In this document: piece after piece, positions 1 to 64,000 of the stretch
Numbering within the stretch: position 1 is the stretch's first letter
How the letters are laid out: each line of letters starts with the position of its first letter
IMG/VR virus record: IMGVR_UViG_3300037493_001906
Coordinates: 54,099 to 118,098 of that record
Length of the DNA stretch: 64,000 nt
From: a virus
Direction: 5' to 3' (one strand)
The notes under the pieces: model-generated
The model's database searches: none
What the model saw: the letters and a program-made list of their open reading frames with translations, nothing else
Told to the model about the DNA's origin: nothing
Translations under genes and position numbers: made by a program

Positions 1-1
1 C

Positions 2-3000
2 CACAACATCTGTAACTCTTATTCTACTAAAATCACCTGTATCAGGATTTTTTAATGTATTGCCAGTTTGAATAGCTACATAATTAGACCTATATAAATT
101 ATTAATTCTGTAAGTAGAATTAAATGTTGCAATTTGAGGACCAATATATTGTGCATGATTAATAACCCTTCTTCTATCACCAGTTGTAGGTATTGCATAA
201 TCTGTATATAAACAATGTGAATGATACCTTAATGCATAATCTTTATAACTAATAACAGCTTTAAAAAAGTTTAATGCAGTGTCTGTACCTTGAGTAAAGT
301 AATTAAAAAATAAAGGAATATTAGCCGTTAAAGCACTCACACTTGCCATGGGCATGTTTTGATATGCCCCATCTGCTTGTTCAATGTTTACTGAACCAGT
401 GTTTAATCCATTATGTGTTGCTGTTTCTACATTATAGGCTTTATTTAAACCATTATATATAAAAGTATCATCAGATTTTCCTAATAAATTATTTGACCAT
501 GAGGTAAGTAAACCACCTTTTAGATTATTATAGTTTTTAAAATAGTTTAATAATGTAGTACCTATTGCTGTACCACTTCCTGTATTATTAAAGTATGCAA
601 TATCTGCTTGAGTAGGAGATGTTACAATTAAATCATTTTGATTAATTGTTGTATCTCCTGTTGTATCATCATTGCCTGATGCATAAGTATTAGTATTTAT
701 GTTTGCAAACAAAGGAAATACTGTTCCTGGACCAAGAGTACCACTAGTATTACGTGTAGCAATATCTGTACTTAAATTATAATTTACTTTATGAGGTAAG
801 TTTTCTTCAGAAAAACCCTGCATATATGGAGATACATAATTTACTTTTCTTTGACCATTCATTGCAATAGCAGCAATACCAAGACCAGCTAAAGCAGATA
901 TTACAAAACAAAAATCTTTAATTAATTTTTCTCTTGGATGCTTATCTGATAATTCAAATTTACCTGTTATATTACCATGAAATTCACCATGAATTTTTAT
1001 TTCTTTAGCAGAGAGGAATGGATTAACAAAAGTTGTATCAGGACTATGAAAACTAAATATATTATTATTAATGGATGCTTGAGGATTATATCCAACTTGG
1101 TCAATCATACCTCCACCATATGGATATTTTTGACCAGTTGTAGGGGTAGTAGATAAGAATGGATCAGCACCAAGATCATTATAGGGATAGTTAGCATATA
1201 AACCTTTTTTACCTGAATTATCAGGTAGAGTATATTCTCTCATATTATTTATGAGACCTTTAGCTAAAATGGTTTTATTACCATTTCTTGTTCCTCTAAA
1301 GATTTCATAACCCACAATACCTACAACAGGAGTACCATCATTTTTAATTGGTGCCTTAATCTTATCAAATACTACACCAAGTATTCTTATATTTCCTGTT
1401 ACAGGATCTGTGTATAGACAAGTAGATCCTGGACCAGTATTTAAATCAGGAAATTTATGATGTCTAATTTGTCTACCACAAAGATCAAATTGACCTTTTA
1501 TAGAAACTCCATTTCCTATTCCTGGTGTTGCAGCTTGAATATTATATGGTAATACTCCTGGAATATTAAAACCAGGATTTAAAGTATTTGTTTCTGAATT
1601 CCATACTTCAGGATTATCATCTGGATATTGTTCTGATGATTCCCAATATCCCATAATACCTTCTCCAATAACAACACCACCATCTGATAATATAGTATTA
1701 GGAGCATTAGTAAAAACAGATGTATTACCTACAAACCATTCTTCATTTGTAAGATCACCAGTTATACTATCTAGAGCATTAGGTATTCCATCTATTCCAG
1801 GTGCATTAAATTTTGGTCTACCAGGAATATGATATGCAGAAGATTTATCTCCTGTATCATATACCCATCTTATAAAAAAAGAATAAACTTCATCTCTTAA
1901 GTAATTAGTTTTATTTCCACCTTTAATATAATAATCTGCAGGATATTCTATAGATTGCCATTTTGTAATAATTTGGTTAGCTAAAGGTTGGTAATTAAAA
2001 TCTTCTTTTGAAGTAGGTCCTGTTCTAATTAAATATGAACCAACAGAATATGTAGCATCTGTTTTATCTATAATAGGTGTCATGATTGGAATCTGTTCAA
2101 TAGGAAAAGTTGGCCAAGTATTATCTATTGTATCAAAACTAAGTCTTTGTTGATGTGTACTATATACACCTGCTAATTTTGCTACTGTTTGTTGATTTAC
2201 TACAGATATAATTACTATTTGAAATTCTGTAAATCTAGTATCTAAACTAGTTAATATAACATCTAATGAACAGGAAGAGTTATTATGATTAAATAATGAT
2301 TGCACATTTGATATATACCAATCACTTATTTTTTGGCCATCTACAGTATATGCAATAGCAACCATGTATGAACCATTGAGTAGTGTTCCTGAACCAAAAC
2401 CATTTTGTACTTCTACACAAGGCGTATCAATAAAGGTAGCTAATCTTAATTTATTACAATCAAGATTCTTTGAATTTATTGTATTATTACAAGTAGCAGA
2501 GTTATTAGGATCTGGAACTTGAATCCAAGGAATAGGACTATTAGGATTTAAATAACTATTATCAGATACTGGGTCAATAGTAAAAGTAAGATTTCTTGTT
2601 GGATTTAATCCATCATCCCAGTATGCCCTATATGTACAACTAACTACAGGTCTTGTTACACCCTTAATTAAATTGGTTGCAGAAAAATTAAGACAAGGAT
2701 CATTTACAACAGTTTCATATGTACATAATGATTCAGTAAAAATACCTATCTCATGACAAGGACCATTAGTAGTATAAATTAACCATTTATCTGCAGTGAT
2801 ATGTATTGTTCCAATGATTTTAGGAATTGAAGTACCACAACCAGTATAGGTTATATTAATACAATTTATATTTGAAGGTTCATTACCTAACTTTCCTAAG
2901 TCACCAGTTTTAGAATTGTTTATAGCATTTCTAGCCTGGGTCCAGGAATCATCAGGTAAGTGAAAATCATTTACATCTTCACTTAACTCTTTGTCAAATC

Positions 3001-3034
3001 TACGTGTATTAATCTGATTAGTATCTTTTGCCAT
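2..3034 (-). CDS. Tail stabilisation protein, crAss-like (P22 gp10-like); 3'-partial, runs off the left edge; missing from the ORF track
   Basis: Manual translation from ATG 3034: MAKDTNQINTRRFDKELSEDVNDFHLPDDSWTQARNAINN...YLRDEVYSFFIRWVYDTGDKSSAYHIPGRP. The frame appeared open to the edge on reading. Position after the ring proteins matches crAss-like order. Confidence 0.75.
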   Translation of the reverse strand, partial: MAKDTNQINTRRFDKELSEDVNDFHLPDDSWTQARNAINNSKTGDLGKLGNEPSNINCINITYTGCGTSIPKIIGTIHITADKWLIYTTNGPCHEIGIFTESLCTYETVVNDPCLNFSATNLIKGVTRPVVSCTYRAYWDDGLNPTRNLTFTIDPVSDNSYLNPNSPIPWIQVPDPNNSATCNNTINSKNLDCNKLRLATFIDTPCVEVQNGFGSGTLLNGSYMVAIAYTVDGQKISDWYISNVQSLFNHNNSSCSLDVILTSLDTRFTEFQIVIISVVNQQTVAKLAGVYSTHQQRLSFDTIDNTWPTFPIEQIPIMTPIIDKTDATYSVGSYLIRTGPTSKEDFNYQPLANQIITKWQSIEYPADYYIKGGNKTNYLRDEVYSFFIRWVYDTGDKSSAYHIPGRPKFNAPGIDGIPNALDSITGDLTNEEWFVGNTSVFTNAPNTILSDGGVVIGEGIMGYWESSEQYPDDNPEVWNSETNTLNPGFNIPGVLPYNIQAATPGIGNGVSIKGQFDLCGRQIRHHKFPDLNTGPGSTCLYTDPVTGNIRILGVVFDKIKAPIKNDGTPVVGIVGYEIFRGTRNGNKTILAKGLINNMREYTLPDNSGKKGLYANYPYNDLGADPFLSTTPTTGQKYPYGGGMIDQVGYNPQASINNNIFSFHSPDTTFVNPFLSAKEIKIHGEFHGNITGKFELSDKHPREKLIKDFCFVISALAGLGIAAIAMNGQRKVNYVSPYMQGFSEENLPHKVNYNLSTDIATRNTSGTLGPGTVFPLFANINTNTYASGNDDTTGDTTINQNDLIVTSPTQADIAYFNNTGSGTAIGTTLLNYFKNYNNLKGGLLTSWSNNLLGKSDDTFIYNGLNKAYNVETATHNGLNTGSVNIEQADGAYQNMPMASVSALTANIPLFFNYFTQGTDTALNFFKAVISYKDYALRYHSHCLYTDYAIPTTGDRRRVINHAQYIGPQIATFNSTYRINNLYRSNYVAIQTGNTLKNPDTGDFSRIRVTDVV

Positions 3035-3105
3035 TATCTAACTATTTTATCACCGTAGAGATCATTAGGATTTTTGTCCCACTGATACCAAGGATAACTC
3101 TTAAA
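3034..3105 (-). pseudogene. Orphaned alternative 3' end (23 codons + TAA) of the 3579-4616 gene
   Basis: Reads FKSYPWYQWDKNPNDLYGDKIVR*, a gapless 12/23-identical match to the current C-terminus FKSYSWFQYDRNPNNYMGERVIR*. Its TAA overlaps the next ATG (TAATG). Confidence 0.85.
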
Positions 3106-3114
3106 CTTACTTTA

Positions 3115-3582
3115 TTATTTATGTTTTACAATATATTCAATTGCTTTAAGCATAATATTTATATTATCTTTAAATTTTCCAATACCTGTATTACAATTAT
3201 CACATAAAAAACCTCTAATTTTTTTAGTATTGTGACAATGATCTAATGAAAGATCTTTTTTTTGTGATGAGTTATGTTCACCACAAATGGCACAATAGCC
3301 GTTGTAAAAATCATAAAGTTTTTTATATTCTTGTTTAGTAATTTTTATACCCTGTTTTTTATAAGAAGACATTTTAACCCCTAATTTAAATTTTTCAGGA
3401 TTTTGTTTTCTATAAATACTTGACTTTATTTTATTTTTTTCTAAATTTTTTGGAAGTTTAGCTCTTTTTTTTGCATCTTCATTTTTACAAAATTTGCAAT
3501 GAGACGCATATCCAGACTTGTTTCTAGGTTCAACTCCAAATAAAGAAACCTCTTTATTTATTTTACATTTTGTACAAATCAT
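3115..3582 (-). CDS. Endonuclease VII-family HNH homing endonuclease
   Basis: CAIC...LSLDHCHNTKKIRGFLCDNCNTGIG motif; N-terminal CxxC...HCxxC zinc-binding region; free-standing between virion genes. Confidence 0.9.
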   Translation of the reverse strand: MICTKCKINKEVSLFGVEPRNKSGYASHCKFCKNEDAKKRAKLPKNLEKNKIKSSIYRKQNPEKFKLGVKMSSYKKQGIKITKQEYKKLYDFYNGYCAICGEHNSSQKKDLSLDHCHNTKKIRGFLCDNCNTGIGKFKDNINIMLKAIEYIVKHK

Positions 3583-4616
3583 CTAATTACCCTTTCTCCC
3601 ATATAATTGTTTGGATTACGATCATATTGAAACCAGCTATAACTTTTAAACATATCATAATATTTTGCATACTGAGCTCTACGATTAGTAGTCCATACTC
3701 TTTTCATTTCTGAGAAGTTAGGAGTATTAACAATAGTAAGAGCATAATTTCTTGCTGCTCTATATCCCTCTTGAATAAGTTGAATCTTAGCAGGACTAAT
3801 ATTCTCATCATTCATGATAAGATTTTCTAGTATTCTTTTTTTAATAGCATACTCATAGTACTCATTTATCATATCATGATCTGGAACCATAAGATTACCT
3901 TCATCATCTTCTAGATCACCTTGATAATTAACATATACTTTACCTGTTGTGAAACTGGTATAGAGATAGCCATTTTTTATCCAAGCAGAATTAACTGAAT
4001 TAAGATACAAATTAGGACATCCACAATCTATTGATTCAGGATTCTCTAAAATTCTAATTGGCATTAATCTCTTATATGTATTAGTAGTTGTATTGATTCT
4101 CTGTACTAACTCATAGCAATCATTTTTACAATTCATAAATACCCTAGGCTTCCTACAGTAGTCACCAAATGGTTCTAAAGGATTGTAGTCTTGTGTAGAG
4201 CATGCAGTAGAAGCAGCAATACAATTGCATGGTTCAAAATTGCATCTATTACAATTGACTGTAGGAGCTGCACAGACATCTATTGTTCCTGGAGTTTCTT
4301 GGTAAGGAGCTATTAGCTTTTCTTCAATCCAAGTACCTTGTGGCATAGCTTGTTGTACAGTAACTTCATCACAAATAAGTGCAAAGTTAAGAGTAAAGAA
4401 ATCATCAGGTAGTTTTACTCTTCCTTTTTCAACATCAAGTAATGCTTCTTTAGTCATCATAATCCTAAGACCAAGATCATAGTTAACTCTCTTAGCAACT
4501 TTAATAAGTTGTTGAGGTTCTATTTGATTTTGTAAAGCAGCATTTTGAAAATCAACCAGAGCTTCACTTAGAAGTTGATCAAATGTTCTATATTTAAGTG
4601 TATAATTATACGACAT
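3579..4616 (-). CDS. Virion tail ring/tubular protein (crAss-like) with a Cys-rich insertion
   Basis: 345-aa ORF between the IHF-like/ring genes and the stabilisation gene; assignment mainly from synteny. Confidence 0.55.
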   Translation of the reverse strand: MSYNYTLKYRTFDQLLSEALVDFQNAALQNQIEPQQLIKVAKRVNYDLGLRIMMTKEALLDVEKGRVKLPDDFFTLNFALICDEVTVQQAMPQGTWIEEKLIAPYQETPGTIDVCAAPTVNCNRCNFEPCNCIAASTACSTQDYNPLEPFGDYCRKPRVFMNCKNDCYELVQRINTTTNTYKRLMPIRILENPESIDCGCPNLYLNSVNSAWIKNGYLYTSFTTGKVYVNYQGDLEDDEGNLMVPDHDMINEYYEYAIKKRILENLIMNDENISPAKIQLIQEGYRAARNYALTIVNTPNFSEMKRVWTTNRRAQYAKYYDMFKSYSWFQYDRNPNNYMGERVIR

Positions 4617-4620
4617 TGTT

Positions 4621-5295
4621 TTATGTTCTTAGTTGACTTTGTTTATCATCTTGCCCTTCTGCATGCATTTGAACCATCAGACTTAATTCTTTTATTGCAT
4701 TTTGCTCTACTTCAGCAAATAGGTATTCAGGATACTGTAGTTTATTATCTTGGATAGGAGCACATTCATCACCATCACAAAGTAAATATTCAATACTTTC
4801 TTCCCATAATCCTTCTACTCTTACTGCTTCCCAAGTTACATTAGGTAAATAAAGATAACCATTTAAATACCAATAATACTTAACATTGTTATATTTAAAG
4901 TTAGTGCTCTTTGTCATGGCTACATATGTAGCTGGCTGAGTTCTATAACAAAGTTGAGAGCCATCAATAGAACTTACTGTTCTAAAGATAGCTCCATAGT
5001 CACCTTCTAATACTGTAGGTAGTTTATCTTTTGTACGCATAATTGTACAATTAGATTTTATATCATTACAACAAGCTTCTACTCTATCTACCTCAATTAG
5101 ATCTACACAAGGTAGTGGAACAAATAAACTTTGAAAGCTTAAGATCTTATTTAATACTTGTTGTTTTCTAATAGATAGTTTAGCATATTTTGTTACTATG
5201 CTATATATAAGGCGATCTGTTAAAAAGGCATCTTCATTGACACCTTTCATAACATTTCTTATTCTTGATATTGATTCTCCTATAGTTAGTCCCAT
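4621..5295 (-). CDS. Virion ring/adaptor protein (crAss-like)
   Basis: 224-aa ORF; helical N-terminus (IGESISRIRN...DRLIY); syntenic position. Confidence 0.5.
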   Translation of the reverse strand: MGLTIGESISRIRNVMKGVNEDAFLTDRLIYSIVTKYAKLSIRKQQVLNKILSFQSLFVPLPCVDLIEVDRVEACCNDIKSNCTIMRTKDKLPTVLEGDYGAIFRTVSSIDGSQLCYRTQPATYVAMTKSTNFKYNNVKYYWYLNGYLYLPNVTWEAVRVEGLWEESIEYLLCDGDECAPIQDNKLQYPEYLFAEVEQNAIKELSLMVQMHAEGQDDKQSQLRT

Positions 5296-5296
5296 G

Positions 5297-5884
5297 TTAA
5301 TCTAGTTCAAATTCATTATAATCTTTTGTATGAAATTCAGTATTTGCTAACATCTGATGCTTATACTTTTTATTTTTAAATAAAACATTAATAGCTGTGA
5401 AGTTTTCTACCTGAACATATTTTTTCCAATTCTCAGGATAATGCTTTGCTACTGCTCTTGTAAATTCTCTTTCTCCTTTAAATTGCCAAAGCTCCCTATC
5501 TTGTAATCTATACTTACTAATAAAGTTAGTATAAAATATTTTAGCTATAAAATTGTCAGATTCAAAATTCCTATGCTTAACATTTTGATTTAACTCTTTA
5601 GATTTTATATAATCAACATTATATTTTTTAGGAGGCATACATGTTCCTATAAATATATAACCTAACTCTTCTGGTAGTTCTGTGCCATCTCTATTTCCAA
5701 TAGCATTTTCCCATATCCTTTTATTAAAAGTAACTATGATAGATTTAAGTGTACTATTTGATATATCTTTATATTGAGGATACTTCTCTTTAAACTTTAG
5801 ATATAAGCTTTCATTAAGAATACTTGTTCTTTTTGCTCTAAATCTTGGAGCATTTAAGTCTGGCTTTTTGAAATAGTTTGTCAT
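5297..5884 (-). CDS. IHF/HU-like DNA-binding protein
   Basis: Helices followed by DGTELPEELGYIFIG, resembling the HU GxVxLxGFGxF turn; crAss-like phages carry IHF-like genes in this block. Confidence 0.65.
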   Translation of the reverse strand: MTNYFKKPDLNAPRFRAKRTSILNESLYLKFKEKYPQYKDISNSTLKSIIVTFNKRIWENAIGNRDGTELPEELGYIFIGTCMPPKKYNVDYIKSKELNQNVKHRNFESDNFIAKIFYTNFISKYRLQDRELWQFKGEREFTRAVAKHYPENWKKYVQVENFTAINVLFKNKKYKHQMLANTEFHTKDYNEFELD

Positions 5885-5955
5885 AATAATACACCTTACT
5901 ATAATATACGTAATTTTTTTAAAGTTTAAAAATAAACTTTTAATCTGACAAAAGC

Positions 5956-5982
5956 AAAAAGCCCAGATTTCTCTGAGCTTTT
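5956..5982 (-). terminator. Intrinsic terminator
   Basis: Minus strand AAAAGCTCAGA-GAAA-TCTGGGCTTTTT. Confidence 0.75.
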
Positions 5983-6027
5983 CACCTGTCAGTCACTGTT
6001 ATACCAACAAACCGTGACATTTTTTTG

Positions 6028-6093
6028 TTAGGCTAGTGTAGTTGCTTTAACTATTACTGAACCACAGATTGTTTGAGGAATTGCAAAGGCCAT
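6028..6093 (-). CDS. 21-aa micro-ORF MAFAIPQTICGSVIVKATTLA
   Basis: ATG preceded by an A-rich AAATAAA leader like neighbouring genes; lies just before the terminator. Confidence 0.5.
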   Translation of the reverse strand: MAFAIPQTICGSVIVKATTLA

Positions 6094-6112
6094 TTTATTT
6101 TATATTTAAAGG

Positions 6113-6589
6113 TTAAACTGTTTCACAACTAGATTCAATAAAAAATTCATATTCTGTATTTGCAAGGAGTCCTGTTACAGTTACTGTACCAATTGCACCA
6201 GCAAGTGGTGAGCCAAAATAAAGCCAAGTTGTTGTTCCAAATTTTCTATAACGTACTCTATAACTTGTAGCAGTACTAGGAATCCAAGATAATACAACTG
6301 AAGTTGCTGTATTTGCAATTGCACTAAATCCAGTTATAGGACTATAACATACATCTGGTGTATAACATGCATCAGGACCTACACCACCTTGTGTAGCTAA
6401 GACTTGAATTATATCACATAACCTATCTCCTGTTTTAACAAGACCTACATCTGGACCAGTATAGATGATACAACATGCATCAAATGTTTCTGAGCATGGG
6501 TTTGGTGTAGGGCAAAGGAATTCATTACAGGGGGCTGGTGTTGTTAGCCCCACATCATGACATCCACAATCTTTATTTCCGCAAGCCAT
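6113..6589 (-). CDS. Cys-rich virion protein with C-terminal fibronectin type III-like domain
   Basis: 12 Cys; SVVLSW...YRVRYR...TVTGLLANTEYEFFIES is an FN3 pattern. Confidence 0.65.
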   Translation of the reverse strand: MACGNKDCGCHDVGLTTPAPCNEFLCPTPNPCSETFDACCIIYTGPDVGLVKTGDRLCDIIQVLATQGGVGPDACYTPDVCYSPITGFSAIANTATSVVLSWIPSTATSYRVRYRKFGTTTWLYFGSPLAGAIGTVTVTGLLANTEYEFFIESSCETV

Positions 6590-6603
6590 TTTATTTTATT
6601 TTA

Positions 6604-8073
6604 TTAAGGTAAAGGACTAGTTGTTATTGAATTAAATCCACATACTGTAGGAGGACACTCAAGACATGCTGTAGGTACAATGGTTAATCTTACATTATAT
6701 ACAGTAGATGATGTTAATGGAGTAAATGTTCCTGTTACAGGTACTGCAGATCCTGCAGCTTGAGATTGTGAACTTAAAAGTGTTCCATAAGTTGAATCAT
6801 AAAGTTCTGCAGTATATGTATAATTACCAGAAAGACTAGTAAAATCATAACTTACACTTTCAGTATCAGCAGTTAAAGTAACCTCTGGACAATTTGCTGT
6901 ATTAACTATAGTATATGATAAACATGAATTACATGTTGCATTTGTAGCTGGATTAGTTAAACAAGGTAATATATCTACTGTAATATCTAAAGCTGTATTA
7001 ATTGGTGTACCTGAAAGATCAATAGTATATCCAGTAATGTTATTAAGATATGAAATAATATCAAAATTAACTAGAATTATACTACCTGCTGAATCTGTTA
7101 CTTTAATTTGAGTAGTTCCACTGCATTGAATAAATCCAGTTGGAATAGTACCACTAATAAATATTGTTAATCCTGATTCAACTAATGTAGAAGTAAGACT
7201 TAGATCAATACCATCACATCCTGAAGGACAACAATTAACTTGAATATTTCTTACTGCTGTTCTAATATCACATACAGTAACCCACATATTTCCAAATGCT
7301 TGAGCTAAATTTGATACTGTATTAGTCCATCCAGGTAAAGATGACATTGTTGTTGTATTACTTGTAAGAGATATATCAGTATTTAAACCTGCACATTGCT
7401 TTACAATATTAGTATAAATATCTACTGTACCTCCTGTTGCTGATCTAAGTTCACAAAATTGTGCTTCTAATGCTGCAAGTACTATATCCATTTCTTCTGG
7501 AACACTTGGCAAAACACATACAGGAGTAACTGTTGGTGGTATGTATATAGGAGGAGTAGCATTTTCAAGAACAATAATTCTTGCTGTGTTGTCAGCTACT
7601 GCAGCTTGTAATGTAGTTATATCAATAACAATAGAGCATACTCTATTTGCTATAGAAGTAACATAGTCTGTTATTTGAGCTTGAGTAACTGTATCTCCAA
7701 AACCATTAACATAATAAAAACAAGGTGCTAAGTCTATAACACAGTCTGGACATCCTGCAGATGTTGTTGTACCTAGTCTTCCTATTATTATTCCATTTTT
7801 AGTATTAAGATCACATATCTGAGTTATCAAAAACTGAATAAGTTCAGAATAGCTTTGAGGTGGACCTGAAGGAAAGCTAAAACAAGATAGATCATAGGTA
7901 CTAACCTTTAATTCATCAAGGACTGCACAAAGTTCTGTAGCTAGTTTGTATATTACATCACTAATTGTATCTCCTTTACAAAGATTAATACATGGAATAT
8001 CTGGCCCTTGCCAGAGTACACAATTGGATGAGATACTATTACATCCTTTTTCATCATAATTTAGTGGTTTCAT
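6604..8073 (-). CDS. Cys-rich fibre-like virion protein (coiled coil plus Ig/FN3-like C-terminus)
   Basis: N-terminal CVLWQGPDIPC...GDTISDVIYKLA shared with the 6113 ORF; heptad segment ITTLQAAVADNTARIIVLE. Confidence 0.55.
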   Translation of the reverse strand: MKPLNYDEKGCNSISSNCVLWQGPDIPCINLCKGDTISDVIYKLATELCAVLDELKVSTYDLSCFSFPSGPPQSYSELIQFLITQICDLNTKNGIIIGRLGTTTSAGCPDCVIDLAPCFYYVNGFGDTVTQAQITDYVTSIANRVCSIVIDITTLQAAVADNTARIIVLENATPPIYIPPTVTPVCVLPSVPEEMDIVLAALEAQFCELRSATGGTVDIYTNIVKQCAGLNTDISLTSNTTTMSSLPGWTNTVSNLAQAFGNMWVTVCDIRTAVRNIQVNCCPSGCDGIDLSLTSTLVESGLTIFISGTIPTGFIQCSGTTQIKVTDSAGSIILVNFDIISYLNNITGYTIDLSGTPINTALDITVDILPCLTNPATNATCNSCLSYTIVNTANCPEVTLTADTESVSYDFTSLSGNYTYTAELYDSTYGTLLSSQSQAAGSAVPVTGTFTPLTSSTVYNVRLTIVPTACLECPPTVCGFNSITTSPLP

Positions 8074-8111
8074 ATTACTATAATATATTAAATATTCCTC
8101 TAATTAACAAA

Positions 8112-9149
8112 TTAATTTATTGAACAACTTTTATTTTGACATCCACAGGCATTATCTCCACATGTAGAGCATGATCCTGCAGTTTCACAACACTCAATAT
8201 AGGTATTTTTTATGTTAGTTAAATCAACTAATTCTTTCTTAATATCCCATTTTTGAGAGTCTTCATCACAACAAGTTTCAAGACCATATCTTTTACTTAT
8301 CATTTGAGCATATACAGCATCTCCATATCTACAGTTTACATTTTCTGTATATAAAGTATCACAATCTCCACAATCTCTTGACTTACATTGAATACAATTA
8401 GATACTGTGGACAGTGTATCAATAGTTATTTCAATATCATAATAAAGAGCACCTTCTGAGTAGGTTGTTTCTACTAACTTTAAACATCCTTTAGCTACTT
8501 CAAATCCTGCATTATTATAAGCATTAGTAATTACTATTGATTGTAACCAATCAATTCCACCATTTGCAGTGACTGTGGTAGAAAGAGCACCATCATAAAC
8601 AAGTTGTAACACATTGCCTACAGAATTAATGTATTCTTTTCCAGAAGCACAATCTACTAGTACATAGAATTTATGAAAACAATCTGATGCACAATCTGAA
8701 CAACTTGAATATTGATTTAGTGGAGTTATTGTTTCTTGTGATGTTAATGGAGCTTCAGTTGGATTTAGTCTATAACAAGTAGATTCATATGGTCCTGTTG
8801 CTACACATACAAAAGCTACATCATTTAAAAGTGTTCCACTAAAATTACCAAATGGTATAACAAAGGTATTTGAAGTATTGGAGCATTCTGTAACAATTAA
8901 GTTATTAGTTGTAATACCACAATTAATAATACAATCTTCACAGTTATTATAAATACCATCAACTGAATAATTAACTATACTAGTTATAGGATCTTCTGTA
9001 AATGTTACTGTATAACAATTAGATCTAGTTAATTCACTATAAATACATATTATTTGTCCTAGTTCTATTTGAACTGATAACTGACTTTGATCAATTACTA
9101 TTATTGGTTGGTCAATATCACAAGGAGTAAGTAAATAATTTAAAGCCAT
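8112..9149 (-). CDS. Cys-rich repeat virion protein
   Basis: Repeated CY.V/L...Y..C.DC units; similar to 9153-10547. Confidence 0.55.
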   Translation of the reverse strand: MALNYLLTPCDIDQPIIVIDQSQLSVQIELGQIICIYSELTRSNCYTVTFTEDPITSIVNYSVDGIYNNCEDCIINCGITTNNLIVTECSNTSNTFVIPFGNFSGTLLNDVAFVCVATGPYESTCYRLNPTEAPLTSQETITPLNQYSSCSDCASDCFHKFYVLVDCASGKEYINSVGNVLQLVYDGALSTTVTANGGIDWLQSIVITNAYNNAGFEVAKGCLKLVETTYSEGALYYDIEITIDTLSTVSNCIQCKSRDCGDCDTLYTENVNCRYGDAVYAQMISKRYGLETCCDEDSQKWDIKKELVDLTNIKNTYIECCETAGSCSTCGDNACGCQNKSCSIN

Positions 9150-9152
9150 TTC

Positions 9153-10547
9153 TTAACAGTTATTACAAGAATTACAATCTGAACAACCTGACTCACAATT
9201 ATTAGGACAAACAGGTTTAATATAACCAGGTCTTACTGGTCTTTCATTAGTTAACTTTGGTGGTTTAGGTGTAGGAATACATTGCTCACATCCTGTTTGC
9301 GTTGAAGTATCTGTAAAAGATACAGCTACATCAAGTGTTGCAGGTTCACCCTCACAAAATGGATCATATAATACCTTATAGCATTTAGTACCAAATTTTA
9401 ATATTACTGTAGTATTAGCATATTGAGTTAAATTTGGATCTATTACATAGTCAAAGTCTGTTGCATCTTCACAATTAACTAATAGAAAACATCCTCTACA
9501 TTTACTACAATCACTTAAAGTGTTTACTACAATAACATTTGTTTTTGTACCAGTACAAGTTTCAGGAATAGATACTCTCCAACATACTGTACTTCCTTGT
9601 ATTGTTATAACCTTATTTATATAAGTAGATAAATTAACAAGTGTTAATAATGTATTTGAAGAATTTGAACAATCAGTTAGTTTATATGCACCAGTACATT
9701 CACAGCATTCAACATATGATCTAAGTACTGCTACTTCTGTTGTTAATCCTGTACATGATTCTGCAAGTTGAACATGCCAACAATTAGGTGTATCTGGAGG
9801 AAAAAGAGGACCTACTATAACTATTACTTCATTTAAGTAAAGTGATAAATCAGTAATAACATCAAGAGTATACATTGGAAATTGACAATTTACTAATGTA
9901 TAACATGGTTGACAATTTCTTGTACAAATTTCACAATTATCATTAAAAGTAGCATCAAAAAAAGCAGTCTCCCAATCAAGATATACAATATCTGGATCAT
10001 ATGTTACCTCATTAAGAACAAGGCATCCTGATGCTATTAGTTGTTCAGTATTATCATATACATTGGTAATTGCAACAGGAGAAACAAAAGTTGCAGGAGT
10101 TGGTCTAGTAGGATTACTAACTACACCATTATATTCAAAATAAAGTATATTGCCATCTTCATTTTTATATGGCTCATCTGTACAGCAATCTAAAAGATTA
10201 AAATAGGCATGTATACAACTTCTACAATCTGGACAAGGTGGATACACAGGAAGTGGTGGTACTGGTTCTGGTAATGTATTAAGAGGAGGACCAGCTGCCA
10301 TACATAGACTACATAATCTATATTCAGCAAGTGCTGTATAAGAAACACTAGTAGTAATAGGTAATTCTGTAAGTTCAATTGTCCAACACTTTACATATGG
10401 ATCAATTCCATATATACAATATACATGTGGCCAAGGACCTGCAGGTAAATCAATAATTTGAATATAGGTAACAACAATAGGTGTTCCTCCTAAATCACAC
10501 GCACAGGGTGTTAATAATATTCTTGTACTTGGATCTGTTTCAGCCAT
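9153..10547 (-). CDS. Cys-rich repeat virion protein (~70-aa repeats)
   Basis: Repeats CYTLVNC..CWHV / AYKLTDC..CWRV / CFLLVNC..CYKV. Confidence 0.55.
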   Translation of the reverse strand: MAETDPSTRILLTPCACDLGGTPIVVTYIQIIDLPAGPWPHVYCIYGIDPYVKCWTIELTELPITTSVSYTALAEYRLCSLCMAAGPPLNTLPEPVPPLPVYPPCPDCRSCIHAYFNLLDCCTDEPYKNEDGNILYFEYNGVVSNPTRPTPATFVSPVAITNVYDNTEQLIASGCLVLNEVTYDPDIVYLDWETAFFDATFNDNCEICTRNCQPCYTLVNCQFPMYTLDVITDLSLYLNEVIVIVGPLFPPDTPNCWHVQLAESCTGLTTEVAVLRSYVECCECTGAYKLTDCSNSSNTLLTLVNLSTYINKVITIQGSTVCWRVSIPETCTGTKTNVIVVNTLSDCSKCRGCFLLVNCEDATDFDYVIDPNLTQYANTTVILKFGTKCYKVLYDPFCEGEPATLDVAVSFTDTSTQTGCEQCIPTPKPPKLTNERPVRPGYIKPVCPNNCESGCSDCNSCNNC

Positions 10548-10722
10548 CTATAGTTGGGTTTTGTTTTGTATACATAATTGTTGTTACTGGCTGTGGTTCT
10601 GCAGGTTTAAGTTTAGTTTCATATTGTCCTACACAATTAGCACATACAGGAGCACCATCACTGGCAGTTCTTTTTTGACATCCACAACTTAGTGAAGCTT
10701 TACAGTTTTGACAAGTTGACAT
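10540..10722 (-). CDS. Small Cys-rich (metal-binding?) protein
   Basis: CxxC-x5-CGC-x11-CxxC in 60 aa; overlaps the next start. Confidence 0.6.
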   Translation of the reverse strand: MSTCQNCKASLSCGCQKRTASDGAPVCANCVGQYETKLKPAEPQPVTTIMYTKQNPTIDG

Positions 10723-10744
10723 TTTATGTTGGTTTTGTTGGTTA

Positions 10745-11305
10745 CTAACAGGTTGTACAACTTGAGCAATTCATTTTATCAATAAGCTTTAAGGCATATC
10801 TGTAAAGATCCATACCCTTTGCTGGTTGATGACAGAATTCAACATAAGCTTTAGCAGCTTTTAGGTATTGTTGAATAAGTCTTACTTGTTCAAGTTTTGC
10901 TTTTATTTTTTCTGGTGGATCACATGCACCAAGATCTAATTCACAATAGATACCTTGTATCTTATTAAGAGCACAAGTTATTCTTAAGTGATTGTATTCT
11001 ACATATACTATGTCATTAGGAGATACACTGTATTTAATAATGTATATCCCATCAGGCAACTTAGAGTTTTTAGATCCACAGTTTGTAGATTGTAGTCCTA
11101 AATCACATGCATTAAAAGGTTGATAAAACCCAGGTGAAATATCTGGAGTAGTTATTTGCACAGGATAATTAAATCCAGGTACTGTAATTTCAAGTAAAGG
11201 ACAGTCTATTGTATTACTAGTACTATATATACTTGTATCTAATATAGGAAGGATACAAAGGTTAAGAGTATCTGGAAGTTCAAGACTTAATATATGATTA
11301 GCCAT
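10745..11305 (-). CDS. Probable virion structural protein
   Basis: 186 aa; follows the auxiliary capsid gene; has its own promoter-like element. Confidence 0.5.
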   Translation of the reverse strand: MANHILSLELPDTLNLCILPILDTSIYSTSNTIDCPLLEITVPGFNYPVQITTPDISPGFYQPFNACDLGLQSTNCGSKNSKLPDGIYIIKYSVSPNDIVYVEYNHLRITCALNKIQGIYCELDLGACDPPEKIKAKLEQVRLIQQYLKAAKAYVEFCHQPAKGMDLYRYALKLIDKMNCSSCTTC

Positions 11306-11308
11306 TTT

Positions 11309-11317
11309 GCAAATATA
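11309..11317 (-). promoter_or_regulatory. Bacteroidota sigma-A -7 element TATATTTGC
   Basis: Matches TAnnTTTG; 3 nt before ATG 11305, immediately after a terminator. Confidence 0.55.
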
Positions 11318-11334
11318 ATGAAATTATTAAATGA

Positions 11335-11378
11335 AAAAAGGGAGAGGAGAGACTTTTGACTCTCACTCTCCCACTTTT
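11335..11378 (-). terminator. Intrinsic terminator after the auxiliary capsid gene
   Basis: GGGAGAGTGAGAG-loop-CTCTCCTCTCCC-TTTTTT. Confidence 0.8.
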
Positions 11379-11398
11379 TCAAATTGAATTTGTAATTA

Positions 11399-13102
11399 TT
11401 ACAATGGTGTTACAAGACCATTTCCATCTACGTTAACTGAACAACGTGTACAGTCTCTAGATACTAGAGTAGTACAGTCTACACAAGCAGCTAACCAAGC
11501 ATTCAAGAAAGTATCAAGAGCTGCGTTACCTACTGGAATCAAAGGATTAGCTTCATTAACAATAATCTCCAACATATATCTATCATTGTCAAATGTACCA
11601 GTTGGGTTGTTAAAACGTGGAACAGAATGCAATAAGAAATAACGTGTATAAAGAGCGTTTCTATTAACAGCTCCAAGGATTTGATCACCTTGAGTGATTT
11701 CCCTTACCCTGATGTCAGTGTGGAAGAAGTTTTGTAAGTAAGATTCTGCAAGGATAAGATCCCTTACAACTTGCTCACCAAAGCCCATTCCTTGTACACC
11801 AAGACAGTCATTGTAAACACAAAGATTTTCAAATACACAAGGATCACCATTGTAATCTACTAATGAACCATAGATACGTACAGGCTCTTTTTCAAAGAAG
11901 TCTGTGATTTGGAAAGAGCAGTTACCAAATTTGGTTTCTACAAATGCACCAAATAAACGTATACCACCAGTTGTACCAGCAACATAACCAGGAGATGTAT
12001 AATAATCCCAAGTCTGAGGTTTACCTGCATTAATACCTGCAGTCAAAATTGGAACAGGAAGACCTGTTGAAGGATCAACTGTAGTTCCTGGAGCATACCA
12101 AGGATTACCAGCTTGATCAAAAACAACTGGAAGAATAAAATCTTTCAAGTAGTTATTGATTACAATAGCTTTTGCCCACTCAATCATAACATTAGTTGAA
12201 TCAACAGCTGTAGGAACAGTTCCAGAGCAGCAACCTGTGTAAGCAGATACAGTTTGGTAAGCATTGTGATTCAAAGCTCTAAGAGCTGGAGAACCTTTAA
12301 CATCTATACGTAAGTAGTAAGTCTCACCACAAAGAAATTGTTTAGAACAATCTAAATAAGTTGTACCACCTTGGAAATCAGAATCTAAAGGAAATGTAAC
12401 TGTAGAAACTACAATAGTAGTTGCAGTTGCACCACCAGTTTTAGTAAGATAACCAGGAATAACAAGTGGAGATACTGTAAAGGCTACAGTTAAAACATCA
12501 GCAGCAGTATAACCATTACCTGGTGAAGTAAGTGTTACAGATGTAATAAGACCAGCAGCACTTACAACAACAGTTGCAGCAGCATTGTTACCTGTACCTC
12601 CTGAAAGAAGGATATTTGTATAAGTCAATGGAGCACCCGTTGTATTTACATAAGTGTTGTTACCTATTGTTGGAGCAGCAGTTGTAGCAATATTTTTACC
12701 AGCTGATTTACCAGCAGTACCAATAGTGATAACTGATTGTTGAGGAACACAAGTTGTAACCTTATATACTTGTTGTATATATTTTGGGTTAATAAGTTTA
12801 GACTTGTTAGTTTCTTTGTATCCACCATGGAAAGGTCCAATTTTATCATTGGTCAACAATGAAGAAGATGCAAGAATTAATGGACAACAAGCTGTTCCTA
12901 AAGTTCCTGTTGTTACTGATAAATAAGTATCAGCAGTAAAGAAACCAAAGTAACCTGGAGCCAATGTAGATAAAGTTGCTGTAGTTACACTAGCAGTTGT
13001 GATAAATCCACCTGTAGAGGAAGGACTTAGTGCAGTACCACCTGTCAGGGTAGTACCTGTACCAAGAAACATCTTGGTAAATGCATGATTGAAATAAGCC
13101 AT
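11399..13102 (-). CDS. Auxiliary capsid/decoration protein (crAss-like) with an inserted beta domain
   Basis: 567 aa; codon use like the MCP gene; strong terminator; syntenic position. Confidence 0.55.
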   Translation of the reverse strand: MAYFNHAFTKMFLGTGTTLTGGTALSPSSTGGFITTASVTTATLSTLAPGYFGFFTADTYLSVTTGTLGTACCPLILASSSLLTNDKIGPFHGGYKETNKSKLINPKYIQQVYKVTTCVPQQSVITIGTAGKSAGKNIATTAAPTIGNNTYVNTTGAPLTYTNILLSGGTGNNAAATVVVSAAGLITSVTLTSPGNGYTAADVLTVAFTVSPLVIPGYLTKTGGATATTIVVSTVTFPLDSDFQGGTTYLDCSKQFLCGETYYLRIDVKGSPALRALNHNAYQTVSAYTGCCSGTVPTAVDSTNVMIEWAKAIVINNYLKDFILPVVFDQAGNPWYAPGTTVDPSTGLPVPILTAGINAGKPQTWDYYTSPGYVAGTTGGIRLFGAFVETKFGNCSFQITDFFEKEPVRIYGSLVDYNGDPCVFENLCVYNDCLGVQGMGFGEQVVRDLILAESYLQNFFHTDIRVREITQGDQILGAVNRNALYTRYFLLHSVPRFNNPTGTFDNDRYMLEIIVNEANPLIPVGNAALDTFLNAWLAACVDCTTLVSRDCTRCSVNVDGNGLVTPL

Positions 13103-13162
13103 TTTTTTTTTTTAAATTAAGTTAAACAATAAACAAATATATATAGGTATTAATATAATAAA

Positions 13163-13603
13163 TTATTTTAAGAATAGCAACTTATATTTTGTAGAATTTA
13201 TTAAAGATTTTATTTCATCTATAGTATTTTGAATTTCTGAGTGACTACATGCTTCATGTACCATCTCAGCTAAGTCATATAATCCTCTTAAATACTTAAT
13301 ACAATCCTCTGCAGTTTTCATTGTAGGTAGGTTTACTGAAGTAGGAAATGTAAGTAGCTTCTCAGTTACTCCTTGATACTGTTCTATTAAGTCATCAGCT
13401 AGGTCTCCAGCAGCATCATAAAATCCTCCCATTGCTGTGTGTGCAGCATATGATCCTACACCAGTAACAAGCAAATGATTAAGATGCACTTTAGTTACTC
13501 CATTAAGTAATTCAAAACCTAATGTTGCAATATGTTTTGAGTGATCACCTTTTGAACTTGTTTCTACCCCAGATTTAAGAGGTCTTTGAACGTATTCTGC
13601 CAT
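13163..13603 (-). CDS. Ferritin/Dps-like four-helix protein
   Basis: HLNHLLVTGVGSYAAHTAMGGFYD...DDLIEQYQG...IQNTIDEIKSLINSTKYKL; pattern of phage Dps-like proteins. Confidence 0.7.
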   Translation of the reverse strand: MAEYVQRPLKSGVETSSKGDHSKHIATLGFELLNGVTKVHLNHLLVTGVGSYAAHTAMGGFYDAAGDLADDLIEQYQGVTEKLLTFPTSVNLPTMKTAEDCIKYLRGLYDLAEMVHEACSHSEIQNTIDEIKSLINSTKYKLLFLK

Positions 13604-13608
13604 TTTAT

Positions 13609-14316
13609 TTAGTTATTAGATTCTACTGATTTTTCTTGTATTTGTTGTTGAATTATAGATTCAATATCACCTGCTAAAATTTTAGAACATTCATCAACTA
13701 AAAGTTCTACTATATCATCTTTAAATTCACAGACTATATCTACTAAAGGTATAAGACCTGTATATGGATCTTTTACATTTGTTATTTCAATTTTAATAGG
13801 TTGTCTATAATAAGTAAGAGTAGTATTTTTTAATATAAACTCATTATTTGTATAAACTTGAAACGTATTGTCCTTTAATGTGGCAAAAGTTTCACCCCAC
13901 TCATAACTAGGTTTTTTATTATAATCCTTAAGTAATATGTCTATATTTTGATTCTCTGTTAAATAAACAATCATTTTTTTTGCAGGACAACATCCATCAA
14001 CTTTTTCTGCCTCAGTAGATATTCTTTTAAACTGCAAATAATTTATAGGCAAAGTTGTACTTTCAAAGTATTGTTGTTTATTAGTCATTACTATAGAAAG
14101 TGTTGTAAGTAATATTTGAAGATCATCAATCCTTCTTTTGGATTGCTCATCTCCTTCTTTTACTATATTTAATCCATGCAAATTCCTTCTAACCCAATCT
14201 GATTGGCCTTTATTAAAAGCTTCAATAATCTGCCAGTCCTGAATATTGTCATAGTCATTACTAGCTAATTTATTTAGCCTTTGTTTTACCTTTATGAGTA
14301 TAGTTGAATTTAACAT
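13609..14316 (-). CDS. Head-tail adaptor/ring protein (P22 gp4-like, crAss-like)
   Basis: KQRLNKLASNDYDN...IIEAFNKGQ...LTYYRQP pattern; position. Confidence 0.6.
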   Translation of the reverse strand: MLNSTILIKVKQRLNKLASNDYDNIQDWQIIEAFNKGQSDWVRRNLHGLNIVKEGDEQSKRRIDDLQILLTTLSIVMTNKQQYFESTTLPINYLQFKRISTEAEKVDGCCPAKKMIVYLTENQNIDILLKDYNKKPSYEWGETFATLKDNTFQVYTNNEFILKNTTLTYYRQPIKIEITNVKDPYTGLIPLVDIVCEFKDDIVELLVDECSKILAGDIESIIQQQIQEKSVESNN

Positions 14317-14320
14317 TTAA

Positions 14321-14566
14321 TTAGCATTTCCATTTTTTTCTTGCAAGCCTTAATCTACTATTAGGATCTTTAGCTGCCTTGGGGAACATTTTCATTTGAC
14401 CTGCAGATCTAGCACAAAAAGATTTTTTTCTAGAACCACCTTCAGGCTGTGGAGCTTTAAGGTGTGATCCAGGATTAGCATTATTATAAGATGCTCTGCC
14501 TTTTGCATTAAGTCCACCAGAAGGAGACTTACCCTCTTTTCTTTGCCAAGCAGCAGTCTTTGCCAT
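14321..14566 (-). CDS. Small basic conserved phage protein
   Basis: AWQRKEGKSPSGGLNAKGRASY...RKKSFCAR...SRLRLARKKWKC, recalled as a widespread phage family. Confidence 0.75.
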   Translation of the reverse strand: MAKTAAWQRKEGKSPSGGLNAKGRASYNNANPGSHLKAPQPEGGSRKKSFCARSAGQMKMFPKAAKDPNSRLRLARKKWKC

Positions 14567-14688
14567 TACTTTTTCTTTTTAGAATTAGACTTCTTCATGT
14601 TACGTCCTATATTCATACCTACTTGAAAAGATTTTTTAACCTTTTCTCCACATGCTGACTTCTTTGTATTTTTACTAGATGTTGCCAT
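14566..14688 (-). CDS. 40-aa basic micro-protein
   Basis: MATSSKNTKKSACGEKVKKSFQVGMNIGRNMKKSNSKKKK*; TAATG coupling. Confidence 0.65.
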   Translation of the reverse strand: MATSSKNTKKSACGEKVKKSFQVGMNIGRNMKKSNSKKKK

Positions 14689-14710
14689 ATTATTTTTTTT
14701 AGCTTTCACA

Positions 14711-15319
14711 TTAACCATTAGTCTCAGTTGTATCTGTTGTAGTAGTATCTGTAGTTCCTGACTCTGTAGTAGTATCAGTTGTTGTATCTGTAGAAGTAGT
14801 TGTAGCTTCTTCAGTAGTTACTTCAGCAGCAGGTTCAGTTGTAGTCTCTGCAGTTGTAGTAGTTTCTTCTACAACAGCAGTTTCTTCAATTGTAGCAGTT
14901 GGTTCAACTACAGTCTCTTCTACTACAGCAGTAGCTTCTTCTGTAGAAATTGAATCTCCAAATGAATCAATAGGAATTGAGGTTGTTGATTCCTCTGTAA
15001 CTACAGGAGTTTCTTCAACTATAGGTGTTTCAACAACTGATGCTTCTTCTACAACTTGTATTACTTCTTCAACACCAACTACAGGAAGACCTGAAGTTGC
15101 TTGATTACTCATAACATTTACATTGAATAAAAGATCACTAATAATAGCAATACTCAAGTTAGGTTCTTCAATACTCTGATGAATTGACAATTGTTTAGTT
15201 TTAGTTAAAACTTCAATTGATGATTCTTCCTTAATATCATAAGAAATAGTATAGAGAATGTTTTCACCAGATGTTACTCTATCTGCAGACTCTGTATAGT
15301 TTATAAGTTTATATGCCAT
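14711..15319 (-). CDS. Very acidic Glu/Thr-rich low-complexity protein; likely start 15319 (MAYKLIN)
   Basis: VEET/TTEE repeats; AAAATG start context at 15319. Confidence 0.65.
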   Translation of the reverse strand: MAYKLINYTESADRVTSGENILYTISYDIKEESSIEVLTKTKQLSIHQSIEEPNLSIAIISDLLFNVNVMSNQATSGLPVVGVEEVIQVVEEASVVETPIVEETPVVTEESTTSIPIDSFGDSISTEEATAVVEETVVEPTATIEETAVVEETTTTAETTTEPAAEVTTEEATTTSTDTTTDTTTESGTTDTTTTDTTETNG

Positions 15320-15320
15320 T

Positions 15321-15539
15321 TTAACAAGATTTTTTTGATTTAACCATTCCACCTTTTTTCATTGCAGGTGAAACTAATTTTGCAGGTTTAGGAGCAGCTC
15401 CAGGATATTTTGAATAATCCTTTACATCTATATCCTTATAAGGTTTACCAGAAAATGAACTTCCTCCAAATTGTTTTTTCTTAAGATCATTAAGATCATT
15501 AAAATGCTTAAGAGGATTTGTTGTAGTTTTTAATTTCAT
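15321..15539 (-). CDS. Basic micro-protein with C-terminal MKKGG motif
   Basis: ORF track, 72 aa. Confidence 0.65.
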   Translation of the reverse strand: MKLKTTTNPLKHFNDLNDLKKKQFGGSSFSGKPYKDIDVKDYSKYPGAAPKPAKLVSPAMKKGGMVKSKKSC

Positions 15540-15541
15540 TG

Positions 15542-15688
15542 TTATTTAGATTTAGCCATTTTTTTAAATGTCCTGGCAAGAGCTTTTCTTTTAGGAGTAC
15601 AAGTTTTTTTGGTTTCTGGAGTACAAAAACCTTTATGTTTAGGATTTACTGCTTTTTGTATCCACTTTTTGTCTGACTTAGCTGCCAT
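15542..15688 (-). CDS. 48-aa basic micro-protein
   Basis: MAAKSDKKWIQKAVNPKHKGFCTPETKKTCTPKRKALARTFKKMAKSK*; TAATG coupling. Confidence 0.7.
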   Translation of the reverse strand: MAAKSDKKWIQKAVNPKHKGFCTPETKKTCTPKRKALARTFKKMAKSK

Positions 15689-16002
15689 TATTTTTTAGAT
15701 TTAGACTTAATTTTAGACTTAACTGCTCCACCTGTTTTACGTAAAGGTTTACCTTCATATATTTTACCAGTACTTCTTTCTGCAGCTCTAACTCCCCATT
15801 CCATTGGTTTTGCTATACCAGCCCACATAGCTGCTCTAACAGGAGCCTTCAGTACTCTATCAAACATATTTTCAGACTTTGGACCTAAAATATCTTTAGC
15901 ATCCATAACATTATATGTTCCTGGTTTTCTAGTTGCTTTAACTGCAGGAGTAGATTTTACAACTTTTCCTGTTTGAGCTTTTTTTAATATTTTCTTTGCC
16001 AT
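15688..16002 (-). CDS. Basic protein with C-terminal KTGG motif
   Basis: ORF track, 104 aa. Confidence 0.65.
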   Translation of the reverse strand: MAKKILKKAQTGKVVKSTPAVKATRKPGTYNVMDAKDILGPKSENMFDRVLKAPVRAAMWAGIAKPMEWGVRAAERSTGKIYEGKPLRKTGGAVKSKIKSKSKK

Positions 16003-16004
16003 TA

Positions 16005-16181
16005 TTATTTCTTTTTTGTAGGTTTTACAATAGTACTAAGACTATTAAGAGATTTAGTTATACCTCCCATTAAAAATTTATCTTTCTTAATTTCTTCAGC
16101 ACGCTGCAAAGTTCTCATTGCATCACTGATTTCCCAAGACCTATCAATTTTAGGAGAAGCTATTTTTACTTTCTTTGCCAT
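16005..16181 (-). CDS. 58-aa basic micro-protein
   Basis: MAKKVKIASPKIDRSWEISDAMRTLQRAEEIKKDKFLMGGITKSLNSLSTIVKPTKKK*. Confidence 0.65.
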   Translation of the reverse strand: MAKKVKIASPKIDRSWEISDAMRTLQRAEEIKKDKFLMGGITKSLNSLSTIVKPTKKK

Positions 16182-16205
16182 ACTATAATATAGTTAAAAT
16201 AAATG

Positions 16206-16249
16206 ATTCTGCCAAAACTACAAAATAATTTAATAGTCTTGGCAGAATT
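16206..16249 (-). terminator. Long hairpin (terminator or processing site)
   Basis: TTCTGCCAAGACTA...TAGTTTTGGCAGAA, 14-bp stem. Confidence 0.5.
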
Positions 16250-16255
16250 TTAATT

Positions 16256-16423
16256 TTATTTTCCCTTAACTTTTTTAAGTCTTGGGTTTTTAGCTTTTGC
16301 AGCAGAAGAAGCTTTACGTGAACTAGAAGCTAAGATTGCCCCTGCGGCCTCTTTGCTAATACCCTGTTTGCTTGCAATGCTGGCCTGGACGGCCTTAAAG
16401 CCTGGGTGTTTTTTACTTGCCAC
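16256..16423 (-). CDS. 55-aa basic micro-protein (GTG start)
   Basis: MASKKHPGFKAVQASIASKQGISKEAAGAILASSSRKASSAAKAKNPRLKKVKGK*. Confidence 0.7.
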   Translation of the reverse strand: MASKKHPGFKAVQASIASKQGISKEAAGAILASSSRKASSAAKAKNPRLKKVKGK

Positions 16424-16454
16424 TTTGGTTTTAATTTTTTATTACAATTACACA

Positions 16455-16583
16455 TTATCTTCCTTGTCTATTGTATTTCTTATAACCTAATTTTTCTTTA
16501 GGACCAAGTTTTTTCTTAGCCTTCCCAGTTTTACGTACACCAAAAGAACTCTTTTTAGTTGAACCTTTATCTACTCTAGCCAT
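16455..16583 (-). CDS. 42-aa basic micro-protein
   Basis: MARVDKGSTKKSSFGVRKTGKAKKKLGPKEKLGYKKYNRQGR*. Confidence 0.65.
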   Translation of the reverse strand: MARVDKGSTKKSSFGVRKTGKAKKKLGPKEKLGYKKYNRQGR

Positions 16584-16585
16584 GG

Positions 16586-16888
16586 TTATTTCTTTTTAGC
16601 TTTAATTGTACCACCTTTTTTAAAGGTAGGAGTTTCTCTTTTTACTCTAGATTTTACATTAGGACTAGAAATTTTTGGTCCTTCTGGAGCAACAGCAGTA
16701 ACATAGCCTTTTTGTATTTTTGATACTCTAGGACTGCCAGTAATAAAACCTTTAAGTGTTCTTTTTACTTTACTTTCATAATCACCTTCACTATTCTGTT
16801 TTGTAACAGTTTTATATTTACCATCTGCTGATTTAACAGAAGTAGAAGATGTGCCACCTATTTGTTTCTTTAATAACTTTTTAGCCAT
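16586..16888 (-). CDS. Basic protein with C-terminal FKKGG motif
   Basis: ORF track, 100 aa. Confidence 0.65.
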   Translation of the reverse strand: MAKKLLKKQIGGTSSTSVKSADGKYKTVTKQNSEGDYESKVKRTLKGFITGSPRVSKIQKGYVTAVAPEGPKISSPNVKSRVKRETPTFKKGGTIKAKKK

Positions 16889-17058
16889 TATTTTTTCAAT
16901 TTACCAGTTGGCACATCACAAGCAGCTTTATTAAGACCACCTGTATAACGTGTAGGATTAGTTACTACTGTAGGATAAGTGTTTTTACCACCAGTATATT
17001 TAGTAGGATTAGTTACCACTTCAGGGAACTTGTTTGAATTTTTTAGTGTACCAGCCAT
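16888..17058 (-). CDS. 56-aa micro-protein with a duplicated VVTNPT[KR]YTGG repeat
   Basis: MAGTLKNSNKFPEVVTNPTKYTGGKNTYPTVVTNPTRYTGGLNKAACDVPTGKLKK*. Confidence 0.65.
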   Translation of the reverse strand: MAGTLKNSNKFPEVVTNPTKYTGGKNTYPTVVTNPTRYTGGLNKAACDVPTGKLKK

Positions 17059-17074
17059 TTTATTTAGTTTTTAG

Positions 17075-18088
17075 TTATTGCCATAATTTTTCTACCTTCT
17101 TCATGAGGTCAACTAAGACATGCTCATTAAGAGGATTCTTTAAAAACTCAACACACTCAGAAGGATTACGTCCCATTTGTGTAGATGAGTCAGTATGATA
17201 TATAAAACCATCTCCTTTAAATGAAATCATTTTATAAAATGTTCCATCTTTAACAATTGATTTTAATTTTAAAGTTTCCATATCTAGCTCTGCAGCATCT
17301 AGGAAAGATTGAGCAGCTCTTCTTAAATTTGACTCAACACCATCACCATTGATAAATGTATCCATGTTGTCATAGTAAACATCATTAGGTGTGTTCTTTT
17401 TATATTGAGGACTATTTGCATCAACTACTTTACATACATAAAATAATTTGTTAATGTTTTTATTAAATAGTTTATCCAATTCAGAAAGGGCCCTATTTTT
17501 AATCTTCTTAAGTTCTGTTTTAGTAGAGACAGTATCCACAAATTTATCTAAGTAAAACTTAGGTGGAACAGCTGAACTTCTTGCTAATTCATAACTTGGA
17601 CAAATCATTGCAAATCCACCAGCTTCAATAGCATATAACTTAATAAGGTCATATGGATCTTTAGCAGGATCAAGAATAACTGGATCATTACCACATCTCA
17701 TTGTGATCCTATTCCAGAACTCATCATTATCATGTCTGAGCAATTTAAGTTTATTCCAAAAATCAGGATCATTGGCATCTACTATATTTGCTGCAAGTTC
17801 TTTTTCAAGTTGTGATACTACAGTTCTTATTTCTTTAATCTTTGCTTCTCTTGTTTCAGTATCCTGAATAAGTTTAACTTCAGGTGAAAATTCATTAAGA
17901 CCTGTTAGGTAACGCTTAATACCATTTCTCTCTATACATGCAAGTTGTTCTTCATGGAACACACCATCATATAAAGACATTCCATATTTTTCAAGGCCAA
18001 GATTACTCATATCAGCATCAAAATATGGTTTAACAGAAATAGTCCCTGATTTTACGTCATAAGGGGATGACACAATAGTAATACTCAT
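17075..18088 (-). CDS. Conserved crAss-like capsid-module protein following the MCP
   Basis: 337 aa; synteny. Confidence 0.55.
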   Translation of the reverse strand: MSITIVSSPYDVKSGTISVKPYFDADMSNLGLEKYGMSLYDGVFHEEQLACIERNGIKRYLTGLNEFSPEVKLIQDTETREAKIKEIRTVVSQLEKELAANIVDANDPDFWNKLKLLRHDNDEFWNRITMRCGNDPVILDPAKDPYDLIKLYAIEAGGFAMICPSYELARSSAVPPKFYLDKFVDTVSTKTELKKIKNRALSELDKLFNKNINKLFYVCKVVDANSPQYKKNTPNDVYYDNMDTFINGDGVESNLRRAAQSFLDAAELDMETLKLKSIVKDGTFYKMISFKGDGFIYHTDSSTQMGRNPSECVEFLKNPLNEHVLVDLMKKVEKLWQ

Positions 18089-18133
18089 TTTAGTTTAGAT
18101 TTGGTTGGTTATTAGACTGACATATTTAGTGAA

Positions 18134-18162
18134 AATTGGGGAGAGCTTTCACCCCCTCCCCT
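18134..18162 (-). terminator. GC-rich hairpin after the MCP
   Basis: GGGGAGGG-GGTGAAAG-CTCTCCCC-AATTTT. Confidence 0.6.
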
Positions 18163-18196
18163 ATTCCACTTGCCCTACACGATGCAGGGACTTTGA

Positions 18197-19825
18197 TTAG
18201 AATGATCCACCAGTGATTGGGTTTCTCATAACAATTTTCAATACCTTAGTAGGATCTTTCACCCAAATTGCAGGCATTGTTTGAGTCATCATGACACGGT
18301 ATCCATTGAACTGACCAGAGCTTTGGAAGCCTTGTGTACGTCCCATGTAATCCATTGTACCATTTTGATACCACCATTTTAGTTGATTATCCCAAGATAA
18401 TTTTAGCATGAAGATATTATCATTACCAGTGTCAGTGATGTCAAAGATAATGAAGCTATAAGATGACAAAGGATTACCATCAATGATTGGGTTTTCAATG
18501 TCATTTGTATGCAAGTTATCAAAAGCTGGGTTAAGAACAAACTTAACATTAGCTAAGAAAGGAATAACATAACTTGTGAACGCAAATCCAAAGTTAAGAT
18601 CCATTGCACTTGTACCATTGATAGCACCAATACCAGCGTTGCTAGCAGCTTGAATAACAAGACCTGAGTTAGCAGCTTCACGTTTGATAGCCTCATTTAC
18701 AAGACGCATACCACCCATACCTGTTTGTACAATCAATTGACGTTTTGGATCTGGTCCTTGAAATTCAACCCTACCTGCGTAGAAGTTATAAATTTCAGAG
18801 CGGAACAATTCCAAGTTGAAGTTAGATTTGTTGTATACTCTTTTGAAAGAGTTATCCAACTGTTTCCAAAGACCCACAGATAAACGCATATCATCTGGAC
18901 CATCTTGCTTAATACGTCCACCATGTCCCCACATCAAGTAGGTTTCAATGTCAGTAGCAATTTTAGTCAAGTGAGCAGCTTCCATAGAAGTAAGGAAAGT
19001 TCTGGTTAAAGTACCATTACCTACTGCACGCTTCAAATAGTCTTTACCCATTTTAGAAGCAATGTCTTCAATTTTAGTGATTGAAGGATCTAGAGTTTTA
19101 TCAAAGTTTCTCCAGATTTCAGTTACAGGAACTGTACCATCTGCATTCATACCACCTTTGATCATCATGTCAGCTTTAGAGCTGATAGAATAATGTACGT
19201 GAGCTTCAGCACCACCTACAAAGTTGTAGAATTCACGGAATCCAGCTCTTGTCTGAATATCAGAAAATCTTTCACCATATTCACCTCTTGCAGAACCTTT
19301 TCTGAAAAGTTTGGTTTGTGGTTTAATGTATTTGTTATCAAGAAACTTGTAGTTATCATTGTTAACCAACTGTACTGTGTAGATGAAACCATCTCCCATA
19401 GGAAGAATATCATCAGCAGTAATGTACATCTCCACACCATTGTATTTGTCATAAGTGATAATATCACCATGTCCAAATTCACGTTTGTTGATTTTGATCT
19501 TGAAGGTTGTACCATCAATACCTTTTTGTTGATTAGTTGATTCAATGTCTTCAAGGATATAAGGAAGATCCTGGCTAACAGGGGTCTGCCATTTATACTC
19601 ACCACGGGCATTGTCTACCATGATAATGTTTTTGCCACCAAAGGATGACAATTGATACAAAGGCATTTCTACCTTTTGTGTCATAGCCCAAATATCTACT
19701 GGACCCAAATCCATGGGTTCAGAGTCTTTAAGCATGTTTACTAAGTGGTAAGAATCCACGTGTGAACTAGCATTGTAGTTCGTATCACGAAGGAGTATAC
19801 CATTGTTTAAAACTGGAGTGCTCAT
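18197..19825 (-). CDS. Major capsid protein (HK97 fold, crAss-like)
   Basis: 542 aa; DIETYLMWG...LSVGLWKQL; codon bias of a highly expressed gene; follows portal and scaffold; ends at a terminator. Confidence 0.85.
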   Translation of the reverse strand: MSTPVLNNGILLRDTNYNASSHVDSYHLVNMLKDSEPMDLGPVDIWAMTQKVEMPLYQLSSFGGKNIIMVDNARGEYKWQTPVSQDLPYILEDIESTNQQKGIDGTTFKIKINKREFGHGDIITYDKYNGVEMYITADDILPMGDGFIYTVQLVNNDNYKFLDNKYIKPQTKLFRKGSARGEYGERFSDIQTRAGFREFYNFVGGAEAHVHYSISSKADMMIKGGMNADGTVPVTEIWRNFDKTLDPSITKIEDIASKMGKDYLKRAVGNGTLTRTFLTSMEAAHLTKIATDIETYLMWGHGGRIKQDGPDDMRLSVGLWKQLDNSFKRVYNKSNFNLELFRSEIYNFYAGRVEFQGPDPKRQLIVQTGMGGMRLVNEAIKREAANSGLVIQAASNAGIGAINGTSAMDLNFGFAFTSYVIPFLANVKFVLNPAFDNLHTNDIENPIIDGNPLSSYSFIIFDITDTGNDNIFMLKLSWDNQLKWWYQNGTMDYMGRTQGFQSSGQFNGYRVMMTQTMPAIWVKDPTKVLKIVMRNPITGGSF

Positions 19826-19865
19826 TCTTTTTTAAAATTTAGTTATTAATTAATTGATTAGTTAT

Positions 19866-20018
19866 TTATTTTTTTACTGCTCCACCTTTTTTCATAGGAG
19901 GTTTAGCTGTTTTACTTTTTTTTGTAGCAGTTTTAGATGTTTCTTCTTTTTTTGCCCATGGTGGTACCCATTTACCACCTTTTGCTGCAGCAGCAGCTTT
20001 CTTTTTTGGAGTTGCCAT
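19866..20018 (-). CDS. 50-aa basic micro-protein with MKKGG motif
   Basis: MATPKKKAAAAAKGGKWVPPWAKKEETSKTATKKSKTAKPPMKKGGAVKK*. Confidence 0.7.
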   Translation of the reverse strand: MATPKKKAAAAAKGGKWVPPWAKKEETSKTATKKSKTAKPPMKKGGAVKK

Positions 20019-20036
20019 TATATATTAAAGTTTAAA

Positions 20037-21293
20037 TTATCTTTTAAAGAAATTTTGTGAAGGTCTAGAAATACCTGATTTTTTAGGTCCACTAGATGGT
20101 TTATCTTCTTGTTCATTGTAAGAAGCATTTTTTCTACCTTCTTCAGATTTAAGTTGTCTAACTGTATTAGCTACAACTTCTTTTTTACCACCTTCTTTTA
20201 CTTTAGATTTATATCCATCTGGATCAGCAAGTAACCAAAGAGCTTCAGCAAGTAGACCATGATTTGGTTCTACATATTGATACTTCTCTAGAAGATGACC
20301 TAGTAGATTAGTTTGTTTACCAGATACTGAAGGATAGTTTGGTTGAACCAAGCCAGAGAACAATAAGTTTTGAGTTTTTCTGTCAAGCTTAATCCCATTT
20401 AAATCTCCTGGCTCAAGTGTTTTATAAACACTGTCCATATAATGTTGAGATTGTTCAGCTTGTTGTGCACGTAATTGTTCTTGTTGTTGTAGTTGATATT
20501 GGATATGTCTCTCAGATAAAGCATCTAATTTTGGTTTAAATTTATTTGCTTTATTTTCTAATTCACCTCTATCTTCCCAACCATCTATTTCTTCCTCAAT
20601 CTCATCAGGAGTACCAAAATTTGTAGCTTGGAGATAACTACGAACAATGCTTTTTTGATCATTTTCATCTGTTGTGTCTAAGGATTTAACTTCTTCTACT
20701 GCAGCAAGAGCTCTAAAGAAACCTTTAAGATCTTCTCCACCATCAGCTACATATTTTGCTGCGGCTTGAAGTTCACCAGGTAATGATTCAAAGAATTCTG
20801 CAGGAACTTGTTGACGCATCTTTTTTTCCTTTTCTTGAAAATTAGCTTCTAATAATTCTTCAAAATCTTGAAGAGTATATTTATCTAAAGGCTTATCATC
20901 ATCAAAAGGAACAAGAAGATTTTTTTCAATAAGTTTATTTGTAAGTTCTACAAGACCTGCTTTATCTATTTTAGGTCTTCCTGTAGTTTTACCTACTTCA
21001 TTATCATCATCATCTTCATCTATATTAAGCATACTATCTATTTCAGATTTTGAAACTGGAGCTTTAAACTCTTGTTTCTCATCTTCTTTAGAATCAGATG
21101 TATTACTTATATCTTCTTTTTCAATTGGTTTATCTAAAAAGGATACATCAACAGTACTTCTACTGAAGAGATTATTTTTTGATTCTTCTTTTTTGTCACC
21201 AGAAGGAAGCATGACACTATCCCCAATATTGAGGATATCATCTAGATTCATATCTACTGTTTCTACTGAAGTTGTTTCTCTATTTTCACTCAT
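20037..21293 (-). CDS. Scaffold-like acidic protein (gene preceding the MCP)
   Basis: Acidic, coiled-coil, basic C-tail; between portal and MCP. Confidence 0.65.
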   Translation of the reverse strand: MSENRETTSVETVDMNLDDILNIGDSVMLPSGDKKEESKNNLFSRSTVDVSFLDKPIEKEDISNTSDSKEDEKQEFKAPVSKSEIDSMLNIDEDDDDNEVGKTTGRPKIDKAGLVELTNKLIEKNLLVPFDDDKPLDKYTLQDFEELLEANFQEKEKKMRQQVPAEFFESLPGELQAAAKYVADGGEDLKGFFRALAAVEEVKSLDTTDENDQKSIVRSYLQATNFGTPDEIEEEIDGWEDRGELENKANKFKPKLDALSERHIQYQLQQQEQLRAQQAEQSQHYMDSVYKTLEPGDLNGIKLDRKTQNLLFSGLVQPNYPSVSGKQTNLLGHLLEKYQYVEPNHGLLAEALWLLADPDGYKSKVKEGGKKEVVANTVRQLKSEEGRKNASYNEQEDKPSSGPKKSGISRPSQNFFKR

Positions 21294-21420
21294 AGTATTT
21301 TGGTTTATTGGTTGGTTAATTTGACTGACATAATTAATATAGCAAATTTATACAAATAAACTTTATAAATTTGAATACTATACATATTTAAAATAAAATT
21401 TTGTGCACTACATAGCTAAG

Positions 21421-24192
21421 TTATTTTTTCTTTTTGCTGTTATCTTTAGCTTTCACATCAAATCTATTTTTATTTTCTTTGGCAATGTTAAGTTCCATTT
21501 GTTTCATTGCTAATTGAGCTTGAATTTTTTCTTCAGCAATCATATGTTTCTTATCACTCATCATGCTCTTATTGTTTTCTTTTTGTTGACCTAGTGCCAT
21601 AGTTTGTTGAAACTCATCTGATTGTTGAATCATACCTAATGCATCCATATAATCAGATTGCTGATTAGTATTAACATCTTGCATAGCACCATAACCAGCT
21701 GACTTAATCTCAGCAACAAGTAAATCTCTTCTTCTATCTTTTTCTTTCTCAAGACTAGATCTATCAAGCTCCATTTGTTTATCTTGAGTTCTTTGCTGCA
21801 TCTCCATCTCCTTCATTTGCTGTTCATGTTGCATTTGTTCTTGACGTTGAGTAGTAGATTTTTTCTCTGTTGCTTTAAGAACATGATTAAGTTCTGACAT
21901 GCTTTCTGCTTGCATAACATTACCAAGATCGTAAATAGTAGCACCTGTAGTATTATTAGTAACAACCAATTGTTTGAATTGCTCTAGCATGGATCTGTGG
22001 TTTGCCTTTGTAGTTGCAAAAATATTAAGATCTCTAGCTAATAAATCTGTACCATTAATTTCAAAATTAACTTTTTCATCATTAGAAGTCATGTATTGTA
22101 ATCTAACACTTGGCTTTCTTGAATGATAATACTGAGCTAAGTCTGTTCTCATTTGATGAATCCTAGGCATTAGATAATCACAATGCTGCATAAAGTAAAC
22201 TTCTGTTTGAGCAAAAGAACCTGTTACAGCTTGTTCAATACCTTTAGCAGTATCTGTTTGACCTATTTGCTGTCCCAGCCTTTGTGGTGTAATACCAATA
22301 ACTTCAAAAGCCTGATTTTTAAAGTAACTAGCTAATTGAACCCTAGATAACATTCTTTGAGTTTGTTCTAAATTCAAAGTTTGGAAGTGCTGAAAAGCTA
22401 AAGGATTTTCTGTATTAGTAATAGTTGTATCTAAGGGCAACATTTGGAAATTCTTCATTGCCACATATGCTTTGGCCAAATTGTTCTTTCCCCAGTCTTC
22501 ATTCATTGAGTGTCTAGGTAAAGCATTTTGATCAAGCAAGATTACTGTACCAAGTTCATCTACTAGAATATCTGCAATCTGATTATTTACAATATTGTAT
22601 CCAATTTGGAAAGGCTTCATAAGATCAACCATAGCTGTAGATCTAGTATTTCTATCTGAGAATACAGCTCCCTCTACAGGTAGTTTACAACCATAAAGAC
22701 TATTATCACCTTTAAATTGGAATCTTAATGGACCTGATTTGTTTTTATCAATACCAAGATACATAGGATTAATACCTCCAGGATTATTCATACCCCAGAA
22801 ACTAGGATGATTAGGTCCAATCTTAACTCCACCCCAAACTTCATTGATCCAAATCCAATCTATGTGTTCTCCAAAGATTAAATTATCTTTAGATTTGTTT
22901 TTAATTAATCTAGTATTATAAACTGGTTTATCAATTACATCATAATCCTCATCTATAATATCAGTTATTACTTCACCTGACTCAGATACTTTTGTAAGAT
23001 GACCAACTTTTCTTTGGCTTTTCCAGTAGGACGTAGTGACTCTAAGTAAAAAACTAGACCCCATAGGAGCATAATCTTCACCTTCTGCCATAATCCAATT
23101 AATAATATCACCACCAGGAGCAATACTATTGTCCCACATAGAAGTATACTGCCTATAAGCAAGGCCTGGCATAGCAGTATTCCAATCATGACCTTTTGTA
23201 GCATCGTAGTATGAACCATCATTTTGATAACCTTGTAGTGGATAACCTGCAGACCTTACAGGATAAATTGCTTCAATTGACTCTAATTGTTCTTGAGTCA
23301 TAATATAACCATACTTATCTATAACATCAGCTATAGTCATCATATCTATTCTACCTGCCCAGTTACCCTGAGAGATGTATCTATTGTCTGGTGATTTGTG
23401 GTAGAAAGATAATACAGGATTCCAAAGCTCTACTTCATAATCATCCTCACCCATTCTAAAGTGCCAGAATTCTCTATCTGTAATAAGCATATCTCTAAAA
23501 GCTCTTTCCTCAAGCTCATCCATTCTGAATCTTTCTTCATCAACTTTCATCTGATGAGATGCCCATTGTTCTACCATGGACCTATAATCTTTATCAAAAA
23601 ATCCTTGAATCTCAGGAAGAGTTTTAAGATTTTCTGGATCCATTTGTTGTTGGATTTGTTGCTGTACTTCAGGATCATTTGGATCCATGCCTTGTTGAAG
23701 CATAGCTTGTAACAACTTTGATTCAGCTTGAGAGTATAATACTTTCTCTACTTGTTGTCTTTTTGATTCAAGTTGTTCATTATAAGAAAACTCATCTACA
23801 GTTCTAAAAGTAACTTTAGTATTTCTTTTTGCAAACTCAGAAACTAATACATTAACTACATTAGGAATAATAGGATAAAATTTAAGTTCTAAAGCACTTG
23901 CATCTTCTCTTGTTAGAGTTTCTACAAGATCTCTCATCTCATTATCTTCTTCTACAATGTAATCATCTCTATCTATTACCCCTTTAGCTAACTTGTAGTT
24001 TTTCATAAGCCTGCGTGCATTCCTACGTATTTGCTTAAGACCATTCCACTCTAGCCAATCTAGATTCCAAGCTGTCCACTCAGGATCTTTTTCTTTTCTT
24101 GGTATAAACTGTATTGGTTGGGTTATAGAACCCATACGGTTATACTCTGATTTAGCTCCAGCTTTTAACTGCATTGCATTTAGAACACGCAT
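21421..24192 (-). CDS. Portal protein
   Basis: 923 aa; ELKFYPIIPNVVNVLVSE, DMLITDREFWH, GITPQRLGQ; Gln-rich C-terminal coiled coil; follows the terminase. Confidence 0.9.
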   Translation of the reverse strand: MRVLNAMQLKAGAKSEYNRMGSITQPIQFIPRKEKDPEWTAWNLDWLEWNGLKQIRRNARRLMKNYKLAKGVIDRDDYIVEEDNEMRDLVETLTREDASALELKFYPIIPNVVNVLVSEFAKRNTKVTFRTVDEFSYNEQLESKRQQVEKVLYSQAESKLLQAMLQQGMDPNDPEVQQQIQQQMDPENLKTLPEIQGFFDKDYRSMVEQWASHQMKVDEERFRMDELEERAFRDMLITDREFWHFRMGEDDYEVELWNPVLSFYHKSPDNRYISQGNWAGRIDMMTIADVIDKYGYIMTQEQLESIEAIYPVRSAGYPLQGYQNDGSYYDATKGHDWNTAMPGLAYRQYTSMWDNSIAPGGDIINWIMAEGEDYAPMGSSFLLRVTTSYWKSQRKVGHLTKVSESGEVITDIIDEDYDVIDKPVYNTRLIKNKSKDNLIFGEHIDWIWINEVWGGVKIGPNHPSFWGMNNPGGINPMYLGIDKNKSGPLRFQFKGDNSLYGCKLPVEGAVFSDRNTRSTAMVDLMKPFQIGYNIVNNQIADILVDELGTVILLDQNALPRHSMNEDWGKNNLAKAYVAMKNFQMLPLDTTITNTENPLAFQHFQTLNLEQTQRMLSRVQLASYFKNQAFEVIGITPQRLGQQIGQTDTAKGIEQAVTGSFAQTEVYFMQHCDYLMPRIHQMRTDLAQYYHSRKPSVRLQYMTSNDEKVNFEINGTDLLARDLNIFATTKANHRSMLEQFKQLVVTNNTTGATIYDLGNVMQAESMSELNHVLKATEKKSTTQRQEQMQHEQQMKEMEMQQRTQDKQMELDRSSLEKEKDRRRDLLVAEIKSAGYGAMQDVNTNQQSDYMDALGMIQQSDEFQQTMALGQQKENNKSMMSDKKHMIAEEKIQAQLAMKQMELNIAKENKNRFDVKAKDNSKKKK

Positions 24193-24193
24193 T

Positions 24194-24880
24194 TTATATA
24201 AATTTTAAATTAAACACTCCTTTTTTAATCAATCTTGTCATATGACAAGCTGATTTATGATAATATAATGCACAATCTGTTATAGATTGAAAAATTATAC
24301 CTGTATCAAAATTTTTAACTTTTTTCTTTAATTTTGAAACTCTTTTATTTATTGTTTCTTGACTATGCTTTCTTCCAAGTTGAGCTTGTCTATTTATTTC
24401 TTTTTGATAATCTGGTAATTTTTTACCAAAATTAGGATTACCTAAACCTTTTAAATGACCTGTTCTTTTAGCAATTAACTCTGAAGATTGTTTTTTACCA
24501 TACATTGGGTTTTTCTTTCCAAGTCTACTATCTGAAATCTTCTTTCTACTTTCTTGTGAGAGTTCTGTGACACCTTCACCACCATTTGTCATATTACATA
24601 ATTTTCCAAGACCTAAATCTGATCTTCCATAAGTCATAATAAATAACTTTTCTTTTGTTTCAGCTTCAGTCTGTGTAAGATTATCAAGTAAAATATTTAC
24701 AATAAAATGACCTTCACATTTATCTACTATTCGTTGCCAATAAATGTTTCTATTTTTTGTAGTATGGGCTCTTTGATATTTCCATTTTTTCTGGTATCTG
24801 CCAAGTCCAATATAAAACACATCTCCTGTATCAGGTCTTATATGTCTGTATATATAGAATATTGCATTTAGAACCTTCAT
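24194..24880 (-). CDS. GIY-YIG homing endonuclease with NUMOD3 motifs
   Basis: FYIYRH...FYIGLG...RA...E...CNMTNGGEG plus SQESRKKIS/HSQETINK repeats. Confidence 0.85.
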   Translation of the reverse strand: MKVLNAIFYIYRHIRPDTGDVFYIGLGRYQKKWKYQRAHTTKNRNIYWQRIVDKCEGHFIVNILLDNLTQTEAETKEKLFIMTYGRSDLGLGKLCNMTNGGEGVTELSQESRKKISDSRLGKKNPMYGKKQSSELIAKRTGHLKGLGNPNFGKKLPDYQKEINRQAQLGRKHSQETINKRVSKLKKKVKNFDTGIIFQSITDCALYYHKSACHMTRLIKKGVFNLKFI

Positions 24881-24881
24881 A

Positions 24882-27086
24882 TTATCTTATATTTTTAAAT
24901 GGGCTTCTTGAATGTCTCATTGATTCATTATGACTTCTTGATCTTCCAAGATGCTTAAAAGGGTTTGTATTTAATTTAAACAAATTTGCTGACTTTTCCA
25001 AGTGTTTTTTATCTAACACCTCTACTCTCTTTCTATAACCACGATTAGCTTGCTGCACTTTAGCAAAGGAAATAAGAGCTGCTAAAGCAACTAACCTATC
25101 CACGTTGATGGTATCATTATAAGATTCCATCTCTTTCATAGCCATTATATCTGGTATTCTTTCTATACCATATGATGTTTTAACAATGGTGCCATCTTCT
25201 TTAGTTTCTGTATCTATTTCTTCTCTGAGAAATTCAATAAGATAACTAAGAAGGTGAGCTTTAAAGATTGTACTAACATTTTTCCATCCATATTCTTGGA
25301 ACACATTCCTATTAGCACCTAGATCTTTAAGAAATAGTATCTGGTCTTTAGGAACAAGGTATTTTTGTTTTCTTTTAGAAATCATGTATTGGATAAACAA
25401 GGACACGTTATTCTCTATAATTGTCCATGCATTATACCACTCTATAATTAACTCTAGTCTTTGATGAGTTTTTGTAATGTCATCAAATCTACCACACCAG
25501 GCAGCTACAATCTTATCCTTTTCTATAAAGGATTCTACAGTATCTGTATCTATTCTTGTTACTTCAACTGGATTCTTATATACATATATAGAACAAAGTG
25601 AATCACTTGTTGTAGTTTTTCCTTCTGAAACTGGATCCACAGAAGCATAGTAAGTTCCCCACTCAGATTTAGGATCTGGTTTTTCCCATACTACAATAGT
25701 TCCTGTTTTATCCTCAGTCTTTTTAGAGATTGGAAAATCAGAGATAGGTAACTTATTAGTTAACTTATGCTCTACTTTACCGTCTGTAGTTCTAAATAGT
25801 TCTACAAATTCATAAGCATAATCTTTTTCTTCAATTCTTCTTTTCTGAGCTGCTACTAAGTGTTGAGGAAAAACAGAAAGTTTTCTATAAGCAAATGCTT
25901 CAGCAATATTTCTTGGATGCTGAGAAATCCTAAGTTGGTATTTTTCAGGACTAAGATCTTTCTTCCATTTTTCAAACTTAATGTTAAGAGCCTCTAAAGC
26001 TTGTTCAACTAATGAGTTTCCAAACTCATCAATGTAAGGAGGCATAGACCATTGTTCTGGAATAAAGAGACCTGACACACCTATAGTACCTTTATCATCT
26101 AATAGATTTGTCTCTACTGCATAGATACTGTGTGGTTCAGGATTAAGCATCATTTCCTTAAGAGGTTCACATTGGTCAAGATCACCCACGGATCCTGCAG
26201 CTATAAAAGTTCCTGTTGTTATATCTCCAGACTGTAAAGCAGGAAATAAATACTCTACTGTTTTGTCCATGTTAGGAGCAATCCCAGCTTCTTCATAAAA
26301 GAAGTACCTGATTGCACCACCCACTCCAGCTGTATCACTTTGTTCAAAACTAGTTCCTTGGATAGTTCCTTTAAGACCTTTGTAAGTTGACCTACCATTG
26401 TAATCTGTATCTTCAATTTGTTGTTGCCACATTAATACTTTATTAGGAGACATTGGCCTATACCAAGCTGTCTTGTCATCTAAGAAAGATTTGTATTCTG
26501 TTAGAAACTTCCATGAACCCTTATCATTTATATAATCCTTTAGACTTGCACCCATCTTTAATATAGGTGTTTCTTCAAACCAAATTTGATTAATGAATTT
26601 AGCCATATGGAAATATGATGACCCAAATTGACGTTTCTTTAGGACAGCAGCATGGGTATAGTGTAGCTCTGCTAATAGTTCATAAAGAGCCATATGATAT
26701 TGCCCATCCCAAACTTCTGGAAAGTCAAACTTCTTTTTTACTTTATCATTAATAGGTAAAAAGTTAATCCACATATAGTATTCTCTAGTGAGATACCATG
26801 TATCAGTTTTACCTTTAAAGATTACTCCAAACCTATTTTTAAGTTTTTGATCATTCCAGTATTCTCTAAAGTCTCTTGATCCTTCAGTATATGCACAAAA
26901 GTAATTTTGATGTTGAAACTTTCTAGCTTGAGCATTAAACTCAAAGGCTGTTTCATCAAAGTTATACTGTCCTGGTTCTTTAAATAAAGACTTTATAAAA
27001 TCCCTAAATTCAATCATACTACTAAAAGATGTAGTTGACCATTGACCATTTTCCCAAGTAGGTATTTCTGAATAAAAATTACTCAT
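24882..27086 (-). CDS. terL: Terminase large subunit
   Basis: KKRQFGSSY (Walker A), FFYEEAG (Walker B), YASVDPVS...DSLCS and VDRLVAL (RNase H-like nuclease). Confidence 0.9.
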   Translation of the reverse strand: MSNFYSEIPTWENGQWSTTSFSSMIEFRDFIKSLFKEPGQYNFDETAFEFNAQARKFQHQNYFCAYTEGSRDFREYWNDQKLKNRFGVIFKGKTDTWYLTREYYMWINFLPINDKVKKKFDFPEVWDGQYHMALYELLAELHYTHAAVLKKRQFGSSYFHMAKFINQIWFEETPILKMGASLKDYINDKGSWKFLTEYKSFLDDKTAWYRPMSPNKVLMWQQQIEDTDYNGRSTYKGLKGTIQGTSFEQSDTAGVGGAIRYFFYEEAGIAPNMDKTVEYLFPALQSGDITTGTFIAAGSVGDLDQCEPLKEMMLNPEPHSIYAVETNLLDDKGTIGVSGLFIPEQWSMPPYIDEFGNSLVEQALEALNIKFEKWKKDLSPEKYQLRISQHPRNIAEAFAYRKLSVFPQHLVAAQKRRIEEKDYAYEFVELFRTTDGKVEHKLTNKLPISDFPISKKTEDKTGTIVVWEKPDPKSEWGTYYASVDPVSEGKTTTSDSLCSIYVYKNPVEVTRIDTDTVESFIEKDKIVAAWCGRFDDITKTHQRLELIIEWYNAWTIIENNVSLFIQYMISKRKQKYLVPKDQILFLKDLGANRNVFQEYGWKNVSTIFKAHLLSYLIEFLREEIDTETKEDGTIVKTSYGIERIPDIMAMKEMESYNDTINVDRLVALAALISFAKVQQANRGYRKRVEVLDKKHLEKSANLFKLNTNPFKHLGRSRSHNESMRHSRSPFKNIR

Positions 27087-27291
27087 TCAATAGTGCTTTA
27101 ACTTTATCTGGATCTCCTTGAGTATTTATGACTATTTCTATTAAGGTATCTACCTTAGAAGAAATTAACACATTTTTTAATTTTCCATTAAAATAATTAC
27201 CCATGTCTTCTTTTTTAAAGACTGCCCAGTGTTTCATATAAGGATTATAATGAAACAACCATCCATATAAATCTTCCATATTATTGGTCAT
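27079..27291 (-). CDS. Hypothetical protein
   Basis: ORF track; coupled overlaps. Confidence 0.6.
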   Translation of the reverse strand: MTNNMEDLYGWLFHYNPYMKHWAVFKKEDMGNYFNGKLKNVLISSKVDTLIEIVINTQGDPDKVKALLNE

Positions 27292-27793
27292 ATGCTAATT
27301 TTTTACCACCCCTTGTCCTACCCCGTGTTTCCTCTAATTCAGCTAAAACTACTTTTTCTAGTTGTTTAAACTCCATTATAGTTTTACCTACTGATTTAAT
27401 TTGTGCACTTAAAGCTGTTATATTACCATCTCTTCCTGCAGTAATACTTGTTGTCCTAGCAAATTTACCAAGTTTTTCAAGTAAGATTTTATTATCTAGA
27501 TAGTATCTATAAGTAGGTGTAGTGTATAAAGTTTCAAGTTTATTAATTGCTGCTCTAATCTCATCATCCTCTAGTGTATAGTCACCAGGGAAATCATTAT
27601 ATATAATGTCATCTTTGTCTTCATCTGCAATATTTGCATATGGACTTTCTACATCAAATCTATAATAGAGAAAATTAAAAACAGGAATAGGATCCTTATA
27701 AAAATCATGAATTGCTTTAAGTTCAGGTATAGTTAGGCAATGATGATTAATCACTACAGTACCATTTACTATATCAAATATTTTTAATATCAT
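27281..27793 (-). CDS. Possible terminase small subunit
   Basis: 170-aa helical protein two genes before terL; C-terminus RGRTRGGKKLAYDQ; position-based. Confidence 0.4.
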   Translation of the reverse strand: MILKIFDIVNGTVVINHHCLTIPELKAIHDFYKDPIPVFNFLYYRFDVESPYANIADEDKDDIIYNDFPGDYTLEDDEIRAAINKLETLYTTPTYRYYLDNKILLEKLGKFARTTSITAGRDGNITALSAQIKSVGKTIMEFKQLEKVVLAELEETRGRTRGGKKLAYDQ

Positions 27794-27930
27794 CTTTTAT
27801 TCCAATTAATATGTATTGCAAAACATAGTATGCAAATAGTTATACTTACGTATTCTGTCATAGGAAAGCCTATACCAAACATTACTCCATCAAAGTAACT
27901 AAAATCTACTTTTAATTTATATCTAGACAT
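27790..27930 (-). CDS. 46-aa hydrophobic micro-protein
   Basis: MSRYKLKVDFSYFDGVMFGIGFPMTEYVSITICILCFAIHINWNKR*; ATGA and TAATG coupling on both sides. Confidence 0.55.
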   Translation of the reverse strand: MSRYKLKVDFSYFDGVMFGIGFPMTEYVSITICILCFAIHINWNKR

Positions 27931-28247
27931 TATATTTTCCAATTATTTATTCTATCAAGCTTTGCCCTTTGTTCTAAAGTTAAGTTATCTCTTAAAACTC
28001 TTTCCATAATAGCTTCATTAGAGCACATAATTTCATCACAGTCTGTTATTTTATGTACTTCCTTTATTGTATAAGTCTGGAACATAAAGATTCTACCAAA
28101 TAGTTTAAAACTAAATTCTTTTAAATTAGATTTAGCAGATGCTTGTAAATCAAATAACATAGGGTCATCTAATACAGAGTTAGATTGAGCTTTATGTTTC
28201 TCTATTTGCTTTTTAATAAAGTCAGGGTCTGTTGTTTTATTTATCAT
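27930..28247 (-). CDS. Hypothetical protein
   Basis: ORF track. Confidence 0.6.
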   Translation of the reverse strand: MINKTTDPDFIKKQIEKHKAQSNSVLDDPMLFDLQASAKSNLKEFSFKLFGRIFMFQTYTIKEVHKITDCDEIMCSNEAIMERVLRDNLTLEQRAKLDRINNWKI

Positions 28248-29080
28248 TTTGTTTTAGTTATTGTGTCAGGATTATCCTGTATGTACTGAATCATGTTTAT
28301 TACTTCAGATTTAAGATAAGGCACTTCATAAGGAATTACAGTTTTTACAATAGGCTTATCATTAGCATCTTTACACAAGATAGGGTTTCCAAACTTATCT
28401 TCACCATCTTTTTCAAAGATTACATGATGTAAAGCCATTTTACCTGCTTTGTATCTAGGGTTATGTTTAAGGATCATGTACATGTAGGTAGACAACTGCA
28501 GTGCATAATGATTAAAATTGCAATCATCTAGATGTGTTATTGGACCACCCATCTTTTGACTTACTCCATCCCAATTCTTAAAGCTTTCTTTTTTGATTTC
28601 CTTATTAGTCTTATAGTCTATTATATCTACAGTATCTTTAATAACTTCTACTCTATCTGATTGACCACAAATGCCAGCAGATTTAAGATAAATAAAGTGC
28701 TCAGGATATATCCCTTCAGTAAGTCTCTGAATAGGAGAATGCTTTATACCATCTAAATAGATAGGTTTAATAATAGGAATAGGTCTTCCAGATCTGTCTA
28801 TTGTATCTACTTCAATAAGATCAGATTCTCTTTGGTCATGATAAAAAGTACCAGCAGTTACAGCTCTATCTGTTTCATGGGCCCAATGTCCTTGAATTTC
28901 TTCAGGGGTAAATCCATACCACTTAGACTTCTTATTCTTAGAACACTTTATAGATACAGCAATTGGATCAAATTTTTGTTTAAATAATCCTACAAACTTA
29001 GTTACACTAAGCCAATTAATTCTTTCATCAGGATCTAGACTCTGGTAAAGATGATTCTCTGGTTTGAATATCACTGTCAT
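28244..29080 (-). CDS. PD-(D/E)XK (Cas4-like) nuclease
   Basis: GTFYH...ICGQSDRV...IIDYKTNK...HYALQLSTY. Confidence 0.85.
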   Translation of the reverse strand: MTVIFKPENHLYQSLDPDERINWLSVTKFVGLFKQKFDPIAVSIKCSKNKKSKWYGFTPEEIQGHWAHETDRAVTAGTFYHDQRESDLIEVDTIDRSGRPIPIIKPIYLDGIKHSPIQRLTEGIYPEHFIYLKSAGICGQSDRVEVIKDTVDIIDYKTNKEIKKESFKNWDGVSQKMGGPITHLDDCNFNHYALQLSTYMYMILKHNPRYKAGKMALHHVIFEKDGEDKFGNPILCKDANDKPIVKTVIPYEVPYLKSEVINMIQYIQDNPDTITKTK

Positions 29081-29237
29081 TTTGAGTAATGTTTTGAGTT
29101 GATGTTGAGATATAAGTTTCAGGTGGTAAGCCTGTTAATTCACTGATTAATTGTTTACCAAGACATACAGTACAAGTAGTATTACAAAAACCAATAGTAC
29201 CAGAACCATTACAAATAGGACATTTTACATAGTTCAT
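29028..29237 (-). CDS. DnaJ-type zinc-finger micro-protein
   Basis: CPICNGSG...CTVCLGK. Confidence 0.55.
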   Translation of the reverse strand: MNYVKCPICNGSGTIGFCNTTCTVCLGKQLISELTGLPPETYISTSTQNITQNDSDIQTRESSLPESRS

Positions 29238-29569
29238 GACTTATCAGGATTATAGTTAATGTCTTTATAAAGTTTATCTTCTTCTTCTTGAGATACAATA
29301 GCTGGCCAACGTGATCCATCAGGATGAGCACATTCAGATCCTAATGATCTTGTTTTCCAAGCAAGTTTACAACCACATTCTCCACAACATGGCTGGGTTC
29401 CAGGTGCAAAACACTTACTGCCTTCCCTGTCAATTAAAGGACATGCTTCACATATTCTAAGTCTTGAAGCAGCTATTTTTTCAATCTCATCTTTAATAAA
29501 GATTGAGTTTAATACTCCTTCAAAAATAAGGTCTTTACTTTTCCAAATCTTTTTTAATTTATTTAGCAT
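29234..29569 (-). CDS. Zinc-binding hypothetical protein
   Basis: RLRICEACP...CCGECGC...KTRS...EC. Confidence 0.6.
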   Translation of the reverse strand: MLNKLKKIWKSKDLIFEGVLNSIFIKDEIEKIAASRLRICEACPLIDREGSKCFAPGTQPCCGECGCKLAWKTRSLGSECAHPDGSRWPAIVSQEEEDKLYKDINYNPDKS

Positions 29570-29945
29570 TTCTTTTTTCCTTTATTTTTGATTTTTTTTG
29601 TTGGTCTTCTTGTAACATACTCTGTAAATCTTGAAGTTGTTTAAGTCTATTTTCATTATCTTTTAAAATAGCAAACTTTTGAAAAGAGATTCTATCTCCA
29701 CTATCTATTATTTTTTTATATTTTTTAATAGTGTTTTCATATTCAAGCATTACTTCTGGTACCTTCCAAGGCTTTACTCTAAATGTACCAAGTCCATGAA
29801 CTATAATATTAGGACCTTCTGCATTACTTAATTTTTTTCTTATTTCTTTCCAGTAAAATGTGACAAACTCTTTAACTAGATTTGCACTTACCTCATTTTC
29901 ATCTGCTATTTCTGGAAATAAAAAACTATGCTTCGTGGGTATCAA
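29559..29945 (-). CDS. IHF/HU-like DNA-binding protein
   Basis: Helices then NIIVHGLGTFRV. Confidence 0.65.
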   Translation of the reverse strand: MIPTKHSFLFPEIADENEVSANLVKEFVTFYWKEIRKKLSNAEGPNIIVHGLGTFRVKPWKVPEVMLEYENTIKKYKKIIDSGDRISFQKFAILKDNENRLKQLQDLQSMLQEDQQKKSKIKEKRNAK

Positions 29946-30354
29946 GATGAATTATTTTAAAATTAAGTAAAATATTACCATTAGTTTGAATTTTTAAATC
30001 TGGATTAAGACTAATCTTTTTACGAGACTTACCACTCTTAACTAATAGCTTTTCTTTTTCTACTTTAATAAGTACATTTCTTATTGTTTGTGGAGATGAC
30101 TCTGGCCTTTTAGGCTGAGGCATTCCAGGTTCAGGTTTCCAGGTTTTAAGTTTTTCTTCTAATCTTTTATCTGCCATATCATGGCAAAAATCAGTTAGTT
30201 CATATTCTCCTGATTTACCTAAATGAGTTAAACAATCTAGATCCAACTCACTTAAAGTTATATTGTTTATATAACAATAACTAATGAGTTGGAATCTAAT
30301 AATATCATCTAAATCCATTTGAACCTGTTTATTTACAAGGTTTACTTTAGCCAT
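29926..30354 (-). CDS. Putative winged-helix DNA-binding protein
   Basis: LSELDLDCLT...SPQTIRNVLIKVEKEKLLVK. Confidence 0.45.
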   Translation of the reverse strand: MAKVNLVNKQVQMDLDDIIRFQLISYCYINNITLSELDLDCLTHLGKSGEYELTDFCHDMADKRLEEKLKTWKPEPGMPQPKRPESSPQTIRNVLIKVEKEKLLVKSGKSRKKISLNPDLKIQTNGNILLNFKIIHLDTHEA

Positions 30355-30376
30355 GTTGATATTGCTGACAGGTTAA

Positions 30377-30682
30377 TTATTCTGTTTTAAGTTTTCTAGG
30401 AGGATTGGATTTTTCTGGCTGAGGATTATGTACTGGTTCCTCTTCAGATTCTTCCTCCTCTTCTCTAGGACCTGCCATCATTTGGGCTATCCTAATTGTA
30501 TTCATTATCCTCTTAGCCCTTGCTTCTTCAATATCTGCTAATAGTTTTTCATACTCAGATTGTAGTTTTAAAGTACTAATCTGTTCTTTGTAATAAGCTA
30601 CTATATTCTTACGCATAGCTTCAATTTGTTCAGGAGTAAGCTGTTGTTGCTCCTGATTTTCTGTGTTGGTTGTGTCTGACAT
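30377..30682 (-). CDS. Coiled-coil hypothetical protein; likely start 30682 (MSDTTNT)
   Basis: Upstream extension overlaps the TATATTTG promoter element at 30711-30718. Confidence 0.6.
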   Translation of the reverse strand: MSDTTNTENQEQQQLTPEQIEAMRKNIVAYYKEQISTLKLQSEYEKLLADIEEARAKRIMNTIRIAQMMAGPREEEEESEEEPVHNPQPEKSNPPRKLKTE

Positions 30683-30764
30683 TTTATAAACTTTTAAAGT
30701 TAAACTACCACAAATATATAATAAAAGTTTAAACAAAAAAAATTTACCTAAATAAATTACAAAA

Positions 30765-30795
30765 AAAAGACTTTAGGAATTAGCTAAAGTCTTTT
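30765..30795 (-). terminator. Bidirectional-type intrinsic terminator
   Basis: AAAAGACTTTAG-7-nt loop-CTAAAGTCTTTT. Confidence 0.75.
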
Positions 30796-30815
30796 AGGGA
30801 GAAAAATATAATGGG

Positions 30816-31511
30816 TTATTTTAATAAATCCCATCCAGTAAATGGAGAAGCCCATCTTGATTTACCTGTATATCTATAGTAACCACTTACTCCAGCTATA
30901 AGCAATCCAGGATATACTGGAGCAATATAGTCAGTTTGATAACCAAGAGCTGCATCAGCAGGTACTTTAACTGAATTCCAAGCATCTGCATAAGTTGTTC
31001 CAGCAGCATATACACCTAGTAAACCACCTACAGCATTAAATAAATTTTGATTAGAAGAAAATACACCTATTCTTATTAAGCTTTCTGTTTGCTCATTTGT
31101 TGTATATGGAGGATTTCTTAAAAAAGCAACACCTACTGTAGCTGTAATATTATAAGCTCTACTTATTCCAGTTTGTAATTCATTCCACTCTTCTATTGTA
31201 GTAGCAGCAAATCCAGGAAGTACTTCATCATGTATACCTCTATCAGTTGCATATGCAGATAATTGCTGATTTGAAACATATACAGGAGGTGTATTTGCCA
31301 TATCACCATTCCATATATGATTGTTATTAGCAATAGCTAATTGTTTAGCATGTATGCTAGACAAAAAATCATGTGCATCTACAAGTGGATTTTTATATAA
31401 TGTTGCTTTTTTAGCAGGTAATCTAAATGTACTTTTTGTTGACCAGGATGTACCTGCCCAATTATTTGCAATTACACCAGCTGCTGGTACGAGTTTATCT
31501 TGAGCTCCCAT
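30816..31511 (-). CDS. Hypothetical protein (possibly fibre/receptor-associated)
   Basis: ORF track, 231 aa. Confidence 0.55.
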   Translation of the reverse strand: MGAQDKLVPAAGVIANNWAGTSWSTKSTFRLPAKKATLYKNPLVDAHDFLSSIHAKQLAIANNNHIWNGDMANTPPVYVSNQQLSAYATDRGIHDEVLPGFAATTIEEWNELQTGISRAYNITATVGVAFLRNPPYTTNEQTESLIRIGVFSSNQNLFNAVGGLLGVYAAGTTYADAWNSVKVPADAALGYQTDYIAPVYPGLLIAGVSGYYRYTGKSRWASPFTGWDLLK

Positions 31512-31517
31512 AATTAT

Positions 31518-31859
31518 TTAATTTTTTTTATTATTAATTGCTTCCATAACACCTGTTATTTTAGCTAAACATACTTTCATTTCTATTTGAGCATCTGCAA
31601 TTATATCTAATTTAGCCCATAGCTTTTCATTAGAGTCATGCTGCTCTTTTTTAATTTCATTTATTCTATTATAGATATTAGTCTCTTTTTTATCAACTTG
31701 TAATTTAAAGTCTTCAAGTTCTTCTTTATATTGTTTTGATATCATGATTGTTCTATCTACAGTTCTTTTAAGTGCATACCACATGAATAATGCTGAGCCA
31801 ATAATTGTAATTATTGAAATCATATTTCCAAAGGTAAATGTTAAGTGTTGTGCATCCAT
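31518..31859 (-). CDS. Membrane protein (1 TM + coiled coil), holin/antiholin-like
   Basis: Hydrophobic aa ~10-30 followed by heptads. Confidence 0.45.
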   Translation of the reverse strand: MDAQHLTFTFGNMISIITIIGSALFMWYALKRTVDRTIMISKQYKEELEDFKLQVDKKETNIYNRINEIKKEQHDSNEKLWAKLDIIADAQIEMKVCLAKITGVMEAINNKKN

Positions 31860-31891
31860 ACTCTATTTATACTCTTATACTTTTTTATAAA

Positions 31892-31978
31892 TTAAAAAAT
31901 TTCTCTCCATTGCATTGAAGCTCCTACAGTTGTTGTAGTAGTTCCTGCAAAAAATACTCTTTTATATACGTTACTCAT
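31892..31978 (-). CDS. 28-aa micro-ORF, possibly a relict C-terminus of the upstream tail protein
   Basis: MSNVYKRVFFAGTTTTTVGASMQWREIF*. Confidence 0.35.
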   Translation of the reverse strand: MSNVYKRVFFAGTTTTTVGASMQWREIF

Positions 31979-31982
31979 AATA

Positions 31983-33299
31983 TTATTGTGTTAAATCGTA
32001 AAATGTTAATAATGCAATTCCACCACCTGTTGCAGTAATAGTTCTAGCACATAAACTATAAACATCACTAATCCCTGTAAGTGAAGCACCTATTTGTAAA
32101 TCCCAGTTAAAAGCCATACCAGCACCAGATAAAGCACTTCTTCCTGATTTAGAAGTTATAAGTTCACTATATACAACAGTACCACTAGAAATAGAAGTAG
32201 AACTAATATCAAATTCAACATTAGTATCTGATGATACTGCTGAATAAGAAGCACCTGTTAAAGTACCATTTTTAATTAAAGCTATTTGATAGTTGTCAGT
32301 GGTTGTTGGTAAGAAGTTTACGTTGTAAGGAAGAACAACCGCTCCTAATGAAGTTGATGCAAGTCTAATAGAAACTAATGGTTTATATGTAGTTGTAATA
32401 AAAGTACCTGATGTAGAAGTAGTCATAGTTGCAACGTGTTCTATAGAAGTCTGTTCTAGTCCTCCTTCAGACATTACCGAGGAACAAATTTGTTTTAGAT
32501 TAGAAGTACCTGAAGTTGTTCCTGTATTAGTTATCTCATATCTAATAGGTAAAATTGCTGTTGTCATATAAACAGAATTTCCATATACGTTTGCTGTATT
32601 ATAAGTATGACAAACTATGTATTGTCCATTAATAATAAATCCACATCTAACAGATCCAACACCTAACCATTCAAAATCCATCCATAGAATTTGAGGATGA
32701 GTTAAATCTAATGTAAGTCCACTAGCACCAGTTCCATCTAATTTATCCCCGTTCCACGATGATTGATCAACTTTTCTTGTTGTATCATCAACAGAACCAC
32801 CAATATAAGTTCTTAATACAAATGAATTAGTAGTATTATTTACTTGAAAATAAATTCCATTTTGAGTGCTAAAATAACCTATACGTTGTCTTAAATTTGT
32901 TTTTGCAGTTGCAGCTTGAAATGTAGCAAGAACTAATAAACTTTTACCAGGTTGATAAGTCATTGATCTAAAAGATTGTCTAACTACTTCAGCACCTGAT
33001 GTTGTATTAACAGTCATTTGAACTGTAGCTTCATTAGCTAAATAACTAGTAGATCCACCTGATACAATTGAAGTATCAAATTGATTATCAGCTGCGTATC
33101 TATTTTGAGAATCAAATAATGTATAAGGTTGAGATACTCTTAATCTTCCAAATGCATCTGCTGCCATAGGTCCTACAGGTTGCATTGCAGCACCTGTAGC
33201 CAGGGTAGCATCAATGCTACCAAGAAGCTGCAATGATGCAAGTTGGTAAGGAAAATTATTTCCTTTATTACCCTGATCTCTAAGATTACCTATACTCAT
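31983..33299 (-). CDS. Tail fibre/receptor-binding protein (beta-sandwich, lectin-like)
   Basis: DAFGRLRVSQPYTLFDSQNRY...WMDFEWLGVGSVRCGF; Thr/Ser-rich. Confidence 0.65.
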   Translation of the reverse strand: MSIGNLRDQGNKGNNFPYQLASLQLLGSIDATLATGAAMQPVGPMAADAFGRLRVSQPYTLFDSQNRYAADNQFDTSIVSGGSTSYLANEATVQMTVNTTSGAEVVRQSFRSMTYQPGKSLLVLATFQAATAKTNLRQRIGYFSTQNGIYFQVNNTTNSFVLRTYIGGSVDDTTRKVDQSSWNGDKLDGTGASGLTLDLTHPQILWMDFEWLGVGSVRCGFIINGQYIVCHTYNTANVYGNSVYMTTAILPIRYEITNTGTTSGTSNLKQICSSVMSEGGLEQTSIEHVATMTTSTSGTFITTTYKPLVSIRLASTSLGAVVLPYNVNFLPTTTDNYQIALIKNGTLTGASYSAVSSDTNVEFDISSTSISSGTVVYSELITSKSGRSALSGAGMAFNWDLQIGASLTGISDVYSLCARTITATGGGIALLTFYDLTQ

Positions 33300-33364
33300 T
33301 GGATGTAAGATTTTAACCTATATTGTATAATATAAGAATTTTTTTTACAATAACAAAAACTTTT

Positions 33365-33628
33365 TTAACTTACTGTAGCTAAAGTTAAGAATGCACTGTA
33401 GTTATTTGCTGTACTATTATATACTATGCTTTTTGATACAAGAAACAAAGAAGGATAGGCTGTATATACAGCATTAATAGATGTTAATAATGCAGCTGTT
33501 GTAGCTTGAGTTACAACAATTTCTTGTAGATTAGATCCAAGTTCTTTACCTGCTAATTTTAATGCTTTAAGTTGAAAAGGAAAGTTATTTCCTTTGTTTC
33601 CTTGGTCTTTTAAATTGCCTACTGACAT
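33365..33628 (-). CDS. Small virion protein sharing its N-terminal module with 31983-33299
   Basis: MSVGNLKDQGNKGNNFPFQL versus MSIGNLRDQGNKGNNFPYQL. Confidence 0.6.
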   Translation of the reverse strand: MSVGNLKDQGNKGNNFPFQLKALKLAGKELGSNLQEIVVTQATTAALLTSINAVYTAYPSLFLVSKSIVYNSTANNYSAFLTLATVS

Positions 33629-33636
33629 AATTTTAA

Positions 33637-33933
33637 TTATTTAGATTCGTTGTATTTATAATTTATTTGAGCTCTTAGATCTTCTATAAATCTATCTCTT
33701 TGTTCTAATAAGTATTTTTCTCTAGATAAAAGTCTTTCTCTTTCGCCATCTGTAAGGTTAAGAATAAGGTCTTCTTTTTGCTTTATCATAGACTTATATT
33801 CTTCCATCTGATTGGTAAACAGCACATTCTGGTAGTACATTATACCTACTAGAATTATAATGGTAAAAGATTGTTCTTTTAATTTAGATAAAAATGTATC
33901 TGCATAGCCAGATTTAGTTTCTTCTTGTTCCAT
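33637..33933 (-). CDS. Holin-like membrane protein
   Basis: 1 TM plus coiled coil; directly after the endolysin (TAATG). Confidence 0.45.
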   Translation of the reverse strand: MEQEETKSGYADTFLSKLKEQSFTIIILVGIMYYQNVLFTNQMEEYKSMIKQKEDLILNLTDGERERLLSREKYLLEQRDRFIEDLRAQINYKYNESK

Positions 33934-34550
33934 TAAACAGGCTTTATATAAGAGTAATATTTCTTAGTTTTTTCTATTCTGTCTTCTAGACCATGTGTAC
34001 CACCATTTACTCTTTTAGTTAGTTCTGTTATAGCAGCATCATTAACTCCTTTATCACAAATAGCCCATAGTTTGTTGCTATCAAAGAAAAACATTGCTGA
34101 TTCAAATGCATATAGATCTGCTACTAAGTCTGGAGTAACTAGGATTTCTGGCTTACTTAGATGTTTTGATAGAGCAGTGTAGTTGTCTTTACCTGTGGTT
34201 TGAAGAGCACCTCTACCTTTAAACTTCCATCCATCTCCTGATGCTTCATTGCCATTCCCCATTCTACTAGCATAAACTCTATTAGCAATTTTTTCAGGAT
34301 TTTTAGCATATAAGTCTGCCATATTACCTGGAAAGTATTTAGGAAATATCTTCTTTAAACCATCAGCAGAGTAGTTTAAGTTTTCTGTAAAGATTTTAAA
34401 GCCTCCTGTTTCATGGGAGGTTTGTCCAAAGAAGTGAGCTGCTCTTTCTGGTGTAAGTTTAAAGAATGCCATAGCAGCCTTAAAAGTTCCAGGACCAAAG
34501 GCTCCGTCAGCAGTAACTCCTATTTTAGCTTGTAGACTTTTAAGACTCAT
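33933..34550 (-). CDS. Endolysin, glycoside hydrolase family 19 with N-terminal PG-binding segment
   Basis: LQAKIGVTADGAFGPGT; AHFFGQTSHETGGF; FKGRGALQTTGKDNY; TKRVNGG. Confidence 0.9.
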   Translation of the reverse strand: MSLKSLQAKIGVTADGAFGPGTFKAAMAFFKLTPERAAHFFGQTSHETGGFKIFTENLNYSADGLKKIFPKYFPGNMADLYAKNPEKIANRVYASRMGNGNEASGDGWKFKGRGALQTTGKDNYTALSKHLSKPEILVTPDLVADLYAFESAMFFFDSNKLWAICDKGVNDAAITELTKRVNGGTHGLEDRIEKTKKYYSYIKPV

Positions 34551-34659
34551 TTTCTTTTAATTTTTTTAAAACAGCATTGTTACTTTCTATTAACCTTTGA
34601 GTTTTAAGAATATTTTTCCTACTACTTTTATATTGAGATTGTGTTTTTTTATGGCCCAT
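34540..34659 (-). CDS. 39-aa basic micro-protein
   Basis: MGHKKTQSQYKSSRKNILKTQRLIESNNAVLKKLKENES*. Confidence 0.5.
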   Translation of the reverse strand: MGHKKTQSQYKSSRKNILKTQRLIESNNAVLKKLKENES

Positions 34660-34705
34660 GATAAGTTTTATTATAATATACAATAAAATCTTACATATGT
34701 TACAA

Positions 34706-34924
34706 CTAATCTTTATTTTCTACCATTGTTAATTTAGCTAACTTATCAGCTTTTACAAATGCCTGAACCTCAGATAAATGTACATAGCATTCTTTACACA
34801 AAGAACACTTTTGTTGTCTTAAGAATTTTTCCTTAACAACAGCAGGAGTTATTTCCCAAATGTTTAAAAGATGTTTATAAAAAGATTCATTTGATTTATC
34901 ATCTAGATTAAAAGAAGTTTCCAT
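34706..34924 (-). CDS. Hypothetical protein
   Basis: ORF track. Confidence 0.45.
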   Translation of the reverse strand: METSFNLDDKSNESFYKHLLNIWEITPAVVKEKFLRQQKCSLCKECYVHLSEVQAFVKADKLAKLTMVENKD

Positions 34925-34951
34925 AGAGAGTATATTAGACTACAAATAAAC

Positions 34952-34982
34952 AAAAATCCCCAGGGATTTCCTAGGGACTTTT
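34952..34982 (-). terminator. Intrinsic terminator
   Basis: AGTCCCTAGG-AAATC-CCTGGGGATT-TTT. Confidence 0.7.
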
Positions 34983-35021
34983 GTAAAAACAACAGATAAC
35001 AAAATGAATAATACAAATATA

Positions 35022-35225
35022 CTATGCATTATTTAATTCTGCAATAATTTCATCAGCTGTCAGCAATAATTTTCCATTGATTACTGTATGGTTTCCTACA
35101 AGTGCAATTACTTGTCCACCCATAAATACATGCACACACATATCATCTATCTTTTCCACCTGTTCATATGGATAATTAATACCATTAAAGGTGATTATAG
35201 AGTTGTTATAAATTAAGTTATCCAT
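35022..35225 (-). CDS. Small protein after the tail fibre (chaperone-like?)
   Basis: TAATG coupling. Confidence 0.5.
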   Translation of the reverse strand: MDNLIYNNSIITFNGINYPYEQVEKIDDMCVHVFMGGQVIALVGNHTVINGKLLLTADEIIAELNNA

Positions 35226-37090
35226 TATTCTATAAATCTTATATCATACATTGAAGCTGTTGTAGTATCTCCTATATTTGCATTTTGAATAGCAAAAACA
35301 AAATATTTGTCTGTTGTCCAATCAATGTTTAATGCAGAAGCAGCAACTACTCCATTAAGCATATCACTTGCAGCTGATGTTGAAGCAGGATACATTTCAG
35401 TATTTGTGACAGTTTTAATAATTATCTCACGTGTCATCTGAGCAACTAGCGTACCTGCTGCTGTTGAGTTTGTAGCAATCAAAGTTGCTCCTGCTATAGC
35501 AGCAGAAGTATTTACATATATCCTCAAAGTTGTTATGCCAGCAGTTCCAACTTTCCTTGCTTTATATATTATTGAAACAATGTCACCAACAGCAAATGTT
35601 CCACCAGTAATTAGTCTTGAATAAACTAATGTATTTGCTGTGCTTCCTGTTATAGCTGTAGCATTGTTTACTTCTCTATAAACCTTACCTGCTATCTTAG
35701 CATTCCAAGTAGCAGCAGATGCTATTCTAGAATCAGCAAGAGTTCCTGTCCATCCTAATGTTAAGCTTACTGCTTGTAACAAAGATGTATTAGGAGTTCC
35801 ACCAAGAGTCAAAGTTACGTTTGTATCATTTGTTTTTGTTAAAGCAGAAGGACTAATACTAGGAAATATAGGAAAGGCTTGCCAAGTTTTATCACCCCTA
35901 TAATAATCAGTAATAGTTCCAGGTGCTACTGCTGGTTCTTTACTATTAAAGTTAGTCCAATCAGCAGATGATAATGCACCTCTATTAGTAGCAGATGCAG
36001 TAGGTATATTAAAGGTATGGGTACTAGTAGCTGAACTAATATTAAAATCAGTTCCAGAAGTTCCAGTAGCAAGTGTTTGAGTAACTGCAGTAAGTGCATT
36101 GAGTGAAGTAATACCTGATCCACCTATTTCTACCCAGGTTAAATTAGTAATACCTATAGTAATAGGAACTGTAGCAGGAGTTAAATGCCAAATAGAATTA
36201 GCAAGGGTACTTCCATAGATAATAGAAAGGGTAGCTTCAAGTAATAAACTAGGCGTGTTAGCATCTACAGTCCTTGTCAATATATAAGGAGTAAATGCAT
36301 CTCCTACTTGAGTCAACTTATATATACCATTATTGGGAAGGTTGACACCAATCTCATCCTTAACAAGTACTCTTTCATTTAGTAATGCAGTATGGTTGTC
36401 TGTAGTAGCAGATGGTATAGCACCATTCACAGAACCAGTAAGAATCTGTCCACTTCCTGTAACTCCATAAGCTGGGAGTGCAGTAACAGTACCAACATGT
36501 GCTGCCTCTTTCCAATCTATACCATTAATAAGATTATCAATATACTGTTTAGTTGCAGCTTGTAGATTAGTTGTGGGATCTGCATTCAATATAAGATCCC
36601 CAGTCATAGTTCCTCCTGATAACTCAAGGTATCTTGCATCAAAAGTAGGATAACCATTAGCCCAAACAACAGAAGGATTAGGATATGTCCCTGATAAATC
36701 TCCCCCTGCTGGCCCAGCTGCACCACTAAATGTTCCTACAAAAGTCTCTGGCTCCCAACTTAATTCTGTAGTAGAAGTAGCTGATCCTAAAACCTGTATA
36801 ACAAAAGTACCTACAGGAACTATATCAGTAATACCTGCAGGGTTGGTAGGATCAGCATAATATTTATTACCTATTGTTAACCCACTAAGTTGATCATTAA
36901 CAGCATCAAAATATACAGTGGCTGGAGCACCTGCTAAATAACTAAGCTTAACAAACCCCCCATAACAAGCATATGGATTAATTATCCCCTTAGTAAATAC
37001 TAACTCATTATAATTTGAGGGGTTCCTAATTAAAGTAACAAAATCTCCTGCTGTGAGATTAACATATGCATTAAATACCTGAGTAACCAT
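35225..37090 (-). CDS. Long tail fibre; likely start 37090 (MVTQVF)
   Basis: GGDLSGTYPNP, LSGGTMTGDLIL..DP...AATKQYID and GALSSADWTNFNSK fibre motifs; TATATTA element just upstream of 37090. Confidence 0.75.
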   Translation of the reverse strand: MVTQVFNAYVNLTAGDFVTLIRNPSNYNELVFTKGIINPYACYGGFVKLSYLAGAPATVYFDAVNDQLSGLTIGNKYYADPTNPAGITDIVPVGTFVIQVLGSATSTTELSWEPETFVGTFSGAAGPAGGDLSGTYPNPSVVWANGYPTFDARYLELSGGTMTGDLILNADPTTNLQAATKQYIDNLINGIDWKEAAHVGTVTALPAYGVTGSGQILTGSVNGAIPSATTDNHTALLNERVLVKDEIGVNLPNNGIYKLTQVGDAFTPYILTRTVDANTPSLLLEATLSIIYGSTLANSIWHLTPATVPITIGITNLTWVEIGGSGITSLNALTAVTQTLATGTSGTDFNISSATSTHTFNIPTASATNRGALSSADWTNFNSKEPAVAPGTITDYYRGDKTWQAFPIFPSISPSALTKTNDTNVTLTLGGTPNTSLLQAVSLTLGWTGTLADSRIASAATWNAKIAGKVYREVNNATAITGSTANTLVYSRLITGGTFAVGDIVSIIYKARKVGTAGITTLRIYVNTSAAIAGATLIATNSTAAGTLVAQMTREIIIKTVTNTEMYPASTSAASDMLNGVVAASALNIDWTTDKYFVFAIQNANIGDTTTASMYDIRFIE

Positions 37091-37204
37091 ATCTCTAATA
37101 TACAAATTTCTACAACAATAACAAAGCTTGGGACACACTTTTAACCAGCATGGTATACTGGTACTTTTTATATAAGAGATAGAGTTAGGTGCTACTACCA
37201 CAGA

Positions 37205-37239
37205 CCCCCCTCCCCTCTTTGGAAAACCCCCCTACCCCC
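37205..37239 (-). other. Four G-tracts (G-quadruplex-capable) at the strand switch
   Basis: Minus strand G5-TA-G6-N11-G4-A-G6. Confidence 0.65.
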
Positions 37240-37441
37240 TACCTTTAGCCACACCTGAAGTCAAATTAGCTAGGGCTAGACAAAAAGCATTCTTTCTAGA
37301 GAAACATCATAGTCATGATGACAAGACAGGAAGACAACAAGAAAAAACACTTCAACATCTAAACTTTTTAAAAAACACTTCTTCCATACACTAACTTATT
37401 TTGTATTATAATTTAGTAATACATTTAAAAACCTTATCATT

Positions 37442-37888
37442 ATGGCAACTAAATTCACAGCCAAAACCAAGTCCACAGCACGTGGCACGAAGTCTGTTAA
37501 AGAAACAGCTTCCAAATCTGTTAAGCCAACAGGTAATTATTTTATTGACGTAGAATACGTAAAGACCACCTATTATAAGGGGGGTTCTTTATTGCACTAT
37601 GCTGTCACATCAAAACTTTTAGAAGAACAAATTACCCTGATTAAGAAACAAAGAGGGGAACATTATGCTGAAACAGCAAAAAAACAACCAATCATTACTT
37701 CACCTATGAATGGGGGTTTAATCACACAGTTTGAATTTGATGCCAAGGACAAAAAGTTTTATGTCCGTGAAAATGCAAATGTCAAAATGTTTAACACCAT
37801 CAACAAGAAAGTCATTGAAGGTACTATGGCACCAACCATTGCTTCAATGATAATGCAACCATTGCTTGCTGATGCTATGTTGGGTTAA
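37442..37888 (+). CDS. First early gene, hypothetical; paralogous to 38709-39185
   Basis: ORF track; followed by a strong terminator. Confidence 0.7.
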   Translation: MATKFTAKTKSTARGTKSVKETASKSVKPTGNYFIDVEYVKTTYYKGGSLLHYAVTSKLLEEQITLIKKQRGEHYAETAKKQPIITSPMNGGLITQFEFDAKDKKFYVRENANVKMFNTINKKVIEGTMAPTIASMIMQPLLADAMLG

Positions 37889-37895
37889 CCAACCA

Positions 37896-37938
37896 AAGAC
37901 AAGTCTAACCTTAACAGGTTAGGCTTGTCTTTTTTTTT
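37896..37938 (+). terminator. Intrinsic terminator
   Basis: AAGACAAGTCTAACCT-TAAC-AGGTTAGGCTTGTCTT followed by a T run. Confidence 0.9.
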
Positions 37939-38106
37939 GTTTTTTTAAAGGAACACTTCTTTCAAGCCAAGGGTACAGCACATTGTAATCAAAGACTTCT
38001 TACTGTGTCTTGTTGCTTAATAGATAGACTCTCAAAATCCTCTCTCCTGTATTATCTTTGTGGTCTCATATATTATTATTATATTTACTCCTATATATAT
38101 AGTACA

Positions 38107-38406
38107 ATGGATAAGTCTAAGAGAAACAGTTTAGCTGGAAAGAGCACAGGTAAATCTAAATCAGCTAAGTACTTTGCATCACACCCTGAAGCAAGAGCTA
38201 AGAAGAATGATTACAATAAAGTATATCATGCTAGTGATGAGCGTAAGAATTATAGAGAAGAACTTAATAAGGTTAATAGGCGGATTAAAGGCTATGGAGA
38301 TAATAAGGATTTAAGTCATACTAAGTCAGGTAAGTTGGTAGCAGAATCACGCAGCTCTAATAGAGCACGCAATGGTAGAGGCAACAATGCTAGATTAAAA
38401 AGTTAA
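38107..38406 (+). CDS. Small basic HNH-like protein; likely start 38107
   Basis: GYGDNKDLSHTKSGKLV..S.S.NRARNG resembles degenerate HNH motifs; TATCTTTG element at 38053-38060. Confidence 0.5.
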   Translation: MDKSKRNSLAGKSTGKSKSAKYFASHPEARAKKNDYNKVYHASDERKNYREELNKVNRRIKGYGDNKDLSHTKSGKLVAESRSSNRARNGRGNNARLKS

Positions 38407-38561
38407 CTACTTGATTATCAATACACTCTCAAATAATATATGCTCATAAATATAATAGCCTCATTATTAGATAGTTAGTATACTATTTGCATAGGCTGGA
38501 TAACACGTAACTCATTGATAATCAATAGCAGGTTTTTTATATAGGTTATAATGATGATAGT

Positions 38562-38634
38562 AACACTCTTTTCATCCACACTTTTTTCATACACCCACTT
38601 TTAAAACACTCTTTTCATACACTCACTTTTCTTG
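38562..38634 (+). repeat. Direct-repeat cluster (AACACTCTTTTCAT x2; TCAT[AC]CAC x3)
   Basis: Read directly; similar block at 37366-37403. Confidence 0.75.
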
Positions 38635-38708
38635 CACGGGTAGTTATCAGTGTCTATATGCAAAGCGTATATAGTAATTACTAATCAAATGCTAAAAACA
38701 CACAGCAA

Positions 38709-39185
38709 ATGAAAATCAAATCAACAATGGGTAATGGCGTAGGCTATACCAACAAGAATGGCAATGATGTATTTCCTTATGCCATAGTAAGTGCAACTCC
38801 TTCAGAGTTAGCGTTATACAAGAAGATTACACCAAAGGGAGTGTATAAGGAAACTGCAGAAGGACATCCCTTATTCTTTGCGTCAGAGTCTTACGGTGAC
38901 ACTGCTACTTTGCAATTCAACTTTGCCAAGACTAATGTCTATTGTGTAGAGAAGGGTCAAAGAAAGGCAGTCATTAGTCAGATGAAGGCTTCAGGCATTG
39001 ATGTAAACAAGTCTGCTCAGGCAGTGTTGTCACAAATGTTTAGTGGCAAGGCATTTATGTCAGAAAGTACTGAGTCTGAGGCTACTGAAGAGTCTGAGAC
39101 AAAGGTAGAGCCTAAAGCAATGGTAGTGGTTAAGAGAACTGCAACCAAAAAGGTTTCTGCCAAAGGGATTGGTAAGGTAATGTAA
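38709..39185 (+). CDS. Early hypothetical protein; paralogous to 37442-37888
   Basis: ORF track. Confidence 0.7.
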   Translation: MKIKSTMGNGVGYTNKNGNDVFPYAIVSATPSELALYKKITPKGVYKETAEGHPLFFASESYGDTATLQFNFAKTNVYCVEKGQRKAVISQMKASGIDVNKSAQAVLSQMFSGKAFMSESTESEATEESETKVEPKAMVVVKRTATKKVSAKGIGKVM

Positions 39186-39198
39186 TCCCAAGCAATAT

Positions 39199-39231
39199 AA
39201 CAAGGCTAATCTTCATAGGTTAGCCTTGTTT
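39199..39231 (+). terminator. Intrinsic terminator similar in sequence to 37896
   Basis: AACAAGGCTAATCT-TCAT-AGGTTAGCCTTGTT. Confidence 0.8.
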
Positions 39232-39369
39232 ATGTTGTGACAAAAATTATTTTTACTGAAGACTTGAACTAAAAGTTTAAGTAACACGCTCTAACTAACT
39301 GATAATGAGAGAGTTAGTTAGTGAGAAACAAACTCTCTCAAAAACAAACCAATTCAAAAAACCACTCAA

Positions 39370-39546
39370 ATGGCAGCAATAATAGATTTATTAGAAGAGT
39401 ATATAGCTAATACTAACACAGTAATAGTTAAAACAGATATTAAAAGAGCTCATATAGATACTGAGCTTAGTCCTTATGATGTTAATGAGGACTTAGAGAA
39501 AGACTATCCTGAACTATCTAGTAGTTTGTATTCTCTTAGTGTATAG
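39370..39546 (+). CDS. 58-aa acidic protein
   Basis: MAAIIDLLEEYIANTNTVIVKTDIKELHIDTELSPYDVNEDLEKDYPELSSSLYSLSV*. Confidence 0.55.
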   Translation: MAAIIDLLEEYIANTNTVIVKTDIKRAHIDTELSPYDVNEDLEKDYPELSSSLYSLSV

Positions 39547-39688
39547 AGGGTAGGAAGATAATAGTCACCAAGGCTTTGGTAAGAATAACCAAGGCCCTTA
39601 TTTTAACTCTTTTATGTTCCTAACATAGAGTATAAAGAATGTTAAATACAAGGAGTGCATGGTAGCTCAAACTCAAAAACTATTTATT

Positions 39689-39880
39689 ATGCACAAATCA
39701 TTTTTAATTCAAAGACTTTCTGATGGATTATTTTATAACCTTAATGGGCAATGGGATAAAAGAATTATAGGATTAACTTCTAGTTTTGTTTCTAAAGAAG
39801 ATGCATTATCCTATTTAGAAAACATTTATGAAATAAATCAAGACTATACAATAGTTGAAATTTATTATTCTTTTAAGTAA
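39689..39880 (+). CDS. Hypothetical protein; likely start 39689 (MHKSF)
   Basis: ORF track, trimmed. Confidence 0.55.
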   Translation: MHKSFLIQRLSDGLFYNLNGQWDKRIIGLTSSFVSKEDALSYLENIYEINQDYTIVEIYYSFK

Positions 39881-40211
39881 CAACTTTGAGTTCAGGGAAG
39901 ATAACTTCAAACCTGAACTTATTATCTAGAATTCTAGTTATTACTCACAGGTAAAACCTGTACAGATATACAGGCCCTATACTAGATAGGTTATACAATC
40001 TAATATGTAACTTCAATTGACAACGGCCTCAGTACGTGGAGTTCCTTAAGTCCAGCCAAGGTGTAATCAGGAATGATTGCTAGGGTCAGACTCCACCAGT
40101 TATTCTCAAACACTGCCACAAACTTAAACTTTATCATTACCTAATAAGAGAATAGGGATAAAGTTATTATATTTATAGAGTCTTGGGTTTCTTGATAGGG
40201 TTCCCAAGGCT

Positions 40212-40396
40212 CTATTCTCTTTGCACACTCATTAGTGAGCAGTTGTAATATGGGTAGTAGCAATGTGTCTACGTAATAGAACCTGTAACTTGCATAATAG
40301 CTCTACACTTCACTTTAGAGATTTAGGTAATCCATTAATTGGAATCCTGAAGTGTGTATCTATCAAGTAGTATTACAATTGAGTGCAGAGGGGTAG
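40212..40396 (+). ncRNA. Structured RNA motif, copy 1 (three-way junction)
   Basis: GTGAGCAGTTGTAATA (40235-40250) ... TATTACAATTGAGTGCAGAGGG (40371-40392); closing stem CTCTTTGCAC/GTGCAGAGG. Confidence 0.6.
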
Positions 40397-40481
40397 TCCA
40401 AATTTAACTGATTATTAGACTTTAAATATTAGAATCAGTCCTTGAGAGTGGTGGTTTGTAGAAATACAATAAACTCTTATT

Positions 40482-40760
40482 TAATGCACCACAACTCACG
40501 TGGATATAAAGACTTCTTATAAAATATCGTACAGTTTGAATCTGTAGATTGGGCCCAACGCAGGGATTTAAGATGTGAAACCACAATGATTAAGAAACAG
40601 AAACAATACAAGTAATTCTTGTTGGACACACAGAAACATTTAATCATTCTCCCAAGGGTGAGCAGTTGTAATAACTACAGAGCCACTGTATCATGAAAAC
40701 CTTTTATTTAGGGATACAACCTACTGACAATAGATTATTACAACTGAGTGCAGAGGGTAT
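40482..40760 (+). ncRNA. Structured RNA motif, copy 2 (twister-like blocks)
   Basis: Identical 16-nt 5' core at 40658-40673 and 3' core at 40736-40757 (21/22 identical to copy 1); different insert. Confidence 0.55.
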
Positions 40761-40829
40761 TTAATTATTAAGCTCATAAAGATTGTATTTAAACTTATAA
40801 TAAATTAAACAATTTAAAACCAACTCAAA

Positions 40830-40961
40830 ATGGAAACACTCACTGTATTATTAGTAGCCACACTATGTACCATTGGTATGTTTGCTCTGGCAATAGGACT
40901 TGTAACATTAGCAATCAAGTTAGACACTTTTATTTATAACTACTTAAACAACTCAAAATGA
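40830..40961 (+). CDS. 43-aa membrane peptide
   Basis: METLTVLLVATLCTIGMFALAIGLVTLAIKLDTFIYNYLNNSK*. Confidence 0.55.
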   Translation: METLTVLLVATLCTIGMFALAIGLVTLAIKLDTFIYNYLNNSK

Positions 40962-41182
40962 AATCAACTCTTATTATGCTATCCTTTATTGGTAGTTTCC
41001 TAGCAACTTGGTTGATACTAGGATTTATAGTTTATATGGTATCATATATAGACTATGTAGAATGTCTACGTCATACAGGTGTATTACTAGCAATGTTCTT
41101 TGTTGGTTGGGTACCTGCCATATTTGTAGCATATGATGTAGAAGAACTATTGAAGAATAAACAATCTCAATCTAATGGGTAA
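40958..41182 (+). CDS. 2-TM membrane protein
   Basis: ORF track; hydrophobic. Confidence 0.6.
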   Translation: MKSTLIMLSFIGSFLATWLILGFIVYMVSYIDYVECLRHTGVLLAMFFVGWVPAIFVAYDVEELLKNKQSQSNG

Positions 41183-41294
41183 GTATAGCAAACAAGATGT
41201 AAAGAACTTTGGTAAATCCAAGGTTCTTTATACACCCAAGAAAGAGTATAATTATTCAGAGATGCCCTCTATTAGAAAGGCACTAAGTAAATAA
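41175..41294 (+). CDS. 39-aa basic peptide
   Basis: MGKYSKQDVKNFGKSKVLYTPKKEYNYSEMPSIRKALSK*. Confidence 0.45.
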   Translation: MGKYSKQDVKNFGKSKVLYTPKKEYNYSEMPSIRKALSK

Positions 41295-41297
41295 ATT

Positions 41298-41328
41298 AAG
41301 GACATAATCAGAAATGATTGTGTCCTTT
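41298..41328 (+). terminator. Intrinsic terminator
   Basis: AAGGACATAATCA-GAAA-TGATTGTGTCCTT-T. Confidence 0.8.
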
Positions 41329-41464
41329 AATAATATTTTATTTTAATCCATCAAATAAATTAAGCACACGCTCTCTAAATTCTCTCATTCTTTAAAGTTT
41401 ATTACTCTTTAAAGTTTACTATCATCATAATCCTTAAATCAATTAATCCTAAAAACACACACAA

Positions 41465-41734
41465 ATGCAAATCTTTATTCTTATTGCTATGTCTGCTTAT
41501 ATAAGTATGACAACCACTCTTATTGTCAAAGACATGGAGAAACCTATGACCAAAACAGTTTACCTTAAAGGTACAATTAAATCTGATGAAGAGTTTATGG
41601 ATGTACAAGAGTACCATGAATCAGATGACCTAGTTAAATCTACAAAAGATAGCCTTATTTATGTTAATAAGACCTCTCCTGATGCAGATACCCTTTACTT
41701 ATACTCAATTTCTAACTTAAAAAACATTAAATAA
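41465..41734 (+). CDS. Signal-anchored/exported protein
   Basis: Hydrophobic N-terminus. Confidence 0.55.
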   Translation: MQIFILIAMSAYISMTTTLIVKDMEKPMTKTVYLKGTIKSDEEFMDVQEYHESDDLVKSTKDSLIYVNKTSPDADTLYLYSISNLKNIK

Positions 41735-41735
41735 A

Positions 41736-42272
41736 ATGAAAAAACTACTATTAATTAGTGTTATTGCTATAGCGGCAATGCAAGTAAATGCTCAAGATTC
41801 CACCAAAGTTGTCATTAACAAAGATTCAGTTTATGTTATACAAAACATAGATGAATTAGCCAATAAGACTATGTATTGGGCGAATAAATTACTTGTCATA
41901 ACAGATGGTAATCACACAGGGTTTGGTCTAAATATCCACATTGGCAAAGAAGGAGAACCATCAATGCTTACATCTAAATCTGTTAATATAGGTAGGTGTA
42001 CAGAAAAAGATGAGTTAATTATGTTGTTTGCAAATGGAGAAAAGATTATTGTTAAAAGCTGGGCTGACTTTAATTGTAAAGGTACTGGATACTATAATTT
42101 AACAGATTCACAATATGATTTGCTAAGGCATGTTGAAATAAAGACTATCAGAATAACCAATGGTCGTAGCTATGAATCTTACACAGCAACAGTTCCAAAT
42201 AAAAGTAGCAGATATTTTATTCAAGTGCTATATGCGTTAGACCATAAGCTATATAAAACAGTTAAAGAATAA
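41736..42272 (+). CDS. Secreted protein with a Bacteroidota-type Sec signal (..VNA|QD)
   Basis: MKKLLLISVIAIAAMQVNAQ. Confidence 0.7.
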   Translation: MKKLLLISVIAIAAMQVNAQDSTKVVINKDSVYVIQNIDELANKTMYWANKLLVITDGNHTGFGLNIHIGKEGEPSMLTSKSVNIGRCTEKDELIMLFANGEKIIVKSWADFNCKGTGYYNLTDSQYDLLRHVEIKTIRITNGRSYESYTATVPNKSSRYFIQVLYALDHKLYKTVKE

Positions 42273-42279
42273 TAACAAA

Positions 42280-42385
42280 GTCAGGTGGCGGAATTGGTAG
42301 ACGCAAGTATCATCATTACTACTGCGGGGGAGCCGATAATCAACGAAGGTAGGTCCCGTGTACAGGTTTAAATCCTGTCCTGACA
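42280..42385 (+). tRNA. Degenerate tRNA-Leu-like element (pseudo-tRNA)
   Basis: GTCAGG-TG-GCGGAATTGGTAGACGC D arm; ACAGG-TTTAAAT-CCTGT T arm; CCTGAC; no canonical anticodon loop; no CCA. Confidence 0.55.
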
Positions 42386-42388
42386 AAA

Positions 42389-42457
42389 TAGCCAAGTAGC
42401 ATACTTACTTATGTGATACTGTAAAAATGTGGGTTTGATTCCCACCTTGGCTACAAA
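42389..42457 (+). tRNA. Truncated tRNA-like element (Tyr-like CTGTAAA loop sequence, no anticodon stem)
   Basis: TAGCCAAG/CTTGGCTA acceptor; GTGGG-TTTGATT-CCCAC T arm. Confidence 0.5.
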
Positions 42458-42499
42458 AAACAATTAGCTATATAATACACACTCAAAAACCAAAACAAA

Positions 42500-43441
42500 A
42501 TGACAAAACTAGACATGTTCAATGCAATTGTAGACGTATATTCTACAAGAATGCCTCTATACTCAGAGACAATTAAAGAAGGATTTATTAGTAAAACCTT
42601 TTTAAACTATGATGACAAAGGTAATATGGCTAAGGTAAAGCAATTAGCTTTTGTAGAAAAGAAAAACCATACAGAAGTTATGCAAAATGTACCTGGACCA
42701 TGGGCTAAAGTATTTGTTTCAGTTAACTATAATCCTATAGCTGACAAATTAAATATTAATGAGCTCCATTCAGGGTATGCATATGCAGGTAGAAAGCATA
42801 GAATATATCCTATTAGTAGGAAAACTAATTTAGTTACTTATACCAAGGAAATATATCTGTTTGGTGGTGAGAAAAGGAATAAGCCAAGAAGATTTAAAGG
42901 CTATGCTATCCCTTATATGCCATTGAATGCTCAGGAAGCAGTTAAATGTATGCTTAATATAAGCCAAGCCATGTGCCCTGTTCTACCTGTATCTCTTAAG
43001 CATTATGTAAATGCAGAGAGTGAATGGGAAGCTATGGAATCTGCTCTAGGTTATACAATATCAAGATCATTAAGGAAACTATCTTCTAAAGATGTATACA
43101 TGATCCTTAATAGTTTTGCTAACCCACAAGATAGACTTAGATATAGTCTATATGTAGCAGACTGTTCTCATGAAACTAATGATGAATTAATAGAACAGAA
43201 CGGCTACTCAAATGGTATTGCTTATGGTTTATTAGGTCATATGTTATGTGTAGATAATCTATATCATCATTGGAATATAATGGAGTGGATTGAGTTAAAG
43301 AATAAAACTAATCAGAAGATTGTTATAAGACCAATGGATATAAAGGAGATAATATCTGAATGCAATACTATGAGAGAAAAACTTTATAATATAAATCATA
43401 GTAAAGTAGAGGTAGTAGAACAGGAACTATTAGATGTATAA
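42500..43441 (+). CDS. Hypothetical protein
   Basis: ORF track, 313 aa. Confidence 0.65.
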   Translation: MTKLDMFNAIVDVYSTRMPLYSETIKEGFISKTFLNYDDKGNMAKVKQLAFVEKKNHTEVMQNVPGPWAKVFVSVNYNPIADKLNINELHSGYAYAGRKHRIYPISRKTNLVTYTKEIYLFGGEKRNKPRRFKGYAIPYMPLNAQEAVKCMLNISQAMCPVLPVSLKHYVNAESEWEAMESALGYTISRSLRKLSSKDVYMILNSFANPQDRLRYSLYVADCSHETNDELIEQNGYSNGIAYGLLGHMLCVDNLYHHWNIMEWIELKNKTNQKIVIRPMDIKEIISECNTMREKLYNINHSKVEVVEQELLDV

Positions 43442-43447
43442 CACAAC

Positions 43448-43476
43448 AGCAGGTTAGCTTAGGTCAGCCTGCTTTT
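43448..43476 (+). terminator. Intrinsic terminator
   Basis: AGCAGGTTAGC-TTAG-GTCAGCCTGCT-TTT. Confidence 0.65.
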
Positions 43477-43488
43477 ATATTAATTTAT

Positions 43489-43959
43489 ATGGAAGAAGTA
43501 GTAAACATTAGTATTACAAAAGAACAAATCTTTAAGAAATTAAAGTCAATATTAAAGAATGAACACGCTCATCTTATCTCAAAAATAATTATAGATAATC
43601 TTGCTATTACAGAAGTAGGACTCTCTCAATTATACAAATCATTTACTGGGGTAGAAGACACTGTAGATTTTAGGCTTGGAGATGAAGTATATGTTGAGTG
43701 GAATCAACTAAATACTTGGAGATTTAATAAAGATAAAATGATTGCCAATGGTTTACTTGAACAAGGAGTCGTCAGGTGTACCATAATTGAAATAAATATG
43801 TGTAGAAACTGTAGTATTCAAATATCTCATCCCTATTATAGAGATGCAGATGATGAGATACAAACAGACACAACTTGGGTTTCTCCTACTAAGATTACCC
43901 CTGCTGATGATGGAATAATAGACTCAGATTTTAAATTAAACAATGAATTACCATTCTAA
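43489..43959 (+). CDS. Hypothetical protein (SSB-like acidic tail NNELPF)
   Basis: ORF track. Confidence 0.6.
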   Translation: MEEVVNISITKEQIFKKLKSILKNEHAHLISKIIIDNLAITEVGLSQLYKSFTGVEDTVDFRLGDEVYVEWNQLNTWRFNKDKMIANGLLEQGVVRCTIIEINMCRNCSIQISHPYYRDADDEIQTDTTWVSPTKITPADDGIIDSDFKLNNELPF

Positions 43960-43961
43960 TT

Positions 43962-44150
43962 ATGGAAGAGATTAAAGAAAAAAAAGCTAAAAGAAAATAT
44001 GCCTACCTAGATAGACATGAAGCATTAATAGAAATAGTAGAAGAACAAGGCTCTAGAATAAATAGATTAGAGAATAGTCAAATCCTTAGTCACATTGTCT
44101 TAGGGTTATTAGTCATCTATTGTATAATAGATTTTCTCTATTTAAACTAA
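43962..44150 (+). CDS. Small protein with C-terminal TM
   Basis: ORF track. Confidence 0.55.
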   Translation: MEEIKEKKAKRKYAYLDRHEALIEIVEEQGSRINRLENSQILSHIVLGLLVIYCIIDFLYLN

Positions 44151-44237
44151 TAGTTGTAAGTAAACTAAATTTATTATATTTGTAGCTTATAATAGTATCA
44201 TAATAGTATCAAAGTTACTATCATCACTACAACAACC

Positions 44238-44525
44238 ATGATCTACTCACTACCAAATGGAAAAGTAATTTATCTCTCAATAGAAGAGTACTTGGACTTA
44301 AGTGACCAAGACATACAATTCTTGATGAGTATAAATGCAGGAGAATACAGTAGAGGACCTTGGCAAGGCTCTAGTATTAGGAAACCTAAAAAGGAAGTAG
44401 AAGATGAAGAAGAAATTGATACTTCTATAGACTATCAATATGAGGATGAAGACAAAATCATTAGCAATGAAGTCCCTCTAGAAGAAGTAATAGATGAGGT
44501 ATTAGATATACCTGAAGAAGAATAA
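44238..44525 (+). CDS. Acidic hypothetical protein
   Basis: YSLPNGKVIYLSIEEYLDLSD; TATATTTG promoter element upstream (~44176). Confidence 0.65.
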   Translation: MIYSLPNGKVIYLSIEEYLDLSDQDIQFLMSINAGEYSRGPWQGSSIRKPKKEVEDEEEIDTSIDYQYEDEDKIISNEVPLEEVIDEVLDIPEEE

Positions 44526-44545
44526 AAAATATTAATAAATATGCT

Positions 44546-44574
44546 AAAGGCAGGAATAGACTCCCTGCCTTTTT
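44546..44574 (+). terminator. Intrinsic terminator
   Basis: AAAGGCAGG...CCTGCCTTTTT. Confidence 0.7.
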
Positions 44575-44625
44575 GCATTTATACCAAGTGAGTCTAATAA
44601 AAAAACAATTTAATAACAAAACAAA

Positions 44626-45135
44626 ATGAACAGTAAAGTGAAAGTAACTGCAGATGAAGCAGGAAATGTAGTTGTACCATCAACTAACAACTCTGAGTAT
44701 GGTCACATACGTGTAGAGCAAACACGTGCAATATTTGATGATAAGGGTTTTGCCCGTATTAAATCAATAAGTGCTCTAATTCCAGGATTAATTCAAGATT
44801 TGCGTTCCTTTGAGTGGAAAGCAGGTCAAGAAATTGAAGGTAAAATTATTGCTAAAGAATCTTTAACTCCTTTCAATCCAAAAGATCCTGAAAGAGATTA
44901 TAAAGTAGCAGGTAAAACAGGTATTGTTTGCTGTATTGATGGTCAACCCATCTATAGAAAAACATTTTATGTGGCTGATTCAAATTCTCAAGATGTATTT
45001 GTTTATGATGAGAAAGGAAATCCAGTAAGTCATAACAATGGAGAAGCAATTCGTGTTGCCTACAAACAATTAGCAGAAAAAGATTCTAAGAAATCTACAA
45101 GAACAATTAGAGCAAGAGGATTTGATGCTCTATAA
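44626..45135 (+). CDS. Conserved beta-rich protein (possible ssDNA-binding)
   Basis: GHIRVEQ...DGQPIYRKTFY; has its own terminator at 45155-45186. Confidence 0.5.
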   Translation: MNSKVKVTADEAGNVVVPSTNNSEYGHIRVEQTRAIFDDKGFARIKSISALIPGLIQDLRSFEWKAGQEIEGKIIAKESLTPFNPKDPERDYKVAGKTGIVCCIDGQPIYRKTFYVADSNSQDVFVYDEKGNPVSHNNGEAIRVAYKQLAEKDSKKSTRTIRARGFDAL

Positions 45136-45216
45136 TAAGTAATTCAATTATTTAAAAAGGGTGGCTATTAATTTAGTCACCCTTTTATATTTATTAATCT
45201 TAAAAACCAATTCAAA

Positions 45217-45708
45217 ATGACACAGACTCCTATGTATGAAGGAAAACACAGTAACCAACAAGTAAATGGCAATAGTTTTAAAGGAAAAAAGTATAGTTTG
45301 GTGGAGTATACAGCTCTGAATAATGTCCAAACTTTCCTGTATAACAGAGCTTTATTTGGTTTGGCAGTATACACCCAGGAAGAAATCAAAGAGATGCACT
45401 GGGAAAAAAGAAAACGCATTCTCAAAGTGCATAGACGTGCACAAACCACTCTGAATATTTGGAAACAACAAGTCACAAATGTTTTAAGTTCAAACATTTT
45501 TAGTACCTTGTTTCCAAAATCCTCATTGGCTAAAGCCTTTATTGAGACAACAGAAGATGTTGATCCAGAGTACATTAACAAAATGACTTTCAAAGAGTTG
45601 GGTATATCTAAAAAGAATGTTATAGATAAACTAATTACTGATGGAGTATTACCTATTAATTTTTACCAACTAAAACAAGAAGAAATATGCAAGTCCAATT
45701 TGTGCTAA
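45217..45708 (+). CDS. Hypothetical protein
   Basis: ORF track. Confidence 0.65.
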   Translation: MTQTPMYEGKHSNQQVNGNSFKGKKYSLVEYTALNNVQTFLYNRALFGLAVYTQEEIKEMHWEKRKRILKVHRRAQTTLNIWKQQVTNVLSSNIFSTLFPKSSLAKAFIETTEDVDPEYINKMTFKELGISKKNVIDKLITDGVLPINFYQLKQEEICKSNLC

Positions 45709-45917
45709 ATGGTAGTGTTGCTTTAATACTTAGCCCTGATAATGAGGCAGAAGAAGCATTGATAAAACAACTATTAAAACAAGACAATGATATGGTACAA
45801 ATAAGAAATGCTGTACATGTTCTATCTAAGAACTATCCTAATGGAGTTATCATTGGAATCAAAGGTAAGTATGCTAGAGATATGTCTCAAGATGATACAG
45901 AAACTAAAGACTTGTAG
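45687..45917 (+). CDS. Hypothetical protein
   Basis: ORF track. Confidence 0.55.
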   Translation: MQVQFVLNGSVALILSPDNEAEEALIKQLLKQDNDMVQIRNAVHVLSKNYPNGVIIGIKGKYARDMSQDDTETKDL

Positions 45918-46311
45918 TAAATGTTTAGAGCTTAAACCTATATGGAAGAATAGTGAAGGTAATAGGTATTGTAAAGGATGCTGGAGTGCTCATTCAAAAA
46001 ACTCTAAGCCTATACCATATCACAAACAAAAGCCTATTGCCTCACGTTCTTCTAAAAGGATTAAGCAAGATGTTATTTATTCTAGGGAGAGGAAACTCTT
46101 CCTAGATAAATATCCTATGTGTCAAGCACACATGCCTGGGATTTGTACTTCTCTCTCTACTGATGTACATCATGCATGTGGTAGGACAGGGGATTTATAT
46201 TTAAACCAAGAACATTGGATTGCATTATGTAGACAATGCCATAATTATTTAGAACTTAATCCAATTATAGCAAAGGAATTAGGATTTAGTAAATCAAGAT
46301 TAATAAAATAA
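45892..46311 (+). CDS. HNH/NinG-like nuclease; likely start 45892
   Basis: CSKC...CKGC; CQAH...C...DVHH...WIALCRQCHNYL. Confidence 0.7.
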   Translation: MIQKLKTCSKCLELKPIWKNSEGNRYCKGCWSAHSKNSKPIPYHKQKPIASRSSKRIKQDVIYSRERKLFLDKYPMCQAHMPGICTSLSTDVHHACGRTGDLYLNQEHWIALCRQCHNYLELNPIIAKELGFSKSRLIK

Positions 46312-46315
46312 GACA

Positions 46316-47152
46316 ATGAAAAACATACACATATTACCAACAGATAAACCAAGTAGGTTAATTCTTCAAGGTTCTGAATTAGTTCTATCTAAATATATGG
46401 AAGTGAATGAAGGATTTTCAGAGTTTAACCAAAACATCTACATCACATCTGATGTAGAAATTAAAGAAGGAGATTGGATATTAAATCCTACAAATGAAGT
46501 TCAAAATTGTATTGGTTTAGAAAAAGGAATAGGTACAGATAATATTTGTTGGGTTAAAGTTAAAGAAACTACAACATTACAACAAATACTAAATTCTCAA
46601 AAACTTATCATAACAACAGACAAAGACCTAATCAAAGATGGTGTACAAGCTATCAGTAATGAGTTCTTGCAATGGTTCGTTCAGAATCCAAGTTGTGAAG
46701 AGGTTGAGATAGAATCTTGGCAAACAAAAGGAGACTGGGATTTAGATTACAAAATAATCATTCCAAACGAAGAACCTAAATACCCTATTGGAGGTTATGC
46801 TCCAGGTTATTATGGATGCACTTGTGTAACTTGTAAAACAGAATTTATGGGAGATAAAAGAGCAGTTCAATGTGAGCCTTGTGCTATTGAAATGACAAAA
46901 GAAGAACCTAAACAAGAAACACTTGAAGAAGCTGCTGAAAGATGGAATGAAAAACAAACTAAATTAGAGTTTGGTAAACCACATAATGCTCCAAATAGAA
47001 TTAAAGCATTTATTGCAGGTGCTAAATTGCAACAAGAGAGAATGTATAGTGAGGAAGAAGTTTACAATATTTTAGTACAACATACTATTGAATTATTTAA
47101 AGGACAACCTTGTACATTAGATGAATTTTTTGAACAATTTAAAAAGAAATAA
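46316..47152 (+). CDS. Mosaic hypothetical protein with an embedded zinc ribbon
   Basis: MKNIHILPTDKPSRL...IYITSD; GGYAPG..CTCVTC...QCEPC; EPKQETLEEAAE; MYSEEEV. Confidence 0.65.
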   Translation: MKNIHILPTDKPSRLILQGSELVLSKYMEVNEGFSEFNQNIYITSDVEIKEGDWILNPTNEVQNCIGLEKGIGTDNICWVKVKETTTLQQILNSQKLIITTDKDLIKDGVQAISNEFLQWFVQNPSCEEVEIESWQTKGDWDLDYKIIIPNEEPKYPIGGYAPGYYGCTCVTCKTEFMGDKRAVQCEPCAIEMTKEEPKQETLEEAAERWNEKQTKLEFGKPHNAPNRIKAFIAGAKLQQERMYSEEEVYNILVQHTIELFKGQPCTLDEFFEQFKKK

Positions 47153-47153
47153 C

Positions 47154-47378
47154 ATGAAAAGATTACTATTATTTTTTGGGAACTTTTTAGTTTCAATGAT
47201 TTTTGGTTTTGATATTATGAATTACTATATGTTTGGTGGTATTAATATAATTAACAATGATGTAAATAGATTTTTTATAATGTGGTTAGGTTTTATAGTA
47301 AGCACAATATCAATTTGTTGGTTTATGTTTGACCACTTTAAGTATAAAGAACAATTTAAAAAGGAGGACAAACAATGA
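47154..47378 (+). CDS. 2-TM membrane protein ending EDKQ
   Basis: ORF track, trimmed to MKRLL. Confidence 0.55.
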   Translation: MKRLLLFFGNFLVSMIFGFDIMNYYMFGGINIINNDVNRFFIMWLGFIVSTISICWFMFDHFKYKEQFKKEDKQ

Positions 47379-47518
47379 GATTATTAGAATACTTAAATGT
47401 AAGTATGTATAGATTGAAAGAGTTTTTTCTATATACTATTTGTGGAATAGATTTTTATAGGAATTATTCAAGATTTTATTGGGGTAATATTTTTAATAAA
47501 AAGGATGACAAACAATGA
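47375..47518 (+). CDS. 47-aa peptide ending DDKQ
   Basis: ATGA coupling on both sides. Confidence 0.5.
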   Translation: MRLLEYLNVSMYRLKEFFLYTICGIDFYRNYSRFYWGNIFNKKDDKQ

Positions 47519-47757
47519 AACAAACAGCAGTAGAATGGTTGCAAAAGCAACTAAAAGATGTAAAGTATAATCCATTAGAAAAAAATGGTTATTCAATTGC
47601 AGAAGAAAGATTATTTAACCAAGCCAAAGAAATGGAGAAAGAGCAGATAATTGATGCTTTTGGTGTTGGTTGTCAAGTTGAATCAACAAGACTAATTGGT
47701 TATCAAGGTATGGCAAAACAATACTACAACGAAACCTTTAATAAAGACAAGCAATGA
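47515..47757 (+). CDS. KQTAVEWL-family hypothetical protein
   Basis: MKQTAVEWL...AKEMEKEQIIDAF...YYNETF. Confidence 0.65.
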   Translation: MKQTAVEWLQKQLKDVKYNPLEKNGYSIAEERLFNQAKEMEKEQIIDAFGVGCQVESTRLIGYQGMAKQYYNETFNKDKQ

Positions 47758-48308
47758 TTGAAGTTATATGTGGTCCTATGTTCTCAGGTAAGACTGAAGA
47801 ACTTATTAGGAGACTTAAGAGAGTAGCAATATCAGGGCAAACTTATATAGTTATTAAGCCTAAGATTGCTAGTAGATATGATGCAGAAGATACAGGTATA
47901 TCCACACATGATGAAACTAATTCATTGAATGCTGTGGCAGTAGAAGATTGTATTGCAGATATTTATTATGCTACTGAAGAATACAATGTAGTTGCTATTG
48001 ACGAGGCCCAATTCTTTAGTGAGAAGCTCTATCAAGTAGTAATGATGCTAGCAGATAGTGGGAAAAGAATAATAATCTCAGGTCTTGATACAGACTTTAG
48101 AAGAAAACCTTTTCCTACTATAGCCAACCTAATGTCTGTTGCAGATAAGGTAGACAAGTTACACTCTATATGTATGGGGTGTAAGGAAGATGCTATCTAC
48201 TCTCTCAGAACTTCTAATGAAACAGATCTTATGGTTATAGGAAACCAGGATACTTATTTACCCCTATGTAGAAAATGTTATAATAATAAAAAAGATGGAA
48301 CTAAGTGA
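47754..48308 (+). CDS. tdk: Thymidine kinase
   Basis: GPMFSGKTEEL, IDEAQFF, GLDTDFRRKPF, CMGC...LCRKC. Confidence 0.95.
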   Translation: MIEVICGPMFSGKTEELIRRLKRVAISGQTYIVIKPKIASRYDAEDTGISTHDETNSLNAVAVEDCIADIYYATEEYNVVAIDEAQFFSEKLYQVVMMLADSGKRIIISGLDTDFRRKPFPTIANLMSVADKVDKLHSICMGCKEDAIYSLRTSNETDLMVIGNQDTYLPLCRKCYNNKKDGTK

Positions 48309-48552
48309 AATAGAACAATTGGCCAGGGAACATTACCCTCACCACTTTGATTATCAACAGGTATGGGTCAATGCTTTTACTAAAGCCTTAGAACTATGTG
48401 CTGATAAAGAATTTTCTGTAGCTGATTTGAATATGGCTATTAATTTAGCAAGACATATTAATCATACTGTATGGGAACTACCACAGAATACAATAATTGA
48501 AAGATTAATTGAACTTAAAACAAATAACAATGACAATCCAAGGACACCTTAG
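48295..48552 (+). CDS. Hypothetical protein
   Basis: ORF track. Confidence 0.55.
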   Translation: MELSEIEQLAREHYPHHFDYQQVWVNAFTKALELCADKEFSVADLNMAINLARHINHTVWELPQNTIIERLIELKTNNNDNPRTP

Positions 48553-48769
48553 AAAAGAAAAAGATGGTTGGTATATTCAGTATAGGTCAGAAGAAGCAGG
48601 ACAAGACTATACTTGGTATGATAGATTACCTATACAAGACCAAAAAGATTTTGGTGATGAATGGATTGGTGTAAAGGCATTAGCAGAAACAATTGATGTA
48701 CCTAAATTAGATAATGGTGCAACTAATCAGTATATTAGATATGCTAAAATTATAAAACTAATCCTATGA
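48530..48769 (+). CDS. Hypothetical protein; likely start MTIQGHL
   Basis: ORF track, trimmed. Confidence 0.55.
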   Translation: MTIQGHLRKEKDGWYIQYRSEEAGQDYTWYDRLPIQDQKDFGDEWIGVKALAETIDVPKLDNGATNQYIRYAKIIKLIL

Positions 48770-49149
48770 AAACTATACAAGAACATTATAAAAAAGAAAT
48801 TGAAGAGTTTAGAAATGAAGTAACAAGAGTTGTGCATGATTCCTTCATGGAATTAATGGAGCAACCACCTGTATTATTTGGTATTAAAGCTGACAGTGCT
48901 CCTAATGAAATATTTGTATTAGATGGACTAGATAGCTTACCTGAAATGGAAAACAACACACTCATGTTTGAAGCTATTAAAGAGTTTAATAAGAAAACTA
49001 AACCTATTGTAATAGCTTTTGCAAGTGAAGGTTATATGAGAGACTTTGATCCTCTATTAGATGAGGATGGAGAGTTGGAGGCGAAAACCTCCACTTCTAA
49101 TATGCACCCAATTTTTCAACAAGCACTAAAACCATTTGGAATAAGATAA
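48766..49149 (+). CDS. Hypothetical protein, probably 3'-truncated by an insertion
   Basis: Composition changes near 49080; start-less C-terminal frame at 49858-50076. Confidence 0.5.
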   Translation: MKTIQEHYKKEIEEFRNEVTRVVHDSFMELMEQPPVLFGIKADSAPNEIFVLDGLDSLPEMENNTLMFEAIKEFNKKTKPIVIAFASEGYMRDFDPLLDEDGELEAKTSTSNMHPIFQQALKPFGIR

Positions 49150-49204
49150 TATGGATTGGATAAAATTACCTAAACCACTATTACTAATTTAAAAAACAAA
49201 AAAT

Positions 49205-49504
49205 ATGAACGCAAAAGAAAAAGCAAAAGAACTAATAGAAAAGTATTTAAAAGTTGACATTGAAATAGGTGGTCTTCTAAGTCTGCAATGTCGTCAACAC
49301 GATGGTTATCTTACAATGAAAATTCACGATGCCAAACAATGTGCTTTGATTGCAGTTGAAGAAATATTGCATTGTGAAGCCACAGAGCCATCCGATACCG
49401 ATTGGGATGATTGTGGTGCAACTGCTCAATATTATTGGCCACAAAAGAAAATCGATGCAGGTAAATTTTGGGGCGATGTCAAGTCGGAGTTGCAGTCTTT
49501 GTAA
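49205..49504 (+). CDS. Hypothetical protein (KEKAKEL...AKQCALIAVEEIL family), cassette-like
   Basis: CpG-rich relative to the genome; stop followed by TTGCGTATAAC. Confidence 0.65.
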   Translation: MNAKEKAKELIEKYLKVDIEIGGLLSLQCRQHDGYLTMKIHDAKQCALIAVEEILHCEATEPSDTDWDDCGATAQYYWPQKKIDAGKFWGDVKSELQSL

Positions 49505-49572
49505 GGTTGCGTATAACGGTTTTTTGTATCAGAAATTAAAACAAACAAAATGACACTAACAGATTTAAAACA

Positions 49573-49761
49573 ATGAAAACATTAGCAGATGGATTTGAAG
49601 TATCGGCAAGAAGTTATTACTACTTACTTGATTGGAACGAAGTAAACGAATGGAAATATATTACTCACGCCTTTCTGAAAACAAGATTGTGTGATTTGAC
49701 AAAGGATGAATATAAGAAGTTATTTGACCATGCTACAACGTCTGAAATGAACGGATGGTAG
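49573..49761 (+). CDS. Cassette-like hypothetical protein
   Basis: Stop followed directly by an attC-like site. Confidence 0.6.
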   Translation: MKTLADGFEVSARSYYYLLDWNEVNEWKYITHAFLKTRLCDLTKDEYKKLFDHATTSEMNGW

Positions 49762-49763
49762 CC

Positions 49764-49857
49764 TTGCACATAACGTTTTGCAGATAAGCGAAGGCACAAA
49801 TAGCGTGGGCATTGTGCGGTTGGATTTGGGCTTTTGCTTAGCTGCTGTTAGCAGTAG
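49764..49857 (+). mobile_element. attC-like recombination site (integron-cassette type)
   Basis: TGCACATAAC...GCAG.TAAGCGAAG..CACAAAT...ATTGTG...TTTTGCTTA.CTGC.GTTAGCAG imperfect inverted repeat. Confidence 0.55.
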
Positions 49858-50076
49858 TGCCTTTCTCGAATTAAAATAAAACTTCTGGGCGGAGTTTATT
49901 GGGAAATAGATAGAGATGAAGATGATAAGATTATAGGTATAACCCTGCTTCAAGATAAAGCATGGAGAACAAAAGGAGAAACTACAGGAGAGATGTCTAA
50001 ACTATTAACTAAAAATTATAGCTTGATGACTTCTAAAGTAGAAGACTATTTAGATAAAAAATTTAATATGAACTAA
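49858..50076 (+). pseudogene. Start-less open frame, likely the detached C-terminus of 48766
   Basis: ...IKLLGGVYWEIDRDEDDKIIGITLLQDKAWRTKGETTGEMSKLLTKNY...MN*; no ATG until late. Confidence 0.45.
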
Positions 50077-50077
50077 C

Positions 50078-50260
50078 ATGGAAATAAGAATCATTATATG
50101 GATATTCATAATATACATATTAATATCTCAATGCCTAGCTGTTTATTATTTATATCTATTTGCTCAGCACCATGGGTTTTGGACAACGCTCCTAATTGGT
50201 CCTATAGTATCTGAACTCAAAGGATTAATATGGATTATTAACCAACCTCATTTTAATTAA
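50078..50260 (+). CDS. Small membrane protein
   Basis: Hydrophobic. Confidence 0.55.
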   Translation: MEIRIIIWIFIIYILISQCLAVYYLYLFAQHHGFWTTLLIGPIVSELKGLIWIINQPHFN

Positions 50261-50262
50261 TT

Positions 50263-51345
50263 ATGACAAGAGAACAAATTCAAAGTGAAGCTCTACAAAG
50301 TTTACTATCATCCACTCATGGTACAATTGCTATGTCAATGGGTTCTGGTAAAACTCTTGTAGGTCTCAAACATATGGATGCTAACTACACAGACTATGCT
50401 AGATTCCTTGTTGTTGCACCTAAAATATCCATCTTCCAAGAATGGATAGATCAGGCTAATAAGTTTAACCTATCTCATTTAATAGAGCATATTAAGTTTA
50501 CTACTTACTTATCTCTATATAAACAAGATCTTGACTATGATGTTGTGTACTTAGACGAGTGCCATTCGCTAAAATTCTCTCACAAGGATTGGCTTGACCA
50601 ATACAAGGAAAAGATTGTTGGCCTCACGGGAACTCCTCCTAAGTACGCATCATCAGAGAAAGGTAAAATGGTTAATGACTATTGTCCTGTAATTTATAAT
50701 TATTCCACAGATTCTGCAGTAGAAGACAACATCCTCAATGATTATAGAATAAAGGTACACATGCTCAGCCTGGGTACTAAATCAAATATTCCTGTAAATA
50801 CAAGAGGTAAAGGGTTTATGACTTCAGAATACAATAATTATAATTATTGGACCAATAGAATCTTAGATGCTAAATCTGCTAAGGAAACTCAAATTACTAG
50901 AGTAATGAGAATGAAAGCCTTGCAAGGATTTAAATCTAAAGAAGAACTTGCTAAGACATTACTCATTAATACTAATGAGAAGATAATTGTATTTGCTAAT
51001 ACTATGGAACAAGCAGATAGCTTTGGTATTCCTAGTTATCACAGCAAAAATACATTATCTGAAGAAAATCTCCGTCTATTTAAATCAGGAGCTATTAAAA
51101 AGATGTCTTGTGTACTGCAATTAAATGAAGGTGTTAATATTCCTAATCTTAAAGAAGGAATAATAATGCACGCATATGGTAATGAACGTAAGTCAAGCCA
51201 GCGTATTGGCAGGCTTCTTAGGTTAAATCCTAATGAAACAGCTGTAATACATATATTATGCTATAAAAATACAGTAGATGAGCAATGGGTTAACACAGCT
51301 CTAGAAGATCTTGATCAAACTAAAATTAAATACTTAAATTACTAA
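50263..51345 (+). CDS. Superfamily 2 helicase
   Basis: MGSGKT, DECH, GLTGTP, LNEGVNIP, QRIGRLLR. Confidence 0.9.
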   Translation: MTREQIQSEALQSLLSSTHGTIAMSMGSGKTLVGLKHMDANYTDYARFLVVAPKISIFQEWIDQANKFNLSHLIEHIKFTTYLSLYKQDLDYDVVYLDECHSLKFSHKDWLDQYKEKIVGLTGTPPKYASSEKGKMVNDYCPVIYNYSTDSAVEDNILNDYRIKVHMLSLGTKSNIPVNTRGKGFMTSEYNNYNYWTNRILDAKSAKETQITRVMRMKALQGFKSKEELAKTLLINTNEKIIVFANTMEQADSFGIPSYHSKNTLSEENLRLFKSGAIKKMSCVLQLNEGVNIPNLKEGIIMHAYGNERKSSQRIGRLLRLNPNETAVIHILCYKNTVDEQWVNTALEDLDQTKIKYLNY

Positions 51346-51349
51346 ATAA

Positions 51350-51721
51350 ATGAAAACAAAAAAAGCAGTTAAAAAGGTAGCAAAAAAGGGAACAATCTCT
51401 AAAGTAACTAAACAAGTTAAATCTGTAGCAAATCCATTTGAAATATTAGAGGATGTGTCATTAGTAAGGACTAGTGCACTAACAGATCCTAATATTGATA
51501 AGCTTATTGAACAAATAAATAAACTTGAAGTAGGTAACAAGAACCAATCAATTAATGTTCCTACTACACTGTATCCTCTTAAGAAAGATGCTAACAATTT
51601 AATTAGAATAGTTAAATATAAGTTTAAAGAAGAAGGATTAGGTATTATTATATCTGCAAAAACTATTTTATCAAATGATAAAAAAGTGTATCTTGGCACC
51701 AGAATCTTTAGAATAAACTAA
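51350..51721 (+). CDS. Basic hypothetical (possible DNA-binding) protein
   Basis: ORF track. Confidence 0.6.
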   Translation: MKTKKAVKKVAKKGTISKVTKQVKSVANPFEILEDVSLVRTSALTDPNIDKLIEQINKLEVGNKNQSINVPTTLYPLKKDANNLIRIVKYKFKEEGLGIIISAKTILSNDKKVYLGTRIFRIN

Positions 51722-52041
51722 TGGCAACAACAGCATTACAAATAGAGAAAGATGGTAAGGTAGAGAGAATCTATTTTATGACAACAGCAAAAGAAAATGG
51801 AGAAGTTGATGTAGATATTTTTATAGCTGATGATGATTGGATACCCCAAGGTACTCCTTCTATTGGCTATGCACCTATGGGTGAAGAACAATATCATACA
51901 GAACTGAGGGTATTGGCTATTGAAAAAAATCAATATGTGCCATACCAATCCACTAATCCAGAATGGAATCCAGGATATAATCCTGAAGACTATGATTATG
52001 ACAAACTCTTAGAAGATACAGATTTAAATGAGTCCCTTTGA
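51721..52041 (+). CDS. Acidic hypothetical protein
   Basis: ORF track. Confidence 0.6.
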   Translation: MATTALQIEKDGKVERIYFMTTAKENGEVDVDIFIADDDWIPQGTPSIGYAPMGEEQYHTELRVLAIEKNQYVPYQSTNPEWNPGYNPEDYDYDKLLEDTDLNESL

Positions 52042-52327
52042 TGTAATTTGTGTTAATGATTCTAACAGACCTGATGGAATACCCACAAGTAAGTGGGTAA
52101 AGAAAGGAGAAATCTATACAGTTATTTTAGTAGGAAGAATGCTCATGCAAAATGGTTGCATGGGCTTCAAACTTAAACAACTTGATATAGATGATTGTTT
52201 TCCTTATCAATTCTTCAGTGCTGAAAGATTCAGAATGCTACAAGATGCAGATGTGTGGACAGAATCAATCTTAAATAAGATTGTTGAAGAAGCAGAAGAC
52301 GAATTAGTTAAAATTTCATTAAAGTAG
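52028..52327 (+). CDS. Hypothetical protein
   Basis: ORF track. Confidence 0.6.
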   Translation: MSPFDVICVNDSNRPDGIPTSKWVKKGEIYTVILVGRMLMQNGCMGFKLKQLDIDDCFPYQFFSAERFRMLQDADVWTESILNKIVEEAEDELVKISLK

Positions 52328-52328
52328 T

Positions 52329-52391
52329 CCTTGTCCAGGTATGGCTTACTGACAAAACTAGTATTTTGTGTAAGTCATGCCTAGGTCAAGG
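52329..52391. other. 63-nt intergenic hairpin
   Basis: CCTTG..AGGTATGGCTTAC..ACAAAA / TTTTGT.GTAAGTCATGCCT..CAAGG. Confidence 0.65.
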
Positions 52392-52402
52392 CAATTATAT
52401 AT

Positions 52403-52636
52403 ATGCAAAAACAAACTCCACTTCAAGAACTAATAGAATTTATGTCACATAATGTCTATAGAGGTAATGCAATTGTATATGGTAAAGTATTAGAGTTACT
52501 TGAAAAAGAACAAGAAGAATTATCTGAAGCTTTTAACAATGGTAGACACAATGCTAAATATGTACTTACTACATCACCAATAAATGGGATTGAGTATTAT
52601 AACAAAACTTATGGAAAATTAAATGTTGACATCTGA
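52403..52636 (+). CDS. KQTAVEWL-family paralogue
   Basis: KQTPLQELIE...LEKEQEEL...YYNKTY. Confidence 0.6.
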   Translation: MQKQTPLQELIEFMSHNVYRGNAIVYGKVLELLEKEQEELSEAFNNGRHNAKYVLTTSPINGIEYYNKTYGKLNVDI

Positions 52637-52874
52637 AGAAATAGAACAAGCTGCTCAAGACCATATTAATAGAACATATGGCAAACTTATTAGTAAAACA
52701 ACAAAAGAAAATATTAAAAATACCTATATTGCAGGTATAAAATTTGGTATAAAAGAAACAGCAAGTGACTATGCAGACTCTTATAATGAATTATTAGAAT
52801 GGCTATCACAAATACTTCCTATAGAAGAACTAGAAGCAATTGAAGCTGTAATTGAATCAAAACATAGAATATAA
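52623..52874 (+). CDS. Hypothetical protein
   Basis: ORF track. Confidence 0.6.
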   Translation: MLTSEEIEQAAQDHINRTYGKLISKTTKENIKNTYIAGIKFGIKETASDYADSYNELLEWLSQILPIEELEAIEAVIESKHRI

Positions 52875-52876
52875 TA

Positions 52877-53080
52877 ATGAAAACTGCTTTACAAACATTT
52901 ATTGATGAAATTCCTGTTATCTCTAGTGAATCATTGGAGATTATAAAATTAGCTGAATCTTTTCTCCCCCTAGAAGAAGAACAAATCAAAGATGCTTGGT
53001 CAGCAGGACATAGAGTTGTTACAAGAAATCCAGAGCATGATGTAACTCCTGATGAGTATTATGATGATCAATTTGATTAG
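52877..53080 (+). CDS. KQTAVEWL-family paralogue
   Basis: KTALQTFI...EEEQIKDAW...YYDDQF. Confidence 0.6.
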   Translation: MKTALQTFIDEIPVISSESLEIIKLAESFLPLEEEQIKDAWSAGHRVVTRNPEHDVTPDEYYDDQFD

Positions 53081-53082
53081 CA

Positions 53083-53310
53083 GTGGCCAGGACAGCATTA
53101 GAACTCTATATTGATTGGTTAAAGACTGACCAACCTACTAATACAAAAGGTATTAGGAAAGCTATTAAGATGCTAGAAATAGAGCGTCAACAAATAATAG
53201 ATACATATGATATGGGATGGGTTCAATGCTTAAGGAAAGAAGGTAAGCCTGCTGAGAAACATTATAATGATAAGTATGGTAAATTAGAAAACAAATACTA
53301 TGAAGATTAA
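53083..53310 (+). CDS. KQTAVEWL-family paralogue (GTG start)
   Basis: RTALELYIDWL...ERQQIIDTY...HYNDKY. Confidence 0.6.
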   Translation: MARTALELYIDWLKTDQPTNTKGIRKAIKMLEIERQQIIDTYDMGWVQCLRKEGKPAEKHYNDKYGKLENKYYED

Positions 53311-53548
53311 TTTAAAAGAATTAGCACAAGACAAAGAAGTAATTAAATATTGCCAAAAGATATTGGTAGAAAACTCAGAAACTAAAGCCCTGTCAAGAAA
53401 ACTTAACAGGGTTCTTCGTTTTATGGAGGAAGTAGAAGTAGATTTAGAAATGGGTGGTGAGTCTATTATAGAATTAGATATGCCCAGGACTAAAGCTATA
53501 GAAGAAAGAGATAAAGCAATGAGATTCATGAATAATGAAGATGAATAA
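53300..53548 (+). CDS. Hypothetical protein
   Basis: ORF track. Confidence 0.55.
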   Translation: MKINLKELAQDKEVIKYCQKILVENSETKALSRKLNRVLRFMEEVEVDLEMGGESIIELDMPRTKAIEERDKAMRFMNNEDE

Positions 53549-53952
53549 TGGCAGGTAAACATAACATATTCCATGGTCAGTTCCATAAAGGTGAAGATGG
53601 TAAACTGACAGCAACAGGAGCTACTAAAGAAAGGTATCTTAAATTTATTAAAGCTTTAGAACCTGAACAAACTGTAGAAGCATTCTTTGAAGCTAATGAG
53701 GACAATGGAACAGTGCCTCAATTAGCTAAGATACATGCTTGTATAAGGGAATTAGCCAAAGAAATTGGTGAGCCTTATGAGGATATGAAACTAGAAGTTA
53801 AAAGACAATCAGGTCTTTGTGTTAAAAAAGAAGTTAATGGAGAATTGTTTATGGTATGCAAGTCTTTTGCAGATTGTTCTAAAGAAGAACTTGCACTAAC
53901 AATAGAAGCTATTAATAGGATTGGAGAAATGATTGGAATTAACTTCCACTAG
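53548..53952 (+). CDS. NinB-like protein
   Basis: TVPQLAKIHACIRELAKEIG...SFADCSKEEL. Confidence 0.55.
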   Translation: MAGKHNIFHGQFHKGEDGKLTATGATKERYLKFIKALEPEQTVEAFFEANEDNGTVPQLAKIHACIRELAKEIGEPYEDMKLEVKRQSGLCVKKEVNGELFMVCKSFADCSKEELALTIEAINRIGEMIGINFH

Positions 53953-54280
53953 GTGGTACAGGAACAATCATCTTGTAAAATTCTTCACTTGATAATTCCT
54001 TTTCTTCTGCTTTACCTTCTTTTTTAGCAGTCTTCTCCATAGCATCTACTAGTCCAACAAGAATAAATATTGTTTCTTCTTGTTGAGTATTACTTGCTTG
54101 ATTGGTTTTCATTTTCTCTAAGATATTAATGAATTCATTATTACCAATAGATTCACCATAAGTCATTAGAAGTATTTGACATCTTCTAAGGAAGTATCCA
54201 GATACCTCTATGTTAAACAAAGTATCCATTGAAATAATAGGCACTTTATATTTTTCTGGTTGTTCTGTATTTTGCTCCAT
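53939..54280 (-). CDS. Isolated minus-strand hypothetical protein
   Basis: TATATTTGC element 2 nt upstream of the ATG. Confidence 0.6.
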   Translation of the reverse strand: MEQNTEQPEKYKVPIISMDTLFNIEVSGYFLRRCQILLMTYGESIGNNEFINILEKMKTNQASNTQQEETIFILVGLVDAMEKTAKKEGKAEEKELSSEEFYKMIVPVPPSGS

Positions 54281-54318
54281 CCTGCAAATATAATTGTAAA
54301 AATTAAATAAACAAAATC

Positions 54319-55041
54319 ATGCAAGCATTAACTGTACAAATTAACATAGAAGAAATAAAGCTAAAACTATATGAAAAACTTAAGCCATCAGGCTGGGCAG
54401 ATAAGTTGAAAACATTTATTATGTCAGAAGACTTTGATAAATTACTCAATGCTCTCTTAAAAGAAGCACAAGAGGGTAGAAGGTTTACTCCAGTACTTAA
54501 ACAAGTATTCAGAGCCTTTGAAGAATGTCCTTATAAAGAACTTAAGGTAGTTATAATAGGTCAGGATCCTTACATCTTTCACCAAGTGGCTGATGGAATT
54601 GCCTTCTCTTGTAGTAATTTAGGTAAGATAGAGCCTAGTCTAAGGTACATATATCATGCTATAGATGAAACAGTATATCCAAATCAGGAATATGAGCACA
54701 CAGCTGATTTAGCCAGATGGTCAAATCAAGGCGTGCTTATGCTTAACTCAACTCTAACTACTACCATAAACAAGGTAGGTCAGCATTATGAGATATGGAA
54801 GCCTTTTATGACTTTCTTATTTGACTTGCTAGGATACAATAACTCAGGACTAGTATGGATATTCATGGGCAAAAAGGCAGAGGAATGGGCAGACTCTCTA
54901 CCTGATACACATCATAAACTATTTGTATCTCATCCTGCCTCAGCTGCTCATATGAAGCAAGCCACATGGGACTGTAAAGACTGCTTTAATCAAGCCAATC
55001 AAATAATTAAACAAAACAATAATCAAACTATAACATGGTAA
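54319..55041 (+). CDS. ung: Uracil-DNA glycosylase (family 1)
   Basis: VIIGQDPY, QGVLMLN, SHPAS. Confidence 0.92.
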   Translation: MQALTVQINIEEIKLKLYEKLKPSGWADKLKTFIMSEDFDKLLNALLKEAQEGRRFTPVLKQVFRAFEECPYKELKVVIIGQDPYIFHQVADGIAFSCSNLGKIEPSLRYIYHAIDETVYPNQEYEHTADLARWSNQGVLMLNSTLTTTINKVGQHYEIWKPFMTFLFDLLGYNNSGLVWIFMGKKAEEWADSLPDTHHKLFVSHPASAAHMKQATWDCKDCFNQANQIIKQNNNQTITW

Positions 55042-55358
55042 ATCTAGTAAACACATTCTATTTATTAAGTATTGTATTCATAATAATGGAAACCTATGTA
55101 TTCTTCTACCCCAAGATACTAGTAGTAAACAGCACTCTATTTAATTATCTTCAAATTGCATATGCTCTATGGACTATAATAGGTTGTTGGTCAAACAATG
55201 TCATGGCCTTTGGTATGTTGTGTAGTTTAGGATTCATCACAGGTCTTATTAAATATAAAGTCAACAAAAGATATTATGTTACTATCATCAAAGCTGACTC
55301 AATTGTCTCAAATCTTTTGTTAATAACTATTTTATTAAAGCATTTTTTATATCTTTAA
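55035..55358 (+). CDS. Multi-TM membrane protein
   Basis: Three to four hydrophobic segments. Confidence 0.6.
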   Translation: MVNLVNTFYLLSIVFIIMETYVFFYPKILVVNSTLFNYLQIAYALWTIIGCWSNNVMAFGMLCSLGFITGLIKYKVNKRYYVTIIKADSIVSNLLLITILLKHFLYL

Positions 55359-55399
55359 CCCGTAATTTATCAATTTCTAATTAATTAAAATCAAGTAAC

Positions 55400-55825
55400 A
55401 TGAGAGTTTACAAGCAATTAGCTCCTCAATTAAAGGAGAATTCAGCAGAAGTATTACATTCTATTAAGGCACGTAATATCAAGGCAAGATTGATTTACCT
55501 TGTTAATGTTTCCAAAAAGGAAACTAAATATAAAGGTGCAGTAGAAAAGTTTCTTAATAAATACTTTGTTTTAGAGCTTGGTGCTCTTGGTGTAAGTAAA
55601 CTTAATATTAAGAAAGCTGAGGTAGTAGTAAGAAAAGTTAAAGCAATTGAAAAAGCTATTGCAAAAAAGGCAGCATCTCAGAAAGCTGCAGCTAAAAAGA
55701 CAGCTAAAGTAGCTAAAAAGAAAGTAACAGCTAAAAAAGTTGCTAGCAAAAAGGTAGCTAAAAAAGCAGTTAAGAAGGTTGCTTCTAAGAAAGTAGCTAA
55801 AAAAGTAGCTAAAAAGTCTAAGTAA
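55400..55825 (+). CDS. Histone H1-like protein (AKKV repeats)
   Basis: C-terminal KKVA[KS]K repeats over ~55 aa. Confidence 0.75.
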   Translation: MRVYKQLAPQLKENSAEVLHSIKARNIKARLIYLVNVSKKETKYKGAVEKFLNKYFVLELGALGVSKLNIKKAEVVVRKVKAIEKAIAKKAASQKAAAKKTAKVAKKKVTAKKVASKKVAKKAVKKVASKKVAKKVAKKSK

Positions 55826-56025
55826 TGACTGTTATCCATGAAATAGAGCAAGTCTTATGGGTGGAAACACCCCACGGAATAGGACAAGCTCTATTTCTCA
55901 TGGATTATGGAGTTCATGAGAATACAATTTGGGTAGTGGCTTTGGAAGATTCAAAAGAAATTAAACACTACAACAGTAGACAGCTCAAAATATGCTGGAA
56001 TCATACCATCTTCGAGAAAAGTTAA
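55825..56025 (+). CDS. Hypothetical protein
   Basis: ORF track. Confidence 0.6.
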   Translation: MTVIHEIEQVLWVETPHGIGQALFLMDYGVHENTIWVVALEDSKEIKHYNSRQLKICWNHTIFEKS

Positions 56026-56468
56026 TGGATTATTGTATAAATCAACAATGTTGATGCTATACCAAACATAAGTGTAAACCCCAAATAAGAGTGTTTACTT
56101 TTTACCTCAGCAATTTTTAATTTTTTAGAGGTTATATCTAAGTTATATTTTTTAATAGATATAATATTATCCTTTATAACTAAGGATTTATTTAGTTCAA
56201 TTATCTCTCTATCCTTTATATAAAGGAGTGAATCCCTATTGTTTATCATATAATAAGCATTAGATAATAGAGTATCACAAGATTTGCTTTCTATTAAAGA
56301 GGAAGCAATCTGTTTAAGTTCACTAATACCATAACACTTTACAGTGTCTTTACCAATTTGCCCTAATGATGGAGTCCAACTGATTAACATCAGTGCTGGA
56401 ATTAATAACTTTAATTTTCTCAATGGTTCTATATTTAATTTTTGCGGGAATCTGTTTAAGACTGTCAT
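56022..56468 (-). CDS. Spanin-like protein (signal peptide, coiled coil, C-terminal TM)
   Basis: Topology only. Confidence 0.45.
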   Translation of the reverse strand: MTVLNRFPQKLNIEPLRKLKLLIPALMLISWTPSLGQIGKDTVKCYGISELKQIASSLIESKSCDTLLSNAYYMINNRDSLLYIKDREIIELNKSLVIKDNIISIKKYNLDITSKKLKIAEVKSKHSYLGFTLMFGIASTLLIYTIIH

Positions 56469-56670
56469 ATTGTAATTGTAAAGAGTCTTCCTTATGATGG
56501 ATTAAAGTAATTGTATTCTTTAATAGAGAAATGGAATCTAACAACTCTTTTTCTCTTATTTCATATAGAGGATCAATAACTGGTTCCTTAATAGGATATA
56601 TAATATATAAGGATAATACTATTCCAACTGTAAAAGGAATAAGAATATTACCTAGGCTGTTCTTGGTCAT
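56350..56670 (-). CDS. i-spanin-like protein (N-terminal TM + coiled coil)
   Basis: Topology; overlaps the next gene as Rz/Rz1 pairs do. Confidence 0.45.
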   Translation of the reverse strand: MTKNSLGNILIPFTVGIVLSLYIIYPIKEPVIDPLYEIREKELLDSISLLKNTITLIHHKEDSLQLQYDSLKQIPAKIKYRTIEKIKVINSSTDVNQLDSIIRANW

Positions 56671-56926
56671 TTGAGGGAGGATTTGTATCTTTGTTTATCT
56701 TATTTTCCCAATTATTTCCTACTGTATAAGTCACAATTAGTGCTGTTATAAGACTAGAGAGTACTGTTATAACTGAGACTAGGTTATCATGATTAGTAAA
56801 CTTATAGATTACTAATGCCATAACCCAAAATATTCCAACAGCAAGCCACTTACGTAAACTCTGGCCTTCTTTCTTATTATTCATTGAATTAAGAAAGTCT
56901 GAGGCATATGCTTTTAACTTATTCAT
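56648..56926 (-). CDS. Holin-like 2-TM protein
   Basis: SLRKWLAVGIFWVMALVIY...VITVLSSLITALIV. Confidence 0.5.
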   Translation of the reverse strand: MNKLKAYASDFLNSMNNKKEGQSLRKWLAVGIFWVMALVIYKFTNHDNLVSVITVLSSLITALIVTYTVGNNWENKINKDTNPPSNDQEQPR

Positions 56927-56962
56927 GTTATTTTAATTTAGTATATACAAAAATATAAAATT

Positions 56963-57472
56963 GTGAGAGATAAAAAAATTAAAAATAAAGAATTAGCTAA
57001 AGATATACAGTTCTTTAAAGATCATTGCTTAATAAAATTTGGATATAACATAACTATAAAAGCTAAAAAGGTGGAAAAAGAATCTAAAAAAGACATTAAT
57101 GAATTGATAATAACATTCAATGAGTTAATAGAAGTTAATAAGTCTTACTTTAAATGTAAAAACCCTAGATTAGAAATGAAAAATAGGGAGAGAGAACTCA
57201 TACTATATAGACAGATATATTATTATATAGCCTTTAAATGGGGCTATACTAAATCTAAAATTGGTGTTTTAGTAGGACAAGACCACACCACTGTTGTACA
57301 TGGTATAAATCAATTAAGAAACAAAATTCAAATAAAAGATAAATTAATTACTAACAAGTTTAATTACATATACAATGTCATCAGTACAAAATTTGGAGTT
57401 GATGGAGATGTTCCATATGATATCAGAGAAGAATTTAACCCCAAATCAATTCTATCTTCTATGTTGTCTTAA
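56963..57472 (+). CDS. Stand-alone DnaA domain IV (DnaA-box-binding HTH) protein
   Basis: RERELILYRQIYYYIA...KIGVLVGQDHTTVVHGINQ matches the DnaA C-terminal signature R..i...RQ..mY...IG..fg.rDHtTV.ha. Confidence 0.8.
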   Translation: MRDKKIKNKELAKDIQFFKDHCLIKFGYNITIKAKKVEKESKKDINELIITFNELIEVNKSYFKCKNPRLEMKNRERELILYRQIYYYIAFKWGYTKSKIGVLVGQDHTTVVHGINQLRNKIQIKDKLITNKFNYIYNVISTKFGVDGDVPYDIREEFNPKSILSSMLS

Positions 57473-58007
57473 AGAGAACACAGCTAGTCAAAATATTAAT
57501 TTACATGTAGACCTAAGATCTTTAGTAATGAATGGATTTGTTAAAGATACATCAGATACTTCAGGTAAAAGATATGAATTGCAACCCACTGCAATTAGTT
57601 TTATAGAAAAAGTTAATGGCTTCTTTAGATTACATAAAAAGAAAACCAGTAACCAAGCTATGGGTAAAGGATATGAAGATAAGATACAAGATTATTTAAA
57701 TGTCTTTCCTAAGATGAAATTGCCTAGTGGTAAGGCAGCAAGAACAGATAAGAAGAATGTAGAGGTAGCTTTTAAATGGTTCTTTGAGAATCATGAGTAT
57801 AGTTGGGAGACTATAATTCAAGCTACTACTCTATATGTAGATGAGTATAGGAGAAATAATTATAAGTACATGCAGACTTCTCAATACTTTGTTAGGAAGA
57901 TGATGTCAGATAGAACTTGGTCTTCAGAACTAGCCAATTGGTGTAGTAATGTAGAGTCAGGAGACATTGATAATGAGCAAGATTATTTCTCAGAAAAAGT
58001 AGTTTAA
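57375..58007 (+). CDS. Putative replication initiator/helicase loader
   Basis: wHTH-like N-terminus; directly before DnaB. Confidence 0.45.
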   Translation: MSSVQNLELMEMFHMISEKNLTPNQFYLLCCLKENTASQNINLHVDLRSLVMNGFVKDTSDTSGKRYELQPTAISFIEKVNGFFRLHKKKTSNQAMGKGYEDKIQDYLNVFPKMKLPSGKAARTDKKNVEVAFKWFFENHEYSWETIIQATTLYVDEYRRNNYKYMQTSQYFVRKMMSDRTWSSELANWCSNVESGDIDNEQDYFSEKVV

Positions 58008-58057
58008 ACTTTTAAAGTTTAAATGTTTTTATTACATTTGTTTAAACAAAATAAGTT

Positions 58058-59047
58058 ATGGATGATAAAAGTAAACCTTGGAAAGATCAAAAAGTTGGCT
58101 TTCAAGAGTCTCTTATTTACTTACAAGGCAGACAGAAAGGAGAAATTAAAAGCCTAAAAACACCTTGGGCAAAATGGAATGATGCAGGTACTGATGGATT
58201 TGAGTGGGGTTCAACCACTGTAATAGGAGGTAGACCTGGATCTGGAAAGACTTTAATCAAAGATCAAATTGTGCGTGAAGCTTTCAAGCTAAATGCAGGA
58301 GATGATTTTAGAGTATTGGAGTTCCAATTTGAAATGATTGCTAGAGTATCAGCTATCAGGGAGTACTCAAGTTTACTTGGTAAATCTTATAAGTATTTAT
58401 GCAGTGCAGAAGGAAAGATTAGTGATGATCATCTTGCTAAATGTTATGACTATGCCAAAGAAAGAATTAAGTACCCTATAGATATAGTAGATGATCCTTG
58501 TACAGTAAGTGAGTTCAAAGAGATAATCAAAACTTATATGAATGAACATGCCACATTTGCTGAAGGTAAAACAATCTATAAAAAGACAATCATTACACTA
58601 GACCATAGTCTTCTACTAAAGAAAGATGCCTATGAGAAAGATAAGTATGATACTCTTTATGCATTAGGTGAAGCACTAACATCACTTAAAAGACGCTTTC
58701 CAATAGCGTTTATAATCCTTAGTCAGCTTAATAGGAATGTAGATCACCCAGATAGGTGTGAGGATGGCAAGTATGGTAACTACATACTTGAGTCTGATAT
58801 GTTTGGTGCAGATGCATTGTTACAACATGCTGATATGCTAATAGGTATTAACAGACCAGCTAAGCAAAGGATAAGGTTCTATGGACCTGATAGGTATATT
58901 ATCCTAGATGATAAGACCTTAGTAATTCACTTTCTGAAGTGCAGGAATGGTGATACTAGAATGAGTTTCTTCAATGCAGAATTTGAAAGAATGAGGATAA
59001 CTGAAATGGCTACTCCTCCAACACAAGAAAAAAAAATTAAAATATGA
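58058..59047 (+). CDS. dnaB: Replicative helicase, DnaB family
   Basis: GGRPGSGKT, LEFQFEM, LDHS, LSQLNR, DALLQHAD, KCRNG. Confidence 0.9.
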   Translation: MDDKSKPWKDQKVGFQESLIYLQGRQKGEIKSLKTPWAKWNDAGTDGFEWGSTTVIGGRPGSGKTLIKDQIVREAFKLNAGDDFRVLEFQFEMIARVSAIREYSSLLGKSYKYLCSAEGKISDDHLAKCYDYAKERIKYPIDIVDDPCTVSEFKEIIKTYMNEHATFAEGKTIYKKTIITLDHSLLLKKDAYEKDKYDTLYALGEALTSLKRRFPIAFIILSQLNRNVDHPDRCEDGKYGNYILESDMFGADALLQHADMLIGINRPAKQRIRFYGPDRYIILDDKTLVIHFLKCRNGDTRMSFFNAEFERMRITEMATPPTQEKKIKI

Positions 59048-59586
59048 TTAATACAACAGACAAACCTGAAGACAAAAGGGAGAAGCTGCGTAAACTACGT
59101 GAGTTTCACCAGGAAACATTTAATGAATTAGATACACCTAATGCATTGTTTATTCCTAAAATGGCCTATAGACCTTATGGCAAAACAGATTTACATATTG
59201 GATTCTTTGCTAGTGAAATCAGCAAAGGAGAAGATGTATATGTAGAGTTCTGTAGCAAAGAGAATGTACCTGAAGATCCATTAAGAAGACTTTATAAATG
59301 GAGATTCAACCCACATTTTGAAGAAGAGTATGAGAAGACTGAACCTAATGGTATTACAGGTAATGTAAGATACTTAGTTCCAGTAGATGAACTTACTGTA
59401 GTTAAAGCAGCTGAAGAAGTTAAACCTACAGCTATTAGAACTAAAGACATAAGTTTTGATGACTTTTCTGATGCTGATACAGATCTTCCAATAGATCAGT
59501 TAACAATTAGGGATCTTGCTGCTATCCTACTACAAAGACCAGTGAGCAATAAGAAATGGTTAAACCAATTAATATCCAATAAATAA
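59044..59586 (+). CDS. Hypothetical replication-module protein
   Basis: ORF track. Confidence 0.65.
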   Translation: MINTTDKPEDKREKLRKLREFHQETFNELDTPNALFIPKMAYRPYGKTDLHIGFFASEISKGEDVYVEFCSKENVPEDPLRRLYKWRFNPHFEEEYEKTEPNGITGNVRYLVPVDELTVVKAAEEVKPTAIRTKDISFDDFSDADTDLPIDQLTIRDLAAILLQRPVSNKKWLNQLISNK

Positions 59587-60269
59587 TGGCAGATAGTGTT
59601 CTTATAATAGCCGAGTCTGGCTCAGGTAAATCAACTTCCATAGAGAACTTGAATCCTAAAGAGACATTTATTATTAATGTAGCTAATAAACCATTACCAT
59701 TTAAAGGTTGGAAGTCTATGTATATACTATGGAGTAAAGATAATCCAACAGGTAATCTTTATGCTAAGTATGATGCAGACAGCATTGTTGCTTGTATGAA
59801 ATACATAAGTGAGAAGAGACCTGAAATCAAAACCATTGTAGTAGATGACTTTCAATACATGATGGGCTTTGAGTATATGGAGAAGGCTTTAGAGAAAGGT
59901 TATGAAAAATTCACCAAGATGGCTGCTAATTTAGCCAAGGTAGCCACTCTTCCTAAAGATCTCAGAGATGACTTAACTATCTTTTTCTTGACTCACGCTG
60001 AAGAAAGTTCAGACATAGATGGAAATAGAAAATTAAAAGCTAAGACTATTGGAAAAATGGTAGATAATGTTTTAACTTTGGAGGGATTATTCTCTATAGT
60101 TTTATTTGGCAAGGTTAAGAAAGACAAAGAGCTGGGTGTTAAATACGTATTTGAAACTCAGAACAATGGTGAGAATACTTGCAAGTCTCCTAAAGGAATG
60201 TTCCCCACCTTTGAGATCTCTAATGATTTGGCTCTAGTAAAGCAAGCAATTATAAATTATGAAAATTAA
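59586..60269 (+). CDS. AAA-type ATPase (Sak4/AAA_24-like recombinase)
   Basis: IIAESGSGKSTS, VVDDFQY, LTHAE, TCKSP. Confidence 0.75.
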   Translation: MADSVLIIAESGSGKSTSIENLNPKETFIINVANKPLPFKGWKSMYILWSKDNPTGNLYAKYDADSIVACMKYISEKRPEIKTIVVDDFQYMMGFEYMEKALEKGYEKFTKMAANLAKVATLPKDLRDDLTIFFLTHAEESSDIDGNRKLKAKTIGKMVDNVLTLEGLFSIVLFGKVKKDKELGVKYVFETQNNGENTCKSPKGMFPTFEISNDLALVKQAIINYEN

Positions 60270-60283
60270 AAACGTAAAAAAAA

Positions 60284-60943
60284 ATGATTAGTACAAAAGA
60301 CATCAAAGGAAACAGTGAGGGAGGACTTCCCAAGAATTTACAACCAGGCAATCACACCTGTACAGTTAATGGAATTAAGCTTGAAGAATTCAAGTTTAAA
60401 GAAGGTGCTTTCCACATCATTTTGAATCTTGAAGGACCTAACTTAGGTTCTAATTTTGAAGGATTTTTTATTGACAAAAACAATGAATCCAAAGGAAAGC
60501 ATAAAGGTCAAGTAGGTGATGTCAAAGCAAGTGAGTGGGCATATGCTGATGGTCAAACTAAATCAGGCATTGTAGTAAAGAGAGATGATGAGATTCTTAA
60601 GCTTCTTAAGAACTTCTGTAGTGCTCTTGATATTAATGAATGGTTGGTAGATCAAGATGGTAAGCACGCTACAATTGAATCTTTAATTAGTGCTCTTAAT
60701 AAAGAGAAACCTTTTAAAGGAGTGGCTATAGACTTCTGCATTGGTGGTAAAGAATATACTAACAAGAATGGTTATACAGCATATGATATGTTCTTGCCTA
60801 AATATTCTAAAGCAGGGGCTCCATTTGGTAAAACCAAAGTAGTTACCTTTAGTGAAGCAGACCATATAAGAAGAAAGAAAGTTGAATCTGTATCTGAATT
60901 TGGAAATGATTCTAGTTCAGCTAATGGAGACTTTGAGTTGTAG
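60284..60943 (+). CDS. Single-stranded DNA-binding-like protein
   Basis: Follows the ATPase; acidic/aromatic tail GDFEL. Confidence 0.5.
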   Translation: MISTKDIKGNSEGGLPKNLQPGNHTCTVNGIKLEEFKFKEGAFHIILNLEGPNLGSNFEGFFIDKNNESKGKHKGQVGDVKASEWAYADGQTKSGIVVKRDDEILKLLKNFCSALDINEWLVDQDGKHATIESLISALNKEKPFKGVAIDFCIGGKEYTNKNGYTAYDMFLPKYSKAGAPFGKTKVVTFSEADHIRRKKVESVSEFGNDSSSANGDFEL

Positions 60944-60967
60944 ATTGATAAATTACAAACATAGGGT

Positions 60968-60994
60968 AGAGGAGATCAGTAATGGTCTCCTCTT
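60968..60994 (+). terminator. Hairpin terminator
   Basis: AGAGGAGATCA-GTAA-TGGTCTCCTCT. Confidence 0.65.
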
Positions 60995-61014
60995 CTTATT
61001 TATACTAAGGAGAC

Positions 61015-62007
61015 ATGATAAGAACAAAAGCAATTGTTTCAGATTTAACTGAGGTACCTAGAGAATGGGTATATGAAAACTATCTGAAACTTCAAGAAAA
61101 ATTAACAGGGCAAAATTTAATGATATTATCTCCATTTAATGTGGCAGATAAGAGACCTTCATTTGGTATCTATGTCAGTGAAAAAGACAATAGAACCTAT
61201 AGGTTTAGAGATTTTAGTACAGGTATATCAGGTGATGGAATATCTTTAGTACAAAATATATTTCACTTAACAACTAGAGGTGAGGCAGCTCATAAGATTA
61301 TTGAAGACTACAATCAGTATGTTCTTAATAATAAGGATGACTATTCTCACCGTGAGTTTAAAGTACAAACTAAGTATAAGGTAATTCAATTTGTTAAAGC
61401 AGAATGGAATAATCTAGATGCAAAGTTCTGGGGCAAGTTTCATATTGGCTCAAGACTTCTAGAGAAGTATAATGTATTTCCATTAAGCTCTTATACAATG
61501 CAAAAGGATTCAGATGGTTATATACAAGAGCTTGTTATTACAGGTAGACATAACATCTATGGTTACTTTAGGACTGATGGTACTCTTTATAAGATATACC
61601 AACCCTATCTAAGAGATACTAAGTTTATTAAAGTAAGAGATTATATCCAAGGCACAGACCAACTTACTTATAAAACAAAGTATCTAGTAATATGTAGCTC
61701 ATTAAAAGATATGATGTGTCTGATGAAGCTAGGCTATAAAGATTTAGAAGTTGTAGCACCTGACAGTGAGAATACATTAATCCCAGTACATGTTATGAAT
61801 GCTTATAGATTAAAGTATCAGAACATATGTACTCTGTTTGATGTAGATCAGCCAGGTTTATTAGCTATGGAAAACTACAAGAATAAGTATGGTACTGAAA
61901 GTGTTATTCTAAATCTATCTAAAGATTTGAGTGACTCTGTAAGAGACCATGGAGTAAACAAAGTAAGAGAAGTATTAACCCCATTATTAAAACAAGCATT
62001 ATGTTAG
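61015..62007 (+). CDS. DNA primase (TOPRIM)
   Basis: FRDFSTG, SSLKD, LFDVDQPG, KDLSD. Confidence 0.75.
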   Translation: MIRTKAIVSDLTEVPREWVYENYLKLQEKLTGQNLMILSPFNVADKRPSFGIYVSEKDNRTYRFRDFSTGISGDGISLVQNIFHLTTRGEAAHKIIEDYNQYVLNNKDDYSHREFKVQTKYKVIQFVKAEWNNLDAKFWGKFHIGSRLLEKYNVFPLSSYTMQKDSDGYIQELVITGRHNIYGYFRTDGTLYKIYQPYLRDTKFIKVRDYIQGTDQLTYKTKYLVICSSLKDMMCLMKLGYKDLEVVAPDSENTLIPVHVMNAYRLKYQNICTLFDVDQPGLLAMENYKNKYGTESVILNLSKDLSDSVRDHGVNKVREVLTPLLKQALC

Positions 62008-62135
62008 AAGAACTAGATATACATTTTCAAAAGCTTGGTTGGAGAGATACAACAGAAGCTTATTATGGATTAGACTTTACACCTTTTATGAATGTCATAG
62101 AAGATTATATTAACTCACTAAACAAACAAGACTAA
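62001..62135 (+). CDS. 44-aa peptide ending INSLNKQD
   Basis: Manual translation. Confidence 0.55.
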   Translation: MLEELDIHFQKLGWRDTTEAYYGLDFTPFMNVIEDYINSLNKQD

Positions 62136-62136
62136 T

Positions 62137-62679
62137 ATGAAAGGAACACTACATAAAATAGAAAGAGGCTGGGTTGTAAAACAACTAATAAAAGAAGGTC
62201 CAAATGCCAAACTAATTTATCAATATCCACTAATAGACAATGGTCATATAGATGGTTTAATGTTGTATGACTCTAATGAAGGTCAAGAAGTAGAATTTGA
62301 GATTGTAGATGAGATAATAGATCTAGGTAGACATGGTTCTACAGTAGTAGAAAAAGCTAAACTTTTAGATAAATGGATAACCATGATGGAAGGTGATATA
62401 ACTGTAAACTTTAAACCAATGCCTGAGTTTGATGATCCCAAATATCCTGAAGTAAAGATTATATGTCCAAGATGTAAAACTCTTATGCCTTGTGAGTGTA
62501 ATCCTCCTAGACAAACTAGTTTACTAAACAGCATTAGAACTAATTCTTCTTGGGATACTATAATCAAAGAGTTTCACATAGCTACACAACAAGTTGAGAA
62601 AGGATTTACCCCTCTTATATTTGAGTGCTGGTTAATAGAGAACTATAACCCACCAACTAAAAAAACAAGACTAATATGA
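62137..62679 (+). CDS. Mosaic hypothetical protein with CPRC zinc motif
   Basis: ORF track. Confidence 0.6.
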   Translation: MKGTLHKIERGWVVKQLIKEGPNAKLIYQYPLIDNGHIDGLMLYDSNEGQEVEFEIVDEIIDLGRHGSTVVEKAKLLDKWITMMEGDITVNFKPMPEFDDPKYPEVKIICPRCKTLMPCECNPPRQTSLLNSIRTNSSWDTIIKEFHIATQQVEKGFTPLIFECWLIENYNPPTKKTRLI

Positions 62680-62909
62680 AAAACATAACAATAAAATCAG
62701 TAACACATTGTCCAACTTGTAATAGTGAATGTAAAGTAAATGGTGGCACTACACAATATTACGTTCCTATTAAAAAATACACAGAGGAAGATATTAGAAA
62801 AGTTATTGATGAAACAATAAAGGCTTGTAACATTTCTCAAAAGGAATCTTATGGAGATTTAGAAATTGATACTGATAAAATTATTAACTCACTAAACAAA
62901 CAAGACTAA
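62676..62909 (+). CDS. Hypothetical protein ending INSLNKQD
   Basis: ORF track. Confidence 0.6.
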   Translation: MKNITIKSVTHCPTCNSECKVNGGTTQYYVPIKKYTEEDIRKVIDETIKACNISQKESYGDLEIDTDKIINSLNKQD

Positions 62910-63052
62910 TGAAGATACTAATGGGAATATTACTGGTTATACTAGGTATAACACTAACAGCATGTGCAATAATATTACTCTATCTGTTTTGGTTTAAAGC
63001 CATACCAGATTTTTGGAAAATGATCATTAAAAAACAAGACCATGATAAATAA
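62909..63052 (+). CDS. 47-aa membrane peptide
   Basis: MKILMGILLVILGITLTACAIILLYLFWF...KKQDHDK*. Confidence 0.5.
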   Translation: MKILMGILLVILGITLTACAIILLYLFWFKAIPDFWKMIIKKQDHDK

Positions 63053-63200
63053 GAAAAACCTGATAATATATGTGCTTAGTAGTATAGTATTAATAAGCCT
63101 TATAGGAACTCTTTCTAATACCCCTGGGTTCTTAGCAATTATTTCCTACTGCCTAGGTATGACTACAATGATAACAATTAAAAAACAAGACAATGAATAA
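63042..63200 (+). CDS. 52-aa 2-TM peptide
   Basis: MINKKNLIIYVLSSIVLISLIG...KKQDNE*. Confidence 0.5.
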   Translation: MINKKNLIIYVLSSIVLISLIGTLSNTPGFLAIISYCLGMTTMITIKKQDNE

Positions 63201-63861
63201 TATATACACAATAAAAATATTAAAAGATACTCCTTTTGATAAAGCAAATACTATTTTATCTCCAGAAGCATTTAGAATTAAATATTCTTACCTTATTAAT
63301 ACTCATAATTCTGATAAATTTTTAGCTGATTATTTAAATGGTAAATATAAAGAAGACCATTTAGATATAGAATTATCTGATTGGTTTGAAGTAATAGAAA
63401 CACCTATGAATAATTTTAAAGTAGGTGATTGGGTGTGGCATGAAGGTGAAAAGAAAGCATTTACTACTGTTGTTTATAAAAATGATTATGACAAAGAATG
63501 GAGACCTAATTATGCTTCAATAGAAGCTGTTAATAATAATCCTAATACTTGGAAAAGATTAGCTACTAAAGATGAAATAACTTATCATGATTTACATTCC
63601 TTTTGTGATGGTCAAATACTTATAGGACAATATAAATGTTATTATTTTGTAAATGTCTGGAAAGATTTAATTTGTATTCATAAAAATATTACTAAGTATT
63701 TACAATATCAAAAAGAATTTCATGGTGTAAGTATGTTAAAACAATTTTCTTCTGATATAGAGTCAACTTGGGATTGTAAACCTAATGGACTTAAAGTAGG
63801 GTGTAAAGAAATTTCACATGATGATATAATAAAAATTGCAAAACATTTAAAATTAATATAA
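63193..63861 (+). CDS. Hypothetical protein
   Basis: ORF track. Confidence 0.65.
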   Translation: MNNIYTIKILKDTPFDKANTILSPEAFRIKYSYLINTHNSDKFLADYLNGKYKEDHLDIELSDWFEVIETPMNNFKVGDWVWHEGEKKAFTTVVYKNDYDKEWRPNYASIEAVNNNPNTWKRLATKDEITYHDLHSFCDGQILIGQYKCYYFVNVWKDLICIHKNITKYLQYQKEFHGVSMLKQFSSDIESTWDCKPNGLKVGCKEISHDDIIKIAKHLKLI

Positions 63862-63868
63862 AAAAAAG

Positions 63869-63994
63869 ATGAATAAATTTATATGTAGTGAGTGTGGTAC
63901 CAAGTACAGCTCACCAGAATTAACACCTCCTCCAAGTATTAAATGGAGTGATGGTCATGTATGTACACCTAAACCTGTAGACAATGGAAAATGA
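63869..63994 (+). CDS. 41-aa zinc-ribbon micro-protein
   Basis: MNKFICSECGTKYSSPELTPPPSIKWSDGHVCTPKPVDNGK*. Confidence 0.55.
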   Translation: MNKFICSECGTKYSSPELTPPPSIKWSDGHVCTPKPVDNGK

Positions 63995-64000
63995 GTTTAA

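Follow-up and report, generated by a model that had tools for sequence, protein, structure and literature searches.

The window analysed here is the whole stretch of 64,000 nucleotides from an IMG/VR virus record, of which positions 3,001 to 4,616 are shown above. Near its start, on the minus strand, a ring protein 1 gene is followed by an HNH endonuclease gene, a short spacer and a second, start-less version of the ring protein's end, hereafter called the orphan, before the muzzle protein gene begins (Table 1). Both the PF24228 match and the gene order ring2-ring1-muzzle identify the first of these genes as encoding a crAss-like ring protein 1, and the same order is found in L001-L024. The ATG of the HNH gene overlaps the TGA of the ring gene (ATGA), and the TAA of the orphan overlaps the ATG of the muzzle gene (TAATG). 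The orphan lies in the same frame as the HNH open reading frame and is preceded by two TAA codons; the 3' spacer of the cassette ends with ...TAA TAA AGT AAG TTT AA. An earlier, sequence-only reading of this DNA had described a ring gene end, an HNH gene, 9 nt and a start-less tail; all these elements are present where it placed them, and the layout is confirmed as real. It had also taken the downstream gene for a stabilisation gene. The TAATG coupling stands, but the gene is a muzzle protein gene, as seen from a full-length homologue (L024:3590-8803) that matches PF25731 crAss_MUZ at 3.4e-33.

Table 1. Features of the ring protein 1 locus, in window coordinates.
Feature	Position	Strand	Remarks
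Ring protein 2 gene (context)	4621-5295	-	PF25702, E 6.8e-18
Ring protein 1 gene	3579-4616	-	345 aa; PF24228 CrAss_Ring_1, E 1.6e-11; ends ...YAKYYDMFKSYSWFQYDRNPNNYMGERVIR and stop
Ring protein 1, native core	3651-4616	-	residues 1-322, to ...YAKYYDM
Expressed ring protein 1 tail, probably cassette-borne	3579-3650	-	FKSYSWFQYDRNPNNYMGERVIR and stop; departs from the native allele from 3645 on
Cassette, 545 nt, probably inserted	3101-3645	-	foreign tail, HNH gene and 3' spacer
HNH gene, Endonuclease_7-type (beta-beta-alpha-Me)	3115-3582	-	155 aa; N-terminal CxxC...CxxC
Spacer TAA AGT AAG, 9 nt	3106-3114	-	between HNH stop and orphan
Orphan, the stranded native tail	3034-3105	-	FKSYPWYQWDKNPNDLYGDKIVR and stop; without start codon
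Muzzle protein gene, 5' part	2-3034	-	phrog_37948; runs off the window start

How closely do the two tails resemble each other? They share 12 of 23 residues and 44 of 72 nucleotides (28/72 differ), and at 6 of the 12 shared residues the codon has changed synonymously, which bears out the earlier description of two ends 12/23 identical with diverged DNA. When the whole 118-kb genome was searched by tblastn with the last 35 residues of ring protein 1, the orphan was found at E = 3.9e-8, so the resemblance is not due to chance. In the predicted structure of ring protein 1 the last helix stops at F323, and pLDDT is below 50 for residues 323-345. The expressed tail is identical in three HNH-plus ring proteins (P0025, P0146, P0147) and occurs in none of the remaining 119 ring protein 1 relatives among the matches listed; no source of the foreign tail emerged from them, the best matching it at 16-17/23. 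IMG/VR scans with this tail and two other HNH-linked tails gave no match. At tail codon 5 the HNH-free alleles have Pro, and the HNH-linked ones Ser, Asn or Glu, a pattern drawn from three linked lineages. The end of the HNH gene and the 9-nt spacer together (15 nt) match AAATATTATGATATG, the ring protein codons KYYDM, at 10 of 15 positions, while a match of at least 10/15 has a frequency of 0.004 among all 15-mers of the window. The spacer and the preceding 6 nt may thus be a relic of these codons, a weak hint. Beyond the ...YI.KH[KR] end of the HNH protein only these 15 nt resemble the ring gene, and weakly; an origin of the HNH C-terminus from ring protein 1 was rejected, as that end is kept in homologues at other sites. 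A genome-wide search of this phage for other gene ends stranded near their genes gave no second case. The candidates at G000 22-342 / 1123-1497 and at window 31983-33628 were rejected as paralogous genes.

Which of the two tails belongs to the lineage? Three HNH-minus ring proteins (P0026, P0145, P0149) have cores 96-97% identical to that of the window, and their functional tail equals the orphan at 23 of 23 residues. This is exactly the end, ...PWYQWDKNPNDLYGDKIVR, that had been predicted for HNH-free relatives. Compared with P0026, the window protein is identical at 316 of 326 residues up to FKSY, with zero differences over residues 229-326; past FKSY the switch is sharp, 11 of 19 tail residues differing versus 10/326 in the core. 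The orphan-type tail is the lineage's own, because it is also carried by more distant cores (80-92%; P0027, at 80%, P0148 and P0150). The junction can be given at the DNA level as well. A 3319-nt public contig (run X2) joins window position 3646 straight to 3100 and skips 545 nt, and the same joint is present in run X3, the joint contigs coming from two studies. In the window the native gene is thus split by the 545-nt segment between ATG TTT AA and G AGT TAT, the very insertion site named beforehand. The joint has an ambiguity of 6 nt (GTTTAA), by which the cassette boundaries slide. The joint contig in X2 has sides of 229 and 1655 nt; its core DNA is 98% identical to the window (31 differences in 1655 nt), and the two listed differences in the orphan (3055, 3070) are both at synonymous third positions. 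The flanks of the HNH-minus joint, from freshwater metagenome contigs, are 98-99% identical to the window, and the HNH-minus allele reads ...GATATGTTTAAGAGTTATCCTTGGTATCAG... at the ring gene's 3' end. The native end had been expected to abut the next gene, and indeed, among 23 IMG/VR relatives free of HNH, ring1 and this gene share one base (TAATG-like) in 15 and are 1-12 nt apart in 7 more; L024 also has the one-base overlap. None of these 24 relatives has an HNH gene at the site; tblastn of ring protein 1 against GenBank phages gave no match. On these comparisons, the interpretation given by the sequence-only reading is supported.

The two forms also coexist in nature. In run X3, from one lake sample, the HNH-plus and HNH-minus forms occur together, with contig depths (not allele frequencies) of 28.5 for the cassette, 10.8 for the joint and 41.2 for the flank; HNH-plus contigs of 24-28 kb were found in two further studies. 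Plus and minus alleles are intermixed among the core haplotypes, while all three plus alleles have one identical tail. For example, the plus allele P0146 differs at 5 core sites from the minus alleles P0145 and P0026 and at 11 from the plus allele P0025. Among close relatives the gene is therefore present or absent at one site, as characterises a free-standing homing endonuclease gene.

The HNH protein matches PF02945 over residues 77-151 with 81.6 bits (cutoff 23.6) and PHROG endonuclease VII families at 4e-31. A PDB search gave Hpy99I (3fc3) at 5e-10 and also T4 endonuclease VII (1en7). The catalytic and metal-binding residues (DH.H ... CD.CN) are kept, and D114, H115, H117, C127, C130 and N131 are invariant across 14 homologues. 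The likeness to the two enzymes lies in the PF02945 nuclease fold family and its conserved catalytic residues, and it is limited to HNH residues 78-154; Hpy99I is a restriction enzyme and T4 endonuclease VII a junction resolvase, and neither is a mobile cassette. The gene is single-copy in the genome and lies within the tail-gene block, not adjoining a terminase gene. It had been described as intron-less, and this holds: no Rfam family was matched at E<=1 over 2500-5000, and ring1 has its own stop (TGA) and the HNH gene its own start (ATG), so that the gene is not within a self-splicing intron or an intein. Scans for sigma-70 promoters and terminators were at chance level; the host is probably a member of Bacteroidota, whose promoters fall outside the scan's model.

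Is the switch of gene ends peculiar to this phage? An equally abrupt change of tail past MFKS is seen in two other ring1 lineages. The tail of P0063 switches directly after MFKS when compared with the 91%-identical P0156, and the tails of P0034 and P0168 are unlike those of their cluster mates at >=90%. P0063 and the HNH protein P0006 are both on 127550-nt contigs, P0034 and HNH P0155 on 36441-nt contigs, and P0168 and HNH P0003 on 9095-nt contigs, the linkage resting in each case on equal size only. The HNH proteins P0008 and P0009 terminate in fused remnants of a ring1 tail, a score reached in 0 of 300 shuffles. In L043, L044, L114 and L115, distant HNH relatives (45-50% identity) occupy the same ring1-muzzle junction, without an orphan; the spare tail is therefore not universal in this HNH family, and these members may be clean insertions between genes. 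When metagenomes and GTDB were scanned with the HNH alignment, only relatives at <=47% identity came up, L043 and L044 among them.

What process could lead to such an arrangement? Judging from the sequences, the ring protein 1 gene of a freshwater crAss-like phage has probably been invaded at its 3' end by a free-standing homing endonuclease cassette. The cassette carries its own version of the last ~19 codons (19-23), foreign but functional-looking, with a stop, followed by the HNH gene. As this substitute end joins at the boundary of folded core and flexible tail, the ring gene would remain whole and need no splicing. The native last 23 codons are displaced downstream, intact but start-less and predicted to be untranslated, with the TAATG overlap kept. 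The presumed target of the enzyme is the conserved ...TATGATATGTTTAAGAGTTATCCTTGG... stretch of HNH-minus alleles, with the cut falling in it or nearby. In a co-infected cell the break would be repaired from an HNH-plus genome and the cassette thereby copied in, its left end pairing with the ring1 core and its right end with the orphan or muzzle gene of the donor itself. Neither tail copy would be a target in the invaded genome: the expressed tail because it is rewritten past the junction, notably at tail codon 5, and the orphan because the upstream half of the site is lost. We infer both the cleavage and the immunity of the HNH-plus allele from these alleles. Over time the orphan would decay or be deleted, giving first HNH-orphan fusions and then clean intergenic residents. 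A wider claim, which we offer tentatively and hold to fall somewhat short of probable, is that gene-end replacement is a regular, as yet unpublished route for phage homing endonucleases into essential genes. The spare tail would then be the immunity determinant, in this HNH family through the rewritten site around tail codon 5; the element would pass through a cycle of invasion, erosion and residence, from full orphan to an orphan fused to HNH or eroded, and then to clean intergenic resident; and the native gene would be regained whenever the cassette is lost precisely through its flanking repeats.

Could the polymorphism reflect loss rather than gain? The cassette might have entered once and been deleted from HNH-minus phages between imperfect FKSY-coding repeats, with a nuclease that may be inactive. 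The cassette lies between copies of an exact 6-nt repeat (GTTTAA), itself part of an 11/12-nt repeat, and a deletion between them yields exactly the observed joint, and a revertant would work because the orphan is intact. However, the orphan-type tail is common to cores only 80-92% identical (P0027, P0148, P0150), so HNH-minus is the ancestral state, and the presence of one plus tail on intermixed cores, up to 11 sites apart, agrees with transfer no less well than with loss. The HNH reading frame is also intact, with 1 of 155 residues differing between P0001 and P0154. Loss is thus an unlikely account of the whole pattern, though single HNH-minus alleles could have arisen by reversion, through deletion between the imperfect TTTAAR AGTTAT repeats.

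Less likely still, and in our view improbable, is a one-off illegitimate recombination that brought in a neighbour's gene end together with an HNH protein serving the phage, either of packaging type or as an endonuclease VII-like resolvase. According to PMC5304195, HNH proteins aid terminases in some phages; PF02945 is named after the T4 resolvase, and the gene stands in a late structural operon with promoter and terminator signals not above chance. But near-identical phages and most relatives do without the gene, the same site is used in distant lineages and the tail switch is repeated elsewhere, and the single genomic copy sits in the ring protein/muzzle block, not by a terminase gene. With a tail of only 23 codons in AT-rich DNA, one might also think of chance resemblance or an assembly artefact. 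This reading has almost nothing left to it: it is refuted by the genome-wide tblastn E-value, by the recurrence of the orphan at 23/23 in relatives from independent JGI, ENA and Logan contigs (3.3-65 kb), and by HNH-plus contigs in runs of three further studies.

If the homing cassette is the right explanation, neither intron nor intein is needed for a selfish nuclease to enter an essential virion gene, given a substitute gene end, and natural 'before' and 'after' alleles have been caught within the same lake samples. One source of the mosaic, hypervariable gene ends of crAss-like phages would be explained. In annotation, a short start-less gene end that follows a nuclease gene would count as a scar and not as noise. 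Further, the HNH-minus site and the two candidate immune versions form a directly testable target.

Free-standing, intron-less homing endonucleases are known from T4-like phages, e.g. SegB (PMC2330249), and mobA with the gene 60 bypass cassette. They sit between genes or split one gene into two, and in the mobA cassette an extra sequence keeps the invaded gene working. The element here is similar in that a nuclease gene lies between or in conserved genes, occurs sporadically and is expected to spread by break repair in co-infection. No description of T4-like free-standing elements with a duplicate gene end was found, nor any published description of a phage homing endonuclease with one, within a literature collection that includes few subscription journals; Barth et al. 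2023 (PMC10448857) contains none.

Close parallels also come from fungi. Mitochondrial mobile endonuclease ORFs (mORFs) make gene hybrids in atp6 of Allomyces macrogynus and in atp6, atp9, cox2 and nad3 of Glomus sp. (PMC3630166), and their layout matches, as the sequence-only reading had proposed in pointing to fungal mitochondrial 3'-end replacement. There too an endonuclease ORF lies in the 3' end of a host gene with a foreign, diverged C-terminal piece in phase upstream, the native C-terminus is left behind downstream, (near) identical to the one in a close relative that lacks the element, and no splicing is involved. The differences are that the host gene there is organellar, while here a phage structural gene has ~19 codons replaced, and that mORF nucleases are LAGLIDADG or GIY-YIG, not Endonuclease_7-type HNH. 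Cleavage by the Allomyces mORF was shown biochemically, as cited in PMC3630166, whereas cleavage by the phage enzyme is predicted from sequence. In Torulaspora and Lachancea yeasts, WHO elements home into FBA1, cleave it in an allele-specific way and exchange its 3' end with every integration (PMC7282813). As proposed for the phage, an essential gene receives a new 3' end there, and neither intron nor intein splicing takes part; but WHO proteins are intein-like LAGLIDADG and zinc-finger proteins in a eukaryotic nuclear genome, unlike the phage HNH, and their repeated homing builds clusters of old gene ends, while only one orphan is present here. The phage locus thus shares with mORF and WHO elements the in-phase foreign end upstream of the nuclease and the native end stranded downstream, while its nuclease is of PF02945, so that it resembles these elements in its mode of working but belongs to neither of their families. 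The mechanism is established in fungal mitochondria and yeast, and a phage case well documented by population data would extend it to viruses.

Between which two gene ends does the nuclease gene lie? The window comes from a 118-kb IMG/VR virus record that is about 98% complete. The last residues encoded by its ring protein 1 gene (ring1) are ...YAKYYDMFKSYSWFQYDRNPNNYMGERVIR, and the stop codon, TGA, shares bases with the ATG that starts an HNH open reading frame (ORF). Between the HNH stop and a second, stranded ring1 tail, here called the orphan, stands TAA AGT AAG. In TAATG, the orphan stop overlaps the start codon of the following gene, which encodes the crAss muzzle protein (PF25731), identified via a full-length homologue. 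The sequence-only reading had described two ring1 ends flanking the HNH gene, and this layout is confirmed: a tblastn search with the last 35 ring1 residues against the whole genome recovers the orphan (E = 3.9e-8), and the expressed tail is identical to it at 12/23 residues and 44/72 nt, with synonymous differences in half of the conserved codons. The nearest solved relatives of the nuclease are Hpy99I and T4 endonuclease VII. No intron-like RNA was found at the locus, and promoter and terminator scans stayed at chance level. Judging by the ATGA overlap, the late ring1 message probably also serves to translate the nuclease.

Genes and gene ends around the cassette (window coordinates)
Feature	Position	Strand	Remarks
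Ring protein 2, upstream of ring1	4621-5295	minus	PF25702
Ring protein 1 (crAss-like)	3579-4616	minus	345 aa, PF24228
Endonuclease_7-type HNH nuclease	3115-3582	minus	155 aa; PF02945, 81.6 bits; PHROG endonuclease VII families
Orphan, FKSYPWYQWDKNPNDLYGDKIVR and stop	3034-3105	minus	start codon absent; frame of the HNH ORF

Which of the two tails is native? The HNH gene is absent from this site in all 23 IMG/VR relatives (ring1 identity 45-69%), whose tails are hypervariable past MFKS[Y]. It had been predicted that HNH-free relatives abut the muzzle gene and end ring1 with the orphan allele, and both predictions hold. Ring1 adjoins the muzzle gene in 22 of the 23, with a one-base TAATG-kind overlap in 15 and at 1-12 nt in 7, and L024, a relative's contig read separately, has such an overlap too. 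The large protein collection holds a closer homologue, P0026, 94% identical overall to the window ring1. Ten of its 21 differences fall in residues 1-326 (0 in 229-326) and 11 in the last 19, and its tail equals the orphan at 23/23 residues. P0145 and P0149 carry exactly that tail as well, and P0027 (80% identical) matches it at 20/23. Since the DLYGDKI[VI]R tail type is present in all 80-92% identical cores (P0027, P0148, P0150), it belongs to the lineage itself, and the newcomer is the tail that is expressed.

Twenty public runs from 10 studies (lake water, freshwater sediment) held 27-99% of the sampled words of window 1800-5300, and contigs of 4 of them were aligned on the window. A 3319-nt contig of run X2, equal in length to the recorded contig of P0026, joins window 2872-3100 to 3646-5300 without a break, so that the 545 nt from 3101 to 3645 are missing from it; 6 nt (GTTTAA) fit either side. 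The flanks differ at 3/229 and 31/1655 positions; the two listed within the orphan, at 3055 and 3070, are synonymous and lie in third codon positions. Run X3 holds both the 3100|3646 joint (depth 10.8) and a cassette-spanning contig (depth 28.5; 609 nt, window 3067-3675, 6 differences), with a flank contig at depth 41.2. Two runs of other studies, X8 and X12, contain contigs of 24-28 kb that cross the cassette without interruption. From the joint, the insert is [A AGT TAT AGC ... tail ... TGA, HNH, TAA TAA AGT AAG TTT AA], placed at ATG TTT AA|G AGT TAT, the very site proposed from the window. In the muzzle gene, two diverged patches (1945-2280 and 2458-2601) occur in contigs otherwise 96-98% identical, one length-preserving (334 nt), the other with 175 nt in place of 142 nt; they recur in several runs and are thus local mosaic or hypervariable segments.

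Does the cassette move between backgrounds? The tail does not vary among the HNH-plus proteins P0025, P0146 and P0147, whose cores are 5-11 sites apart. The P0146 core has 5 differences each from the HNH-minus P0145 and P0026, and no plus core is closer. P0146 shares its longest recorded contig size (119,946 nt) with HNH protein P0154, which is one residue different from the window nuclease. A shared plus tail on varied cores fits the pattern expected of cassette transfer between backgrounds. The haplotype pattern would also allow HNH-minus alleles to arise through cassette loss, by deletion between flanking repeats.

In 4 more contigs (L043, L044, L114, L115), a gene for an HNH relative (45-50% identity) separates ring1 from the muzzle gene; the junctions there are clean and no orphan was found. 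In another lineage, ring1 proteins P0063 and P0156 are 91% identical, with no differences from about residue 236 to MFKS, past which the tail switches (FEWHIWDRNPNNMYGEGITR vs QPWYQWDRNANNFMGERILG, respectively). P0034 and P0168, of a third cluster, have tails SYNWYQWDKNPND..., and most mates at 90% identity or above have SYPWYQWDGNPNNTG.ISR. Equal recorded contig sizes would link ring1 to HNH homologues in three cases: P0063 with P0006 (longest contig 127,550), P0034 with P0155 (36,441) and P0168 with P0003 (9,095). The C-terminal residues of two HNH proteins, NQAFNINVQNRMDRF in P0008 and ININVEGQMNRY in P0009, score above all 300 shuffles against the ring1 tails of P0066 and P0047; in both cases the HNH frame seems to run on into an orphan of which part has been deleted. 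Compared across lineages, the loci suggest a series from full orphan through fused remnant to none.

Tail position 5 is Pro in the HNH-free PW-type tails read as DNA (L001-L004, L006, L024, X2 contig), and Ser, Glu or Asn in three HNH-linked lineages, two of whose linkages are indirect. In this small sample of three HNH-linked lineages, the comparison suggests that the putative nuclease target includes TAT CCT TGG, and makes the residue at position 5 a possible mark of immunity.

Why does ring1 tolerate the insertion? In an AlphaFold model (57-sequence alignment, mean pLDDT 68), the last helix stops at F323 and residues 323-345 have pLDDT < 50; tail length among relatives ranges from about 3 residues (L114) to about 38. 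Thus the cassette stands where the folded core gives way to a variable extension. A ring1 homologue of 582 aa, P0140, is enlarged in its centre by about 230 residues rich in Cys, Thr and Val, where ring1 varies in any case and the model is poor (residues 105-140 in the window protein).

HNH-free L024 has a GIY-YIG endonuclease ORF (1821-2513; PF01541, 6.8e-12) between ring proteins 2 and 1, joined by an ATGA overlap without any spacer, thus a second nuclease family at a neighbouring junction of the same module. In some relatives (L114:3970-4356, L022:4776-5219), the muzzle gene is separated from ring1, or from the HNH gene, by a small ORF (128-147 aa) that has a HEIFH (HExxH-like) motif but lacks a Pfam match; the two copies resemble each other at the C-terminus. 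Adjacent window genes of 438 and 87 aa, 31983-33299(-) and 33365-33628(-), also lack a Pfam match and have their first 27 residues in common at 74% identity (MS.GNL.DQGNKGNNFP.QL; E 1e-11); as no nuclease gene lies between them, this looks like an N-terminal module common to paralogues. Outside the window, G000:C1:22-342 and 1123-1497 of the same genome share ...QQAFRWFREK... and the end ...EEAELACL.KLIEIVK (74% over 23 aa); they were rejected as a stranded gene end, being whole-gene paralogues.

Direct observation covers the insertion with its borders, the two tails (one foreign, one native) and the existence in nature of alleles with and without the cassette. How would the cassette spread? 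The nuclease would cut HNH-minus alleles near the junction, the break would be repaired from an HNH-plus genome during co-infection, and a plus genome would be immune at either tail copy. Sequence comparison supports the inserted cassette that the sequence-only reading had put forward. A literature search of incomplete coverage gave no account of phage endonucleases that come with a second copy of a gene end. The nearest phage elements are the free-standing Seg and Mob endonucleases and the mobA/gene 60 cassette. The gene hybrids of fungal mitochondrial mORFs (PMC3630166) resemble the window cassette in layout, feature for feature, and yeast WHO elements (PMC7282813) follow a like logic in replacing the FBA1 3' end. 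The nuclease family differs from both, so the cassette would work like these elements without membership in their families. It is a known kind of element; what is new here is its host system, a phage, and its nuclease family.

Follow-up and report, generated by a model that had tools for sequence, protein, structure and literature searches.

A predicted complete twister ribozyme and a nested, probably non-cleaving relative from an Rfam-uncatalogued subfamily in a crAss-like phage

Twister is among the best-studied small ribozymes, and its catalogue rests on Rfam-type models. The class was defined by Roth et al. (2014), has been reviewed in detail (PMC5408937) and has been tested at scale (PMC11662667). 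At the structural level, P1, P2 and P4 are the essential stems and two pseudoknots link the L4 loop to L1 (PMC5408937, PMC11662667). The adenine at the cleavage site is conserved, and the U that precedes it is less so (PMC5408937, PMC11662667). Large-scale testing has also defined which parts of the fold are negotiable: P1 is dispensable, and both imperfections at location 1 of L4 and long auxiliary stems are tolerated, while the residues needed for catalysis are A1, A2, the general-base G and the partners of the T1 and T2 pseudoknots (PMC11662667). When L2 carries additional stems, P3 is found on its 5' side and P5 on its 3' side (PMC11662667).

The locus described here was found in a 64,000-nt stretch of viral DNA (the window; positions 54,099 to 118,098 of IMG/VR record IMGVR_UViG_3300037493_001906), and all coordinates below refer to this stretch. 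The source record is a virus of 118 kb with about 32% G+C. It encodes a terminase with 25% identity to its counterparts in crAss-like phages of Bacteroides, Flavobacterium and Cellulophaga, as well as a portal and a major head protein recognised by PHROG families so annotated, and the phage is taken to be a distant crAss-like lake phage. Two related RNA units, copy 1 (40217-40393) and copy 2 (40482-40757), both on the plus strand, are found within a 950-nt ORF-free gap (39881-40829) of the plus-strand early or replication arm; a divergent switch lies some 3 kb away, at around 37.3 kb. It is likely that they represent two members of a phage-specific twister subfamily that Rfam has not catalogued, copy 2 being complete and copy 1 a derivative that would not cleave.

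The presence of a repeat at this locus had been noticed in an initial annotation, which described a twice-repeated structured RNA with an invariant core. The repeats are indeed found at the positions given there: the 5' block GTGAGCAGTTGTAATA occurs at 40235 and 40658 and the 3' block TATTACAAYTGAGTGCAGAGGG at 40371 and 40736, with no further match to either block at three or fewer mismatches in the window and nothing resembling them elsewhere in the window or in the phage genome. These blocks are far above chance (two matches of the 3' block were obtained in none of 100 shuffles), and each is present in exact form in more than 120 IMG/VR contigs at the least. The 11-bp stem CAGTTGTAATA/TATTACAAYTG that the annotation had drawn was also recovered, surrounding 120 nt in one copy and 62 nt in the other, with mutually unrelated interiors.

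Copy 2 has, on present evidence, a complete type-P1 twister architecture with two large extra arms. The predicted cleavage site, which is the only one in the window, is located between U40482 (N-1) and A40483, the general-acid A, followed by A40484 (A2), at the family consensus position (40482-40484). It is followed by the 5' strand of P2, UGCAC, and by C40490 (40485-40490), the T2 partner of G40656. The 5' strand of P4 (CUCAC, 40495-40499) leads into a conserved 150-nt domain made of two arms (40500-40649) that is inserted at the first position of L4, at its 5' end, and the L4 core U-CCC-AA-GG (40650-40657) then provides the 5' strand of T1 (CCC) together with G40656 for T2. P4 is closed by GUGAG (40658-40662), pairing 40495-99 with 40658-62, and continues into the 84-nt P5 arm (40663-40746), which consists of a 12-bp base and a unique interior of 60 nt. 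The unit ends (40747-40757) with the junction A40747, the 3' strand of P2 (GUGCA, pairing 40485-89 with 40748-52), G40753-A at the general-base position and GGG, the 3' strand of T1 (40755-57). No base pair of P1 is formed in the twister register of this copy. The complete twister is obtained only by joining TAATGCACC, whose position at 40482 was confirmed by direct sequence check, to TCCCAAGG at 40650 across the 150-nt insertion. With that junction, the twister reading originally offered for both copies stands for copy 2; it fails for copy 1, which has neither the A-A nor an L4. In the initial annotation TCCCAAGG preceded both copies, at 40202 and 40650. Both positions are correct, and only the second has an L4 context. 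The first occurrence falls within a separate 11-bp hairpin 25 nt upstream of copy 1, AGAGUCUUGGG/CCCAAGGCUCU (40177-40213; 40177-40187 with 40203-40213), recognised by direct sequence reading. Since it forms the 3' strand of this other hairpin and not a loop, it was rejected as an L4 for copy 1. The assignment of the variable hairpin was also considered with respect to the described auxiliary stems: P3 was rejected because this stem sits on the 5' side of L2 (PMC11662667), and the hairpin corresponds to P5, on the 3' side.

The domain inserted in L4 is itself structured and conserved. Its first arm is built from an outer stem, GUGG/CCAC (40500-03 with 40581-84), an invariant internal loop, AUAUAAAG/GAAA, and an inner stem, ACUUCUU/AAGAUGU (40512-18 with 40570-76), whereas the second arm is formed by AAUGAUUAA/UUAAUCAUU (40585-93 with 40640-48). 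The 5' motif of the domain was found in 54 viral contigs (the complete IMG/VR listing), directly 3' of a twister 5' half and followed by the L4 core; a recognisable 5' half is absent in 2 of the 54. Units that carry such a conserved two-arm domain of 70-250 nt at the position of the extra L4 nucleotide are referred to as class 2. Among the 48 parsed units with the domain, GUGG-AUAURAAG-ACUUCUU...AAGAUGU-GAAA-CCAC is invariant, the extension of the inner stem and the second arm (NUGAUUAA/UUAAUCAN) covary, and the covariation of P4 spans the entire insertion. To our knowledge, a large domain inside the L4 of a twister has no described precedent. The domain might impede T1 formation, and it may also act as a regulator of cleavage.

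Copy 1 is best described as a structural, recurrent and presumably non-catalytic derivative folded as a three-way junction, termed class 3. The annotation had mentioned a simple three-way junction as one option for this copy, and it turns out to be its sole consistent fold. At its 5' end, the strand CUCUUUGCAC (40217-40226) occupies the place of the U-AA cleavage site and forms a nested closing helix with GUGCAGAGGG (40383-92), all ten positions being paired, two of them as G.U. A short P4-like hairpin of 4 bp, CUCA-UUAG-UGAG (40228-40239), carries no L4 motif, and the P5 arm (40240-40381) combines the conserved 11-bp base with a unique interior of 120 nt, followed by the junction A and GUGCAGAGGG(G), the 3' strand of the closing helix (40382-40393). 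The UGCAC of copy 1 is preceded by CUCUU, without N-AA, and its GGG pairs with the nested CUC, so that A1/A2, the L4 loop and T1 are all missing, while P2 and the base of P5 are retained together with the junction A. Copy 1 would therefore be unable to cleave as a twister, since L1 and T1 are zipped into a continuous helix of 10-11 bp and a short hairpin stands in for L4. At least 11 class-3 units were collected. Their closing helix is 91.7% paired in a set chosen for at least 9 of 10 closing-helix pairs, and shows compensatory changes at three pairs, the 5' strand tracking changes in the 3' tail (GAGAA, GAGAG, AAGAA). Several of these relatives cap the P4-like hairpin with GNRA or UUCG tetraloops. 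There is thus evidence, drawn from these comparisons, that the nested copies would be structured elements and not merely decayed ones.

Other elements accompany the two copies. The spacer between them (40394-40481) contains two hairpins and is 85-92% identical in five other loci (L030, L087, L239, L227 and L233), with compensatory changes at 5 of 21 predicted pairs. The second hairpin (40445-40449 with 40473-40477) covaries, resembles the P0 of twisters and ends 4 nt before the predicted cleavage site. On the downstream side, two overlapping small ORFs of 43 and 74 aa (40830-41182, plus strand) start 72 nt after the ribozyme and encode strongly hydrophobic products that are probably small membrane proteins. 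Within the same gap and upstream of copy 1, a further non-coding element (39934-39995, core ...GGUAAAACUUGUACUGAUAUACAGGUAAUCCUAUACUAGAUAGGUU) is conserved at 79-84% identity in at least 8 other phage loci; its predicted hairpin retains a UA-to-CG compensatory change and it has no Rfam match. Positions 40017-40163, also in this gap, are 90% identical to 11567-11712 of L098. Further downstream, Rfam reports a tRNA of 64 nt at 42390-42453 (36.5 bits for a gathering score of 29). ARAGORN predicts none in the whole window, and the element may represent a phage tRNA that is truncated or atypical.

Comparison with relatives allowed the 5' extension of the repeat into UAAUGCACC–linker–P4–UUCCCAAGG–P4'–long arm–A–GUGCA–GA–GGG, the full unit being N-AA-UGCAC-C-(3-4 nt)-P4-UUCCCAAGG-P4'-CAGUUGUAAUA(variable)UAUUACAACUG-A-GUGCA-GA-GGG. 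Twister type P1 (RF03160) presents the same order, namely P1, N/AA, P2, T2, P4, L4 (U-CCC-AA-GN), P4', P5, P2', GA, T1' and P1', and the extended unit has both the element order and the key bases of this type. A parser that required pairing in P2, P4 and P5 (at least 4 of 5 pairs in P2 and P4) returned 115 distinct class-1 units. The N-1 position is U in 112 of them, C in two and A in one; the cleavage-site AA is fixed by the selection of the parser and shows no variation in alignment A1. All 115 units have the junction A, 111 have GA (the general-base G plus A) and 99 have UUCCCAAGG as L4. With an author-built covariance model, the two window copies are the only ones detected in the genome (53.3 and 42.1 bits). 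Altogether the family is a large, phage-specific twister subfamily, missed by the Rfam models and numbering at least several hundred copies in phages: among 185,579 prokaryote species genomes, carriers were restricted to six short MAG contigs, and no blastn match was obtained in GenBank phages.

The genomic arrangement of the family is consistent across loci. The next ORF is small and co-oriented with the unit in 140 of 151 cases (93%), at a median distance of 138 nt. This co-orientation, together with the G.U pairs present in P1, P2, P4 and P5, indicates a strand-specific RNA. No particular gene seems to be served, since the 140 downstream proteins fall into 92 clusters, and an association with a downstream gene family was rejected. 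An association with tRNAs was discarded as well (ARAGORN predicts a tRNA within 1 kb for only 9 of 168 units), and so was a fixed copy number: five near-complete genomes have one strict match each, yet tandem copies are present in 25% of loci. Two or more units, in groups of two or three and sometimes back to back, are found on 28 of 111 strands. Such tandem arrays of two or three units were seen in L100 (minus strand), L137 and L194; the three back-to-back units of L100 place their cleavage sites 194 and 145 nt apart, and self-cleavage would therefore excise unit-length RNAs. The release of small RNAs by tandem units is thus conceivable in these relatives. In 23 of 166 units the cleavage site adjoins a terminator-like hairpin with a U tract, compared with 9 of 498 control windows. 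Self-cleaving ribozymes are known to cluster, and the finding of a Hatchet ribozyme (RF02678, 79.3 bits) at 6387-6553 of L009, about 1.1 kb upstream of two units and on the same strand, fits this behaviour. Mosaic exchange is apparent in comparisons involving L030 and L110: identity is about 92% in flanks or single arms, with no relation in core class or in the interiors of the arms. Some units depart from the consensus. L221 and L223 are truncated and have no P5 after P4', downstream of the L4 core; in both, CCCAAGGG can pair with the downstream CCCUUGGG, giving an alternative hairpin that sequesters the T1 strand. The 3' flanks of L008, L062, L080 and L120 share a recurring motif, AUUUGGAGG...GCUCCCAAGCAGGU, holding a second CCCAAGC that resembles a canonical twister L4.

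The proposed fold was evaluated by a formal pair count on a MAFFT alignment of 83 sequences with the pseudoknots written in. Paired cells amounted to 92.7%, compared with 84.1% in shuffles, and the covariation score was 0.281 versus 0.121, a value reached by none of 500 shuffles; slid registers were only 29-49% paired. P2 and P4 are 100% paired and P5 96.2%, percentages that are partly circular because the parser demanded pairing in these stems; the types of compensatory change and the results on T1 and P1 are unaffected by this circularity. Compensatory changes occur at three of the five P2 pairs, the class-1 variants being UGCAU/AUGCA, UGUAC/GUACA, UGCGU/ACGCA and UGUGU/ACACA, and two further combinations (CACAC/GUGUG and UGCGC/GCGCA) come from class-2 units ascertained independently with an unrelated anchor. 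In P4 all five pairs are compensatory, with 20 pair combinations. The T1 pseudoknot, which played no part in unit selection, is paired in 98.8% of cells: CCC/GGG is present in 97 of the 115 units and is replaced in a compensatory manner by CCA/UGG in six, CAC/GUG in four and CCU/AGG in one. The UGCA/UGCA and CCC/GGG complementarities originally pointed out for P2 and T1 are supported by compensatory changes among relatives. Of the CC/GG pairing suggested for T2, a single pair is seen. This C:G pair is found in 83 of 83 sequences and, being invariant, cannot covary, and the second pair is ambiguous: the N position (C to U) covaries with the G located 5' of P2' (G to A); with the final G of L4 it shows no covariation, and AAGA variants of L4 are uncompensated. 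The second T2 pair appears to have been replaced by a fifth pair of P2. P1 is weak throughout the family but significant. In the exact twister register it averages 2.59 consecutive base pairs, versus 1.39 with shuffled partners (maximum 1.73) and lower values in other registers; 65.5% of its cells are paired and all five pairs covary. Read in this way, P1 would be genuine across the family but short, as published work allows.

Of the checks that the initial annotation had proposed, the collection of homologues with a covariation test gave many relatives with covarying P2, P4, P5 and T1, and Infernal against Rfam gave no match to twister models. Neither at the gathering threshold nor at E≤10 does any twister model match in the window, in L045 or in L063; RF03160, RF03154 and RF02684 have no match at this threshold in the window region or in short-P5 units, and RF03160 and RF02684 have none in the phage genome. 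In 11 further loci no unit is called at the Rfam gathering score. More generally, no Rfam family, including twister-sister, hammerhead, pistol, hatchet and tRNA, is detected on 39800-40900 at E≤10; weak rows for RAGATH-17, c-di-GMP-I-UAU and ROOL were dismissed as chance-level, and a hammerhead core (CUGANGA...GAAA) checked by eye did not fit. The suggestion that these repeats could constitute a new ncRNA class is not upheld: they are better described as members of a known ribozyme class, forming an expanded subfamily that is uncatalogued.

The simplest reading of these observations would be that early transcripts are processed autonomously. Sequence features, covariation, distribution of the family and orientation on the gene strand are directly observed; both cleavage itself and its effect on the mRNAs are what we infer from sequence comparison. 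In this scheme, the double pseudoknot of copy 2 would fold during transcription of the early region and the RNA would cut itself between U40482 and A40483. The upstream RNA, containing copy 1 and the P0-like hairpin, would be left with a 2',3'-cyclic phosphate, and the downstream mRNA for the two small membrane proteins would begin with a 5'-OH, on a leader that is compact and structured. The cut at copy 2 would require no host nuclease.

A different possibility is that the relevant product is the P5 arm, so that the scaffold would present or release this hypervariable arm as a functional small RNA (a regulator or a decoy) and self-cleavage, or host RNase III acting on class 3, would only trim its ends. 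P5 interiors are nearly all unique (115 units give 105 clusters), some interiors are retained on cores with a different P4, T1 or P2, and mosaic cores are found on conserved flanks. In the same direction, at least 11 class-3 units, with stable tetraloops and covariation in the closing helix, lack the catalytic features and preserve P2, the P5 base and the junction A, and tandem arrays such as that of L100 would excise RNAs of unit length. However, no shared motif was found among the P5 interiors, which are only mildly structured (mean z of -1.05); those of the window, searched together with the L4 domain, have no antisense target in the phage genome (best match of 13 nt), no exact 21-22-mer of the window interiors occurs elsewhere in IMG/VR, and the auxiliary P5 is highly variable in ordinary twisters too. 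This reading is considered unlikely. A more elaborate form of it, which we regard as distinctly unlikely, would make the twister core a self-processing display scaffold whose P5 cargo RNA is exchanged through recombination at the fixed 11-bp base and released by tandem self-cleavage or, in the nested form, by a host nuclease, with the L4 domain possibly gating cleavage through some factor. Sequence is almost invariant in P2, at the junction A and over the first 8-11 bp of P5, and class 3 retains these parts. Such conservation exceeds catalytic need and hints at some further or different role, and the scaffold or its P5 arm may have a second function.

The same excess of conservation in P2 and in the P5 base, along with the failure of the Rfam twister models, the missing P1 and the large, unprecedented L4 insertion, could also mean that copy 2 adopts a twister fold that is non-catalytic in vivo and serves as a structured 5' leader or protein-binding element controlling the small genes downstream. 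Against this stands the conservation of every residue described as necessary for catalysis (A1, A2, the general-base G and the T1 and T2 partners; PMC11662667), and T1 is preserved by compensatory change, a costly upkeep which argues that the pseudoknotted active fold matters; a purely structural role for copy 2 is therefore judged very unlikely. An explanation at the DNA level, in which the repeat would be a miniature inverted-repeat mobile element (MITE) or a recombination site with the 11-bp stem as terminal inverted repeats, might account for perfectly inverted arms around unrelated interiors and for mosaic exchange on conserved flanks. It is hardly compatible with a conservation that reaches asymmetrically past the inverted repeat, with helices retaining G.U pairs that are A.C mismatches on the other strand, with the covariation of a long-range pseudoknot or with the co-orientation of 93% of the units with downstream genes, and no target-site duplication was seen. 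It was rejected as scarcely credible. Self-processing by a twister-type fold thus remains the favoured interpretation of copy 2.

What the family would add to the twister class is a conserved structured domain within the catalytic loop L4, a P5 base that is fixed in sequence around an interior nearly unique to each phage, and recurrent derivatives in which plain helices replace the pseudoknotted active site. It constitutes a natural series in which the tolerance of the twister fold, a possible regulation of cleavage by the L4 domain and the selective forces beyond cutting could be followed. Its fixed setting helps in this respect: a crAss-like early region, on the gene strand, upstream of small genes and sometimes after a terminator-like hairpin. 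The family still belongs to a ribozyme class that is already known, and clustering of ribozymes has been described for such a setting.

With twisters of the RF03160 type, the family shares a 3-bp T1 pseudoknot and a conserved T2 C:G pair, the cleavage-site A, a G at the general-base position, a dispensable P1, a hypervariable auxiliary P5 and an optional upstream hairpin (P0). It differs from them in having one extra 5' nucleotide (U) in L4, or an inserted domain there, in a P2 and a P5 base of nearly fixed sequence, in the apparent replacement of the second T2 pair by a fifth P2 pair, in escaping every Rfam twister model and in including nested derivatives that would be non-catalytic. Type-P5 twisters (RF02684) are similarly found between small phage early genes, on the gene strand and sometimes in tandem, where they are presumed to process mRNA without a host nuclease; unlike them, the present family is open at P1 and not at P5, and its units are of about 275 nt instead of about 60.

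A functional parallel exists in phage T7, where RNase III sites between the early genes cut a long early transcript. Both systems would consist of structured intercistronic elements at which a long early transcript is cut (as predicted here) to leave ends protected by hairpins. It may be speculated that only the class-3 form, whose closing helix stacks on P5 over some 22 bp, resembles a double-stranded RNase III substrate. In contrast to the T7 sites, cutting at the elements described here is presumed to be autocatalytic.

Follow-up and report, generated by a model that had tools for sequence, protein, structure and literature searches.

A CpG-rich block with attC-like cassette features inside a native gene of a CpG-depleted phage

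The foreign block and its contents

The window, i.e. the whole stretch of 64,000 nt analysed here, covers positions 54,099 to 118,098 of the IMG/VR record IMGVR_UViG_3300037493_001906. The phage is strongly CpG-depleted: the ratio of observed to expected CpG is 0.91 in the segment 49071-49880 (23 CpG against 2.4 expected), compared with 0.117 in the remaining window. The features in and around this segment are listed below. Bit scores refer to R1, a covariance model that we built from 23 other (long) sites, leaving the site in the window out of the training set.

48766-49149, + strand: chimeric ORF127, in which native codons 1-103 (to 49074) are joined in frame to an imported tail of 24 residues, LEAKTSTSNMHPIFQQALKPFGIR (49075-49149)
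49075-49894, + strand: CpG-rich foreign block of 820 nt, delimited by its CpG contrast and by collinearity with the relative L083
49205-49504, + strand: cassette ORF99 (99 aa), assigned to the phage-only family phrog_21441 (PHROG match, E 2.6e-11)
49505-49517, + strand: half site with R'' box GGTTGCGTATAAC and neither hairpin nor R' box after it (R1 19.6 bits)
49573-49761, + strand: cassette ORF62 (62 aa), its cassette starting at ~49554 and lacking the 5' hairpin and R' box
49758-49863, + strand: complete attC-like site (R1 63.5 bits, E 6.5e-10)
49851-49894, + strand: first 44 nt of the next cassette, truncated by the right junction
49895-50077, + strand: 3' remnant of the split native 193-aa gene, 60 codons without a start codon, matching the C-terminal 59 residues of P0002

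The metagenome contig L083, from a close relative of the phage, is collinear with the window on both flanks of the block, with 95.6% nucleotide identity over 47754-49074 and 93.3% over 49895-52581. Between the flanks, the 820 nt of the block stand in place of 91 nt of the native gene, which is split in our phage and intact in L083 (a 93-96% identical relative). This comparison demonstrates, at the level of sequence, both the foreign origin of 49075-49894 and its exact junctions. The split is equally evident in the proteins: residues 1-100 of ORF127 share 97%, 86% and 58% identity with P0002-P0004, which are proteins of 193-197 residues, and the C-terminal 59 residues of the same proteins align to the startless frame at 49895-50077. 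The 24-residue tail of ORF127 is the C-terminus of unrelated ORFs of 81-82 residues in three other loci (L001-L003). Neither Pfam nor PHROG gave a function for ORF127, ORF62 or the 3' remnant. Both junctions lie outside any TAAC/GTTA core, at least 44 nt from the nearest one, and show ~2 nt of microhomology with donor-type sequences. The first-pass annotation had seen no integrase in the window; extending the search to the whole 118-kb record revealed no tyrosine recombinase either. Since the gene is split, we also considered a group I intron or homing insertion and rejected it; there was no ribozyme match, and the block is made up of cassette pieces.

The block has a mosaic structure: its four pieces each occur elsewhere in a different context. 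The motif TTGCNNATAAC stands after each of its two small ORFs: as TTGCGTATAAC at 49507-49517, 2 nt past the TAA stop codon of ORF99 (TAA-GG-TTGCGTATAAC), and as TTGCACATAAC at 49764-49774, 2 nt past the TAG stop codon of ORF62 (TAG-CC-TTGCACATAAC). The first-pass annotation had reported a CpG-richer segment with two ORFs and this motif behind each stop codon, and had taken the first motif for a left half only and the second for the opening of a full imperfect inverted repeat. All of this holds, with the block now extending over 49075-49894.

Homologues of ORF99 occur in 29 viral loci, and its Atlas relatives are found in viruses only. Homologues are also carried by contigs of Bacteroidota metagenome-assembled genomes labelled Flavobacterium, Sediminibacterium, Saprospiraceae and Hanamia. 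In 16 other loci, GG/GT-TTGCNNATAAC is placed 5-6 nt past the stop codon of the ORF99 homologue. Comparison of the upstream leader indicates that the ORF99 cassette begins at ~49177, without the usual 5' hairpin and R' box. The half site that follows ORF99 has no right arm. Homology to L016 (~95% at the nucleotide level) breaks off just past ATAACG of this half site, and crossover here probably fell between TAA and C. ORF62 is 92% identical at the amino acid level to an ORF in L045, where it is preceded by a 90-nt site; the homology stops at CCTTGCACAT-AC. The R'' box of ORF62 and the R' box of the L045 homologue are complementary at 11 of 13 positions, this being the sole pair of boxes that can be compared in the window.

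The complete site has the core TAAC...GTTA at 49771-49850 (TAAC, 49771-49774; GTTA, 49847-49850). It consists of the R'' box CCTTGCACATAAC, a bulge GTTTT, a stem of ~16 bp with G.T wobbles, a loop of 25 nt, a single T and the R' box GTTAGCAGTAGTG, and the inverted repeat closes with GTTAGCAG. A nearly identical hairpin, which we call H1, is found between different flanks in L004 (4612-4691) and L046 (796-874). Together with the right arm of the hairpin, the 44 nt of the truncated last cassette encode ...AVSSSAFLELK followed by a stop codon. Positions 49844-49896 are 100% identical to 3030-3082 of L009, where they form the head of a cassette for a ParB-like protein of 246 residues. Of the three cassette junctions that the block contains, two have lost their hairpins. 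When the linkers 49150-49176 and 49518-49542 were scanned for exact matches, no contig sharing this arrangement emerged as a donor; blastn and tblastn searches of GenBank phages, using the region and ORF99 as queries, gave no useful match, and an Rfam scan of 48000-51000 returned nothing relevant.

Judged by the window sequence alone, these features have no significance. The 11-mer, allowing up to one mismatch, occurs 25 times in the window against 23.2 expected, and the hairpin folds no better than shuffled sequences: the top strand folded as RNA gives z -0.55, and the bottom strand folded as DNA gives z +0.71. It is the comparison with other loci that gives them weight. R1 aligns to the site in the window over model positions 1-153, and the reverse strand scores only 4.4 bits. 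The first-pass annotation had recommended a search with an attC-type covariance model, and R1, derived from other sites, indeed picks out 49758-49863 as a full match to a Bacteroidota integron-like site family, on one strand and with the conserved G.U pairs and the bulge. Over the whole 118-kb phage, R1 detects no site besides the full one and the half site, and it detects none in the loci from the phage's relatives (L033-L044).

The site family in other phages and in Flavobacteriaceae chromosomes

In other phage contigs, sites of this family share the layout TAAC-G, 4 nt, stem, loop, stem, T, GTTA, and stand in co-oriented arrays of three to six between small ORFs. We found ~45 such hairpin sites in related contigs, nearly all on the strand of the ORFs, compared with 0-2 in shuffled sequences. 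A strict hairpin search returned 29 sites on the plus strand and one on the minus strand (shuffles, 0-2); a loose regular expression gave mostly background, with 196 matches against ~160 in shuffles. Across the viral loci examined, R1 detects 50 same-strand sites including the one in the window (50 of 51 on the sense strand). The sites fall into two length classes, 48-91 nt and 117-129 nt. The stop codon of the preceding ORF is often the TAA of the core, and the loops of the long class contain an A-rich leader, an ATG and about ten codons of the following ORF. No tyrosine recombinase was present in the 11 viral records searched, which are mostly fragments.

The structure of the sites is conserved. 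RNAalifold predicts 23 base pairs from 23 long sites, 17 of them with compensatory changes. The cores TAAC/GTTA are invariant in 23 phage and 37 host sites, the host cores often reading CAAC/GTTG. A one-sided bulge of 4-5 nt and a 1x1 mismatch are seen, and neither of the canonical extrahelical bases of an L box could be recognised as such. G.T pairs outnumber A.C pairs in the stems by 35 to 9, so the ORF-sense strand should be the folding strand in phages. The first-pass annotation had assigned folding to the bottom strand; for the present site this assignment is not supported.

The boxes outside the cores bear a signature of cassette organisation. We compared the 9 nt that follow GTTA in one site with the 9 nt that precede TAAC in the next. 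In phage arrays, the R' box of site n and the R'' box of site n+1, which flank the same ORF, show complementarity at 6.8 of 9 positions; 8 of 9 is the usual value, and one T.G wobble is fixed. Within a single site, the two boxes match at 2.8 of 9 positions, similar to the random value of 3.0, and the excess across the ORF has a p value of 2e-7. Complementarity of this kind is explained if both boxes form one site in an excised circle, as they do in integron cassettes. Homology breaks between related loci coincide with TAAC; given that the start of the next ORF lies inside the long-class loops, we place the crossover between TAA and C, with the hairpin travelling with the downstream ORF. H1 occurs with three different left flanks and three different right flanks, which indicates that exchange also takes place on the GTTA side or that the conserved boxes recombine homologously.

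These comparisons establish, as a matter of sequence, that the window site belongs to the family and that the family carries a cassette signature. In their anatomy and logic, the sites in the window and in other phages are attC-like, with TAAC/GTTA cores, compensatory changes, a strand asymmetry that favours folding of one strand, and complementary, cassette-specific R boxes. The first-pass annotation was correct on this point, and the combination of findings that it had named as grounds for giving up the attC reading is not seen; homologous sites do adjoin variable ORFs in arrays.

The same sites are common in bacterial chromosomes. R1 finds matches in 112 of 151 Flavobacteriaceae genomes, with many copies per genome. 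Five genomes that were searched more fully contain co-oriented clusters, such as the 18 sites that G153 has within 73 kb. On these chromosomes, R1 recognises the strand antisense to the cassette ORFs, which is the canonical polarity of integrons. The box signal recurs in host arrays (5.6 of 9 positions across the ORF vs 2.6 of 9 within a site, p 9e-5). Among 37 host sites, 92.9% of cells pair, compared with 72.1% in shuffles, and compensatory changes are seen in 16 of the 23 pairs. For covariation, the score is 0.538 vs 0.154, with 0/500 shuffles attaining 0.538; slid controls give at most 0.14, and two G.U (G.T) pairs are invariant in 37/37 sites. As the structure is maintained on a strand that is missing from the mRNA, this argues for a role in single-stranded DNA and against a role in RNA.

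Six of six arrays (G011, G153, G155, G107, G105 and G131) have a tyrosine recombinase of the Xer/IntI-like type at the same end and in the same orientation as the cassette ORFs. The enzymes are 39-48% identical to one another. They score 211-232 bits on NF040815 (XerA/'integron integrase'; cut-off, 220 bits) and 187-203 bits on TIGR02249 (IntI; cut-off, 265 bits). The TIGR02249 alignment falls into two stretches that skip model positions 180-237, the place of the IntI-specific insertion. Their best relatives of known structure are XerA, a XerC-like protein and VchIntIA. A TIGR02249 search of five host-like metagenome-assembled genomes found nothing above the cut-off. The association of recombinase and array in the hosts is thus demonstrated at the sequence level, the link between the two being one of association only, and it points to recombination between TAA and C on folded single-stranded DNA by a Xer-like enzyme. 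A classical IntI, as the first-pass annotation would imply, does not fit a host array recombinase that lacks the IntI insertion.

Origin of the block

We consider it likely (probability about 0.7) that 49075-49894 is a recently acquired and partly decayed piece of an integron-like cassette array of the Bacteroidota type, joined to the phage genome by illegitimate recombination. In such an array, each cassette extends from just past the ...TAA|C core through the imperfect hairpin, the GTTA-NNN box and the ORF to its own N'N'N'-TAA box. One DNA strand would fold into the hairpin, and a tyrosine recombinase resembling Xer and IntI would cut between TAA and C and swap cassettes. A piece of such an array, containing ORF99, ORF62, the half site and the full site, would then have entered the native 193-aa gene illegitimately, with ~2 nt of microhomology, leaving an N-terminal fusion protein and a 3' remnant without a start codon. 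The arrival of the block by the cassette machinery is argued against by its junctions, which are inside a native gene and away from the sites, together with the single full site and the missing recombinase. The source of the fragment was probably a Flavobacterium-type phage. At most, a host recombinase might use the full site as a landing site in the course of infection.

The first-pass annotation had gone further and proposed that phages of this group capture or exchange attC cassettes with the help of a host or co-infecting integron-type tyrosine recombinase, the segment being one such insertion. The sites are true members of an attC-like family, other phage contigs contain arrays of three to six sites with swapped cassettes, and the likely hosts have an array-linked recombinase. 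However, the empty-site comparison disfavours active capture here, as the block ends within a native gene rather than at the cores. A single full site in 118 kb, none in the relatives L033-L044, and the loss of hairpins from most cassette junctions of the block also speak against it, and we regard this proposal as unlikely. A metagenomic assembly with an abrupt change of composition could also be suspected of being chimeric. Yet both flanks of the block belong to the same gene of the same phage, and the reading frame is kept across the left junction. Chimeric assemblies normally form at a shared repeat and pass into another genome, without returning after 820 nt. An assembly artefact is therefore the least credible of the explanations we considered.

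Other explanations concern the hairpins themselves. They could act in RNA, as terminators, processing signals or translation-control hairpins, and be reshuffled where conserved boxes recombine homologously, much like the PeSL elements discussed below. The location of the phage sites on the sense strand would agree with this, as would the frequent use of the core TAA as a stop codon, the next leader and start codon in the long loops, and the G.T pairs, which are tolerated in RNA; the conserved boxes of 13-15 nt could support recombination, and the flanks of H1 vary on both sides. But bacterial arrays hold the same asymmetric structure, with invariant G.T pairs, antisense to the ORFs and hence outside the mRNA, and a role in RNA accounts neither for complementary, cassette-specific boxes around each ORF nor for a tyrosine recombinase at the head of 6/6 arrays. 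We consider such a role improbable as the primary function, although the sites may have an added function at the RNA level in phages, where the cargo is on the folding strand and start codons lie in the loops. Still less probable is a dispersed transposable or repetitive palindrome (a MITE, REP/RAYT or IS200/IS605-like end) that inserts after TAAC without any cassette logic. IS200/IS605 ends have an imperfect subterminal hairpin beside a fixed tetranucleotide, and by analogy the hairpin and tetranucleotide of our sites may recall them; there are also many copies per host genome. The copies are clustered and co-oriented, however, and alternate with single ORFs, their flanking boxes pair across each ORF, and an unsystematic look through the arrays revealed no HUH transposase.

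Relation to integrons and other modular systems

The resemblance of the family to integrons is extensive. It includes AAC/GTT cores, conservation of structure over sequence, a strand asymmetry that favours folding of one strand, a crossover that appears to fall between AA and C, and complementary R boxes specific to each cassette, as well as co-oriented arrays of single promoter-less ORFs and, in the hosts, a tyrosine recombinase that heads the array and points in the direction of the cassettes. The closest types are sedentary chromosomal integrons of the 'inverted integrase' type (e.g. in Treponema) and CALINs. The family differs from integrons in several respects. Its recombinase is Xer/XerA-like, scores below the IntI cut-off (187-203 vs 265 bits) and lacks the IntI-specific insertion. 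Where classic sites have extrahelical bases, those of the family feature fixed G.T wobbles, a 1x1 mismatch and a bulge of 4-5 nt on one side. In the window and in other phage arrays, the folding strand carries the cargo and the hairpin comes before the ORF, a departure from the rule of a site 3' of the ORF and a folding bottom strand; the chromosomal arrays of Flavobacteriaceae follow this rule. Neither the 118-kb phage nor the six host arrays have the adjacent IntI with its additional domain that makes a complete integron. A CALIN is defined by two or more neighbouring attC sites with no integrase; the window, with one full (63.5 bits) and one half site (19.6 bits), falls below this threshold.

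In T4-type phages, promoter-early stem-loop (PeSL) cassettes consist of regulatory sequences that are exchanged by homologous recombination. They share with our family small early ORFs, a location in hyperplastic regions of lytic phages, conserved intergenic stem-loops and modular shuffling. In contrast, the R1 family structure also occurs antisense to host chromosome genes, near a recombinase and with paired, cassette-specific boxes. Xer/dif modules resemble our family in that Xer-family recombinases are tied to discrete gene modules with inverted flanking sites. The pdif modules of Acinetobacter plasmids have short double-stranded XerC/XerD sites, with no long folded hairpin and no long co-oriented arrays. 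The extra domain of IntI is regarded as essential for the handling of folded attC sites.

Qi et al. (2023; PMC9892861) reported that virulent phages, among them Polaribacter phage P12002L, contain clusters of predicted attC sites with no integrase. They took these sites as classical attC sites and assayed them with IntI1; P12002L_attC1 was the only one of six without verified recombinants. R1 matches NC_028924 at 29995-30069 on the minus strand, which is the P12002L_attC1 primer sequence, beside methyltransferase genes. By its match to the model, P12002L_attC1 belongs to the R1 site family, and the lack of verified IntI1 recombinants, in the only published assay of a family member, fits a system with an enzyme of its own. 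The IntegronFinder 2.0 survey found Bacteroidetes to be almost devoid of integrons, and our literature search found no paper on integron-like arrays in Flavobacteriaceae.

On balance, we lean towards the view that the family represents an undescribed integron variant common to Bacteroidota and their phages. It would have its own site architecture in folded single-stranded DNA and a Xer-like recombinase without the IntI-defining domain; in phages the cargo, leader and start codon would be on the folding strand. Through illegitimate recombination, fragments would also pass into large CpG-depleted phages that are unrelated, and the cassette pool would feed gene flow between distant phage lineages. 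Nothing shows that the present phage group uses the system. As the window illustrates, plain illegitimate recombination can carry such cassettes into an unrelated phage, where they disrupt a resident gene and later decay, so that a lone attC-like site in a phage is no evidence of such use. If the family is active, it conflicts with the near-absence of integrons from Bacteroidota and with the requirement for the IntI domain, and it would provide the phages of these hosts with a pool of small early gene cassettes.

Hairpin sites in a Flavobacterium genome and a Polaribacter phage

A contig of a Flavobacterium metagenome-assembled genome carries a chromosomal array in which uvrB is followed by a 138-aa ORF, a 347-aa Xer/IntI-like recombinase and at least three cassettes. 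Each cassette is followed, on the opposite strand, by a site matching R1, our covariance model of Bacteroidota integron-like hairpin sites; beyond these the contig stops.
L077:5463-11261 (G011:C93), Flavobacterium array contig

R1-type sites also occur in Polaribacter phage P12002L (L085, NC_028924). They share the strand of the methyltransferase and Mom-like genes between which they lie, and the published P12002L_attC1 is the first of them.
29995-30069, minus, R1-type site (P12002L_attC1)
30896-30968, minus, R1-type site
38022-38103, minus, R1-type site
38866-38949, minus, R1-type site
39112-39258, minus, R1-type site

Hairpin loops and cassette units

In phage arrays, the loop of the 117-129-nt sites takes in the leader and ATG of the next ORF together with roughly ten of its codons. 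Often the preceding ORF terminates at the TAA of the TAAC core, and the cassettes are thus exact stop-to-stop units.
L002:2514-5425, long sites
L005:4274-5049, long sites
L025:3084-4396, long sites
L016:131-1249, long sites

The loops of short-class hairpins share the motif GCGTTGGATTG despite differing stems; the form found in the window is GCGGTTGGATTTG.
Window 49814-49826, loop motif
L009:3925-3940, loop motif
L004:3500-3515, loop motif

A further module boundary and a possible imported segment in the window

In a comparison of window 47121-47757 with L083:1-571, from a metagenome contig of a close relative, collinearity begins only at the thymidine kinase start (47754) and continues onward. 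L083 lacks any equivalent of the small ORFs upstream of this position (ending ...DKQ*), so 47754 is a second module boundary. Separately, window 18500-19300 is a second CpG-rich patch (12 CpG per 800 nt; genome CpG observed/expected, ~0.12), and may be a further imported segment.

Mosaic ORF99 family and a shared peptide tail

Homologues of the cassette ORF ORF99 are mosaic, with a conserved N-terminus MNAKEKAKELIEKY, middle block AKQCALIAVEEIL and C-terminus VKSELQSL, between which segments are swapped or deleted. The final 30 nt of these ORFs are nearly invariant, even where the proteins share only 35% identity.

In phage ORFs of 81-82 aa that are otherwise unrelated, the 24-aa tail LEAKTSTSNMHPIFQQALKPFGIR (window 49075-49149) forms the conserved C-terminus.
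L001:4001-4090, ORF sharing the tail
L002:1638-1730, ORF sharing the tail
L003:4001-4090, ORF sharing the tail

The tail contains QQALKPF, which we take to resemble the clamp-binding motif QxxLxxF. Nucleotide differences between the copies fall mostly at wobble positions, a pattern indicating that selection acts on the peptide itself.
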